Origin: Nitrospirota bacterium
GTDB lineage: Bacteria; Nitrospirota; Nitrospiria; Nitrospirales; NS-4
NCBI GenBank assembly: GCA_005877615.1
Contig: VBOD01000108.1
Location: forward strand, 18,750 to 82,749
Direction: 5' to 3'
Length of the DNA stretch: 64,000 nucleotides
Below the pieces are notes generated by a model. It searched no databases and was not told where the DNA came from. It worked only from the letters and a program-made list of their open reading frames with translations. This document shows positions 1-64,000 of the stretch, piece after piece (position 1 is the stretch's first letter; the number at the start of each line of letters is the position of its first letter). A program made the position numbers and the translations under genes.

Positions 1-1
1 G

Positions 2-715
2 CGCCAGATTCGTACCATCGATGCCAGCGCCGCCGTGATGATTCTGACCGCATGGGGATCTGATGCGCTAGAAAAGCAGGCCCGCCAGTTGGGCGTGACC
101 GATTTTCTGAGCAAAACGCTCGCGCTCGACACTATTATTACTTCCATGGAGCAGTTTCTCCCACCGGCAGCCGAGGCGGTGCAGCCGCCTTCACCGCCGC
201 CAGAACCACCTCCAGTTCATACGAAGTCTCCTTCACCGCCTGTCGAGAAACCAAAGGCAAAGAGCGTTCCCTCAGATCACGCGAGGTCTCTTTCACCACC
301 AGTAGAGAAACCGAAGGCAAAGAGCGCTCCGCCCAAGGTCCCAGGGACCAATCGTATTTTCCTCATAGAGAGCAACACCTATGTCAGCAAATACCTCAGA
401 CAGTTTTTGGCCCAGCGAGGGATTCCCGTAGAAGAAGTCAACGACGGCCCTACAGCCTTGGAACTCGTGAGCAAGGAAATGCCGCGGCTCATTGTTCTGA
501 ACATGGACCTTCAAGGGATGGAGGGACTGGAGGTCATGAGGGAATTGCGGGCCAAGAAGTACACTGGCGGAATCATCATGTTGTGCAGCTCTGAAGATGA
601 GACCTTGTTGAACCTGGCAATCGACATGGGGTCGGTCGACATTTTGGGAAAGCCTGTTGATCCCGAACGACTCGCGGTGGCGATCCAGGTCGGCTTGCTG
701 CTGGGGAAAGGGTGA
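2..715 (+). CDS. Response regulator with two receiver (REC) domains joined by a Pro-rich linker; 5' end outside window
   Basis: The frame of ORF 35..715 stays open back to base 2 (RQIRTIDASAAVMILTAWGSD, the end of a first REC domain). The second REC domain reads NRIFLIESN...LNMDLQGMEGLEVMRELR...GKPVD. Stop is at 713-715. Confidence 0.8.
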   Translation, partial: RQIRTIDASAAVMILTAWGSDALEKQARQLGVTDFLSKTLALDTIITSMEQFLPPAAEAVQPPSPPPEPPPVHTKSPSPPVEKPKAKSVPSDHARSLSPPVEKPKAKSAPPKVPGTNRIFLIESNTYVSKYLRQFLAQRGIPVEEVNDGPTALELVSKEMPRLIVLNMDLQGMEGLEVMRELRAKKYTGGIIMLCSSEDETLLNLAIDMGSVDILGKPVDPERLAVAIQVGLLLGKG

Positions 716-1017
716 GCGTGAACGGACGTCGCGAAATGGCACAAGAGAGACCGAAGTGCCCCAATGGGCATCCCGGTCAGATGACTCCTATGAAGAAGCA
801 TCCCTATGAGGTCGGTACTAATCCCCAGCCAGGGTGGATGTGCGAAGTGTGTGGGGCTACCGTGATGCGCTGTTTCTGTGGTTGGCCGCTGTACCGTGAT
901 CAATCAACGCTTGTCTTTGAGGATTGCAGGAATCCAGACTGCGTATTGGCGAAAAAGACTCTACCAAAGGCAATGAAGAAGAAACGTAGCGCCTCCAGGC
1001 GACCGCCACGACGCTGA
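712..1017 (+). CDS. Hypothetical small Cys/His-rich protein with basic C-terminal tail (possible zinc binding)
   Basis: ORF track, 101 aa. The GTG start overlaps the upstream stop as GTGA, with GGGGAAAGG just upstream. Motifs are CPNGH, CEVCG, CFCG and CRNPDC. No family recognised. Confidence 0.45.
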   Translation: MSVNGRREMAQERPKCPNGHPGQMTPMKKHPYEVGTNPQPGWMCEVCGATVMRCFCGWPLYRDQSTLVFEDCRNPDCVLAKKTLPKAMKKKRSASRRPPRR

Positions 1018-1085
1018 CAAACCTCTCGCGTTTTCCCTCGGATCGGACTACACTTAATTGGGTACGCTCAACGAAGGAGTCGCCT

Positions 1086-1484
1086 GTGCCACGCGGTCGC
1101 ATCCTAGTGGTGGATGATGAGGTGTCGGTCCGAGAGTCCGTGCGCCTCGTGCTAGACCAAGCCGGCTATGAGGTCATTGAGGCGGAGGACGGCGCCCGGG
1201 CGATGGAGACCGTCCAATCAGGTGATAACCCGTCGCGCCTGGATGCTGTCATCCTGGACCTGTACATGCCGAAAATTCATGGCCAGGAGGTCATCTTCTT
1301 CCTCCGGTCCAAGTTCCCTGCCATCCCCATCATCGTGCTGACCGGCAAACCGGATGTGCCCGACATCATCCGGTCGTTCGATGAAGGTGTGGTGGATTTT
1401 CTGGTGAAGCCTGTGCACCCGGACAATCTACTGGCGTCGGTGGCCAAGGCGGTCCAGGGGCGCGGCCGCTCGCCTTCCCAGTAA
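1086..1484 (+). CDS. Single-domain response regulator (CheY-like receiver)
   Basis: ILVVDDE...DAVILDLYMPKIHG...LTGKPD...DFLVKP receiver motifs. GAAGGAG lies 6 nt before the GTG start. Confidence 0.85.
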   Translation: MPRGRILVVDDEVSVRESVRLVLDQAGYEVIEAEDGARAMETVQSGDNPSRLDAVILDLYMPKIHGQEVIFFLRSKFPAIPIIVLTGKPDVPDIIRSFDEGVVDFLVKPVHPDNLLASVAKAVQGRGRSPSQ

Positions 1485-1485
1485 C

Positions 1486-2157
1486 GTGTCCCCTTTCCCC
1501 TTCATTCCCATCCGTCTCGCTTGTCTTCTCCTGCTGATTGTTTACGGGTTGAGCGGGTGTGCGGGTCGTCAGCCGAAGTATGCCGCTTCCCCTGCCGACT
1601 ATCCTGTCGGGTACGTCGAGCGCGGATACGCCTCCTGGTACGGTCCAGGATTTCACGGGAATAAGACCGCCAGTGGCGAAGTGTACGACAGCCATCGGTT
1701 AACGGCAGCCCACCGGACCCTCCCACTGGGCACCGTGGTGCAGGTCCGATCCCTCACCAATGGGCGTCGGGTCACGGTGCGCATTAACGACCGCGGTCCC
1801 TTCGTCAGGGGTCGAATCATTGATCTGTCGTTGGCAGGGGCACAAGCCCTGGCGATGGCCGGGCCGGGCACCGATCAGGTCGAACTCCGGGTCGTCGGGC
1901 ACGGCGGGCGCCCAGGCACATTGGGCCCTCTCAGGGTCCAAGTCGCCTCGTTTGGCGAGCAGGCCAATGCCCAGGCGCTGGCACGGAAACTCAAAGAAAC
2001 GTACTCTGACGTGCGAATCGTGACTGTTGAGCTTTCGTCGAGGAGGCGCTACAGGGTGCAAGTCGGACAATTCGTCTCGGCACAACAGGCTGAAGAGCTG
2101 GCCGAGCGTCTGGCGTCACAGTTCGATGTGGACCCGGTAGTGATCCGGGATGACTGA
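1486..2157 (+). CDS. rlpA: Septal ring lytic transglycosylase RlpA family lipoprotein (DPBB + SPOR)
   Basis: Lipobox LSGC. DPBB core ASWYGPGFHGNKTASGEVYD...RINDRGPFVRGRIIDLS. C-terminal SPOR-like segment LRVQVASFGEQANAQALARKL...YRVQVGQF. Confidence 0.85.
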   Translation: MSPFPFIPIRLACLLLLIVYGLSGCAGRQPKYAASPADYPVGYVERGYASWYGPGFHGNKTASGEVYDSHRLTAAHRTLPLGTVVQVRSLTNGRRVTVRINDRGPFVRGRIIDLSLAGAQALAMAGPGTDQVELRVVGHGGRPGTLGPLRVQVASFGEQANAQALARKLKETYSDVRIVTVELSSRRRYRVQVGQFVSAQQAEELAERLASQFDVDPVVIRDD

Positions 2158-2181
2158 AAGAAAAAGTGGAAGGAGCCGAAG

Positions 2182-2391
2182 ATGGTTAGAAAATATTTGA
2201 TGTCCCTGGTGATGGTGTTGCTTTTCCTCATTCTGTTGTCTGTCAACGGCCTACCCCAGACCGAGCCGGATTGTTCTCCAGCTGTCGAAGGGGCCTGCCA
2301 AAGAGCATTTGGAGGGTGCCTCAATGCGTGCGGTGGGGGGGACTCAAGATGCCAACAGGCGTGTTCGTATGCACGTGGCTTGTGTCACTAG
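2182..2391 (+). CDS. Secreted Cys-rich miniprotein (signal peptide + 7 Cys, twin CX3C)
   Basis: Strong RBS GGAAGGAG 6 nt upstream of the ATG. Hydrophobic signal MSLVMVLLFLILLSVNG. The mature part contains CLNAC and CQQAC. Confidence 0.5.
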   Translation: MVRKYLMSLVMVLLFLILLSVNGLPQTEPDCSPAVEGACQRAFGGCLNACGGGDSRCQQACSYARGLCH

Positions 2392-2394
2392 GTT

Positions 2395-2925
2395 TTACTG
2401 CGCTTTGCTCGCGGCGAGCCCCTCCCCCAGCAGCCATCCCAACGCGTACAGGATCGGCATCACCACAAGCGCTACGAGCGGAGGAAGCCCCAACGCAATC
2501 GCAATGCCGAGAGACCCGCTCGACGACGTGAAGTATTCGCTCCAGGCGACGACCTGAATCCAGCACAACGCGACGAGCGACCCGCATCCGGCGACGATCA
2601 CGCCAGTCTTCCGTGGAATGAAGATCGTTGCTTCTTCGCCTGCCGACGACTCGTAGATGCTCTGCGCCAGCACCGCGAAGGCGACAAACGGCAAGGCAGA
2701 CCAGAGCGCCTGCGAGAGAAACAGGAGCAGGTAGAGTCCCGGGCTGTCGCTGTAGACGGCCAAGAAGACCTGCAGCCGACCGGTCTCCAGGTAGCTATCC
2801 ACGGCGACCACGAGCAACAACGGCCAGACACACCCCGTCGCAATGATCGACCAGAAGACCGTCCAGGAGAAACGAGGCGTCAGCGCTGCGACTCGCTCTG
2901 GTGGCTCATCCAGGCCTGGAACCAC
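2395..2925 (-). CDS. Hypothetical polytopic membrane protein (start uncertain)
   Basis: The C-terminal ~165 aa of ORF 2395..3165 form 4-5 clear hydrophobic helices (FSWTVFWSIIATGCVWPLLLVVAV...). The upstream part of the ORF is R/P-rich and overlaps the 276-aa gene, so an internal start is used (GTG at 2925; alternative ATG at 3006). Confidence 0.45.
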   Translation of the reverse strand: MVPGLDEPPERVAALTPRFSWTVFWSIIATGCVWPLLLVVAVDSYLETGRLQVFLAVYSDSPGLYLLLFLSQALWSALPFVAFAVLAQSIYESSAGEEATIFIPRKTGVIVAGCGSLVALCWIQVVAWSEYFTSSSGSLGIAIALGLPPLVALVVMPILYALGWLLGEGLAASKAQ

Positions 2926-3710
2926 TGGTAGTCGCTCTGGTAGGCGAACTCGGTGGGCAGGACGGCAGCGTCCTTGGTCGCCAGCAAGGCATAGGACCGC
3001 GGCCATTGCTTTGTCCACCAGGATTTGAGCTCGTCGGGCTGGTACGGATCGCCGTCCGCGTTGCGAACGCCGGCCGCCGTAATCACGTCGCGCACGATCG
3101 GCCAGGCCCGGTCCTTTCCCAGCCCCACCGTGCGCAGGTGCTCCTTGAGCAGAAAGACCACCCACACCTCGGTGCTGTGCTTCTTGTTGTGCCGGAAGTG
3201 GACGACCTGGCGGAATGGCGTGGAGTTCAGGCTCTTGATCACGGACGTGTAGTCCGGCCCGCCGAGCCGCCCGGCGGCACCGGCGATGCCCTCGAGCAGC
3301 GCCGATAGGTCCAGCTCCGGCGTCGAGGAACTGGCCTCCTGCGCCTGCGGGCTATGAGGCTGCGGGTTCGGGCCGGGATGGGACTCCGTCAGCATCTGCA
3401 GGAATGGACGCAGCTCACGCAGGCGCTTCACAGCCTGTTTGAGAAGCCGTTCGGATTCGATCCAGTAGTCGAGGTCGCTCTTCACCGTCCGCTCCTTGCC
3501 GGCGGGAGGCAGGATGGGCGGCACCCAATAGCGGATCAAGACGAAGAGGACATAATCGAGGTCGCCCTTGGCGCCGTGCGCCTTCATGAGGGCTTCCATG
3601 CCCCCGGACTCCGGCGCCAGAAAGCTCTCGCACTGGGCATCCACGCCCAGCCGCTTGGCCGTCTGCCGCCACCAGGAGGTGAACTGCATCCATTGCGACG
3701 GAGTGAGCAT
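2880..3710 (-). CDS. Hypothetical Trp-rich protein, no recognisable family
   Basis: ORF track, 276 aa with non-shadow-like composition. AAGGGG lies 5 nt upstream of the ATG. It is divergent from the ECF sigma gene. Confidence 0.55.
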   Translation of the reverse strand: MLTPSQWMQFTSWWRQTAKRLGVDAQCESFLAPESGGMEALMKAHGAKGDLDYVLFVLIRYWVPPILPPAGKERTVKSDLDYWIESERLLKQAVKRLRELRPFLQMLTESHPGPNPQPHSPQAQEASSSTPELDLSALLEGIAGAAGRLGGPDYTSVIKSLNSTPFRQVVHFRHNKKHSTEVWVVFLLKEHLRTVGLGKDRAWPIVRDVITAAGVRNADGDPYQPDELKSWWTKQWPRSYALLATKDAAVLPTEFAYQSDYQWFQAWMSHQSESQR

Positions 3711-3815
3711 CGCGACCCCTTGCGCGCGCCCGGACGGCGGCGGGCGGGCCCCGCCGGGCTCTCAAGGCATCGTACTCCACCATGTGTCCGATTTCAATTC
3801 ACCCCATACATCTTT

Positions 3816-3844
3816 TTGCCGTCTCTGGCCGTAAATGCTATGAT
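3816..3844 (+). promoter_or_regulatory. Candidate sigma70-type promoter upstream of the ECF sigma gene
   Basis: TTGCCG (3816-3821), 17-nt spacer, TATGAT (3839-3844), 38 nt before the ATG at 3883. Confidence 0.35.
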
Positions 3845-3882
3845 GCGTCCGTGAGATTTCCTTTAGGGACGATTCACGGCGC

Positions 3883-4491
3883 ATGGACGCGTTGAGCCCG
3901 AAACACCCATCCACCGTCGATCACACGCTCCTGGCGCGGGTCGCCAAAGGGGATCAGGAGGCGTTCGAGCGGCTCTACGCGCAGACCAGTTCGCTGCTCT
4001 ACGCCCTCGTGTTGCGGATCGTGGGGAAGCCGGCCGACGCAGCGGACCTCCTGCAGGAGGTGTACCTGGAAGCCTGGCGCAAGGCCTCGAACTACGACAC
4101 CGCTCGAGGCGCTCCGATGGCCTGGCTGGTGACGCTGGCGAGAAGCCGCGCCATCGATTGGGTCCGCGCGCTGGCCGCCCGCGGCAAGGACGTGACCGCC
4201 TCCCTCGACGACACGCCCGCCTCAGACCTCATCGCCCAGAACGCAGACGCCCTGGACATCCGCGCGGCCAACGAGCGCCAGGCCCTGGTCCGGGCTTCTC
4301 TCAAGTCCCTGCCGCCGGTGCAGCAGCAAGCGATCGAGCTCGCCTTCTATGAGGGATTGACGCACACGGAGATCTCCGAACGTTTGCATGTGCCCTTGGG
4401 AACGATCAAGACGAGAATCCGTCTGGGGATGGAAAAGCTCCGGGACGGCCTGCAGACTCTCTGGGAGGAGGAGTTGGGGATCCCCAACTAG
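3883..4491 (+). CDS. ECF (group 4) RNA polymerase sigma factor, SigK-like
   Basis: Region 2 DLLQEVYLEAWRKASNYD...AWLVTLARSRAIDWVR. Region 4 QQQAIELAFYEGLTHTEISERLHVPLGTIKTRIRLGMEKLR. Confidence 0.9.
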   Translation: MDALSPKHPSTVDHTLLARVAKGDQEAFERLYAQTSSLLYALVLRIVGKPADAADLLQEVYLEAWRKASNYDTARGAPMAWLVTLARSRAIDWVRALAARGKDVTASLDDTPASDLIAQNADALDIRAANERQALVRASLKSLPPVQQQAIELAFYEGLTHTEISERLHVPLGTIKTRIRLGMEKLRDGLQTLWEEELGIPN

Positions 4492-4499
4492 GCGATCAG

Positions 4500-5696
4500 G
4501 TGGACCACGAGCAACTGGAAGAGAACCTGAGCCTGTACGCACTGGGCGCCCTCGACCCGGACTCGGTCCGCGAGATGGAACAGCACCTCGCGGCCGGATG
4601 CCCGGCGTGCAGTACCCTGCTCCGGCAATACCAGGCCGCCGTGACCATGCTCCCGTACGCGCTGCCGCACCAGACGCCCCCGCCTACACTCAAGTCCAGG
4701 ATCATGACAGCACTCTCTGGACCTGCCGCCTCCACCACCAGCGCGAGAGCGGACAGGCCCGCGTCCCCGGTGCCTATCCCGACCGCGCCGCCGGACCTGG
4801 TCTCGTCGCGCCCCTTCTCCAGGATCCCACAGGACCTGCCCGAGATGCCGGCACCGCAGCCCCTATCACGCCGCAGTGCGTCTCCCACGTGGCGGGAGCA
4901 GTTGAGGGCGACGTCCCCGGCCTTGGCCCACGCGCTTGAAGCCCTGCTGAAGCGTCTATCCCGCCGCCATGAGTTTCACAAATGGCGGGAGCAGATGAAG
5001 GTAGAGTCTCCGGCCTTCGCCGCCGCGCTTGGAGTCCTGCTGCTAGGTGTGGCAGGCTACGCCGTTCACCAGTACAACACGTTTGAAGCGGAACGAACGG
5101 CGACAGCCCGGGAGAGAGCAGAGGCGGCCCAATCGAAGCAGGAGACCGCCGATCTCAAACGCCAGTTGGCGGATAAGGAAGCCGCACTCACCAAAGCGAC
5201 GGATGAGCTGAAACGCACCGTCGAAACTCTGGGGACCACGCGCGAGCAACTCGCCCGGCACCAGGAACAGATCGACACGCTCCGGGCGCAACTCAAAACG
5301 GGGCGCGGCCGCAAGGGCGCCGAGGTTCTGCTGGCCGGAGGGGAGGATCTCCTGCGCATCCTGTCCTCCCCCACCGCCAAGATGGCGGATCTGCACGGGA
5401 CCGACGAGGCCAAGGACGCGTATGCCCTGGTGTTTGTGGAACCGGAGACGCGGCGCGGGTTCTTCTACGCCAACAATCTCCCGTCTCTCCCAGCCGGCAA
5501 GACCTACCAGCTCTGGGTGATCACCGACAAACCCGTCAGCGCCGGGGTGTTCTCAATCGATCGCGGGCACAAGGGCCGCCTGCTGATGCGCAACATTCCC
5601 GTCGTGCGCCGCATCAAGAAATTCGCGGTGAGCCTCGAACCGGAAGGCGGCCTCCCGCAGCCGACCGGCAGCATCTACCTGGCCGGCGCGCCGTAA
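4500..5696 (+). CDS. Anti-sigma factor (N-terminal zf-HC2, one TM helix, C-terminal RskA-like domain)
   Basis: HLAAGCPAC zinc motif and TM helix AFAAALGVLLLGVAGYAV. The C-terminal motif YQLWVITDKPVSAGVF...FAVSLEPEGG is typical of anti-sigma-K RskA. It lies directly downstream of the ECF sigma gene. Confidence 0.8.
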   Translation: MDHEQLEENLSLYALGALDPDSVREMEQHLAAGCPACSTLLRQYQAAVTMLPYALPHQTPPPTLKSRIMTALSGPAASTTSARADRPASPVPIPTAPPDLVSSRPFSRIPQDLPEMPAPQPLSRRSASPTWREQLRATSPALAHALEALLKRLSRRHEFHKWREQMKVESPAFAAALGVLLLGVAGYAVHQYNTFEAERTATARERAEAAQSKQETADLKRQLADKEAALTKATDELKRTVETLGTTREQLARHQEQIDTLRAQLKTGRGRKGAEVLLAGGEDLLRILSSPTAKMADLHGTDEAKDAYALVFVEPETRRGFFYANNLPSLPAGKTYQLWVITDKPVSAGVFSIDRGHKGRLLMRNIPVVRRIKKFAVSLEPEGGLPQPTGSIYLAGAP

Positions 5697-5712
5697 GCGC
5701 CCCGAACCTTCC

Positions 5713-8700
5713 TTACAGAACGACCGGCACCGCCTGCCCCAGACGGAGGAAGATGACTTTGAACCCGGCGGGACAGTGACCCAACGCGTGGCGGACCGCC
5801 TCGGTGTAGATCCGGGCTTGCTCCCGGTAGGCCTCGGCCCGTTCCGCCACGTCAACCTCGGTAACGCGGTCAGTCTTGTAATCCGCCAGCCACACCGTGC
5901 CGTCCCTCTTATAAATGAGGTCGATGCGCCCTTCCATTAGAGCGGGAGAGGGCCCCGCTGACGCCCCTCCCGCACCCACTAGAGTGAGAGGGGGCCCCGG
6001 CCACGGCATGAGGAAGGGGACTTCGCGGCCGAGAATCGTGGCCTCTTTCAATTCGCCGTAGGCGTCGGAGCGCGCAAAGGCCTGCAGCACCTCACGGGCC
6101 TCTGCGAGAATCTCGTCACGATTCCCTTTGAACTCGTCCGGGAGCCAGCGTGCGGCGCGGCGATCTAATTGTTCAAGCAACACTTCAACCGTATCGCGAT
6201 AACTCCAGTCCTCTAGCGCTCTATGGACAAGGCCGCCGATGGCCGAAGCCAGCGTCGGGGAAGTTGTTGAAGTCGGCCCTTGGGGAGCGCCTTCGAGTGG
6301 GTGCGGGAGGGATGATGGTGTCAGGTAGAGGGATCGCTGGCGGCACTGCGACCACCGATCCTCACGGGCGCGCCAGCGGGCCTCAAACCCCGTGAGCTCG
6401 CGACGCGGCGCGGCGTCCTTCTTCTTCCGTCCTCCCCCGGCTCGCTTGCCGACGCCGGCGGGAATGACTGTCTTCGAGATGAGGTCGTCTGCAAGAGTAG
6501 GAGGGGGCCCCGCAGACACCCCTCCCACACCCACCTCCTCCTTGAGCAAGGCCAGGAAATTGCCCGGACTCTGCCGTCGCGTCAGCGCGCCCGAGAGCAC
6601 GAGCCGCTCCTTCGCGCGTGTCATCCCCACGTAGAGCAAGCGCCGCCGCTCGGCCTCGAGACGCGCCTCCAGCTTCTCCGCCACGTACGCCCCGCCCAGC
6701 GTGCAGCGCTCGCCCAGCCGCAGGCCCAAGACTCCCGTGGACCAATCCTGCTGGACTTGGATCGGCTCGTAGGGAGGCTTGGTGCCGGCATGCAACCCGA
6801 CCAGAATGACGATCGGGAACTCCAGCCCTTTGGCCTTGTGGACGCTCATGATCCGCACCGCCTCGCGGGATGTCTCCTCCGCCAGTCCGCTCTCGGACTC
6901 GTCCGGAGGGTCGGCGAGACGCGCTTTCAGCAGCTCCACGAAGCCGGCAAGCGTCATGCCGGGCTGATCCACGAGACCGTCGGCGAGCGCCCGCACCTTC
7001 CAGAGGTTCGCGACCGCCTGCTCGCCGTGCAAGGACGCCGCCGCCAGCTCCAGCAGGGGTAGCCGCTCGAAGATCAAGTCCAGCGCGTCCGGCAGCGGGC
7101 GCAGCGGGCAGTCCCGCTGCAGGGACGCGAGCGCCGCGTACAGCCGGCGTAGGTGACCGGCCTTGGGATGCGAGTCCAGACCGGACGGCCCCGTGCCGCG
7201 ATAATCCAGCGGCCCCAGCGCGACGAGGTCCATGATCTCCCGATCGGTCAGCGCGCCCACGGCCGAACGCAGCAGTCCCAACAGCGCGACCTGATCATGC
7301 GGATTCTGAACGCAGCACACGAGGTTGACGAGGTCAATCACCTCCTGCCGCTGGTAGAAATGTCGCTCCCCCTCCGCCACGTACGGCAGGCCGTGCCGGC
7401 GCAAGGCGCCCAGATACTCCCAGCTTTGCGTGAACGTCCGAAACAGCAGCGCCACATCCCCCGGCTCGACCGGACGGCGCCGTCCGTCCCGCTCGATCAG
7501 CACGTCCTGCCCGATGACCTCATGCTTCAGCCACCGCGCGACGGCTTCCGCTTCGGCCTCGACGCCTTCCTCGGCGCTGAGCGAAGCCCGCTCCTCATCG
7601 CGCGACGAGGATGCCACCAGCCGAAGCTCGACGCCCTGTGTCTGGGCGCCGGTCTTGCGGTCGGGGTCCGGCTCCAGGGGATCGTAGCGCGGCTGGAGGC
7701 CCGGGCGCTCGCGGATCAATCGCTCGAAGACCTGGTTGACGGCCATGAGGATCGTGCCATGACTGCGGAAATTCCGGGTGAGGGTGAGCGGCAGGCCGTC
7801 CTGGTCCTCCACCATCTGGCGGACGCGCTGGAACGCCTCGATATCAGCGCGACGGAACGCGAAGATCGACTGCTTGGGATCGCCGACGATGAACAGCTTG
7901 CCGGGATGCAGGCGTACGTTTGGCCAGGCCTCGGCCAGTCTGTCCTCATGCTCGGCCAGGAAGAGGAGGATCTCGTACTGAACCGGATCGGTATCCTGAA
8001 ACTCATCCACGAGGATGGCCTTGAACAGGCGCTTCAGCCGCGCCCGGACCTGCGGGTGGGTCTTCAGCAGGTCGCGGGCGCGGGCCAGGAGGCCGTCGAA
8101 CCGGACGTAGCCCGCATCGAGAAACCGTTGCCGGCACTGCGCGGCGAACGGCTCCAGCAGCCCGAGCAGGTCGCGGAAGAAGGCGTGATCGCTCGCCAGC
8201 ACCGCCTTGGCGGTCCTGACCAGATTGGCGGCGTCCTCAAACTCTTCCTCGCTCCAGCCGGCCGGAGGCTTCGCGCCTCCGTCCTTCTGCTCCAACAGCG
8301 TCCGCAGCTCCGCATCCAGTTCCGTAATGCCCGCAGGGCCGCCGCTGAGCACGCGGCCGAACAGACGGTCTGCGGCAGCCAGCAGCGCTTCGATTTGACG
8401 CGGCTTCTTCCCTCCCTCGCGGGAGGCCGACAAGAGCTCCCCTGCCCGCTGCTGCTTGCGTTCAAGCCAGGACCGGAGCGTCGGCGCGAGCCCGCCGCCG
8501 ACCTGGTCTTTGAGCGAATCGAGCGGGATGAGGTCATTGACCAGGGCCTTGGCGAACAACTCCAGCCCGGCCAGGTCCATGCCGCGCAGCACCCGTTTCC
8601 ACCGCTCCTGCCGGGGACAGGTGCCGCCGAGCTCGCCGTCCAGCCACTCACGCCACTCGCGCGTGAAGAAGTCGTCGAAGACGAACTCCTCATCAGGCGT

Positions 8701-9159
8701 GAACCGGGGATCCACGCCCGCTTCCAGGGGATAGAGGCGCAGGAGGTGCGCGGCGAAACTATGAATGGTCCCGATCTGGCTGTTCTCGAGCTCGCCCAGC
8801 GCCGCCTCGACCCGGCCCCGCAGCTCGTCGGTGGAGAGGCGATAGCGCGTGCGCAGGTCGGCGGCGGACAGGCGGTAGCGATCCCACAGCTCGCGGGCCG
8901 CCGGGGAGTCGTCCGGCGCCAGGACGCACTCCAGGCATTCCCGCAGGCGGATCTTGATCTCGTTGGCGGCCTTGTTCATGAACGTGAGCGCGACGACCTG
9001 CGACAGCGGCACCGCCTCGGGCGATTTGACGAGCAGGTGCACCAGGCGCGTGATCAGCAAGGTCGTCTTGCCGGTGCCCGCGCTGGCCGTCACCACCACG
9101 TTCCGATCGAAGGTCGTGGCGGCAAGAACCCGCGCCTGCTCGTCCCGTATCGCGGTCAC
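5713..9159 (-). CDS. addA: ATP-dependent helicase/nuclease subunit A (UvrD/Rep helicase + C-terminal PD-(D/E)XK nuclease)
   Basis: Walker A ASAGTGKTTLL. Helicase motifs ILVDEFQDTDPVQ, FIVGDPKQSIFAFRRAD and SVHKAKGLEFP...LLYVGMTRAKERL. Nuclease motif GRIDLIY...LADYKTD. Confidence 0.85.
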   Translation of the reverse strand: MTAIRDEQARVLAATTFDRNVVVTASAGTGKTTLLITRLVHLLVKSPEAVPLSQVVALTFMNKAANEIKIRLRECLECVLAPDDSPAARELWDRYRLSAADLRTRYRLSTDELRGRVEAALGELENSQIGTIHSFAAHLLRLYPLEAGVDPRFTPDEEFVFDDFFTREWREWLDGELGGTCPRQERWKRVLRGMDLAGLELFAKALVNDLIPLDSLKDQVGGGLAPTLRSWLERKQQRAGELLSASREGGKKPRQIEALLAAADRLFGRVLSGGPAGITELDAELRTLLEQKDGGAKPPAGWSEEEFEDAANLVRTAKAVLASDHAFFRDLLGLLEPFAAQCRQRFLDAGYVRFDGLLARARDLLKTHPQVRARLKRLFKAILVDEFQDTDPVQYEILLFLAEHEDRLAEAWPNVRLHPGKLFIVGDPKQSIFAFRRADIEAFQRVRQMVEDQDGLPLTLTRNFRSHGTILMAVNQVFERLIRERPGLQPRYDPLEPDPDRKTGAQTQGVELRLVASSSRDEERASLSAEEGVEAEAEAVARWLKHEVIGQDVLIERDGRRRPVEPGDVALLFRTFTQSWEYLGALRRHGLPYVAEGERHFYQRQEVIDLVNLVCCVQNPHDQVALLGLLRSAVGALTDREIMDLVALGPLDYRGTGPSGLDSHPKAGHLRRLYAALASLQRDCPLRPLPDALDLIFERLPLLELAAASLHGEQAVANLWKVRALADGLVDQPGMTLAGFVELLKARLADPPDESESGLAEETSREAVRIMSVHKAKGLEFPIVILVGLHAGTKPPYEPIQVQQDWSTGVLGLRLGERCTLGGAYVAEKLEARLEAERRRLLYVGMTRAKERLVLSGALTRRQSPGNFLALLKEEVGVGGVSAGPPPTLADDLISKTVIPAGVGKRAGGGRKKKDAAPRRELTGFEARWRAREDRWSQCRQRSLYLTPSSLPHPLEGAPQGPTSTTSPTLASAIGGLVHRALEDWSYRDTVEVLLEQLDRRAARWLPDEFKGNRDEILAEAREVLQAFARSDAYGELKEATILGREVPFLMPWPGPPLTLVGAGGASAGPSPALMEGRIDLIYKRDGTVWLADYKTDRVTEVDVAERAEAYREQARIYTEAVRHALGHCPAGFKVIFLRLGQAVPVVL
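5939..5997 (-). repeat. In-frame GC-rich palindromic repeat element, 1.5 units, inside the addA nuclease domain
   Basis: Core at 5944-5979; on the minus strand it reads GTGGGTGCGGGAGGGGCGTCAGCGGGGCCCTCTCCC. An extra half unit GAGAGGGGGCCCC lies at 5985-5997. Translated as PGPPLTLVGAGGASAGPSPAL. Confidence 0.8.
6494..6534 (-). repeat. In-frame GC-rich palindromic repeat element inside addA
   Basis: Core at 6499-6534; on the minus strand it reads GTGGGTGTGGGAGGGGTGTCTGCGGGGCCCCCTCCT. Translated as VGVGGVSAGPPP. Confidence 0.8.
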
Positions 9160-9163
9160 GGCG

Positions 9164-12100
9164 TCACCTCCCTCCGCCTGCTCGTTGCTGCCGGAGGTCC
9201 TCCAAGATTCGTTTCGCTACGTTGTCCCGCTGCCGCCACTTGGTCGGATGATGGGTCCGGCGGCAGGCCGGGGAAAACTCACAATAGTCGCAGTACTCGC
9301 CGGGCAGGATAAAGAAGCGCCCGTGCTGCACCCCCTCGAGGATCACGCGCACGGTCCCCTCCCCGCAGACCGCCGCGAGCCTCGTCCGCACCACCGGCCC
9401 GTTCGGCCAGTACGGGGCAAGGAAATAGAAGGCCGCCTCGTCCGGCACGGCCGGCTCCTCCTTTAAGACGCCGGTGGCGGCCAGCAAGTACAGCGGCGGC
9501 TGCAGGCGCTTCCCTCTGAGGGCCGCCGTCGCCAGATCGCGGTCTTCCAGTTTGGGCCCGCCCGACTCCGTGTACTTGTAGTCCACGATGCGGACATGGG
9601 CCTGCCCGTTCTCCCGACGCACATCCACCCGATCGAGGCGGCCGCGGATCGGCACGTGGCGCTGGGTGTCCGGCAACGTCGCGCCGAACGAGCCGGTCAC
9701 GGCCACCTCGAACAAGAGCGGACGGTAGCCGGACGCCCGCAGCTCCTGGAGGTCGTTCTCGATGAACGTCCGGACGAGGCGAGTGAGGTCTTCCTTGACC
9801 AGAGACCAGAGCAAGGGATAGCCGACGGGTTCGGTGGCTTCGAAATGGGTGAAGGCTTCGTCGGCAGCCGCACCCAGCCAGGCGTCGATGTCGGAGGAGG
9901 TCACCTGATCCGGAGCGACCTTGCGTTCAGTCAGCCGCTGGTAGAACAGTCGGAGGATGGCGTGGCACAGGGTGCCGCGGGCCCGCGCGTCCGGCACGAG
10001 GACGGAATCGGGCGTCTCCAGCGGCTCGAGCCGCAGGACTTTTTCGGCAAAATACTTGAAGGGACACTGCGCGTAGCGTTCCAGGGCCGTGGGCGAGACT
10101 CCGTGCCGCTCCAACATCCGCCAGTGGGCGCGGGCGACTCCGACCATGCCGTCATGGGGCGTCAGCGCCGGCTTCATCGAGTCAAGGGAGGCGACCGCCG
10201 CCAGCCCGTGCGCGAACAGCTCGGGCGGCTGATGCAGCCGCAACACCGACGTGAGGCTGGACGACGCGCCCCCTTGCAGGATCATCAGCAGGCCCGCCTC
10301 GCGCGGCGTGAGGACGGCGTAGTCGGACGGCCGCTGGGCAAACGGCCGCTCCGTCCACCGTAACGTCGGGCGACGCGTGATCCGGAGCTCGCTCTCGCCG
10401 ACGTGCGGCTTCAGCTCCGCCAGGTAGCCGGAGGGGACCATCATGCGGCCGTCGCGGTCGGCGCGTTGATGGCTGAGGACGACCCGCTCGCGGGCCGAGC
10501 GGAGCAGGAGCGCGACGAGCAGGCGCTCTTCCTCGAACCCCTCCAGCTTGCACGGGATCTTGAAGCCGAGATCGCGCGCCAGGACAACCCGGTCGGCATC
10601 GCGCAAGAACGGGTCCTCCTGGACGGAGCGCGGGAAGACCTTCTCATTGAGCCCGAGCACGAAGAGGGCGCGGAACGGCACGCCGCGGGCGTCCATCGCA
10701 TCCAGGACCTGGACTCCGTGGCGATCGCCAGCCGCGGACGGCACGCGGGCACGCTCTAGCACGCGGATGACATGCTCCACCCAGTCCGCCAGGGTGATGG
10801 CCTCGCTCAACTGCTCCAGCGACGCGACGGACTCCAGACACGCCTTGATGGCCGTCTGCACCCGGTCTGCGTGCGTGTCCGACGCGCCCGTCTCCCAGGC
10901 CGGCAGGTGGAAGTATTCCGGCAGCAGCTGTCGAAACTCTTCGGTGTAAGCATCCCATCCCGCCGTGCCGGGCAGCGCCGAGAGGGCCCGGTGCAGCCGC
11001 GCGACCAGGTCGAACAGCAGCGCCACCTGCTCGGCGGCGATGGCCGGCCGGGGCTGCTCCGCGTCATCGTCAACAGGCACGGCAAGGCCCGTCTTCGCGG
11101 CCCGCTCCAGGCGCAGCCAATCGCCCAGGCTGCCATCTTCCGGATTGCCCCGAACGATGCCCAGACGGCGGGTCGCCCAATCCCACAGGTCCGGGCGCAG
11201 ATTTGCATCAGCCGGACAGAGTTCTGCAACTCGGAAGGCGGGGGAAGTCAAAACCTCGATCACGAAAGCCCGCGGGAAGGCTTCCACCGGGAGGCGGAGA
11301 AACCGGATGATCGTCTTGACCAGCGGTTCATGGATCAGGGGCTCGCCCACCGGACAGGCGAAGGGAATCCGGTTGTCATCAAAGATGCGGCGGAGAGTCG
11401 GCATATAGGGGTCGAGCGTCCGCGCCACGACGCCGATCTCCAGCGGATCGCAGCGGGAGTCCTCGATCAGGCGGAGAATCTCCTTGGCCGCCGCCGCCAC
11501 CTCGTCCTCGACGCCGACGACGCTGACGATGCGGCAGGCCCCGCGAACAGCCGGTGCCATTTCATCAGCCAGCGATGACGTAGTGGGTGTGGGAGGGGCG
11601 CTTCGGGTGGGGCCCCCTCCCACTCTAATGGCCAACCCCTGGATGTACGTCTCAAAGAACCGCTGCGCGAACCGGTAGTCCGCGGATTCCGGTCGCACGG
11701 GGAAAAAGAGCGTGGTGGGGTACGCGCCCGCGACGGCCTTGAAGAAATCCAGTTGGCCTTGGGTCAAGTCGTAAAAGCCGTAGTAGCAGATGCGGGCCAT
11801 GCGGTTCAGGAACGCGGAGTCCGCCACGCGCTCCATGGCCAGGGCGGCCAGATCGTCCGGATCGGCGAGCCGCAGCGCCCGGTCCACTTCGAGAACGGCC
11901 GCGTACAGGCGAACCAGCGCGGCCAGGCGCGCCGGGTCGTCGGTCCTGAGCCGCCCCTCGTCCAGCGCCTGTAACACGGCGGACGGATCCACCCGCGCTT
12001 CCTTCAGGTCCTGGACCGTCGCCCAGAGACCGGTCCAGAGCCCCTGCATCCCCCGCCGGTCGCGGAATGCCTCCGCGCCGGGCACGCCGCGGTCCACGAG

Positions 12101-12391
12101 ATAGCGCAGCAGCTCTTCGCGGAAGGATCCGTTCACCAGGGCCGGCAGGATTTCTCCGCCCGCCTCCCGGAGCACGGTCATGGCCAGTTGATGGAACGTC
12201 AGCACGTGGCACTCAAGGAGCGCGCGCCCCTGCTCCACGGACAGGAGCCATTTCACGCGCCGCGCGAGCTGATGCGACGGGACCACGATGGCGAGCGGGC
12301 GGAGCGGATCGTCCTGTTTCAGCGAGTGGGATTCAGCGACGAGGGCGTTTTCGAGATCGGGATGGAACGGACCGGTGACGATCGAGAGCAT
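9164..12391 (-). CDS. addB: Helicase/nuclease subunit B (AddB-type, PD-(D/E)XK nuclease with Fe-S cluster cysteines)
   Basis: Lies 4 nt downstream of addA. C-terminal motif GRLDRVDV...IVDYKY and Cys cluster QCPFKY...CDYCEFSPAC. The size (1075 aa) is typical of AddB. Confidence 0.8.
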   Translation of the reverse strand: MLSIVTGPFHPDLENALVAESHSLKQDDPLRPLAIVVPSHQLARRVKWLLSVEQGRALLECHVLTFHQLAMTVLREAGGEILPALVNGSFREELLRYLVDRGVPGAEAFRDRRGMQGLWTGLWATVQDLKEARVDPSAVLQALDEGRLRTDDPARLAALVRLYAAVLEVDRALRLADPDDLAALAMERVADSAFLNRMARICYYGFYDLTQGQLDFFKAVAGAYPTTLFFPVRPESADYRFAQRFFETYIQGLAIRVGGGPTRSAPPTPTTSSLADEMAPAVRGACRIVSVVGVEDEVAAAAKEILRLIEDSRCDPLEIGVVARTLDPYMPTLRRIFDDNRIPFACPVGEPLIHEPLVKTIIRFLRLPVEAFPRAFVIEVLTSPAFRVAELCPADANLRPDLWDWATRRLGIVRGNPEDGSLGDWLRLERAAKTGLAVPVDDDAEQPRPAIAAEQVALLFDLVARLHRALSALPGTAGWDAYTEEFRQLLPEYFHLPAWETGASDTHADRVQTAIKACLESVASLEQLSEAITLADWVEHVIRVLERARVPSAAGDRHGVQVLDAMDARGVPFRALFVLGLNEKVFPRSVQEDPFLRDADRVVLARDLGFKIPCKLEGFEEERLLVALLLRSARERVVLSHQRADRDGRMMVPSGYLAELKPHVGESELRITRRPTLRWTERPFAQRPSDYAVLTPREAGLLMILQGGASSSLTSVLRLHQPPELFAHGLAAVASLDSMKPALTPHDGMVGVARAHWRMLERHGVSPTALERYAQCPFKYFAEKVLRLEPLETPDSVLVPDARARGTLCHAILRLFYQRLTERKVAPDQVTSSDIDAWLGAAADEAFTHFEATEPVGYPLLWSLVKEDLTRLVRTFIENDLQELRASGYRPLLFEVAVTGSFGATLPDTQRHVPIRGRLDRVDVRRENGQAHVRIVDYKYTESGGPKLEDRDLATAALRGKRLQPPLYLLAATGVLKEEPAVPDEAAFYFLAPYWPNGPVVRTRLAAVCGEGTVRVILEGVQHGRFFILPGEYCDYCEFSPACRRTHHPTKWRQRDNVAKRILEDLRQQRAGGGR
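11583..11627 (+). repeat. In-frame GC-rich palindromic repeat element inside addB, opposite orientation to the other copies
   Basis: Core at 11583-11621; on the plus strand it reads GTGGGTGTGGGAGGGGCGCTTCGGGTGGGGCCCCCTCCC. The gene reads the complementary strand as VGGGPTRSAPPTPT. Confidence 0.8.
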
Positions 12392-12513
12392 GACGGAAGT
12401 AGCCTAACGGAAAACCGAGAGGGGCACAAGAACGGATGTCACCTTTTGCACGCTGCCGTGTCTCATTGACAAGGAAAACAGTCCAGCATACTCTTTCCAA
12501 ACACGGATTCACG

Positions 12514-13107
12514 ATGGACCAGGAACTCGTTCAGTATCTCGATAGCCGATTCCAATCGGTTACCAGGCAATTCCAAGAGTTGCGGGGGGAGATGAGTGAA
12601 CAGCTCCAAGGGTTGCGCGGCGGGACGACCGAGGGGTTCCAAGGGTTGCGTGATGAGACGACTGCGGGGCTCCAAGAGTTGCGTGGCGAAATGACCGCGG
12701 GGTTCCAAGAATTGCGCGGCGAGATGACCGCAGGGCTCCAAGGGTTACGCGGGGAGATGACTGAGGCGCTCCAGGGGTTGCGCGGCGAGATGACCGCGGG
12801 GTTCCAAGGGTTACGCGGGGAGATGACTGAGGAACTCCAAGAGTTGCAGGGGGAGATGACCGCGGGGCTGGAAGAGGTCAAGCGGCACTCCGGCGTGCTG
12901 GTAGAAGGCCTCCGGCACGAGCTTCAGCTCGTGGCCGAAGGCTTCGCCATGCACGTCCAAGTTCAGCACGTGCAGGAACGGGAATACCACGACCGGCAGC
13001 ATCAGGAGACCCGCGCGCTCATCCGATCACTCTATGATGAGCTCCGGCAGCAGCACGACCACCTCCGCCAGCGTGTCGAGAACCTCGAACAGAAGAGACA
13101 GAACTAG
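12514..13107 (+). CDS. Repeat protein: nine tandem 11-residue units (LRGEMTAGxQG) followed by a His/Gln-rich coiled-coil tail
   Basis: ATG at 12514 within ORF 12436..13107. TTGACA (12466-12471), 17 nt, TACTCT lie upstream. The periodic sequence is visible in both DNA and protein. Confidence 0.7.
   Translation: MDQELVQYLDSRFQSVTRQFQELRGEMSEQLQGLRGGTTEGFQGLRDETTAGLQELRGEMTAGFQELRGEMTAGLQGLRGEMTEALQGLRGEMTAGFQGLRGEMTEELQELQGEMTAGLEEVKRHSGVLVEGLRHELQLVAEGFAMHVQVQHVQEREYHDRQHQETRALIRSLYDELRQQHDHLRQRVENLEQKRQN
12580..12876 (+). repeat. Tandem 33-nt coding repeat, 9 units
   Basis: Units TTGCG(C/G)GG(C/G)GAGATGAC(C/T)GCGGGG(T/C)TCCAAG(G/A)G with few substitutions. They encode LRGEMSEQLQG, LRGGTTEGFQG, LRDETTAGLQE, LRGEMTAGFQE, LRGEMTAGLQG, LRGEMTEALQG, LRGEMTAGFQG, LRGEMTEELQE and LQGEMTAGLEE. 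Confidence 0.9.
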
Positions 13108-13118
13108 GGCCGAGCGGC

Positions 13119-13523
13119 ATGGCAGACAGAAGATACAGCCAACGGGGCTATCGGGAACACGAGAAGGAGCGGCAGGGAAAGCCCAAGGACCCTGCGCGAT
13201 CGGGCGCGCCTGCGATGCCTCAAACTCTGACCGTCTCCCGCTGCACGGACTGCGGAACGCTGCTGCCGCCTCTCACCGACTCGCTCGGCCAGTGTCCCAA
13301 GTGCAGGTCAGAACTCCATTCCTGCCGGCAGTGCGCCCACTTCGATCCCGGCCAGCATTTTGAGTGCACCCAGCCTGTGCCGGAGCGCATCTCCAACAAA
13401 GGCGCTCGCAATGAGTGCACGTTCTTCTCGCTGCATGTCACGGTGGAACGTGATGCCTCGTCGGGGTCCGCGCGCCCTGAAGATGCTCGCCGCGCTCTTG
13501 ACAACCTCTTCAAGAAGAAGTAG
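13119..13523 (+). CDS. Hypothetical zinc-ribbon protein with basic N-terminus
   Basis: ORF track, 134 aa. Motifs CTDCG...CPKC...CRQCAHF...EC. It lies 11 nt downstream of the repeat-protein gene and is probably co-transcribed. Confidence 0.6.
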   Translation: MADRRYSQRGYREHEKERQGKPKDPARSGAPAMPQTLTVSRCTDCGTLLPPLTDSLGQCPKCRSELHSCRQCAHFDPGQHFECTQPVPERISNKGARNECTFFSLHVTVERDASSGSARPEDARRALDNLFKKK

Positions 13524-13681
13524 CTCGGCCTCCTAGCCCTCCGCCGGAGCCTGTCCCTGTCTTGTTCGATGTAGGGGCGCCGTGTGCTGCGTCCGTTCCT
13601 TCATGATCTGAAGAGTGCGGCGGGAGGAAGCGGAGCGGGAAATGGAGTCTGACCCTAATTTTCTTTTCCCGTGAGCAAAGA

Positions 13682-13710
13682 CACGGGGCGCCTGCAGCAG
13701 GCGCCCCGTG
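13682..13710. terminator. Perfect GC-rich hairpin between convergent genes (terminator-like)
   Basis: CACGGGGCGCCTG cag CAGGCGCCCCGTG, 13-nt arms. No clean U-tract on either strand. Confidence 0.4.
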
Positions 13711-13724
13711 GAGTGATTGTTGGC

Positions 13725-13991
13725 TTACTTCAGGTGCTTGCTGACGAGTTTCGTCATCTCGAACATCGACACCTGTGTCTTGCCGCGGAAAACCTCCTTG
13801 AGCGCGGCGTCAGCGTTGATCATGCGTCGGTTCTTGCGGTCCTGCAGCTTCTTGCGCTTGATGTAGGCCCAGAGCTTCTTGGTCACTTGGGTGCGCGGCA
13901 TGGGTTTGTTGCCGATCACCGCGCCGAGAGCGGCGCTGGGTTTCATCGGTTTCATGAATGCGGCACTCGGCTTCCTCTTCTTCTTAGCCAT
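13725..13991 (-). CDS. SWIB/MDM2 domain protein
   Basis: 88 aa. Basic N-terminus MAKKKRKP, then LGAVIGNKPMPRTQVTKKLWAYIKRKKLQD...INADAALKEVFG-like...MFEMTKLVSKHL, typical of the SWIB fold. RBS GAGAGGAGAG upstream. Confidence 0.8.
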   Translation of the reverse strand: MAKKKRKPSAAFMKPMKPSAALGAVIGNKPMPRTQVTKKLWAYIKRKKLQDRKNRRMINADAALKEVFRGKTQVSMFEMTKLVSKHLK

Positions 13992-14120
13992 CGTCTATCT
14001 CTCCTCTCAATAGAGTTGGGTGTAATGTTTCCGCGTGGACGGGTACGGCCAGCGCGAGATTGCGTCAACCCGAGTGAAAAGTCAACTACAACCCATTTTT
14101 CTGTCCTTGTCCCCGTCTGT

Positions 14121-14453
14121 CTACTTTCGCTGCTGGGCCGCGCGCAACGCCTCGGACCAGGCGTCGCGGACAGTCTTGACTTGCGGGTGATCCTCGGCCA
14201 GCACGCCCGCTTCGACCAGCACCGCGAGCCGCGGATTGGGATCCAATCGCAGTACGCCGCCGATGTCCAGCACGGCCTGCGCGTCCTTCAGGACTTGCAC
14301 GAAGGCCTCCAGCCAGGAATCCAGGATGGCGGCCAGGGCCGGCGAATCCTTGGGCATCCGCCCGAGCCGGACTTGCGGGAGCAGCTTGGGAATGGGGTCC
14401 GACCGCTGCAGTAATTTCATCGCGCGGTCGAGGAACTGCTCGGGAGTCTCCAT
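14121..14453 (-). CDS. Hypothetical protein (110 aa), no recognisable family
   Basis: ORF track. Same strand, tightly packed between the small zinc-ribbon ORF and the SWIB gene. Confidence 0.5.
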   Translation of the reverse strand: METPEQFLDRAMKLLQRSDPIPKLLPQVRLGRMPKDSPALAAILDSWLEAFVQVLKDAQAVLDIGGVLRLDPNPRLAVLVEAGVLAEDHPQVKTVRDAWSEALRAAQQRK

Positions 14454-14471
14454 CTACCCGGAGGGCGGTGG

Positions 14472-14636
14472 CTACCCAGTCTCGGGGCCGCAGTCCGTGC
14501 CGTTGCAGGGACCGCAAAACCAGGCGCCGTCATTGAACATCATCGGCTCGTCGCAGACCGGGCAGTTCGGCGGCTTTTCTCGCGGCAGGGCGCGCAGGGC
14601 ATCGAGGTCCAGCTCGTTCTCGGATTCGTCAGCCAC
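14472..14636 (-). CDS. Small zinc-ribbon protein, 54 aa (below the ORF-track length cut-off)
   Basis: Hand translation gives V(M)ADESENELDLDALRALPREKPPNCPVCDEPMMFNDGAWFCGPCNGTDCGPETG, then stop. AGGAG lies 6 nt upstream of the GTG at 14636. CPVC and CGPC pairs are present. Confidence 0.55.
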   Translation of the reverse strand: MADESENELDLDALRALPREKPPNCPVCDEPMMFNDGAWFCGPCNGTDCGPETG

Positions 14637-14645
14637 GTGCGGCTC

Positions 14646-14906
14646 CTACCTGTCCGGCGGCCTGACGCCCAGCGCCTTTTCCGCACTCTCGCGGGAGGGC
14701 ACGCCGATGAATTTCAGTTTGCCGTCGATGATCGTGGCCGGCGTGGCGCGGATCGCGTGCCGGTCCACCAGTTCCTGCCCGTCCGGGCTGAGGATATCCA
14801 CCTCCCGGTAGCTGAAGCTGTGCTTCACGCGCAGCCCCTTCCAGAGCTCCTTGGCGGCCGGGCAAGCTCCGCAGGTCTGCGAATAGAGTAATGTGACATT
14901 CGCCAT
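14646..14906 (-). CDS. Glutaredoxin-like / thioredoxin-fold protein (CGAC active site)
   Basis: Internal ATG at 14906 of ORF 14646..15035. MANVTLLYSQTCGACPAAKELW...ATPATIIDGKLKF is typical of small glutaredoxin-like proteins. Confidence 0.7.
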   Translation of the reverse strand: MANVTLLYSQTCGACPAAKELWKGLRVKHSFSYREVDILSPDGQELVDRHAIRATPATIIDGKLKFIGVPSRESAEKALGVRPPDR

Positions 14907-14961
14907 ACGTGTATCGTAACACCCGCCCTGCCCGCCTTCAAGATGAAGAATAGGGGACAGG

Positions 14962-16983
14962 CTACTGGTTCGTCTTGCGCGTCCGGAATGGGCGGAGAGG
15001 GTTGTGGCAGGTGGGGCAGAGATCCAGCGAGCCACGCTTCTCCAGATAGTCCAGGACAGTTTGGACGTACGTGGCGTGCGACCACGTGAGCGGCGACACG
15101 GACAGCGGCTCGTTCGTGTAGGGATGGACCTGCTCGGCCAGGACGCCGGAGGCCAGCGCCCGATCGGCCACCCACTCCAGCAGCGGCACCGCCTCCTTGA
15201 GCTGATCTGCGGTCGTCGCCTTCTTGATCAGCCATTGGGCGACCCACAGCGTGCAGACGAACCAGGGGTTGCCGGGCACGTTGTCGAGGTCCTGGCTGAC
15301 CTGGTGATAGTGGTCGTTCTCGTAGCGCGCGATCCCGCCCACCGCCGTCTTGCACCAGAGCCGGTCGCGGATGGCCTGCATGGTCCGCGTTACCCGCTCC
15401 TCCGCGGGATCGTAGACCCCGAAGCAGCCGACCGCGTACAGGCTCGCGTCGATCGTCGGATCCACGTTGTCCAGCGTCCCGTTCTTCTTGAAGGTGACCA
15501 TGCGCGCGAAGCGGTTCAGCTCCTGGCGGTACAAATAGCGGTCCATCCCCGCCTTCACTTCGGCCGCGGCGCGGCGGTAGGTGCCGGTCAGGCCGGCCTG
15601 GCCGAACCCCTCGGTGAAGTTCGACGCGGCCATCAGGCCGGCGTAGACCGCCGCGCAGGTGAAGGCCATCACCCCGTGGCGCTCTTCCCACAGATCATAT
15701 GAGGCGCGCGGCAGGCCGGTGACCGGATCGCGGTAAGCGGCCATCCAGTTGGCGGCCCGCTTGACCAGCGGCGCATAGAGCGGCGTGATGAACTCCACGT
15801 CGCGGAAGCGTTCGAAGTGATGCCACAGGGCCCAGATCACGAGCGCCGTCTCGTCCTCCTGGATCGGCAGTTGGGGCTCGCCGTCCTTGACCCAGGGGTG
15901 CCAGGAGGACGCCAGAGTCCCGTCCGGGTTGTACTTGTGGAGGAAATAGCCCTCCGGCGTCAGCAACTGCGAGCTGAGGCGGAAGAACCGCCGGGTGAGC
16001 TGCGGGTAGCCGGCGACGTCCAGCGCGTGCGCGACCAGCGCGCCGTCCCGTGGCCAGAGGTATGCGTAGGTGTCGCGCGCCTCGGTCGCGATGTCCGAGT
16101 CGTTCGCCGCGATGATCGCCCCGCTCTCGTCCACCTGGGTCCGGATGACCAGCAGGCTCCGGTAGTAGAGGTCCATGACCTTGCGCGAGAGATCGCCGAA
16201 GTTGATGCAATCCTGGTTGAGCCAGTAGCGCCAGTACTTGTCCGTCCTCGATAGATAGTACTCCGGCAGCCGCTCCTCAACCCGCTTGTTCAGGTTGTTG
16301 ACGCTGAACCAGTCCTCCCCCGCGACCATCCAGTACCACGCCTCCTGCGACCCCTGCTTCGGCACCTTGAGGAAGATGCCCAGCGTGGAGTCCACCGCGC
16401 CTTGCGTGATCGGGCCGGCCTCCAGACGGCCGTCCTCGGCGTCCCGCCAGGTTCCTTCCGCCCCCGGCACCTCCTTGCGGCCGGTGGCGAAGTGCTGGAC
16501 GCCGACCGTCCCGTTCGCCATGCAGTTCGTCAGGAAATACCGCCGCATCTTGTAGTGGGTGACGGTCTTGTGCTTGGGCTCGTAGGCCGCCGTGTCGCCG
16601 ACGTCGGATTCGTAGAGATGGAAGTCCTGGTGGAGGAACAGGCGGATGTCGCGCTCCCGATCGGCCAGGTTCCGCACGATGATCTTCCGGACATAGACCG
16701 ACTCATAGAAGTCCACGGCGTCCGAGCAGACGAGCCGGACCTGCAAGCCGGGATGATAGGCCTCGACCTGCGAGACCATCGTCCCCTCCTGGTACTTGAG
16801 GGAGATCTGCCAGTCGGGCCCCAACCAGGAGAGTTGCCCGTCCACCCACACGCCGAAACGGGACGGATGGCCGACCGTCTGGTTTTCCTTGCCGACGTGG
16901 GGGAAATAGATGTCGCGGATTTGATAGTAGCGGTCGAAGGTGACGAGGAGCTTGCCGTTGCCGAGAGGGATGTCCCGCGGCAT
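14962..16983 (-). CDS. Glycoside hydrolase family 15 (glucoamylase/glucodextranase-like)
   Basis: 673 aa. YAYLWPRDGALVAHAL, ETALVIWALWHH and LWEERHG motifs of the GH15 (alpha/alpha)6 catalytic domain. Confidence 0.85.
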   Translation of the reverse strand: MPRDIPLGNGKLLVTFDRYYQIRDIYFPHVGKENQTVGHPSRFGVWVDGQLSWLGPDWQISLKYQEGTMVSQVEAYHPGLQVRLVCSDAVDFYESVYVRKIIVRNLADRERDIRLFLHQDFHLYESDVGDTAAYEPKHKTVTHYKMRRYFLTNCMANGTVGVQHFATGRKEVPGAEGTWRDAEDGRLEAGPITQGAVDSTLGIFLKVPKQGSQEAWYWMVAGEDWFSVNNLNKRVEERLPEYYLSRTDKYWRYWLNQDCINFGDLSRKVMDLYYRSLLVIRTQVDESGAIIAANDSDIATEARDTYAYLWPRDGALVAHALDVAGYPQLTRRFFRLSSQLLTPEGYFLHKYNPDGTLASSWHPWVKDGEPQLPIQEDETALVIWALWHHFERFRDVEFITPLYAPLVKRAANWMAAYRDPVTGLPRASYDLWEERHGVMAFTCAAVYAGLMAASNFTEGFGQAGLTGTYRRAAAEVKAGMDRYLYRQELNRFARMVTFKKNGTLDNVDPTIDASLYAVGCFGVYDPAEERVTRTMQAIRDRLWCKTAVGGIARYENDHYHQVSQDLDNVPGNPWFVCTLWVAQWLIKKATTADQLKEAVPLLEWVADRALASGVLAEQVHPYTNEPLSVSPLTWSHATYVQTVLDYLEKRGSLDLCPTCHNPLRPFRTRKTNQ

Positions 16984-16988
16984 GCGGG

Positions 16989-17951
16989 CTAACTGGCGGT
17001 GGCGAGGGCCGCGAGCTTCGGTTGGCCGCTCAGCACGGCCACGACGTTCTCAGCCGCCATCACGGCCTGCCGACGGACCGACTCCTCCGTGTTGGAGCCG
17101 GCATGGCAGGACACCAGCACGTTTTCCTGGGTCAGGAGAGGCACCGTGAACAGGTTCTCCTCGCTCGGCAGGTCGAATGCCGCCCCGCGCAGGCGCTGCC
17201 CGCGCAGCGCGTCCAGGACGGACCCTTCGTCGATGAGTTCCGGGCGGCCCGTGTTGATCAGGTACGATCCGGGGCGGATCCGTCCGACCCGCATCTTGGA
17301 GAGCCAGCCCCGCGTCTCGGGATTGAGGCCCAGGTGCAGGGTCACGATGTCAGAATTCTTGAGGAGCTCGTCGGCCGGGACATACTCGATCCCGTGATGC
17401 TCGGCGAAGGACACGTCCGGATGCATGTCGAACCCCAGGACGTTCATCCCCAGGGCCAGCGCGCGCTTGGCGACCTCCTTGCCGATCCCGCCCATGCCGA
17501 CGATGCCCAGGGTCTTCCCCATAAGCTCGACCCCGGCAACGGACGACCACTTGCCGTTGCGGATGTCGCGGTCCATCTGCGGGATGCCGCGCAGCAGCGC
17601 GAACATGAGGCCGAGCGTCAGCTCGGCCACCGCCGCATGGGTGACGCCCGGCGTGAAGGTCACGGGAATGTGCCGCGCGGCGGCCACGTCCACGTCGATG
17701 TTGTCCACGTGAGTGCCGAACTTGGAGATGACTTTGAGCCCGGTCGCCCGATCAAGCACCCGGTGCGTCACTGGATCATCCCCGACGATGACGGCGTCCA
17801 TGCCGACGATATAGGCCGCCATTTCGTCTTCCGTCAGGGTCCGGGGGCGGGGGTTTGCGATGACTTCGTACCCTGCCTGCTTCAGGATGCCCAGATGCTC
17901 CCCCTCGAGATCCAGAAACCCCCTGGGGGTGACGAGTACGCGCGCTGCCAT
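16989..17951 (-). CDS. D-isomer-specific 2-hydroxyacid dehydrogenase (phosphoglycerate dehydrogenase-like)
   Basis: NAD motif GIVGMGGIGKEVAKRA and catalytic region LLKNSDIVTLHLGLNPETRG...VSCHAGSNTEE. Start taken at MAARVLV (codon 51 of the ORF), preceded by GGAGG. Confidence 0.85.
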   Translation of the reverse strand: MAARVLVTPRGFLDLEGEHLGILKQAGYEVIANPRPRTLTEDEMAAYIVGMDAVIVGDDPVTHRVLDRATGLKVISKFGTHVDNIDVDVAAARHIPVTFTPGVTHAAVAELTLGLMFALLRGIPQMDRDIRNGKWSSVAGVELMGKTLGIVGMGGIGKEVAKRALALGMNVLGFDMHPDVSFAEHHGIEYVPADELLKNSDIVTLHLGLNPETRGWLSKMRVGRIRPGSYLINTGRPELIDEGSVLDALRGQRLRGAAFDLPSEENLFTVPLLTQENVLVSCHAGSNTEESVRRQAVMAAENVVAVLSGQPKLAALATAS

Positions 17952-18106
17952 GCCATTGCCTCCTGCCGAGCCTTGCCGGACGGGACCTGCTCTGTGCGCC
18001 GGGATTCTACCATCGTTTGCGAAACACCTCAACCAGATAATCATTTTTGTTCCGGGGGCCTGCCCAGTTGTTTCGCCGCCCCGGAATGGGCTATGGTACA
18101 CGCCGC

Positions 18107-19714
18107 ATGCTGCGTCGGTTCACACACCTGCTGCTCCTCCCTGTCCTGTCCGGAACGCTGCTCGTCCTGAGCTTTCCGACGTACGACCTGGACTTCCTGG
18201 CCTGGATCGCTCTGGCCCCCCTCCTGATTGCCATCCGGGAGAAGCCCTGGAAGACGGCGTTCGGACAGGGCTGGCTGGCGGGCCTCGTGTTCTTCGTCGG
18301 GACCTTGTCGTGGGTGATCAACGCCATGCACCAGTACGGGAAGATCCCCTTCCCTGTCAGCTTCTTCGTCATGCTGCTCCTGGCGGGGTACTGCGCCCTG
18401 TTCGTCGCGCTGTTCGCCGCCATCCTGGTCGCGCTCACGGATGCCCGCGGTTTGCTCCGGCCCTGGACCGCCGCGGCCCTGTGGGTCGCGCTGGAATGGC
18501 TGCGCGGCCATCTCTTCTCCGGCTTCCCCTGGGCGCTGCTCGGCTACAGCCAATACCACACCCTGTCAGTCATTCAGATCGCGGACGTGACCGGCGTCTA
18601 CGGCGTCTCATTCCTCCTCGTGCTCGTGAACGCGCTGGTGGCCCGGTTCGTCGAGGCGCTCGCATCGCGGGTCGGGCGCGGTGCCAAGCCGATCCCCTTT
18701 CCCTGGGTGACCGTCGCGCTGGCCGCTGGGCTCGTCGCCTTCGTCGTGGACTACGGGTACTGGCGCCTGGACCCGCGCAACAACCCGACGAACGAGCACT
18801 CCCTTCGCATCGGCCTCGTCCAGCCCAACATCGACCAGGCGCAGAAATGGGACGTCGCCTTCCGCCGGCAGGCCATTGACCGCTATAAGAAATTGACGGC
18901 CCAGGTCGTGCAGGAAGTCGATCTGGTGGTCTGGCCGGAAGCGGCGACCCCGTTCTTCTTCGACGTGGAGACCGACTATCGCGAAGAGCTGCTGCGGTTC
19001 GTGCGGGAGCGCGGCGTTCCGCTGCTCTTCGGCTCCCCGGCCCTGGACAGCAAATCCGAAGGCAGTCCGCGCCTGTTCAACAGCGCGTATCTGGTCAGCA
19101 GCACTGGCACGGTGCTGGACCGGTACGACAAGGTCCACCTGGTGCCGTTCGGCGAGTACATCCCGCTCAAGCCGGTTTTCTTCTTCCTGAACAAGCTGGT
19201 CGTAGGCCTCGGGGACTTCGTGCCGGGGTCGGATCCCCGCGTGATGAGCGGGCCCAGCGGCCACCTGGGCGTGGTGATCTGTTTCGAGGTCATCTTCCCA
19301 GACCTCGTGCGCCAGTTCGTAGACCGGGGCGCAGACTACGTGGTGACGATCACCAACGACGCCTGGTTCGGCCGGACCAGCGCGCCGTACCAACACTTCG
19401 CCATGGTCGTGTTCCGCGCCGTCGAGAACCGGGTGCCGTTCGCCCGCGCCGCCAACACCGGCATCTCAGGCTTCATCGATGCCGAGGGGCACATCCTGCG
19501 CACGACGGACATCTTCGTGGAGGGCGCGCTGAGCGGCGAGGTCCGGATCGGCGGCACGCGCACCATCTACACGGCGTACGGGGACCTCTTCACGTTGGGC
19601 TGTGCTATACTGACGCTGTTCGTGGCAGCGCGGATGTGGCGCCAGGGCGCATTTAGGGGAGACTATGCTCGACGACCTGAAAGCTCGCCTAGCGAGCCTC
19701 ACTACCCGTTTTGA
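18107..19714 (+). CDS. lnt: Apolipoprotein N-acyltransferase
   Basis: N-terminal polytopic membrane domain plus CN-hydrolase domain ([33 protein letters not shown]). Start taken at MLRRFTH (18107). Confidence 0.85.
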
Positions 19715-20772
19715 CGAACTGCGGGGGCATCTTTGACCTCGCCTCGCTGAAATCCCAGATCCAGACATTGGAAGCCCGCATGGCCGCCCCAGACTTCTGG
19801 GGGGACCGTCGCGCGGCCCAGAGCACCATCCGGAAGAAGAACCTCCTCGAACGGGAGCTCAAGAGCTGGGGCGACATGGAGCGCCGGCTCGACGACCTCC
19901 GCGCGATGGTCGAGCTGGCGGAGTCCGAGCACGACGCCTCGCTGGAAGAGGAGCTGGCCGCCGAACTGGTCCAGGCCGAGCAGGCCCTGACCCGGCTTCG
20001 CGTCAATCACCTGCTGCGCGGCGAGATGGACGCGAACAACGCAATCCTCTCGATCCATCCGGGCGCCGGGGGGACGGAGTCCCAGGACTGGGCGGAGATG
20101 CTCATGCGCATGTACGTGCGATGGGCGGAGAACCGGGGCTACAAGGTCGAGACGCTGGACTATCTTCCCGGGGAGCAGGCCGGCATCAAGAGCGTGACGC
20201 TGAACATCGCCGGCGAGAACGCCTACGGCTACCTCAAGGCTGAGGCCGGCGTCCACCGCCTGGTGCGCATCTCCCCGTTCGACGCCAACAAGCGGCGGCA
20301 CACCTCCTTCGCCTCCGTCTTCGTCTATCCCGAGATCGAGGACGACGTGGAGGTGACCCTCGAGGAGAAGGACCTCAAGATCGACACCTTCCGCTCAGGC
20401 GGGGCCGGCGGCCAGAACGTCAACAAGGTGGAGACCGCCATCCGCATCACGCACATCCCCACCGGCATCGTCGTGCAGTGCCAGAACGAGCGCTCCCAAC
20501 TCAAGAACAAGTCCGGCGCGATGAAGGTGCTGCGGGCGCGCCTCTACGAGCTGGAACGGAAGAAAAAGGAGGAGGAGTTCAACGCCTTCGTCGGGGAGAA
20601 GAAGGAGATCGGCTTCGGCAGCCAGATCCGCTCCTATGTCTTCCAGCCCTACCAGCTCGTCAAGGACCACCGGACCAACGTGGAGGTGGGCAATATAAAC
20701 GCCGTCATGGACGGCGACCTCGACCCGTTCATCGAGGCGTACCTGCTGCAATCGGTGAAGCAGGAGCGGTAG
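19665..20772 (+). CDS. prfB: Peptide chain release factor 2, requires programmed +1 frameshift at 19734
   Basis: ORF0 [23 protein letters not shown] ends at in-frame TGA 19734-19736 within CTT TGA C. The +1 frame continues DLASLKSQI... with the SPF motif (RISPFD) and the GGQ motif ([10 protein letters not shown]). Confidence 0.9.
19722..19737 (+). promoter_or_regulatory. RF2 autoregulatory +1 frameshift site
   Basis: CGGGGGCATCTTTGAC: an internal SD-like GGGGG, a 3-nt spacer, then the slippery CTT TGA C. The architecture matches E. coli prfB. Confidence 0.85.
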
Positions 20773-20804
20773 GGGCAGACCTATGTGTCTGCCCATCAAT
20801 CCTT

Positions 20805-20813
20805 TGATATAAT
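20805..20813 (+). promoter_or_regulatory. Extended -10 promoter element TGaTATAAT immediately upstream of lysS
   Basis: TG at 20805-20806 and TATAAT at 20808-20813. The ATG of lysS is at 20823 (9-nt gap, no SD). Confidence 0.4.
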
Positions 20814-20822
20814 GCCGGCCCG

Positions 20823-22331
20823 ATGGAAGAATTGAACGACCAGATCGCCCAGCGGTTCAAGAAGCTGGACCAGCTTCGAAGCCTGGGGATCGATCCGTTC
20901 GGCGGGAAGTTCGACGTCCAGGACCGCGCCGGCGATCTGATCGCGCGCTACGGCACAGCGACCAAGGATGCGCTCGAGCAGAAGCCCGTCACCACCACCA
21001 TCGCCGGCCGGGTGATCGCCCTGCGCTGGTTCGGCAAGGCCGCCTTCGCCTCCCTCCAGGACGGCGTGGACGCCATCCAGGTGTACTTGAAAAAAGACGT
21101 CCTGGGCGAGCAGGGCTTCGCCCTGGCGGACCTGCTCGACATCGGCGACTGGATCGGCGTCAGCGGCCGGCTCTTTCGGACCAAGACGAACGAGCTGACG
21201 GTCGAAGTCAAACAGCTCACCCTGCTCTGCAAGGCCCTCCGCCCGCTCCCGGAAAAATGGCACGGCCTGACCGACGTCGAGACGCGGTACCGCCAGCGCT
21301 ACGTGGACCTGATCGCGAACCCGGAGGTCAAGCGCATCTTCATCACGCGCAGCCGGATCATCCAGGCCATCCGCACCTTCCTCGTCGGCAAGGGCTTCCT
21401 GGAGGTGGAGACGCCGATGATGCACCAGATCCCCGGCGGCGCCACCGCGCGCCCGTTCGTCACGCATCACAACACGCTCGGGACCGATCTGTACCTGCGC
21501 GTCGCCCCGGAGCTCTACCTCAAGCGGCTGATCGTCGGCGGGCTGACCCGGGTGTACGAGATCAACCGCAACTTCCGGAACGAGGGCATCTCGACCATTC
21601 ACAACCCCGAATTCACGATGCTCGAGTTCTACATGGCGTACGCGGACTACACGGACCTGATCCCTCTGACCGAGGAGCTGATCGTGGAGCTCGTCGAGAC
21701 CGTCCACGGCAAGGGGACGCAGGCCATCCCCTACCGCCTGCACCCGAACGAGGACACGACGACCATGATCTCGTTCGCCCACCCCTGGAAACGCGTCAGC
21801 TACCGGGCCGCGATCGCCGATCGGCTCGGCGCGACGCTCCAGCAGATCACCGACCCCGCGTACGTCCTGAGCGAGGCCAAGAAGCACCGGTGCGAGCTGA
21901 AGGGCGGCGAATCGTACTGGCAGCTGATGGTCCTGCTGTTCGGGCAGGTGGTCGAGCCCACGCTGATCCAGCCAACGTTCATCACCGACTTCCCGGTCGA
22001 GATCTCCCCCCTGGCCAAACGCAAGGCGCGCGACCCGGAGCTCACCGACCGCTTTGAGCTCTACATCGCCACCCGCGAGATCGCCAACGCCTTCTCGGAG
22101 CTGAACGACCCCATGGACCAGCGCAAGCGCTTCGAGGCGCAGATGGCCGAGCGGGCCAAGGGCGATTTGGAGGCCCAGCGCCTGGACGAAGACTTCCTGC
22201 GCGCGCTCGAGCACGGCATGCCGCCGACGGCCGGGGAAGGGATCGGCATTGACCGGCTCGTCATGCTACTGACCAACCAGACGTCCATTCGCGACGTGAT
22301 CCTCTTCCCCCAACTGCGTCCGGAAAAATAA
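20823..22331 (+). CDS. lysS: Lysine--tRNA ligase, class II
   Basis: 502 aa. OB-fold N-domain and class II motifs ([37 protein letters not shown]). Confidence 0.95.
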
Positions 22332-22334
22332 TCC

Positions 22335-23575
22335 GTGAACCTCCCGTACGAAGCCTTCATCGGTCTCCGCTACCTCCGGGCCAAGCGCCGCAATCGCACC
22401 ATCTCGTTCAACACGCTCATCTCCATGATCGGCGTGACCATCGGCGTGGCGGCCCTGATCGCCACGCTGGGCATCATGACGGGCTTCAAGGAGGACCTGC
22501 AATCCAAGATCCTCGGCACGAACTCGCACATCATCGTCACCACCCGCACTGGCGAGACGATCAAGGACTACGCCGCGCTGACGGACAAAGTGGCCGCCGT
22601 CCCCGAGGTGGTAGCCGCCACCCCGTTCATCTTCAAGCAGGTCCTGCTCACGTCGGAGAGCGGCTCGCACGGCGTCGTGCTGCGCGGCATCGACGTGCGG
22701 CGCGAGCCGACGGTCACGGAGATCGCGAAGAACCTCCGCGCCGGCAGGCTGGAAGAGCTGGAACACGCCAGGTCGCCCGGCTCCCCGTCTTTGCTCCCCG
22801 GCATGATCATCGGCAAAGAGCTGGCGTTGCGGCTGGGCGTCTTCATGGGCGACCGGCTGAACGTCGTCTCCCCGGTGGGCCCCCTCACTGCCCTGGGCAT
22901 GCTCCCGAAGGTACGGGGCTACCGCGTGGCCGGCGTGTTCGAGTCCGGGATGTACGAGTACGATTCGTCGCTGGTCTACGTGTCGATCAAGCAGGCGCAG
23001 GAGTTCTTCAACATGGGCAACACGGTGACCGGCATCGAGGTGAAGGTCGCGGACATCTTCGCGGCGGACCGCATCGCCAAGGCGATCGAGCACACGATCG
23101 GCGTCCCCTACTGGGCGCGCGACTGGATGAAGCTCAACAAGAACCTGTTCTCGGCGCTCAAGCTGGAGAAGTTCATGATGTTCATCCTGCTGGTACTGGT
23201 CGTGATCGTCGCCTCCTTCAACATCGTGAGCACGCTCACCATGATCGTCGTGGAGAAGCACCGGGAGATCGCCATCCTGAAGGCGATGGGCGCGACCGGC
23301 CAGGCCGTGACGCGCATCTTCATGCTGAACGGGCTCGTGATCGGCATCGTCGGGACGGTGATCGGCATACCGCTGGGCTACAGCTTCTGCTGGGCGATCC
23401 AGACCTTCTACACCCTGCCGGGGGACGTCTACTACCTGAGCCGCATCCCGGTGAACATCAAGATCGTGGACGTCGTGACCGTCGCCGTGTCGGCGATCAC
23501 CATCACGTTCCTGGCCACGATCCATCCCTGCCGGCAGGCGGCTCGCCTGGACCCGGCCGAGGCGATCCGGTACGA

Positions 23576-23579
<4 letters not shown>
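22335..23579 (+). CDS. lolC: Lipoprotein-releasing system transmembrane subunit (LolC/LolE family, FtsX-type permease)
   Basis: 414 aa. N-terminal [13 protein letters not shown], a large periplasmic domain and the C-terminal FtsX helices, followed by lolD. Confidence 0.85.
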
Positions 23580-24241
<662 letters not shown>

Positions 24242-24264
24242 CGAAATCAGGAGGAGCGCGAGTT

Positions 24265-25401
24265 ATGCTTGCCACGCGGGTCCGTCAGAAAGACGGCGTC
24301 TTCTACTTCGTCTCCTATCCGGCGGAGGATCTGCTCCGGAAGATCCAGTTCGTCAGCCGGTTCTACGGCGAGGGCGAGCAGATCGCGCCGGCCGAGATTG
24401 CCGAGGAGGACGAGATCGCCCAATTCATCGCCAGGATCGAGCGCAGCGACAAAGCCTTTCAGCGCCAGCTTTCGCGCGCCAAGGTCAAGGCCATCACGAA
24501 CTTCTACGAGACCGCCGTCAGCCAGCCGCCGATCCCGGGCACCGTGTTGCTGTTTACACCGGAACGACTCCACTTCAGAGCCCTTGGATCCTCCGAGGAA
24601 ATCGGTCACCTGGAGGAACCAAGCGGCAGGTACCTGGTCATTGACGGCCAGCACCGCCTGGCTGCGCTGCACTTCTACCGCCGGTACCACCCCGATGACG
24701 CGCACACCATCAACATCCCCTGCGTCATCTTCGACGGCCGCAGCGAGGACTTCGCGACCGAGATGTTCGTCATCATCAATTCGACGCCGACCCGGATCAA
24801 CAAGAGCCACCTGGTGGACCTGTACGAGCGCGTGTCCTGGGCGGCGCCCGACAAGAAGTTCGCCGCGCGCGTCGTCGAGCACCTGTACAGCGAAGGAGAC
24901 AGCCCGCTCCGCTACCGGATCAACCGGCTGGGGGGACGCAGCCAGCAGGAGAAATGGATCCTCCAGGCCGAGCTGTTCAACGAGATCCACCGGTGGGTGT
25001 ATAAGAATTGGAAGACCATCCAGCGCGAAGGTGGCGGCGCGCGGGAGGCCCTGCGGTTCTACAACCTGGTGCGGGACTTCTTCAAAGCGGCGGAGCGCGT
25101 CTGGGGCGACGCCTGGGGGAATCCGAACTACATGGTGACCAAGCCGGTGACGCTCAAGGCGATGGTGCGGGTCTGCACGGGCCTCGCGTCACAGGAGCGC
25201 GGATCGGGCGAGGATCGCATCAAACGCTGGGAGCGCCTCCTCGCGCCATGGAAGGAGCGCGTGCGCGACTTCCGCGCGGAGGGGTTCTACGAGCGCTTCC
25301 CCGCCAAGGGTCAGGTCGAGCGCGTCGGCCGCATCCACCGCGAGCTGGCCCGCGCCATTGGCCTCGAGCCGGCCCGCGCCGCCAAAGGCGCGGACGACTG
25401 A
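24265..25401 (+). CDS. DGQHR-domain protein (DndB-like, ParB/Srx-fold superfamily)
   Basis: Literal motif VIDGQHRL (DGQHR codons at 24643-24657), followed by FVIINSTPTRINKSHLVDL. AGGAGG RBS. It lies 23 nt after lolD. Confidence 0.75.
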   Translation: MLATRVRQKDGVFYFVSYPAEDLLRKIQFVSRFYGEGEQIAPAEIAEEDEIAQFIARIERSDKAFQRQLSRAKVKAITNFYETAVSQPPIPGTVLLFTPERLHFRALGSSEEIGHLEEPSGRYLVIDGQHRLAALHFYRRYHPDDAHTINIPCVIFDGRSEDFATEMFVIINSTPTRINKSHLVDLYERVSWAAPDKKFAARVVEHLYSEGDSPLRYRINRLGGRSQQEKWILQAELFNEIHRWVYKNWKTIQREGGGAREALRFYNLVRDFFKAAERVWGDAWGNPNYMVTKPVTLKAMVRVCTGLASQERGSGEDRIKRWERLLAPWKERVRDFRAEGFYERFPAKGQVERVGRIHRELARAIGLEPARAAKGADD

Positions 25402-25420
25402 GGCTGCATGACGAGCGTGA

Positions 25421-26218
25421 CTAGGCCGGGAGGGTCGCGGATTTGAGGGAGCGCGTGAAGGAGCTGAGGCGGTCGGTGACGGCGGCGTGGCTGCCTTCGG
25501 CGATGATCTTGACCAGCGCGCTGCCGACGATCACCCCGTCCGCGATGCGCGCGACCTCGCGGGCGTCATCGGGCGTCGCGATGCCAAACCCCACCGCGAC
25601 TGGCGTCTTGGTGTAGCCCCGGATCTCGCGCACCTTCTTTTCCACATCCGCCTTGTCCGTCAGCTTCGCGCCGGTGATCCCCGTCAGTGACACATAGTAG
25701 ATGAAGCCACGCGACAACCGGGCCACCGCCGTTTCGCGCCTGGCCGTGCTGGTCGGAGCTAGGAGGAAGATCACATCGAGGCCGGCGGCTTCAGCCAACG
25801 GATGGATCGTCCCGGCCTCGTCCGGCGGCATGTCGGGTACGATCAGCCCGTCCACGCCCGCCGCGACCGCGTCGCGGCAGAAGGCCGCCTCCCCGTACCG
25901 GAAGATCGAGTTGTAGTAGGCCATGACCACGAGCGGAACCTGGGTCTTCGTTCGGAGCGACCGGACCGTGGCCAGGATTTTCTTCAGCGTGGTCCCCGAG
26001 CGGAGCGCGCGCTCCGCGGCCTGCTGGATGACCGGCCCGTCGGCGATGGGGTCGGAGAACGGCACGCCCAGTTCGATGACATCGGCCCCGGCCGCCGCCA
26101 ACTGCTGAACGTACGTCTCCGTATCTTCCAGCGTCGGATCGCCAGCCATCACATAGGCGATCAACGCCTTCTCGCCCCGCGCAGCTAGACGTTGGAAGGT
26201 GGGCTGGATGCGGCTCAC
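25421..26218 (-). CDS. trpA: Tryptophan synthase alpha chain
   Basis: [24 protein letters not shown] and [10 protein letters not shown] motifs. Confidence 0.95.
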
Positions 26219-27408
26219 AGACTTACACCTTTGATGCGCGCCACCTGATGCACGTCCTTGTCGCCCCGACCGGAAAGATTGATGACGATGATCTGGCTGC
26301 GCTTGAGCTTCGGCGCGAGCTTCATCACATGGGCGACGGCGTGGGCAGGTTCGAGCGCGGGCATGAGGCCTTCGGTCTGGGACAGCAGGTCGAACGCCGT
26401 CATGGCTTGCTCATCCGTGGCATAGGTGTAGCTGATGCGGTCCCGCTCCTTATAGAAAGCGTGTTCCGGTCCGACCGCCGCGTAGTCCAGCCCGGCCGAG
26501 ACCGAATGGGTCAGTTGGATCTGCCCGTCGTCGTCCTGGAGGAGATACGTCATGGTCCCGTGGAGGACGCCGACCGAGCCCGTGGCGAAGCGCGCCGCAT
26601 GCTTGCCGCTCTCAATGCCAAGCCCGCCCGCCTCGACCCCGACCATCTTGACCTTCTTGTCCTTGAGGAACGCCGTGAACATGCCGATCGAGTTGCTCCC
26701 CCCGCCCACGCATGCGACGAGGTAATCCGGGAGCTTGCCTTCGGCCTGGAGGATCTGCTTGCGCGTCTCCCGGCCGATCACGGACTGGAAGTCCCGGATC
26801 ATCATCGGATACGGGTGCGCGCCCAGGACCGACCCGAGGATGTAGTGCGTGGTCCGGACGTTGGTCGTCCAGTCCCGCATGGCCTCGCTGATGGCGTCCT
26901 TCAGCGTGCGGCTCCCGGCGTTGACGGCCGTTACGGTCGTCCCGAGCAGGCGCATCCGGAAGACATTCAGGGCCTGGCGCTCCATGTCCTCCGTGCCCAT
27001 GTACACTTCGCATTGCAGGCCAAACAGCGCCGCCACCGTGGCCACGGCCACGCCGTGCTGGCCCGCGCCGGTCTCGGCGATCACCCGCTTCTTCCCCATG
27101 CGGCAGGTCAGGAGCGCCTGGCCGATCGTATTGTTGATCTTGTGCGCGCCGGTGTGGCAGAGGTCCTCGCGCTTGAAGTAGATCTTCGCTCCGCCGAGCT
27201 TCTTGCTCAGCCGCCCGGCATAGTAGAGCGGCGTCGGGCGCCCCACGTACTCTCGGAGGTAGTAGTCCAGCTCGGTCTTGAATTGCGGAGCGCGGCGCGC
27301 CTTCTCGTACTCCCGGGCGAGCTCATCGAGGGCGGGAATCAACGTCTCGGGGACGTAACGCCCGCCGAAGGCGCCGAAGCGGCCCCGTGCATCAGGAAGT
27401 GACGTCAT
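26215..27408 (-). CDS. trpB: Tryptophan synthase beta chain
   Basis: [24 protein letters not shown] (PLP lysine) and GVEAGG motifs. Confidence 0.95.
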
Positions 27409-27433
27409 AGAGCGCAGTATAGGCTACGGGGCG

Positions 27434-28051
27434 TTACCAGGTCCAGCTTTGGGCATTCGTGATGAAGGCCCGCACCTTCGCATGGTCCTTCTTGCCCGGC
27501 GAGGCCTCCACTCCGCTGGTGACGTCCACGGCATACGGCCGGACCTGGCGGACAGCTTCCAGCACATTGTCGGGAGTCAGGCCGCCGGCCAGGATGACGG
27601 GGCCCAGCATCTGGGCCTGCGCGGCCAGGTCCCAGTCGATCGTGACGCCCGTCCCGCCCGGCTTCCCCTCGATGAAGGCGTCCAGGACGAATCCGCTGAC
27701 CTGGTACGCGGCCATGCGCTCGAGGTCCCGGCTGTCGCGGACGCGGATGGCCTTGATGACCGGACGCCCGAGTTCGGCGCAATATTGAGGAGACTCATCG
27801 CCATGCAGTTGGGCCAGGGGGATGTTGCACTCCTCCATGATCCGGCGGACGATCCTCAGCTCCTCGTTCACGAATACTCCGACCGGCGCCACGAACGGCG
27901 GCAGGCGGGAGATGATCTCGGCAGCCGTCTTCGGGTCCACCGCCCGCGGACTCTTGGCATAGAACACGAACCCGACCGCGTCCGCGCCGGCCTGCACCGC
28001 CGCCATCGCATCGTCCAGATTGGTGTTCCCGCAGATCTTGACCTTGACCAT
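27434..28051 (-). CDS. trpF: Phosphoribosylanthranilate isomerase
   Basis: Internal ATG at 28051. MVKVKICGNTNLDDA...GADAVGFVF...QLHGDE...LAGGLTPDNV. Confidence 0.85.
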   Translation of the reverse strand: MVKVKICGNTNLDDAMAAVQAGADAVGFVFYAKSPRAVDPKTAAEIISRLPPFVAPVGVFVNEELRIVRRIMEECNIPLAQLHGDESPQYCAELGRPVIKAIRVRDSRDLERMAAYQVSGFVLDAFIEGKPGGTGVTIDWDLAAQAQMLGPVILAGGLTPDNVLEAVRQVRPYAVDVTSGVEASPGKKDHAKVRAFITNAQSWTW

Positions 28052-28156
28052 AGGGCCGGCATTGTAGAGAAGCCCGCGAACTGTTGCAAATACGAGTGCC
28101 TTGAATGAATTGCGAGAACCGTTTATGCTGGGACATCCACATGAGGGAAACACGCA

Positions 28157-29515
28157 ATGCAGGTTGAGTTCCTCGGCCACGCCGGGTTCATCATCACATT
28201 CGGCAAGATGCGCGTGGCGTGCGATCCGTGGCTCTCCCCGCGCGGGGCCTTTCACGCGAGCCGGTTCCAGTTTCCGTGCAACCATCACTTATGGGAACGC
28301 GACGACCGCGATCTCGCCGCCGTCGTCATCACCCACGAGCAGCAGGATCATCTCGATGCCGCGTTCCTCTCGCAGAAGATCGCGCCGGGCATTCCGGTCA
28401 TCATTCCCCACCACCCCTCCCGCTCGCTCCGGAACAAAATTCGAGCTGCCTGCGCGAATCCCATCACGGAAGTGAACCCCGGTGTTGACCATCAACTCGG
28501 CGAAGGCTTGCGGGTTCTGTTCACTACCGAAGACACGCCGATCACCCCGTGCGCGGCAGCGACCTTCCAAACCCGAGAGGCCGTGTTGATCAACATGAGC
28601 AACGCCCGGCTTTCGGTTAAGCAGCGCGACACCTTGAAATATCGCCTCCGGAGCCGGAACGACGCGCTGCTCGTCCAGTGTGCCGAGGCGGACTGGAATC
28701 CGACCTGCTACCGGCATCCCGAAGACAGACGGCAGGCCCTTTCCGTGCAGAGTCGCGTCGAGCAGCTTGAATATGCCTTCCAGACGCTAGACCGGATGCC
28801 GCCGCGGATCGGGCTGCCCTACGCCGGTCCTCCTGCCTTCCTGGAGGACCCGCTGTTCCGTTTCAACGATGACCTCGGCGGGAAAGGCATCGTGCCGGAC
28901 CAAAAGCGCGCTCACGATTGGCTGCGCGTCCGCGGCTACACGCGTCGCCTGGAGATCCCCCTGCCGGGGGATCGGCTGAATTTGATCAACGGCGAGTTCA
29001 TGCCCGATCAGGCGGTCCGGAGGGAGTTCTCATTCGACCGGAAGGACGCGTATCTCAAAGCCTATGCCGACCGGATGCGCCCGGCCATCGCCGCCTACCT
29101 GGGAAGCCTGCCGCAGCCGGCAGGAGATCTCTTCGAGCCATTCCGGGCATACGTGCTGCGCCTGGGCGAGACGAAGGAGTCCATGGTGGAAGAGCTCAAG
29201 ATGGAGCTCCGGTTCGTGGTGGAAGGCTCCCACGGCGGGGACTTCCTCGTGCGATGCGATGCCGGCGCGCTGACGTTCGAGCGCACTGGCGATCAGACCG
29301 CCGCGTGTACGGTCACCCTCGATAGTGTTTGGCTGAACCAGATTCTGCGCCACAACTTGCCATGGAAGGACTTCTTTCTCTCGCTTCGCTTTTCGGTGGA
29401 GCAAGACCCTGCGGCGGAGGACGGTCACGTGCTGTCCTGGCTCCAGCTGGTCGAGCCCCAGGCGCTCTCAGACGACGTGATGGAAACGCCCAGGGAGAAG
29501 CCGGCCCATGCGTGA
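28157..29515 (+). CDS. Metallo-beta-lactamase-fold protein with extended C-terminal domain (variant metal motif)
   Basis: MQVEFLGHAGFII...VACDPWL...VVITHEQQDHLD resembles the MBL-fold HxHxDH region, but with Gln at the second His position. SD GAGGGA upstream. Confidence 0.6.
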   Translation: MQVEFLGHAGFIITFGKMRVACDPWLSPRGAFHASRFQFPCNHHLWERDDRDLAAVVITHEQQDHLDAAFLSQKIAPGIPVIIPHHPSRSLRNKIRAACANPITEVNPGVDHQLGEGLRVLFTTEDTPITPCAAATFQTREAVLINMSNARLSVKQRDTLKYRLRSRNDALLVQCAEADWNPTCYRHPEDRRQALSVQSRVEQLEYAFQTLDRMPPRIGLPYAGPPAFLEDPLFRFNDDLGGKGIVPDQKRAHDWLRVRGYTRRLEIPLPGDRLNLINGEFMPDQAVRREFSFDRKDAYLKAYADRMRPAIAAYLGSLPQPAGDLFEPFRAYVLRLGETKESMVEELKMELRFVVEGSHGGDFLVRCDAGALTFERTGDQTAACTVTLDSVWLNQILRHNLPWKDFFLSLRFSVEQDPAAEDGHVLSWLQLVEPQALSDDVMETPREKPAHA

Positions 29516-29527
29516 CCGCATCTAACC

Positions 29528-30595
29528 ATGCCTGCATTCTTCGTCCCAGTCGAAGAGATCGCTGCTCTCACACAGGGGACGCTCCTGGGACGTCCCGATC
29601 TCGTCATCACCGGCGTGGCCGGGCTGAGCGAGGCTGGCCCCGGCGATCTCTCCTTTGTGACCGGCGAGGCCGCATCCAAGGAGGCCACGTCCACGCAGGC
29701 CATCGCCCTGCTGGTCCCCCGGCCTATCGACGGACTGGCGTGCGCCCAGATCGTCGTGACCAACCCCGCCTTGGCCATGGCGCGGGTCGTAGAGAAGTTT
29801 TTCGTCCCCCAGCGTCCTGCCCTCGGCGTCAGCAAGCTCGTCAGTCGCGGAAACGATGTCGTCCTCGGCGAAGGCGTGTCGATCTGGCCGTTCGTCACGC
29901 TCGACGACCGCGCGTCCATCGGACGTGGCACGACACTCTATCCCAACGTCTTCGTCGGCGAAGGCAGCGTCATCGGCGAGGACTGCGTGATCTATCCCAA
30001 CGTGACGATCCGCGAACGGGTGACCATCGGCAATCGGGTGATCATCCACTCGGGGACGGTCATCGGCAGCGACGGGTTCGGCTACATTCAGGAAGGCGGG
30101 CGGCATCACAAGATCCCCCAGGTGGGCACTGTGGTCATCGAGGACGATGTGGAGCTGGGGGCCAACGTGACCGTGGACCGCGCCACCTTCGGCCAGACGA
30201 TCGTCCGTCGCGGCACGAAAGTGGACAACCTGGTCCAGATCGCCCACAACGTCGAAGTCGGCGAGCACAACATCCTAGTGGCGCAGGTGGGCATCGCGGG
30301 GAGCAGCCGGACGGGCCATCACGTGATGGTCGGCGGGCAAGCGGGCATCGCCGATCACGTGACGGTCGGCGACTTCGCCATGATCGCCGCGCGCTCGGGC
30401 CTGAACCGCGACGTGCCCGCCAAGGAGGTCGTCGCCGGCACCCCCGCCCTGCCGCGCATGGAGTGGCTCAAGGCCATGGCTATCGTGGCCAAGCTCCCCG
30501 AGCTCCGCCAGCAGGTCCGCGATCTGGAAGAACGGCTGAAGATGTTGGAGAAGGCGGCTTCAAAACGCAAAGCGAAACCCCGCAAGCGGAAATAG
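29528..30595 (+). CDS. lpxD: UDP-3-O-acylglucosamine N-acyltransferase
   Basis: Left-handed beta-helix hexapeptide repeats, HHKIPQVGTVVIEDDVELGAN and a C-terminal helical extension. Confidence 0.9.
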   Translation: MPAFFVPVEEIAALTQGTLLGRPDLVITGVAGLSEAGPGDLSFVTGEAASKEATSTQAIALLVPRPIDGLACAQIVVTNPALAMARVVEKFFVPQRPALGVSKLVSRGNDVVLGEGVSIWPFVTLDDRASIGRGTTLYPNVFVGEGSVIGEDCVIYPNVTIRERVTIGNRVIIHSGTVIGSDGFGYIQEGGRHHKIPQVGTVVIEDDVELGANVTVDRATFGQTIVRRGTKVDNLVQIAHNVEVGEHNILVAQVGIAGSSRTGHHVMVGGQAGIADHVTVGDFAMIAARSGLNRDVPAKEVVAGTPALPRMEWLKAMAIVAKLPELRQQVRDLEERLKMLEKAASKRKAKPRKRK

Positions 30596-30604
30596 GAGAA
30601 TCCC

Positions 30605-30964
30605 ATGGCTGAACCAGAACGTCGAGTCGCGCCGCGGTTCTATCTCGTCTCTCGTCTGGACGTGTTGGTGGCCGGCAGCGCCGATCCGATGTGGGGAGCG
30701 GTCGCCAATATCAGCCGAACCGGGATCACGCTGTACATCCGGCAAACTCTGAAGCCGCAAAGCAAGGCCACGCTGCGGTTCCGTTTCCAAGCTGCGGGTG
30801 GGCGGGAAGTTATCGAGGACGTGAACGCGACACTTGTGTGGCAGCGTGGAGAGACGGTGGGGATGGAATTCGAGGCGCCGCTGCTCGCCGGCTCGCCGAC
30901 CGCGCAGAAGTGCCCTCTGCTGGCAAAGCACATCGCCGAGAAAGAGGCGACGGGCGGAAAATAA
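30605..30964 (+). CDS. PilZ domain protein
   Basis: RRVAPRF (RxxxR) and NISRTGI (D/NxSxxG), the c-di-GMP-binding PilZ motifs. Lies 9 nt after lpxD. Confidence 0.7.
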   Translation: MAEPERRVAPRFYLVSRLDVLVAGSADPMWGAVANISRTGITLYIRQTLKPQSKATLRFRFQAAGGREVIEDVNATLVWQRGETVGMEFEAPLLAGSPTAQKCPLLAKHIAEKEATGGK

Positions 30965-31171
30965 AGACGTAGCCGGTCCTGTTCATTCCTGAACGCAAAA
31001 GCCTTCACGAATGGGGTTTCTGACACACGTGCCGCCCGTCATGGACTGGCTGTCATTCACCCCATCTCCTTTTATTTCATAGAGATACGTGCCCCTTGCA
31101 AAAGGCCCGTAGTTTGCACACTCCAAGAGGCAAGCGTGGAGACATCACCACTGCACGAAGGAGTGTGTGCT

Positions 31172-31465
31172 ATGGTTACGAAGCGGAAGAGTGGAATTCT
31201 CGTCTTTGTTGTGACGCTGGCCACAGCGACCCTCTTGGCTACCAGTGCCATCAGCGCGACGCCCACACCAACGGCAACTCAACCTCAGGTGGAAGCGACC
31301 GCACCGACGACTACCCCGGAAACCAAGACGGCCCCCGCGAGCGAGCAGAAGAACTCCGACGAGCAGTCTAAAAACGGGAAGAACGACAAGAAGAAGGGGC
31401 GCGTCACGGGTATGATGCTGACCCTCTTCGCCATCATCACCGGCCACCAAGGCGGCACCCGCTAA
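31172..31465 (+). CDS. Hypothetical secreted Thr/Pro-rich protein with C-terminal hydrophobic segment
   Basis: GAAGGAG lies 8 nt upstream of the ATG at 31172. Signal-like GILVFVVTLATATLLATSAISA, low-complexity middle, C-terminal GMMLTLFAIITG. Confidence 0.4.
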   Translation: MVTKRKSGILVFVVTLATATLLATSAISATPTPTATQPQVEATAPTTTPETKTAPASEQKNSDEQSKNGKNDKKKGRVTGMMLTLFAIITGHQGGTR

Positions 31466-32133
31466 GCCGAACTTTCGATCGCCTTCACCAATTCTACCAT
31501 TGCTTTGCTAGGGTCAGTAGCCGCGAGCACCGCGGAGATTACCGCGCAGCAGTCGGCGCCCGCGGCCACGACCTCGCGGACATTCTTGGTAGTGATGCCG
31601 CCGATTGCCACAATCGGCACCCGCACCTTCGCCCGCACCTCCCGCAGTCCGGCTATGCCGACAACCGGGGCCGGATGCTCCTTCGTGGAGGTCGGAAAGA
31701 TCGGCCCGAAGCCGACGTAGTCCGCTCCACCAGCGTCGGCTTCGAACGCCTGCTTCATCGTATGCGTCGAGATCCCGATCAGCTTGTCGGATCCCAGGAT
31801 CGCCCGTGCATCGGCCAGCGGCAAGTCCTCCTGCCCCAGATGCACTCCATCTGCGCCAACCGCCTGCGCAACATCCACCCGGTCGTTCACGATGAACGTT
31901 CCCCCACCGGCCCGGACCAGCGCGCAGACCTGAGCCGCCAGGTCGTAGAACTCGCCCGCGTGCGGGGTTTTCATACGCAGTTGAAAAAAGCGCACTCCGG
32001 TCGTGAGCGCGGTCTTGACGAGATCGGGCAACGACAGGGAGCCCGCGACGGCCGGATCCAGGATCAGATAGAGCCCTGCCGGGAAAGGGACGCGTCTCGG
32101 CGCGTCCGGGGCGGGTGGGTGCAATGGGCGCAT
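31462..32133 (-). CDS. thiE: Thiamine-phosphate synthase
   Basis: FFQLRMK, NDRVDVAQAVGADGVHLGQEDL, IGISTH and GADYVGFGPIFPTSTK. Start taken at MRPLHP (32133), 15 nt after the accC stop. Confidence 0.85.
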   Translation of the reverse strand: MRPLHPPAPDAPRRVPFPAGLYLILDPAVAGSLSLPDLVKTALTTGVRFFQLRMKTPHAGEFYDLAAQVCALVRAGGGTFIVNDRVDVAQAVGADGVHLGQEDLPLADARAILGSDKLIGISTHTMKQAFEADAGGADYVGFGPIFPTSTKEHPAPVVGIAGLREVRAKVRVPIVAIGGITTKNVREVVAAGADCCAVISAVLAATDPSKAMVELVKAIESSA

Positions 32134-32147
32134 TGGCCCCACCACGC

Positions 32148-33500
32148 TCAGCTTGTCGGCGGCGGAGAGGAGAAGCGCTCGAGAAAAGAGGTGGAGAAGC
32201 GGCCCTTCTGGAAGTCGGGATCGTCGAGGATGCGGCGGTGCAGCGGGATCGTGGTCTTGATGCCTTCCACCACGCACTCATCCAACGCGCGACGCATCCG
32301 GGCCAGCGCCTCCTCGCGCGTCATGCCGTGGACGATCAGTTTCGCAATCAGCGAGTCGTAGTGAGGGGTGATCTCGGACCCCGGTTCAATCGCCGAATCC
32401 ACTCGGACCCCCGGACCTCCCGGCGGATGGCAGCGCGTGATCCGCCCCGCGCACGGTTGGAAGGTGTCGGGACACTCGGCATTGATCCGGCACTCGATGC
32501 TGTGGCCGATCATCTTCACGTCCTGCTGCTTCCAGGACAGCGGCAGACCCGCGGCGATCCTGATCTGCTCCTTGACGAGATCGATGCCGGTGACCTCTTC
32601 GGTGATGGGATGCTCGACCTGGATCCGCGTGTTCATCTCCATGAAATAGAACCGGTGCTCCTTGTCCAGCAGGAACTCCACGGTCCCCGCGTTCCGGTAC
32701 CGGACCGCCTGGGCAGCTTCGACCGCCACACGGCCGAGTTCGCGCCGGAGGCGGTCGTCCACCGCCGGCGACGGCGTCTCCTCGATGAGCTTCTGGTAGC
32801 GGCGCTGGACGGAACAGTCTCGCTCTCCGAGATAGATCGTCCGACCGCGCTCGTCCGCCAGGATCTGGACTTCAATGTGGCGCGGCTCGAGGAAGTACCG
32901 CTCCACGTACACGCTCTGGTTGCCGAACGCCGCGTTGGCCTCCGCGCGGGCCGCCTCAAAGGCGTGCGCCAGTTCATCCTCCTTGTTCACCACCCGCATC
33001 CCGCGTCCCCCGCCGCCCGCCGACGCCTTGATGATCACCGGGTAGCCGATTTTGGCCGCCACAGCCGCGGCCTCCTGCTCGCTCGTGATCTCTCCCTCGC
33101 TGCCGGGCAGCACCGGCAAGCCCTGGCGGATCATGATGTCGCGCGCCTTCGCCTTGTCCCCCATTGTGCCAATGCTCTCGGAGGTCGGCCCGATGAACTT
33201 GATGCCGATCGACTCGCATACCTCGGCGAAGTGGGCGTCCTCGGCTAGGAAGCCGTACCCCGGGTGGATGGCGTCGCAGGCGGTGATCTCCGCCGCGCTC
33301 AGGATGTTCGGGATGTTGCGGTAGCTGAGCGCCGGATCGGCCGGTCCGATGCACAGGTGCTCGTCCGCGAGCCGCACGTGCAGGGCGTCCTTGTCCACTT
33401 CGGAATGGACGGCCACGCTGCGGATGCCCAGTTCCTTGCAGGCCCGGATGACCCGCACCGCGATCTCGCTGCGGTTGGCCACGAGGATTTTCTTGAACAC
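32148..33500 (-). CDS. accC: Acetyl-CoA carboxylase, biotin carboxylase subunit
   Basis: [35 protein letters not shown] and [14 protein letters not shown]. Confidence 0.95.
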
Positions 33501-33503
33501 CCC

Positions 33504-34043
33504 TCAGCCCTCCGGTTGGGCGCCCGGCGCGATCAGAAAGAGCGGCTCGCCGTACTCGACCGGCTTGGCGTTCTCCACTAGAATCTTGGCCACGCGCCCG
33601 TCGGCGTCGGACTCGATCTCGTTCATCAGCTTCATGGCCTCGACGATGCAGAGCACCTGGCCTTTCTTCACGTACGTGCCTTCTTCCACATACACCTCGG
33701 AATAAGGAGACGCCGACCGGTAGAAGGTCCCCACGATGGGCGAGCGCACGGTCACCAGCCCTTCCGTAGACGGCTCGGCCGTCGGCGCGTCGGTCGGAGC
33801 GGCGGTAAGCCCGGCAGCGGGAACGGGCACGGACACCTCGAGCGCCGGGGAAGACGCGGCTGCGCCTTCGCGCCGCAAGCGGATCCGGAGCCCATTGCGC
33901 TCGACCTCGAGGTCGCTGACGCCCGCGTTCTGGAACACCGCGATCAGGTCCTGCAGGAGCGCGGGATCCACCAGGGCGTCCGGACGCGGCTTGGGCTGCG
34001 CCGTGGCGGGCTTCCTGGCGGATTTGGCGGGGTGGCGTTTCAT
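33504..34043 (-). CDS. accB: Acetyl-CoA carboxylase, biotin carboxyl carrier protein
   Basis: C-terminal biotinyl domain with the CIVEAMKLMNEIE motif. Confidence 0.9.
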   Translation of the reverse strand: MKRHPAKSARKPATAQPKPRPDALVDPALLQDLIAVFQNAGVSDLEVERNGLRIRLRREGAAASSPALEVSVPVPAAGLTAAPTDAPTAEPSTEGLVTVRSPIVGTFYRSASPYSEVYVEEGTYVKKGQVLCIVEAMKLMNEIESDADGRVAKILVENAKPVEYGEPLFLIAPGAQPEG

Positions 34044-34600
34044 CAGGCCCGTTCCACGTATTCGCGCGTGCGGGTGTCTACCTTGACCATCACACCTTCC
34101 TCGAGATACAGCGGCACCTTGACCGTCGCCCCGCTCTCCAGGATCGCCGACTTCGAGCCGCCGGACGCCGTGTCGCCGCGAACGCCCGGCTCCGTCTTCA
34201 CGATCCTGAGCTCCACAAACACCGGCAACTCCATCCCGATCGGCGTCCCGTTATGGAGCAGCAGCGTGACGGTCATATTTTCCTTGAGCAGGTCCCAGCC
34301 GTCACCCAGGTGCGCCCGGTCAAACGTCAACTGCTCGTAGGTCGTCGTGTCCATGAACGTGTACTGGTCGCCCTCCGCGTAGAGAAAGGTCATCTCCCGC
34401 TCGTCGAGATCGGGCGTGGGCAGCTTTTCTCCCGAGCGGTAGGTCCGTTCGATGACGTTCCCGGTCCTGAGACTCTTGAGCTTGGTCCGTACGAAGGCTC
34501 CGCCCTTCCCGGGCTTGACATGCTGAAATTCGACGATCGTGTAGGGCTCCCCGTCCAGCTCGAGCTTCGCCCCGTTGCGAAATTCCGACGTTGAGATCAC
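34043..34600 (-). CDS. efp: Elongation factor P
   Basis: FRNGAKLELDGEPYTIVEFQHVKPGKGGAFVRTKLK; 185 aa. Confidence 0.95.
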   Translation of the reverse strand: MISTSEFRNGAKLELDGEPYTIVEFQHVKPGKGGAFVRTKLKSLRTGNVIERTYRSGEKLPTPDLDEREMTFLYAEGDQYTFMDTTTYEQLTFDRAHLGDGWDLLKENMTVTLLLHNGTPIGMELPVFVELRIVKTEPGVRGDTASGGSKSAILESGATVKVPLYLEEGVMVKVDTRTREYVERA

Positions 34601-34632
34601 GGGTCTGTCTTGCCTCCTCCTGATCCATCTTG

Positions 34633-35088
34633 CTACTTCTTCGCTGTGGCCTGTTGCGCCCGCACGTGCGCGACGGCGGCCCGCAGCCCCAGCGCATAGC
34701 TGTCAGGGCCGAACCCTGAGATCTGCCCGACCGCCACGCCGGCGATGTAGGAATGCTGCCGGAACTCCTCGCGCCGATAGAGATTGGAGAGGTGCACCTC
34801 GACGGTCGGCATGCCGACCGCCGCGATCGCGTCGCGCAGGGCGATGCTCGTGTGGGTGTACGCGCCGGGATTGATCACCAGCGCTTCGTACTGGCCCGCC
34901 GCTTTCTGAACCCACGCCACCAGATCGCCCTCGTCATTGGACTGATGGATCGTGAGGCCCGCTCCCAGCTCCTTCGCCAGCGCGTGCAGGTCGCGGTTGA
35001 TCCCGTCCAGCGTGACCGCCCCGTAGATGTGGGTTTCGCGGGAGCCCAGCAGGTTGAGGTTCGGCCCATGGAGGACCAGGATCTTCAC
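34633..35088 (-). CDS. aroQ: 3-dehydroquinate dehydratase, type II
   Basis: [35 protein letters not shown] and VEVHLSN. Confidence 0.95.
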
Positions 35089-35906
35089 TTCCGGCGACGC
35101 TCCCGGATCACGGCGAGCCAGCCTTCCAGCCGGCGGATACGGGTCTTGCGCTTGGCCTGGTCCGAGGTCTCCTGTGATGCCTTCGCCGGGGCCTGACTGG
35201 CTCCCGCTCCTTCTTCCGCGAGCGCCATGATCTTCTCGTGCAACCGGCGATTGTCGGGCTCCTTGGCGGCAAGGCGGCGATAGACCTCCAAGCCTTTCTC
35301 ACGGTGCCCCTGCGAGATGTAGAGCTCGGCCAGGGTCTCGCTATCGGTGATGCCCCCGGGACCGTGACCGTACATGGCCAGCGAGAGCCCTTCTGCGGCA
35401 GCATCACTCGCGACGTGGTCCGCAACCGGGGACTTTGCCATGCGCACGGTCGGATGCATCTCTTTGGCCTTCGCGTCCGCCGCTTTGGCAGCCTCGTGCG
35501 TCTCGGCGTGCGTGGCCTTCTTGGCGTGGGCCGCCTTGGCTCCGCCGCCCTGCAATTCCTCGAGCAGATGGCCCATCTCACGGTCCTTGGGATTGGCGTG
35601 CAGGATGGTCTCGCAGGCCTTGATCGCCAACGCCGTATCCCCGAGCTCGTGATACACCTGCGCGAGCTTCCGGAAAGCGGCGAAGTTATCCGGCGCGGCC
35701 TTGATCACCTGCTCCAGCTCCACACGGGCCAGCGCAAGGTCCCCGGAGGTGCAATAGACTTCGCCCAGCATGACCCGGGCGCTGACCATCTTCGGGAACT
35801 TCTTCAGCCCCTGCTGGAGCACCTCAATGGCCTTGCCAAACTGTCCCGCGTCGACGAGTTCCTTGGCATGAGCCATGAAAGCGTGGGATGCTGATTCGCT
35901 TGCCAT
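35085..35906 (-). CDS. TPR repeat protein with His/Lys/Ala-rich linker and basic C-terminus
   Basis: Several 34-residue TPR-like units ([54 protein letters not shown]). Confidence 0.7.
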
Positions 35907-35957
35907 CAGGGACTCCCTTCTGTTCGCCTCCGAGTGATCTGTGCGAGGCTTCCCAGC

Positions 35958-37232
35958 CTACGGAAGAATGAGCACCGCGTCAAGAATTCGATGCGCCAGC
36001 TCATGCTTGGACATGAGCGGCAATGCCTCACAACGGCCCGCACGGTCCAGCAAGGTCGCGCGGTTCGTGTCCGTGCCGAACCCGGCTCCGGGCTCTGAGA
36101 CGTCGTTGGCGACGATCAGGTCCAGCGCCTTGTCGAGCAGCTTGCCTCTGGCGCGCGCGACCAGATCGCCCGTCTCGGCCGCGAACCCGACCACGAGCTG
36201 CCCGGCCCGTCGCGGCGGCAGGTCCTTCAAAATGTCCTTGGTCGGCTCCAGTGCCAGCGTCCGCACGTCGCGGCCTTTCGGTACCTTGCCCTGGGCCGGG
36301 CGCGCCGGCCGGAAATCGGCGACCGCCGCCGCCATGATCAGCACATCGGTGCCTGGGAAACGGGTGACGACTTCTTTACGCATCTCCTCGGACGTGACCA
36401 CCGAGACGTACGCGACGTTGGGAACGGGCGCAAGACTGGTCGGCCCCGCGACCAGGACGACGTCAGCGCCGCGATCCCGTGCGGCTTCCGCCAGCGCCCA
36501 GCCCATCTTCCCGGACGAGCGGTTCGACAGGAACCGCACCGGATCGAGCGGTTCCTGCGTGGGCCCGGCCGTGATGAGGACCCGCCGGCCGCGAAAGTCC
36601 TTGGCGCAGAGAGCCCCGAAGATCGCCGATAGGATGGCGTCCTCCTCGGGAAAGCGCCCCTGGCCGACCCGGCCCGACGCCAACGGCCCGACCTCCGGCT
36701 CCAGCACGGTGACCCCGCGCTGACGGAGCGTCCGCACGTTGGCGCAGACCGCCGGGTGGGTCCACATGCCGCCGTCCATGGCGGGAACCACCACCACCGG
36801 GCACTCCGCCGCAAGCACCAGCGTCGTGAGGAGATCGTCGGCGAGGCCATGCGCCAGCTTGGCGACGCAGTGAGCCGAGGCCGGCGCGATCGCGATCAGA
36901 TCGGCTCCGTCCGCGAGCGCAAGGTGCGGCATGACATTCACAGCGGGAGGGGGCCCCGCGGAACGCGCCCCTCCCGCACCCACCTCTCCGCTCGACGACG
37001 GAAACAGATCGGTGCCGACGGGGTGGCCCGTGAGCGCCTCAAAGGTCAGCGGTGCGACGAAGCGCTGCGCGGTGTGGGTCATGACCACGCGCACCGTCGC
37101 TCCTTCGGTCATCAGGCGGCGCGCCAGCGACGCCGCCTTGTAGGCGGCGATGCTGCCGGTCACTCCGAGCACGATGGTCTTCCCCGCCAAGCGCGCGGCA
37201 GGCGCGAGGGGGGTGCGTTTAGTCGTCTTCAC
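35958..37232 (-). CDS. coaBC: Bifunctional phosphopantothenoylcysteine decarboxylase / phosphopantothenate--cysteine ligase
   Basis: N-terminal flavoprotein domain (IVLGVTGSIAAYKA, PAMDGGMW) and C-terminal CoaB domain (ITAGPTQEPLDPVRFLSNRSSGKMG, AAAVADFRP). Confidence 0.9.
   Translation of the reverse strand: MKTTKRTPLAPAARLAGKTIVLGVTGSIAAYKAASLARRLMTEGATVRVVMTHTAQRFVAPLTFEALTGHPVGTDLFPSSSGEVGAGGARSAGPPPAVNVMPHLALADGADLIAIAPASAHCVAKLAHGLADDLLTTLVLAAECPVVVVPAMDGGMWTHPAVCANVRTLRQRGVTVLEPEVGPLASGRVGQGRFPEEDAILSAIFGALCAKDFRGRRVLITAGPTQEPLDPVRFLSNRSSGKMGWALAEAARDRGADVVLVAGPTSLAPVPNVAYVSVVTSEEMRKEVVTRFPGTDVLIMAAAVADFRPARPAQGKVPKGRDVRTLALEPTKDILKDLPPRRAGQLVVGFAAETGDLVARARGKLLDKALDLIVANDVSEPGAGFGTDTNRATLLDRAGRCEALPLMSKHELAHRILDAVLILP
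36942..36983 (-). repeat. In-frame GC-rich palindromic repeat element inside the coaBC flavoprotein domain
   Basis: Core at 36945-36983; on the minus strand it reads GTGGGTGCGGGAGGGGCGCGTTCCGCGGGGCCCCCTCCC. Translated as VGAGGARSAGPPP. Confidence 0.8.
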
Positions 37233-37578
37233 TCGCCTCCGCCGGCTTGGAGTCGTCCACGATGACGCTCAAGTCCTTCTTGATCTCGTTCGCGTCTTCA
37301 CCGCCCACGTGCGCCAGGGTCAGCCGTTCAAGCTCGCGCTCCCGTTGCTTGCGCGCTTCCTTCATGGCTTGGCGGGCCTCCTTCCCGACCAGGAACTTCA
37401 CCTTGCCCTTCAGCACCTCTTCGAGCGCCATCGTCGTCGGCTTGGTGTGCTTGGTCGCGATCGACGGCCGGGTGCCTTGCATGAACTGCCGGGCCCGCTG
37501 GGCCGCAATGATCACCAGCCGGCTCCGTGATTCGATCGGCAAGTCCTGATACTCGGGCATCAGCGATAACGTTTCCAT
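37219..37578 (-). CDS. rpoZ: DNA-directed RNA polymerase subunit omega (extended C-terminus)
   Basis: SRSRLVIIAAQRARQ core. Located between gmk and coaBC, as in many bacteria. Confidence 0.85.
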   Translation of the reverse strand: METLSLMPEYQDLPIESRSRLVIIAAQRARQFMQGTRPSIATKHTKPTTMALEEVLKGKVKFLVGKEARQAMKEARKQRERELERLTLAHVGGEDANEIKKDLSVIVDDSKPAEASEDD

Positions 37579-38240
37579 TAACGATCCTCCTGCGTTTCCC
37601 TTTCATTTACCATCAAGGCCTGTTCCACGGCGGATAGGTCCAGCAAGGCCGTCCGGCTGCGCTCGGCCAGCACGATGGCTTCGAGCTGCCGCACGGCAGA
37701 CTTAAAGTCTTCGTTGATGATTACGTAGGCATAGTCGCGATAATTCTTCACTTCATCCCGGGCCTTTTTCAGCCGTCTGGCGATCTCGTCCGGCGCGTCT
37801 CCTTTTCGGTCCTCCAGGCGCTGGCGCAGCACCTCTAGCGACGGCGGCAAGATATAGATCGACACCGCGTCCGGTTCGTGCCGCCGGATCTGCAAGGCCC
37901 CCTGGGTATCGATGTCGAGGAGGACGTCGATCCCCTGCGCGATCCATTCCTTGAGGGGGGCTCTGGGGGTCCCGTAGAGATGGCCGTAGACCTCGGCCCA
38001 CTCCAAAAAGGCGCCTTCCTTGATCATGTCCCGGAACGCGGCTTCCTCCACGAAGTGGTAATGCCGGTCCGCGATTTCCGCCGGACGCGGCTTGCGGGTG
38101 GTGTAGGAGACCGAGTAGCGCAAATCCGGCACCTGGCTGACGAGCTCCTGACACAGGGACGTCTTGCCGGCGCCGGAGGGAGCCGACACCACGAACAGGA
38201 TGCCCTGACGGCGCTTCACGATGGCGTCCTTATTCGACAT
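37578..38240 (-). CDS. gmk: Guanylate kinase
   Basis: GILFVVSAPSGAGKTSL, SVSYTTRKPRPAE and LEWAEVYGHLYGT. Confidence 0.95.
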   Translation of the reverse strand: MSNKDAIVKRRQGILFVVSAPSGAGKTSLCQELVSQVPDLRYSVSYTTRKPRPAEIADRHYHFVEEAAFRDMIKEGAFLEWAEVYGHLYGTPRAPLKEWIAQGIDVLLDIDTQGALQIRRHEPDAVSIYILPPSLEVLRQRLEDRKGDAPDEIARRLKKARDEVKNYRDYAYVIINEDFKSAVRQLEAIVLAERSRTALLDLSAVEQALMVNERETQEDR

Positions 38241-39123
38241 TCTGCACCTGCTCGCGGATCTTCTCGAGCTCCGCCTTCACAGCGACGACCTCCTGGGTCA
38301 CCACCGTGTCGCCGACCTTCGACCCGATGGTGTTGATCTCGCGGTTCATCTCCTGCAACAGGAAATCCAGGCTCCGCCCTACCGGCTCGGTCTTTCGGAG
38401 GAACGCCCGGAACTGGTCCAGATGGCTGTCCAAGCGGGTCAGCTCTTCGCTCACGTCGCTGCGATCGGCTAGGAGCGCCACCTCCTGCGCCAAACGGCTC
38501 TGATCCACGCTGTCCCTGCCCGCCCCCGCGCCCTCCAGGAGCCGTTTGACCCGTTCCTGCAAGCGCGCGGCGCGCTCGTCCACGATGGCTGGGAGTCGTT
38601 GGCGGATCGTGCGCAGGCGCCCTTCTACCTCCTGCAATCGCGCCAGGAGATCCCGCTCCAGCGTGCGGCCCTCATGGCGGCGCATCTGGTCGAGCGCCTT
38701 CAGCGCCCGGCCCAGCACGAGCTCCACCGCGCGGACCGCGCCCGGCTCTTCGGCCGCCAGCTCCGCCGGCCTGATGACGTCCCGGAAGCTGGCGAGCAGG
38801 GTCGCCTCCGGCGAGCCCTTGAGCCCGAGCTCCCGCTGCAACTCTTTCAGCAATGCGTGATAGCGGCGCGCGAGCGCCCGGTCCAGGACAATCCCGCGCC
38901 CGGGGTCCCGTTCGCCGCTGAAATTCACCGTCACATCCACGCGCCCGCGGGCCACCCGGCCCTGGACCAGGTCACGGATCCGGTCCTCATGGGCCTGCAA
39001 GGCGCGTGGCAGTTTGGCCATCACCTCGCTGTGCCGGTGGTTCACCGAGCGGACTTCCACGGTAATGGGCGTGCCCTTATGCCGTCCCTCAGCGCGCCCG
39101 TACCCCGTCATGCTCCGGATCAT
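38230..39123 (-). CDS. yicC: YicC family stress-induced protein
   Basis: MIRSMTGYGRAEG start (39123), VEVRSVNHRH and the C-terminal LDFLLQEMNREINTIGSK motif. Confidence 0.85.
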   Translation of the reverse strand: MIRSMTGYGRAEGRHKGTPITVEVRSVNHRHSEVMAKLPRALQAHEDRIRDLVQGRVARGRVDVTVNFSGERDPGRGIVLDRALARRYHALLKELQRELGLKGSPEATLLASFRDVIRPAELAAEEPGAVRAVELVLGRALKALDQMRRHEGRTLERDLLARLQEVEGRLRTIRQRLPAIVDERAARLQERVKRLLEGAGAGRDSVDQSRLAQEVALLADRSDVSEELTRLDSHLDQFRAFLRKTEPVGRSLDFLLQEMNREINTIGSKVGDTVVTQEVVAVKAELEKIREQVQNVE

Positions 39124-39800
39124 GCCGTCCGCTTTCCTTCCCACGGGCAGAGGTCGTACAGACGGCACTCATGGCACTTGGGCGCGCGCGCCTGACAGAT
39201 ATGCCGTCCGTGGAGCAGCAACTGATGCGAGGCCCTTGTCCAGATGCCCTTCGGCAACAGGCGCTGCAACGCGACTTCGATCTTCTCCGGATCGTCCGTG
39301 TCGACCAGGCCCAGCCGCTGCGTGACCCGTGTGACATGAGTGTCGACCACCACCCCGGGGACTCCGAAGCAGTTGCCCAGAATGACGTTGGCCGTCTTCC
39401 GCCCGACGCCCTGCAGAGTGACCAACTCCTCCATGGTCCGGGGCACTTCCCCGCCGAACCGGCTGACCAAGGCCTGGCCGGTCTTGATAAGGCTCCGGGC
39501 CTTCGCCTTGTAGAACCCGGTCGGTCGAATCTCCTCCTGTAGTCTGGCCGGGTCCGCCTCCGCGTAGTCCTTGGCCGTCTGATACCGGGCAAAGAGCCCC
39601 TTCGTCACCTGGTTCACCCGCTCATCCGTGCACTGGGCCGACAGGATGGTCGCCACCAGCAACTGGAGCGGTGTCTTGTAGTGAAGAGCCACCTGGGGGC
39701 TGGGAAACTCTTCATCCAGCAGCTTTAGGAGCCGGTCCGTGGTCCTCAATGGCTCCCCCTCGTCGAAACCTCCGCGGGACCGACGACCTAGGCCAAACAA
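39120..39800 (-). CDS. nth: Endonuclease III (DNA glycosylase/AP lyase)
   Basis: HhH-GPD region LVTLQGVGRKTANVILG..VVDTHV and Fe-S cluster C-x6-C-x2-C-x5-C (CQARAPKCHECRLYDLC). Confidence 0.9.
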   Translation of the reverse strand: MFGLGRRSRGGFDEGEPLRTTDRLLKLLDEEFPSPQVALHYKTPLQLLVATILSAQCTDERVNQVTKGLFARYQTAKDYAEADPARLQEEIRPTGFYKAKARSLIKTGQALVSRFGGEVPRTMEELVTLQGVGRKTANVILGNCFGVPGVVVDTHVTRVTQRLGLVDTDDPEKIEVALQRLLPKGIWTRASHQLLLHGRHICQARAPKCHECRLYDLCPWEGKRTA

Positions 39801-39887
39801 TTCATGACCGACCTACGTGAGAGTCACGAGACCGGGCGAGGCCATCTCCACGGAGGGACCCACAACCCTTGGAAAAGTGGGCCTATG

Positions 39888-41480
39888 CTAGCAGGAAAGG
39901 CCGGCCTGGGTCAAACTCCAGAGCTGCTTTTCGACCGCGTCCAGCAGGGGGATCAGCGTGTCGGGCCGCACGGCCGAGACCGCCAGCCCACCGAGGCGCG
40001 CGCTCACCACCGTAGCCTGTGCCGGGTCCACCAGGTCAGCCTTGTTCAGGACCAGCAGGCGCGGCAGGCGATCAAGCCCCAGCTCCCGTAGAATGTCCTC
40101 CACGACTGCCACCTGCCGCTCCAAGGTCGGGCTGCTCAGGTCCGCCACGTGCAGCAACAGGTCTGCGTCGTGCAGTTCCTCGAGCGTGGCGCGGAACGCG
40201 CCCATCAGCTCCTCGGGCAGATTCCGGATGAACCCGACCGTATCGGTCACGATCGCTTCCCGCTCCTCCGGAAAGCGCAGGCGACGGCTCGCCGTGTCCA
40301 GCGTCTCGAAGAGGCGGTTGTTCGCCGTCACCCGGCTGTGCGTCAGGACGTTCAGCAGCGTGGACTTGCCGGCGTTGGTGTAACCCACGATCGAGATGAT
40401 CGGCACCGCCCGACGCAGGCGCCGAGCCCGCTGCTGCATGCGGGTCCGCGCCAGCGCCTCCATCTGCTTCTCGAGATGGCTGATACGGTCCCGCACGCGG
40501 CGCCGATCCACTTCCAGTTTCGTCTCGCCGGGTCCGCGTCCGCCGATGCCCCCCGCCAACCTCGACATCGCCGTGCCGTGTCCGGTGAGGCGCGGCAGGA
40601 GGTACCGCAATTGCGCGAGCTCCACCTGCAGCTTGCCCTCACGGCTGTGCGCCCGCCGGCTGAAGATGTCGAGAATCAACTGGGTCCGGTCGATGACCTT
40701 CAAGTCGGTCACGGCGGCGATGGCCGTGGCCTGCGCGGGCGACAGATTCTGATCGAAGACGAGGTAGTCCACCCCGTGTTGCAAGGCCTTGATGACGACC
40801 TCCTTGAGCTTGCCACTGCCCAGCAGGTACTTGGGATGCAGCGCCTGAGGCCGCTGAACGACCGTGTCCAGCACCATGAGGCCGGCCGAGCGGGCCAGTT
40901 CGGCAAGCTCCGCCAGCGACTCTTCCTGATCCGCGTGGCTCTGCCGCGACACGCTGACCAAAATCGCCTGCTCTTGGAGGTTGTCCACGAGATGCACGGT
41001 GCGGGTCCGGCTCAGCTCCTCATCGAGAGCGCCGAGAAATTCGCTCAGGCGGACCTGGCAGTCCTGCGCGGCGACCGGCGACCAGACCTCGTAGGATTTG
41101 CCGGTCGGATTCGGCGGGAGGATGTTCGCCGCATACAGATGGCCTGGCTCGCCGTCGGCGCGCACGCCGAGGGCCGCGATCAGGTCCAAGCGCAGGAGCG
41201 CCAAGTCGGTCAGGTCGTCCTGACTCAACGGTTCGTCGCGCAGATGCGTGTGGATCAGCCGAATGCCGCGGAGCGATTGCCGGCCGAGGCGATAGTCCGA
41301 GAGGTCGGGCAAGACGACCTCTCGGTCGTTCCCGACGATGACGTCTTCGATCATGCCCCGACGATTGATGAGCAGGCCGATCTGGCGCCCGATCTCGCGG
41401 GAGAGCCCTGTGCAGAACCGGGCCAGCTCCCAGGAGATGATGGCATCTTCGGGCACCCGGCGGCGGTAGACATGCTCCAA
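39888..41480 (-). CDS. hflX: GTPase HflX
   Basis: HflX N-domain (LVFDQNLSPAQ, LQVELAQLRY) and G-domain (IVGYTNAGKSTL, DTVGFI, NKAD). Confidence 0.9.
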   Translation of the reverse strand: MEHVYRRRVPEDAIISWELARFCTGLSREIGRQIGLLINRRGMIEDVIVGNDREVVLPDLSDYRLGRQSLRGIRLIHTHLRDEPLSQDDLTDLALLRLDLIAALGVRADGEPGHLYAANILPPNPTGKSYEVWSPVAAQDCQVRLSEFLGALDEELSRTRTVHLVDNLQEQAILVSVSRQSHADQEESLAELAELARSAGLMVLDTVVQRPQALHPKYLLGSGKLKEVVIKALQHGVDYLVFDQNLSPAQATAIAAVTDLKVIDRTQLILDIFSRRAHSREGKLQVELAQLRYLLPRLTGHGTAMSRLAGGIGGRGPGETKLEVDRRRVRDRISHLEKQMEALARTRMQQRARRLRRAVPIISIVGYTNAGKSTLLNVLTHSRVTANNRLFETLDTASRRLRFPEEREAIVTDTVGFIRNLPEELMGAFRATLEELHDADLLLHVADLSSPTLERQVAVVEDILRELGLDRLPRLLVLNKADLVDPAQATVVSARLGGLAVSAVRPDTLIPLLDAVEKQLWSLTQAGLSC

Positions 41481-41555
41481 CCGCCTCAGTTGGTTGGGCT
41501 TGAGCCCCGTGAGATAACCGTGAGGAGAAGGAATCGGGCGCCCTCCTTGCGCTCG

Positions 41556-42560
41556 TCAGACTCCGATGACCCAGTCCGCTCGAGGTTCGAAGTCCAGTGA
41601 CGCGACACGACCTTCGCGCAACAGCCTCGCACCGGCTGCAGCGATCATGGCCCCGTTGTCGGTGCAATAGCGAACCGGGGGGATATGGACCGTGATCCCC
41701 TCGTCGCGCCCGCGCGCCTCGAAGCGCGCCCGGAGCTGCGAGTTGGCGGCCACGCCGCCGGTCACGACGACGTGGCGCACGCCGCAGCGTTTGGCGGCGG
41801 CCAGCGATTTCTCCACCAAGACGTCCACGATGGCCTGTTGGAACCCTGCCGCCACGTCCGGCACATGCCAGGAACGCTCCTCGGCCGCCCGATCCCGCAG
41901 GTAATACAGTAACGCGGTCTTGATGCCGCTGAAGCTGAAGTTGAGGTCCTCGCACGTCGGGTACGGACGGGGGAACGGCGCCCGCTCCGGGTCGCCCTCG
42001 CCCGCCAGCCGGTCAATCACGGGACCGCCGGGATAACCCAAGCCGAGCATCTTGGCGGCCTTGTCGAAGGCCTCCCCTGCCGCGTCGTCCAGCGTCCGTC
42101 CCAGTAGCTCCGGCTCGCCCCACGTTTTGACATGATAGAGATTCGTGTGGCCGCCCGAGGCGATCAACGCCACGAAGGGCGGGGCCACGGCTCCAGCGCC
42201 CAGGCCGGCCGCGCACAGATGGCCTTCCAGGTGATTGACGGGCAACAACGGTATCTGCAACGCGTAGGCCAAGGCCTTGCCGTAGGCGACTCCGACCAGC
42301 AGGGCGCCGATGAGTCCGGGGCCCCCGGTCACCGCGACCGCGCTCAGCTCGCGCGGGCCAATCCCCGCACTGGTCAAGGCCTCCCGCACGACCTGGTCGA
42401 TGGTCTCGATGTGGCGGCGGCCGGCCAATTCGGGCACCACGCCCCCGTAGCGGGCATGGGTCTCCACCTGCGAACGCACGACCTCGGCGAGCAGGGCGCC
42501 ATCCGCACGGGCGACGGCGACGGCGGTTTCGTCACAGGATGTCTCGATGCCCAGTATCAC
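41556..42560 (-). CDS. tsaD: tRNA N6-adenosine threonylcarbamoyltransferase
   Basis: ILGIETSCDETAVAV, GPGLIGALLVG, NHLEGH and VTGGVAAN. Confidence 0.95.
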   Translation of the reverse strand: MILGIETSCDETAVAVARADGALLAEVVRSQVETHARYGGVVPELAGRRHIETIDQVVREALTSAGIGPRELSAVAVTGGPGLIGALLVGVAYGKALAYALQIPLLPVNHLEGHLCAAGLGAGAVAPPFVALIASGGHTNLYHVKTWGEPELLGRTLDDAAGEAFDKAAKMLGLGYPGGPVIDRLAGEGDPERAPFPRPYPTCEDLNFSFSGIKTALLYYLRDRAAEERSWHVPDVAAGFQQAIVDVLVEKSLAAAKRCGVRHVVVTGGVAANSQLRARFEARGRDEGITVHIPPVRYCTDNGAMIAAAGARLLREGRVASLDFEPRADWVIGV

Positions 42561-42693
42561 GGAGGTGGCTCAGACAGGGCGGGGGAGACGGCGCAGTCCA
42601 CACAGCAGCGAACTGGGAGGCGTGGTCGCACTCAGAATCAACAGAGCGGAGCGGCCAACGGTGGGAACAAACCCGCGACGCCTGGCCGGCCGG

Positions 42694-45120
<2,427 letters not shown>

Positions 45121-45170
45121 CCTGTGTCTCCTCCAGGTGGGGCGGCCGTTCGTGGAGAATCCGTGATCGT

Positions 45171-45199
45171 ATTCTACCGGGTGATCGGGAGAGTGTCAA
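45171..45199 (-). promoter_or_regulatory. Near-consensus sigma70 promoter for clpC
   Basis: The minus strand reads TTGACA (45199-45194), a 17-nt spacer and TAGAAT (45176-45171). The leader is about 43 nt, with GGAGGA 8 nt before the ATG. Confidence 0.55.
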
Positions 45200-45437
45200 G
45201 GGCGCCCCCCGCGCGACCGCCGCCACACGCGTGCACACACCACAAAAATCACTGTAGGTACTACCCCGAAATCGTCTGCGTTGACAATCAATCGGCGCGG
45301 ATAGCCCGGATTATTCACGAATGTCGTAGCGAGGCGTTCGAGACCGAAGCCATGGCCCATTGCGACTTGAAGAGCAATGGGCAACCCCCGAGAGGATTGG
45401 GCGACATAGTAGATATTCATGAACAATCCAGGCTAAA

Positions 45438-46301
45438 ATGCCGCCCATGAAACGCATCGGCATCCTCGTCAAAGCGGAGTCGCCCGATACCAACCCTCTC
45501 TTGAAGGAGCTCGTCCCCTGGTTACGGGCTCGGGGCAAGGACCCACTGCTCGATCCGGCCACAGCCAAGCTCGCCGGGGAAACCGCTTCCTATCCCAAGA
45601 AGGACCTCGCCGCGCTCGCCGATATGCTGGTGGTCCTCGGCGGGGATGGCACCATGCTGGCGGCGGCCCGCCTCGTCGAGGACCGTCCCATCCCAATCTT
45701 GGGCGTCAACACCGGGGGGCTGGGCTTCCTCACCGCAGTCACGCGCGACGCGCTCTTCAAGGCGTTAGAACAGGTGTTCGCCAATGCCTTCGCGGAAGAG
45801 GAACGCCTCATGCTGCGGTCCCGCATCGTCCGGATGGGCAAGGAGATCGCCGCGGCCTCCGTGCTGAATGACGTGGCGCTCAGTAAGGGCGCGTTGTCCC
45901 ACATGGTCCAACTGGAGATCTCCATCAATGGCCAATTCGTCACGGGATTGCGGGGCGACGGGCTCATCATCTCGACTCCAACCGGTTCGACGGCGTATTC
46001 CATGGCCGCAGGCGGGCCGATCCTCAACCCCGCCGTCCACGCGCTGATCCTCACCCCCATCAGTCCCCACACCCTCACCAACCGTCCGATTGTCATCCCC
46101 CAAGAGGCGCACGTCGAGGTGGTGCTGGTCAGCAAAGACGAGGGCGCCATGGTGACGTTCGACGGGCAGGCCGGCATCACGCTCCAGCCCCGCGACCTGA
46201 TCGAGGTCCGCGCGTCGGAGAAGAAGACACGGCTGATCCGCTTCGCGGACCGCACCTACTACGATATGTTGCGCAACAAACTGAAGTGGGGGGAGAGCTA
46301 A
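45438..46301 (+). CDS. nadK: NAD kinase
   Basis: VVLGGDGTML, GVNTGGLGFL and ISTPTGSTAYSMAAGGP. The true start may be the second ATG at 45447 (MKRIGILV). Confidence 0.9.
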   Translation: MPPMKRIGILVKAESPDTNPLLKELVPWLRARGKDPLLDPATAKLAGETASYPKKDLAALADMLVVLGGDGTMLAAARLVEDRPIPILGVNTGGLGFLTAVTRDALFKALEQVFANAFAEEERLMLRSRIVRMGKEIAAASVLNDVALSKGALSHMVQLEISINGQFVTGLRGDGLIISTPTGSTAYSMAAGGPILNPAVHALILTPISPHTLTNRPIVIPQEAHVEVVLVSKDEGAMVTFDGQAGITLQPRDLIEVRASEKKTRLIRFADRTYYDMLRNKLKWGES

Positions 46302-47668
46302 CGGGACGCTGACACCTTCGCCATGGACTTCTTCCGGCGAATGGCAACGAGCATCTCCTCGTTGGTGGGAAACTTGAACTCCTCGATATCGCGGCGTTGC
46401 CCTTCTTCCTGCTCCATCTCGCTCAACGCCAGCAGATCATCGACCTGCACGGCATCCGGTTGCCGGCTCTTTACCAAGGCCTCCAGCCGTTTCAGCTTGT
46501 GTGCGATCTCCTCTGCAGTCAAAGGCGCTTTGTCCGCCAGATGCCGCAGGACGACTTCACTGCACCACTCCCCGTCCCGCTTGGCCACGCCGACCAGCCC
46601 TTCACTGGCCTTGCGGGCCCACCCGCAGAGAAAAACCTCCGGGATGACCGCGCCGGTCGCTTCGTCGTAGGCCTGGAACAGACTGTCGTCAGGATCGTTC
46701 TGCGTCCGGGTGGGGTTTGTGACAAAGACGCCGTTCTTGTATGGAAGCCCGACCGCCTCATCCACACGGTCTCCGACGGCGAACACGACGCTGTCGCACG
46801 GGATCGTGTAGTAGGTCTTCAGCCCGACCGCCGCGGGATCCGTGCCTTTGAGCTCAAGCTTCGTATCTTCCACCTCCAGGCCAGTGACCTGGATTTGGCC
46901 ATCGGTGAGGACGCGCTTCGGGGAGGACAGGAAATGGAAGTGCATGCGGGTGTGGCTCTCCGGCGGCTCGCACTTCGTGAACTCCGCCCGCATCTCGGCC
47001 AGGATCTTCTCGGGCAACTGCCCTACCGCCTCCAGGCGTGGAGTGATCCGTGCGATCTCCTTCTGGAGGGAGTCCTGATCGATAGAGGCGCAGACGGCGC
47101 GAATCTCCTTGGGGTTGTACTTGCGCTCGGCCGGCCCGCGCCGGACGATCACGTGGACCTCTGCAACGCGGCGGCGAGACAGCCAGTGCGCGATGTCCAC
47201 CATCACGTCCCCGATGCCGATCACCGCCACGCGCTGGCCCATCTCGAACGGGCGGGTGCTGAAGCCCGGCAGCAGATTATAGTGGTAGACGCAGTCTTTG
47301 GCGTGATAGACGCCTTTGGCAGTGTCCCCCTCCACGCCGATGGTCTTGGTGCCCTGGGCCCCAGTCGAGAAGACCAACGCGCTGGGTCCCAGCGCGCGCA
47401 GCTCTGACACGGTCAGATGGAAGCCGTTGCCGACCGTCACGTTGCCGAAGTAACGGACGTTGGGGCGCGTCAGGATTTCCCAGTAGCCCTTGCGCAAGCC
47501 GCCGCGCAACTTGTGTTTGTTGGGGAAAATGCCGTACTCGGCGAGCCCGCCGACTTTGATGTCCCGGTTGAGCACCACCACCTCATGTCCCTGCTTGGAC
47601 ATGACGTTGGCGACGGACAGGCCGGCTGGTCCGGCGCCGACGACGATAATCAAATGTTTCGTACTCAT
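46298..47668 (-). CDS. FAD/NAD(P)-dependent oxidoreductase, adrenodoxin-reductase (FprA)-like
   Basis: N-terminal IIVVGAGPAGLSVA dinucleotide motif and a second GxGxxxxD motif (VAVIGIGDVMVD). The overall layout resembles ferredoxin-NADP reductase or the glutamate synthase small-chain family. Confidence 0.7.
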   Translation of the reverse strand: MSTKHLIIVVGAGPAGLSVANVMSKQGHEVVVLNRDIKVGGLAEYGIFPNKHKLRGGLRKGYWEILTRPNVRYFGNVTVGNGFHLTVSELRALGPSALVFSTGAQGTKTIGVEGDTAKGVYHAKDCVYHYNLLPGFSTRPFEMGQRVAVIGIGDVMVDIAHWLSRRRVAEVHVIVRRGPAERKYNPKEIRAVCASIDQDSLQKEIARITPRLEAVGQLPEKILAEMRAEFTKCEPPESHTRMHFHFLSSPKRVLTDGQIQVTGLEVEDTKLELKGTDPAAVGLKTYYTIPCDSVVFAVGDRVDEAVGLPYKNGVFVTNPTRTQNDPDDSLFQAYDEATGAVIPEVFLCGWARKASEGLVGVAKRDGEWCSEVVLRHLADKAPLTAEEIAHKLKRLEALVKSRQPDAVQVDDLLALSEMEQEEGQRRDIEEFKFPTNEEMLVAIRRKKSMAKVSASR

Positions 47669-47754
47669 CCGAAGAATCTTCGTGCCAGGGAGAACCTACC
47701 TAGCAAAAAATAAGCGCCGAAGCTAGCATGGCCAAAAAGAAATTGTCAAAAAGA

Positions 47755-49266
<1,512 letters not shown>

Positions 49267-49323
49267 GCATCCCCCTTTTGCAATGGACTCACCATTGGTG
49301 GAACAGCTTTGTCCAGCGCGGGG

Positions 49324-49352
49324 ATTGTAATCCAGTCCGGGGAGCCGCTCAA
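49324..49352 (-). promoter_or_regulatory. Candidate sigma70 promoter for aspA
   Basis: The minus strand reads TTGAGC, 17 nt, TACAAT. Confidence 0.3.
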
Positions 49353-49388
49353 GCAACAAGCGCGGGAGCAGCCGGGCCGCGACTGTAA

Positions 49389-50525
49389 TCAGCCGCGCTG
49401 GTCGAGCGGCAGGTACCGACGCCCGTGCTCCCCCTCGTAGATCTGGTCAGGCCGGTAGAGCTTGTTCTCCTTCAACTGCTCGAGCCAGTGGGCCAGCCAA
49501 CCTGCGACCCGGGCCATGGCAAAGATCGGGGTGAACGTGTCGCTGGGAATGCCCATCTGGTCAAAGATGATGCCAGAGTAGAAGTCCACGTTGGAGTACA
49601 CCTTCTTGTGGGCCAGCAGCTCCAGTCCGACCCGTTCCACCTCCTCGGCCAGTTCATAGAGCGGGGACCTCCCGTACTGGGCAAAGAGCTTCTGCGCGAG
49701 TTGCTGGAGGACCACGGCGCGCGGGTCCTTGACCTTGTAGACCCGGTGGCCGAACCCCATGATCGGCTCCTTCCGGTCCAACTTCATCTGTAGGTAAGGA
49801 CGCACGCGCTCGACCGTGCCGATCTCGCGCAGCATGGCCACGACCTCCTCATTGGCCCCGCCGTGCAGCGGCCCTTTCAGGGCGCCGATCGCCGAGGCGA
49901 CGACAGTGTAGGGATCGGCGAGGGTTGAAGCGGTGACGAGCCCGCAGAATGTGGAGGCGTTCATCGTGTGCTCGGCGTGGAGGATCAGACTCACGTCGAG
50001 GACGTCCGCGGCGAGCCGGTCGGGTATCCGCTCGGTCAGCATGTACAGGAAGTTCTCGCTGAAGCTCAGCTCGTCCCGCGGCGGGACGTGGTCGTCGCCG
50101 TGGCGGATGCGCGCGAAGGCCGCCACGACGGTCGGGAGCTTTGCGATGAGCCGCACGGCCGACCAGTAGTTGTTCTCCTGATCGCGGACGTTCCGGCCAG
50201 GGTAGAACATCCCCAAGGCCGCCACGGCCGCCTGGAGCGCATCCATGGGATGCCCGGTCTCGGGCAGACACTTGATCAGGTCAATGATCTTGAACTTGAT
50301 CCGCCGGTGCCTTGTGATATCGGCAGTGAACCGTTCCAGTTCCAGACGGGTCGGCAAGCGGTTGAAGAGGAGGAGGAAGGCCGTCTCGAGAAAGGTGCTT
50401 TTCGCGGTGAGCTCTTCGATGCGGATGCCGCGGTACTCCAGAACGCCAGCCTGGCCGTCCACATCGCTGATCCTGGAGCGGGCGGCAGGCACGCCCGCCA
50501 ATCCCGGCATGAAGTCATGCGGCAT
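49389..50525 (-). CDS. gltA: Citrate synthase
   Basis: GPLHGGANEEV and MGFGHRVYK..DPR motifs. The ATG at 50525 is preceded by GAAGGGAGG with a 7-nt spacer. Confidence 0.9.
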   Translation of the reverse strand: MPHDFMPGLAGVPAARSRISDVDGQAGVLEYRGIRIEELTAKSTFLETAFLLLFNRLPTRLELERFTADITRHRRIKFKIIDLIKCLPETGHPMDALQAAVAALGMFYPGRNVRDQENNYWSAVRLIAKLPTVVAAFARIRHGDDHVPPRDELSFSENFLYMLTERIPDRLAADVLDVSLILHAEHTMNASTFCGLVTASTLADPYTVVASAIGALKGPLHGGANEEVVAMLREIGTVERVRPYLQMKLDRKEPIMGFGHRVYKVKDPRAVVLQQLAQKLFAQYGRSPLYELAEEVERVGLELLAHKKVYSNVDFYSGIIFDQMGIPSDTFTPIFAMARVAGWLAHWLEQLKENKLYRPDQIYEGEHGRRYLPLDQRG

Positions 50526-50646
50526 GTCCGTGCCTCCCTTCAATCAATGAAGCGGTATTGTGCGGGGCTCTCGGCAACCTGTCAAGACAACAACGGCCCC
50601 GTGCCTTGCCTTGCAAGAGGACAGCCGCTCGGCCATACTGGACGCG

Positions 50647-52788
50647 ATGCCGCTGCCCCACGCCGCCAAGAAGTGGTTCGCCGCATCCGGCATCGGGCTG
50701 GCCGTGTTCATCGCCGCAATGACGCTTCACGCCTCCGGCCTCCTCACCATCGCAGAGTTGAAGTCCCTGGACCACCGCTTCAACCAGTACGCTGATCCGG
50801 CCAAGGCCGACAAGAGTCTCGCGTTGGTCGCCGTTGACGAGGCCAGTCTCGAGGCGTTCGGCCGCTGGCCTTGGCCTCGGGACCGCTTCGGCTATGTCGT
50901 GCACTATCTTCACACAGCGGGGGCCAGGGCGATCGTCGTCGATATTTTGTTCCTGGAGCCCGACGCCAACGACCAGGAATTTGACGTGGTCTTCGCAGAG
51001 GAAGTCCGCGCCGCTGGAAACGTCTTCTTTCCGTTCTTGCTCCAACACGATTCATCACCCGCGCTCTCCGCCCCACTCCTGAGCAAGGCGACGATTCCGT
51101 TGGACTCGCAGCCGGAGCGACTGGCCAACGCCGCGAGTCCGTACCAAGGGCTGAAGCTGCCCATCCCACCGCTGGCAGAAGCCGCCCGAGGACTAGGGCA
51201 CATCACTCTGACGCCTGATCAGGACGGGACGATGCGCCGCCTGCCGCCGTTGGTGCCGACTGCGCAGGGCGCCGTTTCCCAATTGGCTACGGCGGTGGCC
51301 CGGTACATCCTGAGAGCGGAGCAGGCCGTACAGGATGGCCGCACGCTCCGCCTGGGCCCGACGACAGTGCCCGTCACTCGGGATGGCGATATCGTCCTCG
51401 ACTGGCACGGCGCGCTCGAGCAGAAGGTTTACCCGGCCTACTCCATCGGGGCGGTTCTGCGCTCCTACACCGAAATGCAGAAGGGTGAACGCCCCCTGCT
51501 CGATCCTGCCCTCTTCAAGGACAAGATCGTGTTCGTGGCGACGACCGCCGCCGGCACCTATGACCTCCGGGTGACCCCGCTCTCTCCGTTCACGCCCGGC
51601 GTCGTGATCCACATGACCGCGCTGGACAACCTGCTCCACGGCCATGCCATCGCACTGGCCCCACCTTGGGCCTTTGTCCTGACCACGCTGGTGCTCTGCA
51701 TCGGCACCGCATGGGCCTTCGTGCTGGTCCAACGCCAAGCTCTCAAATTCCTACTCATCGCCGGGCTGGCCGTCGCGTATTACGGGCTCGTCGTCCACGC
51801 CTTCTCAGGCCACGGGGTCTGGATGAAACTGGTCTTTCCCGAAGGGGCCCTGGCCTTGACCTACGCCGTCTCGGCCACCGTGGAGTATCTGACCGAGGGC
51901 CGGCAACGCCGCGTGCTGCGGGCCGTCTTCGATAAGTACATGGCCGCGGAAGTCGTGGATGAGATCATGCGCAACCCGGCGAGCATCAAGCTCGGCGGCG
52001 AAAAAAAGGAGCTGACCGTCTTCTTCTCCGACGTGGCTGGGTTCACCACGATCTCCGAGAAACTGGACCCAGAGGACCTCGTTTTCCTGCTCAACGAATA
52101 TCTGTCATCCATGACGGACATCATTCTTCGGTACCGGGGGAACGTGAACAAGTATCTTGGCGACGGCATCATGGCGATCTTCGGCGCGCCGCGCGGCGAG
52201 CCCGACCACGCCTCGCGGGCCTGCGTCGCGGCCCTGGAGAACCAGGCGGCGCTCGCCCAACTGCGAAAGGAGTGGGCAGCGCGAGGCTATCCGGAGATCG
52301 TCGCGCGCATTGGGATCAACTCCGGACCGTTGGTCGTAGGGAACATGGGCTCCCAGACGCGGATGGAGTATACTGTCATGGGCGACAGCGTGAACCTGGC
52401 GTCCCGTCTGGAAGGGGCGAACAAGTTCTACGACACGTTGATCCTTCTGGGCCCGCGGACGTACGAGCTGGCCCAACCCGATATCGAGGCGCGGGAAGTG
52501 GATATGCTGCGGGTGAAGGGCAAGCTGGAGCCGGTGGTGGTGTACGAACTGCTGGCCCTGAAAGGGGCGCTGCCGGCGGAGAAGCAACGCGTGGTCGCCA
52601 TGTACCAGGACGGTCTCGCCGCCTACAAGCGACGGGAGTTCGTCAGGGCTAAGGAACGCTTCGAAGCCGCGCTGGCGCTGGACCCGTCCGATGGGCCGTC
52701 CAAGGTCTGCCTGCATCGGGTGCAGGAGTACTTGGCAACCCCTCCTCCGCCCGACTGGGATGGCGTGTACGTGCTGCAGTCTAAATAG
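50647..52788 (+). CDS. CHASE2 sensor domain adenylate/guanylate cyclase (class III)
   Basis: N-terminal TM helix, a periplasmic CHASE2-like region (VAVDEASLEAFGRWPWPR), three TM helices, then the cyclase domain (TVFFSDVAGFT, KYLGDGIMAIFGAP, GDSVNLASRLEG). Start uncertain (ATG 50647 or GTG 50560). Confidence 0.85.
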   Translation: MPLPHAAKKWFAASGIGLAVFIAAMTLHASGLLTIAELKSLDHRFNQYADPAKADKSLALVAVDEASLEAFGRWPWPRDRFGYVVHYLHTAGARAIVVDILFLEPDANDQEFDVVFAEEVRAAGNVFFPFLLQHDSSPALSAPLLSKATIPLDSQPERLANAASPYQGLKLPIPPLAEAARGLGHITLTPDQDGTMRRLPPLVPTAQGAVSQLATAVARYILRAEQAVQDGRTLRLGPTTVPVTRDGDIVLDWHGALEQKVYPAYSIGAVLRSYTEMQKGERPLLDPALFKDKIVFVATTAAGTYDLRVTPLSPFTPGVVIHMTALDNLLHGHAIALAPPWAFVLTTLVLCIGTAWAFVLVQRQALKFLLIAGLAVAYYGLVVHAFSGHGVWMKLVFPEGALALTYAVSATVEYLTEGRQRRVLRAVFDKYMAAEVVDEIMRNPASIKLGGEKKELTVFFSDVAGFTTISEKLDPEDLVFLLNEYLSSMTDIILRYRGNVNKYLGDGIMAIFGAPRGEPDHASRACVAALENQAALAQLRKEWAARGYPEIVARIGINSGPLVVGNMGSQTRMEYTVMGDSVNLASRLEGANKFYDTLILLGPRTYELAQPDIEAREVDMLRVKGKLEPVVVYELLALKGALPAEKQRVVAMYQDGLAAYKRREFVRAKERFEAALALDPSDGPSKVCLHRVQEYLATPPPPDWDGVYVLQSK

Positions 52789-52794
52789 CCGACT

Positions 52795-53325
52795 GTGGAG
52801 GTGCCGTTGAAACGCCCTTCACGACTTGCCGCTCCGCTCATCACCCTACTGTTGTTGAGCCTGTATCTTCTGACCGTTGTCGCGCTGGCAGAAACCGTTT
52901 TCGTCCAGAGCAAGACCGCGAAGCTCCGCTCCGGGAAAACGTCGCTGGACAGCGTGGTGGCCGACCTGAAGTTCGGGGAGCCGCTGGAGGTGCTCGGCAA
53001 GGAGGGAAACTGGCTGGCCGTCCAGACCGCGCGTGGGGCCAAGGGCTGGATCTTCGCCGGCAAGACGACGCCCACCAAGCCCGCCAGCAGCGAGGATGAT
53101 GTGCTGGCCAAGCTCGGCAAAAGCTTCAGGAGGACCGAAGCCGGAGACGTGACGGCGTCAGCCGGCGCCCGCGGCCTAGACAAGGTCTCGGAAGGCTACG
53201 CCAATCACGTTGGCATCACCCAGCAGCATCGGAACGCGATCGATCGCATGGCAGGGTACCGAATAACCGACCAAGAGGTCGAAGATTTTCTGAAGAACGG
53301 GGGGCTCGGCGAGTATGCAAAGTAG
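52795..53325 (+). CDS. Secreted SH3b-domain protein
   Basis: Signal/TM LITLLLLSLYLLTVVALA, then a bacterial SH3-like segment VQSKTAKLRSGKTSLDSVVADLKFGEPLEVLGKEGNWLAVQTARGAKGWIF. Confidence 0.6.
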   Translation: MEVPLKRPSRLAAPLITLLLLSLYLLTVVALAETVFVQSKTAKLRSGKTSLDSVVADLKFGEPLEVLGKEGNWLAVQTARGAKGWIFAGKTTPTKPASSEDDVLAKLGKSFRRTEAGDVTASAGARGLDKVSEGYANHVGITQQHRNAIDRMAGYRITDQEVEDFLKNGGLGEYAK

Positions 53326-54172
53326 AACCACAAAGACAATCGCCGCCGCGTGCGTTGCGCTCGCAATGGCCGGAGGATGGGGTGGATGCGCTGAGATGCA
53401 GATCTCTACCGGGAACGAGCGGCTGGATATGATGATTCACGGCGGAGGAACCCTGCTCAGCGGGCTCCTGCCGATCGGGTATGAGGAAGAGCAGTCTATA
53501 GGCGCAGCCATCGCCCTCCAGGTCGTCGCCCGTTACGGGGGAGTGTATGATCAGCCGGAGCTCACCCGCTATGTCAATCTGGTTGGCCGGGCCGTGGCCC
53601 TCACCTGCGACCGGCCGGACATTCCCTACCACTTCGCCGTGCTCAACTCCGACTCGATCAACGCGTTCGCAGCGCCGGCCGGCTATGTCTTCGTGACCCG
53701 CGGCTTGTTCAAGCAGATCCGCAACGAAGCCGAGCTGGCCGCGGTGCTGGGACACGAGATCGCGCACGTCTCCCAGAAGCACATCCTTGAGGTCATCCAG
53801 CGTAGCAAGCGCCTCGCCGGCGTCTCCGAGGCCGGGCTGGCCTACGCGCATCAGAATCCCGACGTGTTCAAGAACCTGATCGATGCGGCCGCCAAGAAAT
53901 TGCTCGACGAAGGGCTCGACCAGGAGAAGGAGCTCGAAGGGGACAGCCTCGGTGAGGTGTTTGCCGCCCGCGTGGGATACGATCCCACTGCCTATGTCGT
54001 GCTCTTAAACCGGCTGCGTGCGCTGAAGGGCGACGATAAGGCCTTCTTCAAGACCCACCCGAACTTTTCCACTCGCATCAACGCCGTCCAGGAGGTCATC
54101 CAGACGCACGGCTGGAAACCGACCGGCGTGCTGCTGGAGAATCGCTTCGCTCGACTGCGCGGGAAGGTCTAG
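53315..54172 (+). CDS. M48 family zinc metalloprotease lipoprotein
   Basis: Lipobox-like MAGGWGGC. INAFAAPAGYVFVTRG and HEIAHV (HExxH) with a downstream E. Overlaps the SH3b gene by 11 nt. Confidence 0.8.
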   Translation: MQSRTTKTIAAACVALAMAGGWGGCAEMQISTGNERLDMMIHGGGTLLSGLLPIGYEEEQSIGAAIALQVVARYGGVYDQPELTRYVNLVGRAVALTCDRPDIPYHFAVLNSDSINAFAAPAGYVFVTRGLFKQIRNEAELAAVLGHEIAHVSQKHILEVIQRSKRLAGVSEAGLAYAHQNPDVFKNLIDAAAKKLLDEGLDQEKELEGDSLGEVFAARVGYDPTAYVVLLNRLRALKGDDKAFFKTHPNFSTRINAVQEVIQTHGWKPTGVLLENRFARLRGKV

Positions 54173-54582
54173 AATTCCAGGCAGGCGGGGCAACGGGCGG
54201 GCTCTCTCTTTTCTTCGATTTCCCCCTGCGTCAAGGTGAACGCCACGCGGCACAACTCGCAGGCGCGGACCTCGAACACCGGCTTGCCATTGTCAAAGCG
54301 GGTCGGCAGGAGCAGATCGGCCGGGTCGTACCCCAATACCGCACCGTCCTCGAACTTCACGACCGCCAGCCGGACGTTGAACTTCTCCCAGGTGGCCGTC
54401 TGTCCCTTCCGGGCCAGAGGATGGTCCGAGCTCACATAGACCGGCTGCCCGTACTTCCGCTGCCGGAGATCCCGGAGGTTTCGCGCCTGGGAGATCGCCA
54501 CCGAAAAATTGCTCGCCTGTGCAAACGGCCCTTCCTCAGTGCCCACGCGGTATCTATACCACCCGCTTTCCGAGAGGGTCAA
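54169..54582 (-). CDS. Hypothetical protein with C-terminal zinc-ribbon (CELC...CPAC)
   Basis: ORF track, 137 aa. Has a 4-nt overlap with the upstream oxidoreductase gene. Confidence 0.5.
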   Translation of the reverse strand: MTLSESGWYRYRVGTEEGPFAQASNFSVAISQARNLRDLRQRKYGQPVYVSSDHPLARKGQTATWEKFNVRLAVVKFEDGAVLGYDPADLLLPTRFDNGKPVFEVRACELCRVAFTLTQGEIEEKREPARCPACLEF

Positions 54583-55589
54583 GCCGGCCAGGATGGAATT
54601 ACCACCGGCACCGGCCGTCCCTCGCGCGCGGCGCGGTAGCAGGCATCAGCCATCGCCACGGCGCGCAAGCCGTCCTCTCCCGACACCGGTACAGGGACTC
54701 TCGCTGAGAGGCTCTTAGCGAACGTCTCGAGGACCGCGATGACGGTCGGCCGATCCGGTACTGCCTCCGTTTCCGTGACCATACGTCCCTCGATCCAGGT
54801 CAGCAGGCTCCGATCGACGTCTGCAATCAATTGACCGGCCCTGCCGACCGCCTCCACGCGGCAGAGGCGCCCTCCCGACACCCGCGAGACTTCTACATAA
54901 CAGGAGACTCCATTGGACAACCGGAACCGGGCCAGCGCGAGGTCTTCGACTCGAGTGGTGTGACGCTGCTCCAAGTCGGCGACCGCTTCCACCGCCTCGG
55001 CGCCCGTCAGAAAACGGATGAGATCCAGCAGGTGAATCCCAATCTCCAGAAGGACACCCCCGCCCGCCTGACCCGGATCGTCCAACCAGCGGTGCGGCGG
55101 CCGGTCGGCCCGCATTGCCAGGACAAGGTACTCCAGCGGGCCGACGTCCGCCAGACAATCCCGCAGACGCACCAGGACGGGCGTGAAGCGGAGCGTCTGG
55201 GCCGTCATGAGCGCGACGCCGGCCTCGCGCGCAGCCCGAACCATCTCCCGAGCATCGGCGACCGTCAACGCCAGCGGCTTCTCGATCAGCAGCGGCTTGC
55301 CGGCCCGTACGGCCGCCAGGCAGATTTCCCGGTTCAACGCCGGGGGCGTCACGACCGCCACCGCCTCCACCTCCTCGCACGTCACCAGCTCGCGCCAGTC
55401 CGGCACGAAGAGCAGTCCATGCCGCTCGGCGAAGGCGCGTCCAGCGCCCACATCCCGCCTGGAGACGGCCGCCAAATGGCACCCCGGAATCCCCTCCAAC
55501 AGGTGCTGCGCATACCGGCTCCCGTGACGGCCCAGCCCCACCAGTCCGATGCCGATGCTTCCCGACACCTCACCCGCTCGAGGTTTCAC
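54579..55589 (-). CDS. Gfo/Idh/MocA family oxidoreductase
   Basis: N-terminal Rossmann IGIGLVGLGRHGSRYAQHL and EKPLALT motif. Confidence 0.8.
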   Translation of the reverse strand: MKPRAGEVSGSIGIGLVGLGRHGSRYAQHLLEGIPGCHLAAVSRRDVGAGRAFAERHGLLFVPDWRELVTCEEVEAVAVVTPPALNREICLAAVRAGKPLLIEKPLALTVADAREMVRAAREAGVALMTAQTLRFTPVLVRLRDCLADVGPLEYLVLAMRADRPPHRWLDDPGQAGGGVLLEIGIHLLDLIRFLTGAEAVEAVADLEQRHTTRVEDLALARFRLSNGVSCYVEVSRVSGGRLCRVEAVGRAGQLIADVDRSLLTWIEGRMVTETEAVPDRPTVIAVLETFAKSLSARVPVPVSGEDGLRAVAMADACYRAAREGRPVPVVIPSWPA

Positions 55590-55660
55590 CGGTTGCTTGA
55601 CAACCTGTCTGCTCCATTGCTACACGTACCGAGGGCACCGACAGACGGGAGGCTCCATTC

Positions 55661-56011
55661 ATGGAAAAGATGACAGTCTATCAGAAGCCGAGCTGCTCCA
55701 CCTGCCGCCAAGTACTGACCCTCTTGCGCGAAGCCAAGGCCAAGTTTGAGACCATCGACTATATCGCAACTCCCATGTCGGCGACGACCTTGCGCCGCTT
55801 GATCAAGAAGCTCGGCGTGTCCCCTCGCGACCTGCTGCGCACCAACGAAGAGCGCTACAAGAAGCTGGAGTTGAGTAACAAAGACGTGAGCGATGAGGAG
55901 CTGATCAGGCTGATGGTGGTCTATCCGGAGTTGATCCAGCGCCCAATCATCGAGAAAGGGGAGCAGGCCGTCCTCGCCCGCCCTCCCGAGAACGTTAAAA
56001 CGTTGCTGTAA
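55661..56011 (+). CDS. ArsC/Spx-family thioredoxin-fold protein (arsenate reductase-like)
   Basis: MTVYQKPSCSTCRQ...LIQRPII, typical of the ArsC family. GGGAGG SD 8 nt upstream. Confidence 0.8.
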   Translation: MEKMTVYQKPSCSTCRQVLTLLREAKAKFETIDYIATPMSATTLRRLIKKLGVSPRDLLRTNEERYKKLELSNKDVSDEELIRLMVVYPELIQRPIIEKGEQAVLARPPENVKTLL

Positions 56012-56025
56012 GCGGTCCCGCCTTG

Positions 56026-56064
56026 AAAAAAGAAGGGCCGCCCGATGTGTCATGGCGGCCCTTC
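56026..56064 (-). terminator. Rho-independent terminator of the HU gene
   Basis: Hairpin GAAGGGCCGCC (56032-56042) paired with GGCGGCCCTTC (56054-56064). On the minus strand it is followed by TTTTTT (56031-26). Confidence 0.6.
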
Positions 56065-56095
56065 CCCGAAAAGACTCCGGTAAGTACTGCTGTCG

Positions 56096-56383
56096 TTATC
56101 TTTTCCCTAAGACAGCCTCCTTGCAGGCCTTCGCAACCCGAAACTTCACCACTCGCTTGGCCGGGATCTTGATCGGCTCTCCGGTCTGGGGGTTACGACC
56201 CATCCGGGCTTTCCGGTTGACCAGCACCAACTTGCCGATCCCGGGCAAGGTGAAGGTGTTCTTGGCCTCCTTATAAGCCAGGGAGGCCAGCTCGTCTAGA
56301 AACTGGCCTGCCGCCTTTTTGGTAATTCCACCTTTGCCGGCTAGGTGCTCGGTAACCTGAGACTTCGTCATCGCTTTGGCCAT
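56096..56383 (-). CDS. hup: HU family DNA-binding protein
   Basis: LPGIGKLVLVNRKARMGRNPQTGEPIKIPAKRVVKFR, the HU/IHF beta-arm signature. Confidence 0.9.
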   Translation of the reverse strand: MAKAMTKSQVTEHLAGKGGITKKAAGQFLDELASLAYKEAKNTFTLPGIGKLVLVNRKARMGRNPQTGEPIKIPAKRVVKFRVAKACKEAVLGKR

Positions 56384-56485
56384 ACCTGACTCCTTTCCAC
56401 TGGTGAACCGCCGTGCGGTTCGTCAACTTGTTGAAAGCCCTTCCCCGATCCCAACGGGATCTCAGGGGTGAATGTCACAATCCGC

Positions 56486-57361
56486 CTACGCCTGATAACG
56501 GATACGCTCCGGCTGCATCCGATAGAGATTCCATGCCAGCCCGGTCAACGACAGCCAGAAGATGAACCACTTGGAGGGGTCGAAATTGTACCAGCGGGGC
56601 CCGTTGCGGTAATCCCGCTGATGCGCATGATGGTAATTGTGATAGCCCTCGCCGAGCGTGACAAGCGACACCAGCCAATTGTCCCGGCTTGAATCCGCCG
56701 ACGTGTGGGGCTGATCTCCCCAGAGATGGCAGACGGAATTGATGCAGAAGGTGGAATTGAGAACGAGGAACATCCGGGCCACCCCGGCCAGCAGGAAGCA
56801 CCCAAACCCGCTCTTCCACCCGCCGTAGGCCGTCCCCGCTGCGAACGGTAGCGCCAGTCCGGACAGCATAATGATGGCATAGTAGCGATGCTGCCACATC
56901 ACGATCGGATCCTTGCGAAACGGCGCTTCGTATTTTTCACGAAGGTCTTGCGGGGCCTTGTTGAAGATCCATAACAAGTGACTGTGCCAGAAGCCAAGCG
57001 TGGCGTTGTACGGGTCTTCCTCTTGATCACACCGCGCATGGTGCCGGACATGGTCGGCCGCCCACTTGTAGGCCGAATTCTCCAGCGCCCAGCCCCCCGC
57101 AATCAACAACGCCCCCTTGACCCATGCCCTGCACTCGAAGCTCCGATGGGCGATCAGCCGGTGATACCCCACGGTAATCCCCAGCCCCGAAGCGAAATAC
57201 AGGACAATCAGGAGCGCCCAGTCTATCCAGGTATAGCCAACGTAATACCCGAACACCGGCACAGCCACCAATGCACCGGCCGCGACTAGCCCGAACAACG
57301 ATAGGGCAAGGTAATCAGATGAGACGCGCACGTGCTCACCGCCTTCTGCACCATACTCCAC
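56486..57361 (-). CDS. Acyl-CoA (delta-9-type) fatty acid desaturase
   Basis: Three His boxes: HRLIAHR, HVRHHARCD and HNYHHAHQ. Confidence 0.9.
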   Translation of the reverse strand: MEYGAEGGEHVRVSSDYLALSLFGLVAAGALVAVPVFGYYVGYTWIDWALLIVLYFASGLGITVGYHRLIAHRSFECRAWVKGALLIAGGWALENSAYKWAADHVRHHARCDQEEDPYNATLGFWHSHLLWIFNKAPQDLREKYEAPFRKDPIVMWQHRYYAIIMLSGLALPFAAGTAYGGWKSGFGCFLLAGVARMFLVLNSTFCINSVCHLWGDQPHTSADSSRDNWLVSLVTLGEGYHNYHHAHQRDYRNGPRWYNFDPSKWFIFWLSLTGLAWNLYRMQPERIRYQA

Positions 57362-57550
57362 GCCTAATCCCTCATGCGTTAATGAAATGAACCGCAGCTA
57401 CGAAGCTTTTTGATGTGCTCTGTGCTAGCAGTACCTTCTTCTGAGGCCCTCTGGAGGCAGCCGAACGCCGTGACTCTACAGAAAGACGGGACAGAAAGCA
57501 AGAGGAAAGATTGGTCGAAATGTGCTCGGACAGGGCTCTTGCAATCTCCG

Positions 57551-57559
57551 TGCTATAAT
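57551..57559 (+). promoter_or_regulatory. Extended -10 promoter element TGcTATAAT immediately upstream of the M28 peptidase gene
   Basis: TATAAT at 57554-57559 and ATG at 57568 (8-nt gap, no SD). Confidence 0.4.
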
Positions 57560-57567
57560 CCCGCGCC

Positions 57568-58995
57568 ATGCGCGTGCCAGGAGTCTTGTCGGTCCTCATC
57601 CTGACTTGCATCGCCTCACCAGGGTACTCGGCCGAACCTGACGAATTCGCCACGCTGGCCGCCCATATCTCCCCCGCTCAACTCATGCAAACCGTCCGGG
57701 AGCTTTCCAATTTCGACGGGCGACAATCCGGGACAGCCGGCGGCCAAGCAACCGCGGCCTACATCGCACGCCACTTACCTGAGGCCGCGTTGCAACCGTT
57801 TCCGATCACTACGGTGCAAATCGACACGCTTGTGCGTGCGGAGATTCGGGTCGACCGGCGCGTGGTAGCGCTCGAAAAGGGCCAGGACTTCCTCCCGATC
57901 ATAAGCCTGGCCCCCACGGAGCAAGTCTCAGCCCCGGTGGTCTTTGTTGGTTATGGCATCGCCGCTCCCGGCCAGGGGCTCGATGAGTACCAGGGCCTCT
58001 CGGCAGCCGGGAAGGTTGTGCTTTTCCTCCGCGGACAGCCCAAGGGTTTTCCAGGGCGCTTGACCCACGCGGACAAAGTCCGGACCGCCCACGCCAAGGG
58101 CGCTGTGGCCTACCTGACCGTGACCGGTCCGATCCTGAGCCCTTACGAGGAGCGCCGTGGAATGACGACCCGGCCGGCGGCCCTCTACGAAGGGCCGGCG
58201 CCTCCCGCTCTGCCTGGACTGTGGATCACGCCCGTCGCAGCGGATGCCATCCTGCACCCCCTCGGTCGCTCCGTTCGGTCCTTTCAAGAGGAGATGGACC
58301 GTCAACTCGCAGCACGATCCGCGGACACAGGCACGGAACTGCGCATGGAGATGGTTGCACGCCGACTCGACGCGACGGCCTCGAACATCCTCGCGCTATG
58401 GCCCGGCTCCGATCCGACGCTTCGCAAGGAGACCATCATTCTGGGCGCCCATCACGACCACTTCGGGATCCAAGCCGGCCTGGTCTTCCCCGGCGCAGAC
58501 GACAACGCGTCCGGCACAGCCGTGGTGCTGGAGATCGCCCGCGTCCTCGCGACCACCGGCAGCAGACCCAAGCGGAGCCTCCTGTTCCTGTCCTTCGCTG
58601 GCGAAGAGCAGGGCCTCCTGGGTTCACGGTTCTATGTGGCCCACCCGCGCTATCCCCTCAGCGCCGCCAAGGCGATGATCAATGTCGATCACGCGGGGGT
58701 CGGAAACGGCCACATCGTGGTGGGGCTTGCGAAACTCGAGAAGGCGGCCGCGCAGGCTGCGGCCGAGAAGGTCGCAGCAGGCGACAAGCTGGAACTGTAC
58801 GGCCTGTTTCCAGGCGGGGACCACGTGCCGTTCGCAGAAGCCGGCCTGCCCACCGCCGCAATCGTGACGGCAGGGTCCCACCCGGACTTCCATCAGCCGA
58901 CCGATACGCCCGAAAAGATCAAGCCCGAGTTACTCGCTTTGATCGCGCGCTACGCCCTCGCCCTGGTGTGGGCCCTCGCCAACGACGAGCGGTGA
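57568..58995 (+). CDS. M28 family aminopeptidase with PA domain, secreted
   Basis: Signal peptide MRVPGVLSVLILTCIASPGYSA. HHDHFG, GADDNASG and FAGEEQGLLGS metal-ligand motifs. Confidence 0.85.
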   Translation: MRVPGVLSVLILTCIASPGYSAEPDEFATLAAHISPAQLMQTVRELSNFDGRQSGTAGGQATAAYIARHLPEAALQPFPITTVQIDTLVRAEIRVDRRVVALEKGQDFLPIISLAPTEQVSAPVVFVGYGIAAPGQGLDEYQGLSAAGKVVLFLRGQPKGFPGRLTHADKVRTAHAKGAVAYLTVTGPILSPYEERRGMTTRPAALYEGPAPPALPGLWITPVAADAILHPLGRSVRSFQEEMDRQLAARSADTGTELRMEMVARRLDATASNILALWPGSDPTLRKETIILGAHHDHFGIQAGLVFPGADDNASGTAVVLEIARVLATTGSRPKRSLLFLSFAGEEQGLLGSRFYVAHPRYPLSAAKAMINVDHAGVGNGHIVVGLAKLEKAAAQAAAEKVAAGDKLELYGLFPGGDHVPFAEAGLPTAAIVTAGSHPDFHQPTDTPEKIKPELLALIARYALALVWALANDER

Positions 58996-59007
58996 GACGC
59001 GTGGGAA

Positions 59008-59769
59008 TTACTTCAGCGGCAGCTTGACGCTGATCGCTCCGCCTAAATCCCCTTCCTTCGCCCCCTCTTTCTTATAACCCGAGATGTCCTTCTCGCCCTT
59101 GGGCTCCCCATGGCACGTGAGGCATCCCTTGCCGTAAAAGAGGGGCAGCATCACACGGAGGGTTTTCCCGCCATCTGCTGACTCGCTGACAATTTTCTCG
59201 CCCTGGCGGGGGTACGCCGGATCGGCAAACTTTTGCAGCACGTCCGCTTCGAACCCGTCGGCCTTGTTCGCAGGATTCCGCAACAACCCGTCGTGCGTGG
59301 TCTGCTTGAGGTAAATGCCTGCCATGCCACTGAACTTGGCGGCCGCTTGGGTGCCGAAGGTCGCCGGGATGAAGCCCTTAAAGCCGACCCCCTTCTTATT
59401 AATGGTCGATTGATTCTCAGCGACGGTCCGTTTGGACGCTTCTACCAGTTGAGGCAACAGTTTTTTGGCCATCTCGGGTACGTTGGCAGATTTGAGGTTG
59501 GTCAGGTCCACTCCGGACCGTTCCTTGAACTTCTCGACCAACTGCTTTTCGAACACCTCGGGCGTAAAGCCCTTGTCGCCCTTTTCGGCATCGTTGATGA
59601 GCGCTTGGTTGGCCCCCACTGTGACCCGACCGGAGTCCAAGAGAATCGCCAAGAGCCGACCGGTTTCCGCGGCGTCCTGCTCCGGGCCCGCAAGTGCCAC
59701 GCTTGGGGCAGAGACGAGCCCGACAATAACCCAAAAGAGGTAGAGGACGGGCACTCTTAATTTCATCAT
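59008..59769 (-). CDS. Haem-binding periplasmic protein (DUF3365/Tll0287-like, one CxxCH)
   Basis: Start MMKLRV at 59769 behind GGAAGGAGG. Signal peptide present. C-terminal GKGCLTCHGEPKGEKD. Confidence 0.65.
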   Translation of the reverse strand: MMKLRVPVLYLFWVIVGLVSAPSVALAGPEQDAAETGRLLAILLDSGRVTVGANQALINDAEKGDKGFTPEVFEKQLVEKFKERSGVDLTNLKSANVPEMAKKLLPQLVEASKRTVAENQSTINKKGVGFKGFIPATFGTQAAAKFSGMAGIYLKQTTHDGLLRNPANKADGFEADVLQKFADPAYPRQGEKIVSESADGGKTLRVMLPLFYGKGCLTCHGEPKGEKDISGYKKEGAKEGDLGGAISVKLPLK

Positions 59770-59814
59770 TGCTGGCCTCCTTCCGAAAAGGATGATGGAT
59801 GAAAATGGGTCAAG

Positions 59815-59890
59815 TGGAGCCGGCGAGTGGAATCGAACCACCGACCTGCGGTTTACGAAACCGCTGCTCTGCCAACTGAGCTACGCCGGC
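59815..59890 (-). tRNA. tRNA-Thr (anticodon CGT), CCA encoded
   Basis: The minus strand reads GCCGGCGTAGCTCAGTTGGCAGAGCAGCGGTTTCGTAAACCGCAGGTCGGTGGTTCGATTCCACTCGCCGGCTCCA. It folds by hand into a 7/4/5/5 cloverleaf with anticodon loop TTCGTAA. Confidence 0.9.
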
Positions 59891-59925
59891 CCGGGCGCCC
59901 ACTCTAACAAGCCGTCTTAGGGAAT

Positions 59926-61803
59926 TCAACCCCGCCGCCGCGCCTTGCTGAAGGGGAAGGTCCCGATCGGGCCGTTCGGTTCCACCTCCGGGCTCACCGC
60001 CGGCATCTGCTCCTTTTTCAGCTCGGCCGCGCCCTTGGGTACCTGCTCCCGCAGATAGGTGATGATCTCTCCCACGTCTACCCAGCCGTTGTCGTCGGCG
60101 TCGCCTTGGCCCCGAATGGCCTTGAGAAAGTGATAGGTGAACAGCCCGTGCTGTCCGGCATCCCAGGAGAGGCTGGGCCCGTTCGTGGAGGACGACCCGA
60201 TAACGACGGTGCGGCGCTTGTCGCCAGGCTTGCCCGCACTCCATGGGAGATGTCGCGGGTCGCCCTTGCCGTCCCCGGCTTGAAACGAGAGGTCGGCCAA
60301 GACCAAGTTCAGCCGGGACGGCAAGCGCGCCAGGACGTCCTGCAGCCGGTTCAGCGAGTAGCCACGGCGCGCGAGGTCGGGCCGGCCTTCGTAGGGCATC
60401 AGGATGATGTCGGTGCCCTCCGCATCCAGGACGGCGTTGCCGATCAGATAGACGAAGACGATCCCTGACGCGTTGGCCTGGCGGGGCAGCCAGTCTTCGA
60501 GGGTGTCCTGAAGATCGACCAGGAGCGCGTGCTCGTCCGTCAAGACCCTCACGTTCTCTAACGGGAACCCCGCCAGTGTGGTCAAGTGCTTGGAGACGAC
60601 CTCGGCATCGCGCCGGGCATGTTTCAGACGCGGGATACTTTCCTCCCGATAGCCTCCGAGGCCGACCACCAACGCATACGAAGTGCGACGTTCAAATCCC
60701 TGCACTTTGGCAGGAATCTGATCCACGTCGACCGAGAGCACCTCAACCGGTTCGCGGGCGCCCGCGCCGGACATGATGGACGCCACGAACCGCTTGCGGG
60801 TTGGCGGCCCATGGCCTCCGGCTTCGGTGACCTGCACCAGCAGTTCCGCCTGCTGCGCGGGGAAAGTGGCGGGTAGCTTCGTGGTGATCGTCGCCTGTTT
60901 TTTCTCGCCTGGTTGGATATCGCCGAGCAACGTCGGATTGACGAATTCCTTCACAAGAGCCGGCGTACCCGAGAGCTCGACCGCCACGCCGCGCGCGACG
61001 CCCGGACCGGCGTTGGCAACCTCCACGCGGACGACGACCTTCTCACCGGCCTCCAGCACTTGATTGCGGTTCTCATCTTCGAGGGACGCCAGGAAGCTGA
61101 GAGTCGGCGCCTCGGCAGTCGCTGTCGGCGGCGCGCCCGTGCCCCCGCTCCCGCCAGGCCGGCCTGCGGCCATCATCTCCTTGCGAGTCCCCAAGCGAAT
61201 GGCCCAGTCGCGAATCTTGACCGACTGGGTCAGGCTGTCTACCAACCGATCCGACAGTTTCTCCAATGCCTCTGTCACCGGCAGCATCAGCCCCTGAACC
61301 GTGCAGTTGGTGCCGTCGGTCGTCACGGTCCACTTGCCTTCGCCCTTGACCGGCTCGTTGAGAAGGGTCTTGCCCTCCATATCGACCACCGTGACCCGCA
61401 AGCGCACCAATACTTTGAGCGGGTACTCTCCGATCTCCCGTCGAGGGATGGCCAGGTTCATTTCCCCGGTCTCGAGCGCGGCGCTGAGCACGGCATCCGC
61501 GGGATCTTTCGGGTTTCCCTCGAAGGTCTTCTCAAAGACTCCAGTCGCATCCGCCTTCACTTGCTCGGCGAGCCGTTCCCCCAGAGGAATCGCCTGGGGC
61601 ACCCCGCACGAATCCCTATAGAACAACTGAGCGTGCTTGAGGGCCTCGGGGATCTCGAGACGGACCGACAAAGGGATGCTGGGGGACTTCGCCTCGTCGG
61701 ACTTGAACTCCAATCGCGGGAAGACGAGCTTCTGCCCGCAGCCGAGCGTGACCACGACCGTCGCCACAACGAAGAAGCGCATGAGGGGCCGAAGGGTCGA
61801 CAT
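59926..61803 (-). CDS. Caspase-fold (peptidase C14-like) lipoprotein with Ig-like middle domain and C-terminal EF-hand loop
   Basis: Start at MSTLRPLMRFFVVATVVVTLGC (lipobox). C14-like block YALVVGLGGY...RRDAEVV...VFVYLIGNAV...NLVLADLSF. EF-hand loop DADDNGWVDVGE. Confidence 0.65.
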   Translation of the reverse strand: MSTLRPLMRFFVVATVVVTLGCGQKLVFPRLEFKSDEAKSPSIPLSVRLEIPEALKHAQLFYRDSCGVPQAIPLGERLAEQVKADATGVFEKTFEGNPKDPADAVLSAALETGEMNLAIPRREIGEYPLKVLVRLRVTVVDMEGKTLLNEPVKGEGKWTVTTDGTNCTVQGLMLPVTEALEKLSDRLVDSLTQSVKIRDWAIRLGTRKEMMAAGRPGGSGGTGAPPTATAEAPTLSFLASLEDENRNQVLEAGEKVVVRVEVANAGPGVARGVAVELSGTPALVKEFVNPTLLGDIQPGEKKQATITTKLPATFPAQQAELLVQVTEAGGHGPPTRKRFVASIMSGAGAREPVEVLSVDVDQIPAKVQGFERRTSYALVVGLGGYREESIPRLKHARRDAEVVSKHLTTLAGFPLENVRVLTDEHALLVDLQDTLEDWLPRQANASGIVFVYLIGNAVLDAEGTDIILMPYEGRPDLARRGYSLNRLQDVLARLPSRLNLVLADLSFQAGDGKGDPRHLPWSAGKPGDKRRTVVIGSSSTNGPSLSWDAGQHGLFTYHFLKAIRGQGDADDNGWVDVGEIITYLREQVPKGAAELKKEQMPAVSPEVEPNGPIGTFPFSKARRRG

Positions 61804-61911
61804 GGGAAGCCACATGTGTGCCGCGTTATACAAGAAATGTGAGCCAATCGCAACGAAAACCCTCACGGCCGTCTCCTTGACACCCCGCAACCGATTCGAT
61901 ACCGTGCGCCC

Positions 61912-62790
61912 ATGGCCGCTCTTGGAGGACTGTCGCTCTCCTGGTCCGACTTGGCCGACCTCATTCGCCTCCGCAATCAAACCGGTTCCCTCCTGCTGCT
62001 CTTGCCGACCCTGTGGGCGCTAGTCCTCGCCGGCGACGGGCACCCGCCGCTTTCGCTGACCGCCATCTTCGTGGCAGGCGTGTTTGTCATGCGGAGCGCG
62101 GGGGTCACCGTCAACGACCTCTGGGACCGCGACCTGGACCGGCGAGTCCAGCGCACTCGCGAGCGTCCCCTTGCGTCCGGCCGCATGCAACCAAGAGCGG
62201 CCGTGACCGTCTTTCTCGCGCTGATCGTGCTCGCCGCCGGCCTGGTCTTCCTGCTCAACTCCCTCACAATCACCCTGGCACCCATCGCGCTGCTCCTGGC
62301 CGTCCTGTACCCGCTGGCCAAACGGGTTCTGCCGCTACCCCAGGCCATTCTGGGCATGGCGTTCGGGTGGGGCGCGATCATGGCCTGGTCGGCCGTGCGC
62401 AACGAGATCGCCTGGCCAGCCGTCGGCCTCTTCGTCGCTACCATCTTCTGGGCCATTGGCTACGACACGATCTACGCCTTGCAGGACCAGGAAGATGACC
62501 AACGGGCCGGCGTGCATTCCGCCGCCCTTCTCTTCGGGCCATGGGCATGGGTGGCGGTCGGCAGCGCGCTGTCCGTGATGGTGGCGCTGTTGGGCTTGGT
62601 TGGCCTGGCGACGGGCCTCGCCTGGCCGTTCTACGTGACGCTCCTCCTGACGGGCGCGCTGTTTGCCGGCCAGGTGCGCCGGATCAAACACCCGATCGCG
62701 CCCGCCCAGGCCCTCGCCTTGTTCAAGCAGCACGTCTGGGCCGGCGCGCTCATCCTCGCGGGGTTCTGGAGCGGCGTGCTGCTCAGGTAG
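61912..62790 (+). CDS. ubiA: 4-hydroxybenzoate polyprenyltransferase (UbiA family)
   Basis: NDLWDRDLDRRVQRTRERPLASG and YDTIYALQDQEDD Asp-rich motifs; about 8 TM helices. Confidence 0.9.
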   Translation: MAALGGLSLSWSDLADLIRLRNQTGSLLLLLPTLWALVLAGDGHPPLSLTAIFVAGVFVMRSAGVTVNDLWDRDLDRRVQRTRERPLASGRMQPRAAVTVFLALIVLAAGLVFLLNSLTITLAPIALLLAVLYPLAKRVLPLPQAILGMAFGWGAIMAWSAVRNEIAWPAVGLFVATIFWAIGYDTIYALQDQEDDQRAGVHSAALLFGPWAWVAVGSALSVMVALLGLVGLATGLAWPFYVTLLLTGALFAGQVRRIKHPIAPAQALALFKQHVWAGALILAGFWSGVLLR

Positions 62791-62802
62791 ATGCTGTGTC
62801 GA

Positions 62803-63600
62803 TCAGGAAGAGGCCGGCGGCGGCCTGTCGGGCGGCGGGGCGTTCAGCGTTTTCAGGAAAAACATGATGGCCTTGGCATCGTCGTCGCTGACGCCCAGAT
62901 TCGGCATCTTGGTGTGCGGCTTCATGATCTGCGGATATTTGATCCAACGATACACCCAGGACGAGTTCAAGCGGAACCCGGCCCGATCCAAGGGCGGGCC
63001 GACCTCTCCCCCGCTCTGCCCGATCTTGTGACAGGCGTTGCATCCGTACTTGTTGTAATAGAGTTGCTTGCCACGCGCCGCGAGCTTGGCTTCCTCGGAG
63101 GAGGACGCCGTCACCATGGGCTTGGGAACCGGCGCGAATTTCGGGCGTTCCTTTTTAAGCGAGGCCCAGTCGGCCTTCTCCAGCTTCATCCCATGGAGCG
63201 TGCGCACAAAGGCCACCAGGGACCAGAGCTCTTCCTCCGACAGCGTGTTTTTGAACGTGGGCATGGTCGGCACGGCGAATTCGTCGTCACCGATGTTGTC
63301 GCCGACCTCTGGCGTTGTGTCCTTCATATCGCGCGCGATGGTCGCAAAGATCTCCTCGTCCTTCAGGGTGCTCATCTCGTCCTTGTTGGACAGGTCCTTG
63401 GGCTTGGGATCGGGCATGAACTTCCAGTTGAAGCCCTCGCCGGGCCTACCGTGCTCGCCGTGGCAGTGGGAGCAGTAATAGGCATAGAGGCTGCGCCCCT
63501 TGGCGACGTGCTCGTTCTCGAACAGAGCGCACCCGCCCAGCCCGACCAGCACCGCCACCGCCGCGACCGCGACCGCCCTCACGCTATGCTGCCTGCTCAT
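62803..63600 (-). CDS. Dihaem c-type cytochrome lipoprotein
   Basis: Start MSRQHS at 63600. Lipobox LGGC. Two CxxCH motifs (CSHCH, CNACH). Confidence 0.85.
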   Translation of the reverse strand: MSRQHSVRAVAVAAVAVLVGLGGCALFENEHVAKGRSLYAYYCSHCHGEHGRPGEGFNWKFMPDPKPKDLSNKDEMSTLKDEEIFATIARDMKDTTPEVGDNIGDDEFAVPTMPTFKNTLSEEELWSLVAFVRTLHGMKLEKADWASLKKERPKFAPVPKPMVTASSSEEAKLAARGKQLYYNKYGCNACHKIGQSGGEVGPPLDRAGFRLNSSWVYRWIKYPQIMKPHTKMPNLGVSDDDAKAIMFFLKTLNAPPPDRPPPASS

Positions 63601-64000
63601 GCCGGCTGCCCCTTCCTCACCTTGCGGATGATGACGTACTCCACCCCTGCAGCCACCACCACCGCGATGAGCCCGTAGAGGTAGATCGAATAGTTGGTCG
63701 GCGGCTCCGCGTTGAAGTACCACCACGAGGTGACGGCTTTCTGCGAGCCCGACTCCTTCAGATCACCGCTTTCCAGCTTCTTGCCGTCCCAGACCGCAAA
63801 GGCGATGTTCGGGAACGTGCCGAGCTGGAATTGGGCGTCGTTCGGATCGGTCGTGGTGAGCGCCCGGGTGAACACGACGTGCCACACGCCAGTGGCGTCC
63901 TGCTCGACGACTTTCGTCTCCTCATCGAAGAGCGGTTCGCCCGTCTTGGGGTCCTTCGCCGGCTCTCCCTTGGCGTCCTTCCGGAGGATGAGTTTCCGTT
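63597..64000 (-). CDS. EB_dh-like haem-b subunit of a type II DMSO-reductase-family enzyme (NxrC-like), C-terminal TM anchor; N-terminus outside window
   Basis: The frame is open from 63998 (hand translation RKLILRKDAKGEPAKDPKTGEPLFDEETKVVEQDATGVWHVVFTRAL...). NIAFAVWDGKK...GSQKAVTSWW resembles the EB_dh family. C-terminal helix IYLYGLIAVVVAAGVEYVII. Has a 4-nt overlap with the cytochrome c gene. Confidence 0.5.
   Translation of the reverse strand, partial: RKLILRKDAKGEPAKDPKTGEPLFDEETKVVEQDATGVWHVVFTRALTTTDPNDAQFQLGTFPNIAFAVWDGKKLESGDLKESGSQKAVTSWWYFNAEPPTNYSIYLYGLIAVVVAAGVEYVIIRKVRKGQPA

Follow-up and report, generated by a model that had tools for sequence, protein, structure and literature searches.

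The window analysed here, a stretch of 64 kb of Nitrospirota DNA, carries an intact ORF (Table 1) that is identified as coaBC (dfp) because all 120 homologues among the matches listed for it carry both PF02441 (Flavoprotein) and PF04127 (DFP). The product has an N-terminal flavoprotein (CoaC) domain, with its histidine kept, and a C-terminal DFP (CoaB) domain, and the gene lies in a conserved block, yicC-gmk-rpoZ-coaBC-TPR gene, the order of which is the same in relatives. CoaBC is an essential enzyme of coenzyme A synthesis, and the catalytic and binding residues that are invariant in the family (64 aligned sequences) are retained in the window protein. His103 aligns with the histidine of 6TGV, 7CFU and 6JLS, and we take it to be the catalytic histidine of the decarboxylase domain of the HFCD family, equivalent to His75 of E. 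coli Dfp and His90 of AtHAL3a. The protein matches the solved CoaBC of M. smegmatis (6TGV) with an E-value of 2.6e-34, and its AlphaFold model has a pTM of 0.80.

Table 1. Features of the window discussed in the text (positions count from the first nucleotide of the window)
Feature	Position	Strand	Description	Basis or reading
coaBC (dfp)	35958..37232	-	intact ORF, 424 aa	Pfam domains, gene order, kept residues
His103 codon of coaBC	36924..36926	-		invariant in 64 aligned CoaBC sequences
Whole insertion in coaBC	36933..36992	-	60 nt, 20 codons, S81-V100, relative to the empty site	DNA alignment with locus L070
Repeat copy D, hairpin core	36942..36983	-	42 nt, V84-A97 of CoaBC	sequence, fold, nhmmer, covariation
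Repeat copy C	11583..11624	+	42 nt, antisense in AddB-like ORF 9164..12391 (-)	read as RVGGGPTRSAPPTPT
Repeat copy B	6496..6534	-	39 nt, sense in AddA-like ORF 5713..9159 (-)	read as VGVGGVSAGPPPT
Left-arm-only remnant	6297..6312	+	GTGGGTGCGGGAGGGA with 1 mismatch, antisense in the AddA-like ORF	nhmmer E 0.74, weak
Right-arm half copy	5983-5998	-	directly upstream of copy A	
Repeat copy A	5941..5979	-	39 nt, sense in the AddA-like ORF	read as VGAGGASAGPSPA

The inserted segment of coaBC

A first-pass annotation of this DNA had described a 39-nt repeat copy inside coaBC, and had read it as a 13-codon insertion into a surface loop. The repeat is indeed present, and lies between ...LTGHPVGTDLFPSSSGE and VNVMPHLALA as described, whereas both lengths require correction. 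The core spans 42 nt (14 codons), with the minus strand from 36983 to 36942 reading GTGGGTGCGGGAGGGGCGCGTTCCGCGGGGCCCCCTCCCGCT, and is translated in the CoaBC frame as VGAGGARSAGPPPA. The core opens at its 5' end with a GTGG tag and the dinucleotide GT, followed by a left arm of 10 nt (GCGGGAGGGG); after an inner stem-loop (CGCG-TTC-CGCG) and a GGGC bulge come the right arm (CCCCTCCCGC) and a final T. This copy, termed copy D, is recovered by nhmmer at an E-value of 5.8e-12, and a 35-mer drawn from it has 0 chance matches.

Comparison with relatives likewise upholds an indel, but one of 18-20 codons rather than 13, reflecting the 42-nt form of the core and a conserved 3' tail. The interval is longer by this amount in the window protein than in close homologues without the insert and in 6TGV, where an 18-residue gap falls exactly at the insert. 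At the DNA level, the empty site of locus L070 reads ...TCATC|CATGCC..., and the whole insertion comprises the core, a 5' extension (AGCGGAGAG) and the 3' tail (GTGAATGTC). The segment S81-V98 (36939-36992), which is absent from solved CoaBC, is disordered in the AlphaFold model; residues 81-98 have pLDDT values below 50, as do elsewhere only the N-terminus and residues 230-237. In the model, the insert would thus fit a flexible loop, in keeping with the placement suggested earlier, and the disordered part ends five residues ahead of the invariant His103. The tryptic peptide predicted for the insert is SAGPPPAVNVMPHLALADGADLIAIAPASAHCVAK.

The site is variable among relatives. CoaBC sequences at 77-99% identity show full, long, left-half, right-half and empty states, and DNA alignment distinguishes filled sites, the empty site of L070, a left-arm-only site (L069), a right-arm-only site (L067) and a long form (L071). 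At 77-78% identity, homologues have DLFAP-DAG-LPHL or DLFESS-MPHL in this position, the APDAG form at L184 being too diverged for defining the insertion junctions. Conservation of the Gly/Pro segment across phyla, which would have spoken against an insertion, is not seen, and the segment varies even among relatives of about 90% identity. In a neighbour-joining tree built with the site masked, full, half, long and empty states are intermixed within the clade, and the decay products are all in-frame deletions. Because the site varies in this way between full, long, half and empty, the insert appears to be dispensable for CoaBC. The repeat probably entered coaBC in-frame in an ancestor of the clade, adding a flexible Gly/Ala/Pro loop of 18-20 residues before the catalytic histidine.

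Anatomy and distribution of the repeat

The dispersed hairpin repeat has the form GTGGGTGYGGGAGGGG-loop-GGGGCCCCCTCCCRCT, and is essentially one hairpin with two tiers, the core measuring 39-43 nt and the whole insertion, with its tail, about 54-60 nt. Most cores (161 of 187, or 86%) are 39 or 42 nt long, with a minority of 41, 43 or 44 nt. For copy D, the predicted DNA fold (-17.4 kcal/mol, z -3.45) consists of the tag followed by a two-tier hairpin. The GTGG tag and the GT ahead of the stem are invariant in all copies, being part of the search pattern, and are unpaired in the folds. The basal stem has 10 bp (GYGGGAGGGG/CCCCTCCCRC) with 99.1% of cells paired, pair 8-40 alternating between C-G and T-A; counts for the Y8/R37 pair are C-G 42, T-A 28, T-G 3 and C-A 1. 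The inner stem of 4-5 bp occurs in many complementary forms with compensatory changes, and the bulge measures 4 nt (GGGC) when the window copy is folded and 1 nt for the CGCCCTTGGC variant. On the 3' side, a tail of the form nn-AATG-G/T is conserved to +22 across 73 copies, while flanks outside -6 to +22 hold no information. Apart from a purine at -1 and a G at -6, neither a target-site duplication nor a sharp target motif was found in the flanks of these 73 aligned copies. A second family of hairpins was found nested within the loop of the present repeat.

Covariation between the arms is strong. Among 43 distinct 42-nt copies, paired cells make up 98.3% of the total, and in 33 cells both sides have changed, values that were reached in 0 of 500 shuffles (slid controls were at most 73% paired); many stem columns, including the 5' arm, are nevertheless uninformative on this point because the search pattern fixed them, the unbiased part being pair 8-40 and the inner stem. 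An excess of G-T wobbles, considered as a sign of strand-specific structure, was set aside as mostly an artefact of the fixed 5' arm.

The suggestion that the element is dispersed, made from the window alone, holds well beyond it. Exact matches in public genomes fall at 66 loci, every one in a Nitrospirales/Nitrospirota MAG, with as many as 11 copies of the exact pattern in one fragmentary MAG, and at least 112 further stretches with the element occur in metagenomes. Viral contigs gave 0 matches to the element pattern, and there is thus no sign of a phage origin. The window itself holds four full copies, the three others lying in addAB, in ORFs unrelated to CoaBC; the nearest is 25.3 kb from copy D, in agreement with the separation of about 25 kb noted previously. 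The window contains two occurrences of the pattern GGGAGGGG-N(4-30)-CCCCTCCC, where 100 shuffles give an expectation of 0.00. Neighbouring copies less than 300 nt apart are mostly head-to-tail (19 of 22 pairs), forming arrays with a period of 42, and the 3 inverted pairs are 204-295 nt apart. A gathering-threshold scan of the whole window against Rfam returned one tRNA only, and the hairpin is therefore not a described RNA family; nothing relevant was found in the literature on an intragenic palindrome of Nitrospira.

Some 75-80% of copies are intragenic, with 55 of 74 in the set of genome loci and 80 of 99 in an independent metagenome sample. The hosts represent at least 37 unrelated protein clusters, and include ValRS, CarA, MurG, PurL, AnmK, MazG, a secretin, MacB, SLT, OpuAC, AddA and AddB. 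Intragenic copies are located in inter-domain linkers or loops, and many have Pfam domains on either side. For instance, copy B sits between the UvrD_C and PD-(D/E)XK domains of the AddA-like protein. Intergenic copies are found close to genes, at a distance of 2-60 nt from their ends, as is the case for REPs. Of the 55 intragenic copies, 34 are sense and 21 antisense to the host gene.

All six frames of the element are free of stop codons, and the host frame is open through every intragenic copy. The frames are not used equally, with 20, 9, 6, 3, 2 and 0 distinct sites per frame (chi-square p = 1.9e-7). The two enriched frames are those encoding small, uncharged residues (Gly/Ala/Pro), whereas the Arg/Trp/Cys frames are disfavoured. 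Such a preference would be senseless if the peptide were never made, and these frame statistics therefore suggest that the insert is translated as part of the host protein.

Persistence and spread of the element

The segment in coaBC probably belongs to a palindromic repeat of the REP type that is specific to the Nitrospirales lineage, and is presumably carried as a passenger, selfish or neutral, with no function in CoaBC. The element may persist inside genes because its frames lack stops, its usual core lengths of 39 or 42 nt preserve the reading frame, its favoured frames specify small residues, and its sites are loops and linkers. A point that counts against a passenger comes from the orthologous CoaBC site, where either stem pair (C-G and T-A) is found with either loop type (39 and 42 nt), always in complementary form; selection for the hairpin would explain this too. 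Under the passenger reading, gene conversion between copies, or templated correction inside the quasi-palindrome, could maintain complementarity at a given site, and head-to-tail arrays may arise from slippage or repeated insertion.

How the element multiplies is a more tentative matter. Multiplication as single-stranded hairpin DNA, by a REP/RAYT-like route (HUH tyrosine transposase) or a similar one, is conceivable but rather doubtful, because no gene of this type was found beside a copy. A phmmer search using approximate queries for IS200 TnpA and E. coli YafM gave nothing significant in the 4184 + 5094 ORFs of about 1.2 Mb around some 190 copies, and no RAYT or IS200-like gene with the element on its flanks came to light there. 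Near-identical genomes provided no presence/absence pair that would point to recent mobility. One candidate partner, a Y1_Tnp gene at L135, was rejected, as it lies about 1.9 kb from a copy and has its own AT-rich 22-nt inverted repeats, which are unrelated to the element and recur nowhere else in 184 loci or the window.

A more far-reaching, and unlikely, reading takes the element as a REP-type family that lives mainly inside genes as Gly/Ala/Pro loops, that has its complementarity restored again and again where sites are orthologous, and that houses another hairpin family in its loop. Were this the case, Nitrospirales would possess an active machinery for handling single-stranded hairpins other than a classical REP-flanked RAYT, and short loops would be continually written and erased in essential proteins (CoaBC near its catalytic histidine, AddAB, ValRS, CarA and MurG). 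Such activity would be a lineage-wide source of protein indel variation, possibly linked to AddAB-type recombination.

Among the alternatives, selection on the hairpin as a cis-acting nucleic acid survives best, though it is distinctly improbable. Here, the hairpin would act in mRNA stability, processing or translational pausing, or would be bound as DNA by a host protein, for example one concerned with recombination or topology, with the peptide a by-product. The strong covariation of paired positions fits this proposal, as do the four complementary stem and loop combinations at one CoaBC site, the count of T-G 7 versus C-A 1 at the sole pair left free on both sides by the search pattern, and the three copies in addAB, published intragenic REPs being enriched in repair genes too (PMC3733652). 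However, covariation would also result if sub-families were amplified, or from gene conversion or the correction of quasi-palindromes, and many of the stem columns are uninformative. The occurrence of both orientations relative to the host gene, the number of functionally unrelated hosts, and the close CoaBC relatives that lack one arm, the other arm or the whole element also argue against a cis-acting function.

Spread without any transposase, by ectopic gene conversion or template switching of GC-rich palindromes combined with local replication slippage, seems very unlikely. The period of the head-to-tail arrays, the mixture of stem and loop types at one orthologous site, the nested second hairpin family, and the lack of both a target-site duplication and an adjoining transposase in the sequence surveyed would all be accounted for. 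Gene conversion requires homology in the recipient, however, and the unrelated host genes have none; moreover, the conserved single-stranded GTGG head and AATGG tail resemble enzyme recognition sequences, as in REPs (PMC6006769).

Removal of the insert from the mature protein, through ribosomal bypass or excision from the RNA, is more improbable still. A stable hairpin within coding sequence, and the minority of cores of 41, 43 or 44 nt, are what bypass or removal might lead one to expect. There are precedents for bypass in the GC-rich 'byp' elements of yeast mitochondria and the gene 60 hop of phage T4. Against this, the great majority of cores are multiples of three, no frame contains a stop codon, Gly/Ala/Pro frames are strongly preferred over Arg/Trp/Cys frames, and only in-frame decay products occur at the CoaBC site. 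Finally, the low complexity of the peptide might suggest ordinary Gly/Pro linkers with a separate origin in each protein, or else an artefact of assembly. This explanation is effectively refuted by DNA identity over at least 28 fixed bases among copies that lie in unrelated genes and between genes, and in either orientation, with a chance expectation of 0, and by the presence of the same coaBC insertion in many independent assemblies and samples, including one protein cluster, 99% identical to the window CoaBC, that has 26 member sequences.

Comparison with known repeat systems

The element is judged to be a tolerated, selfish, REP/RPE-like repeat, belonging to the known but uncommon intragenic kind. 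REPs carry a GTAG or GTGG tetranucleotide 0-2 nt 5' of a hairpin with a basal stem of 7-20 fully paired nucleotides, and in the 'long hairpin' form a second stem of 1-10 nt is joined through a bulge of 1-3 nt; they measure 20-40 bp and often exceed 100 copies per genome (Quentin et al. 2018, PMC6006769). The present element shares the GTGG, a 2-nt spacing, a fully paired basal stem of 10 bp and a second short stem, as well as sub-families differing by complementary stem changes and intergenic copies within tens of nucleotides of gene 3' ends. It differs in its commonest fold, which has a one-sided bulge of 4 nt, in the lack of a REP-flanked RAYT gene around the roughly 190 copies surveyed, and in its host lineage, Nitrospirales lying outside the described REP lineages.

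The most obvious difference is one of location. Most REPs are intergenic, whereas roughly three quarters or more of the present copies lie within genes. Intragenic REPs are nevertheless known, Di Nocera et al. (2013, PMC3733652) having described them in Opitutus terrae and elsewhere, with hosts that include recBCD, UvrD-type helicases and tRNA synthetases. In the present case too, copies in ORFs encode short peptides and the hosts include AddA, AddB and ValRS, but the insert adds 13-20 residues, whereas a single O. terrae REP encodes 7-8. In REPINs (Bertels and Rainey 2011, PMC3116915) the repeats form inverted doublets, lie outside genes and are linked to a RAYT present in single copy, and none of these three traits was seen here. 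Likeness to the REPIN-RAYT system is confined to a short GC-rich hairpin with a GTGG-like head, the P. fluorescens SBW25 REP GTGGGAGGGGGCTTGCCCCCGAT (PMC2817692) resembling the left arm of the present element. MITEs are similarly small, non-autonomous and multi-copy, but the element is a single hairpin without IS-matching terminal inverted repeats or a target-site duplication. The translational bypass elements (the T4 gene 60 gap and mitochondrial byps) are a poor match, since 86% of the cores are 39 or 42 nt long, stops are absent and frames that encode a benign peptide are favoured.

A parallel in behaviour is offered by the RPEs of Rickettsia. In the account of Ogata et al. (2000) given in PMC10969869, RPE-1 is about 150 bp long and encodes a peptide of tens of residues, and about half of its 44 copies lie in ORFs. 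Measured against that account, the present element likewise appears from its sequence to be an in-frame palindromic repeat in many unrelated, often essential, genes, with copies in coding and non-coding DNA and with translation, as predicted here, into an extra segment compatible with the fold. The core is shorter, at 39-43 nt compared with about 100-150 bp, about three quarters of copies are in ORFs, no sequence relationship to the RPEs described there is evident, and the hosts differ in phylum and lifestyle, being free-living Nitrospirales of soil and groundwater.

The presence of selfish palindromes within essential genes would thus not be peculiar to reduced intracellular genomes, with free-living Nitrospirales showing an RPE-like phenomenon at a higher intragenic fraction. 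In practice, these Gly/Ala/Pro segments of 13-20 residues are repeat-derived indels, best masked in Nitrospirales alignments, phylogenies and structure models. The same segments should be handy as strain markers, and would mark loops that tolerate insertion, one of which adjoins the CoaC active site. A mobilising enzyme, if found and if not a RAYT, would reveal a further way in which hairpin repeats can spread.

A repeated hairpin in coaBC

The first-pass annotation had described a repeat copy in coaBC, and this copy (copy D, which reads GTGGGTGCGGGAGGGGCGCGTTCCGCGGGGCCCCCTCCCGCT) is indeed a member of a repeat rather than a chance match: four full copies of a GC-rich palindromic element, a GTGG tag followed by a two-tier hairpin, are present in the window, and the two-arm pattern GGGAGGGG-N(4-30)-CCCCTCCC occurs twice, as against 0.00 expected. 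No family matching the hairpin was found in Rfam. The host ORF is assigned as CoaBC because Pfam Flavoprotein and DFP domains are present in all 120 listed homologues, and it lies in the conserved order yicC-gmk-rpoZ-coaBC-TPR gene. Read in frame, copy D corresponds to V84-A97 of CoaBC (VGAGGARSAGPPPA); the peptide and flanking segments had been identified correctly, but the stretch was taken as 39 nt. In relatives with otherwise conserved synteny (including loci L067-L071), the length of the adjacent TPR-repeat gene ranges between 254 and 504 residues.

Element copies and other features of the window
Feature	Position	Strand	Remarks
Copy A	5941-5979	-	In AddA-like ORF (UvrD helicase and PD-(D/E)XK domains)
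Copy B	6496-6534	-	Same AddA-like ORF as copy A
Right-arm half copy	5983-5998		
Left-arm remnant	6297-6312		
Copy C	11583-11624	+	Antisense to AddB-like host ORF
Copy D	36983..36942	-	42 nt; in coaBC
coaBC host ORF	35958..37232	-	424 aa
TPR-repeat gene	35085-35906	-	Directly downstream of coaBC; 273 residues
33-nt tandem repeat	12539-12908		~8-11 units, 64-81% identity to reference unit; in ORF 12436..13107 (+); 11-residue units, e.g. ELRGEMTAGFQ
Adjacent direct duplication	4858-5042		92 nt x2 (76%); in ORF 4500..5696 (+)
Adjacent direct duplication	213-330		58 nt x2 (83%); near start of window

The CoaBC insertion and its variants

The interval that carries copy D really is an indel. In an alignment of 120 homologues, the DLF.. 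and M/LPHL segments are separated by 3-5 residues (e.g. APDAG or ESS) in distant and many mid-distance relatives, as against 23 in the window CoaBC, and alignment with M. smegmatis CoaBC (6TGV) leaves an 18-residue gap exactly at the insert. In an AlphaFold2 model (64 sequences, pTM 0.80), the residues with pLDDT below 50 are confined to 1-11, 81-98 and 230-237. The extra length claimed for this interval is borne out by two of the checks that the first-pass annotation had proposed, alignment with related and distant bacteria and mapping on a CoaC structure or model. The proposed size of 13 codons is not, as DNA alignment with the empty site of locus L070 (...GAATCATC|CATGCC...) gives a 60-nt difference (S81-V100). 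Five residues past the insert is His103, which is invariant in the alignment and which we take, from the HFCD-family literature, to be the decarboxylase domain's catalytic His. More distant relatives (P0090 and P0092) possess an unrelated ~40-residue insertion in the same loop, and others an RHDEHWxGG motif, which makes the loop preceding the catalytic His a general indel hotspot of CoaBC.

Among relatives at 77-99% identity, the site is found full (39- or 42-nt form), long (ARVPVAPSNATGDG), reduced to a left-arm remnant (EVGVGGGGV, in L069) or a right-arm remnant (SNAPPTKMV, in L067), or with nothing. That these states are intermixed on a neighbor-joining tree calculated with the insert site masked, and that the remnants are all in-frame, shows the insert to be dispensable for CoaBC; it is old in this clade, and decays through in-frame deletions. 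At the orthologous site the stem pairs and loop types occur in all four combinations, each complementary, and such mixing needs gene conversion between copies, quasi-palindrome templated correction, or selection on the hairpin.

A second palindromic family, GGGTA-CCCGTTGC-N8-10-GCAACGGG-TG, is distinct from the GTGG hairpin and absent from the window. It is nested in the hairpin loop in four loci (L071, at 3273-3300, L059, L094 and L150) and stands alone in L046, L050, L102, L140 and L176. The long variants of CoaBC (433-aa forms, ARVPVAPxNATGDG) are accounted for by this nesting.

Anatomy and distribution of the element

One genome from each of 185,579 species was scanned for the exact pattern, which yielded 66 loci, all in ~18 Nitrospirales/Nitrospirota MAGs with a maximum of 11 per MAG, and at least 112 matching stretches were found in metagenomes; the same type of scan of viral contigs gave zero matches. 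With host proteins falling into 37 clusters, the element is dispersed, as had been claimed. The length of 187 copies is 39 nt in 94 cases, 42 nt in 67 and 43 nt in 19. Conservation spans a purine at -1, GTGGGTGYGGGAGGGG, the loop, GGGGCCCCCTCCCRCT, and a tail, nn-AATG-G, at +18..+22, outside of which the flanks have no information content. For copy D, the predicted DNA fold (-17.4 kcal/mol, z -3.45) has a basal stem of 10 bp and an inner stem of 4 bp that is closed by a 3-nt loop, with GGGC bulged out on the 3' side.

The stems covary. Pair 8-37 (8-40 in 42-nt numbering) is C-G in 42 copies, T-A in 28, T-G in 3 and C-A in 1, and the inner stem takes the forms CGCC/GGCG, CACC/GGTG, CGCT/AGCG, CGCG/CGCG, CAGT/ACTG and CGTC/GACG, among others. 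Across 43 distinct 42-nt copies, 98.3% of cells are paired, with both sides changed in 33 cells; values as high as those observed were reached in 0 of 500 shuffles, and pairing in slid controls is at most 73%. Columns fixed by the search pattern are uninformative in this respect, and the signal comes from the free columns. Covariation would be compatible with a cis-acting nucleic-acid function of the hairpin, but this is unlikely given that copies occur in both orientations and in unrelated hosts, and that loss at the CoaBC site is frequent.

Most copies are intragenic, as judged by codon log-likelihoods, for which the model was trained on long ORFs from the same loci: 55 of 74 in the genome-derived set, and 80 of 99 in an independent metagenome sample. 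Some 12-15 of the 74 are truly intergenic, at 2-60 nt from gene ends. Hosts include ValRS, PurL, AnmK, MacB, OpuAC, AddB and CoaBC, as well as CarA, MurG, MazG, a secretin, an SLT transglycosylase, a CCG-domain protein and AddA, in which the copy lies between Pfam domains. None of the six frames of the element contains a stop codon, and frame usage departs from uniform (p = 1.9e-7), with 20 distinct sites in the frame reading VGAGGASAGPPPA, 9 in GGGPADAPPAPT, 6 in EREGAP..LPHP, and 3, 2 and 0 in the others. Such a bias, to residues that are small and uncharged, implies translation of the inserts and a selective filter on them.

Adjacent copies are head-to-tail in 19 of 22 pairs, and period-42 arrays are common. 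For instance, arrays of 2-4 head-to-tail copies with a period of ~42 nt are found in L002 (1785-1956), L091 (490-630), L118 (504-643), L024, L162 and L144, some of which extend an ORF C-terminally as (VGAGGASAGPPPGG)n. In L037 (1766-7536), four same-orientation copies lie in one ORF of more than 2553 codons.

Mobilization and known systems

The mobilizing step is one that we infer only. A search of ~1.2 Mb turned up no Y1/RAYT gene (the Y1 transposase partnered with REPs) with the element on its flanks, and no target-site duplication was seen at element copies. Locus L135 encodes an IS200-like Y1 transposase (576-1796, minus strand; PF01797, E 1.5e-11) two genes downstream of a hairpin-carrying AddA orthologue. 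It was rejected as the partner, as it is flanked by its own AT-rich 22-nt inverted repeats (GGGACAGATTTATTTT; 561-582, 1283-1304 and 1357-1377), which bear no relation to the hairpin and are confined to L135. Spread without a transposase, although compatible with the arrays and the missing gene, is less probable still than a cis function, since the insertion sites are unrelated genes and the single-stranded head and tail are conserved. Ribosomal bypass or RNA removal of the insert is very improbable in light of the frame statistics and the in-frame remnants, and convergent linkers or artefact are excluded by DNA-level identity across independent assemblies.

The anatomy of the element agrees with the published operational definition of a REP, namely a stem of 7-20 bp preceded at 0-2 nt on its 5' side by GTAG or GTGG, with a bulge and second stem optional (PMC6006769). 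Intragenic REPs have been recorded, in hosts including recBCD, UvrD-type helicases and tRNA synthetases (PMC3733652), and Rickettsia palindromic elements (RPEs) are the classic case of in-frame palindromes (PMC10969869). Because of this fit and these precedents, copy D is most likely a selfish or neutral REP-type element, which would be tolerated in a flexible CoaBC loop as it is a multiple of three, is without stops, and encodes a Gly/Ala/Pro loop. A search of the literature gave no description of the GTGG hairpin family, nor of palindromes inside Nitrospirales genes. An intragenic REP or RPE-like element is a kind already known. What is unusual in the Nitrospirales element is the lack of any RAYT gene close by, the head-to-tail organization and the high intragenic fraction, and, in the case of copy D, its position beside the catalytic His of an essential enzyme.
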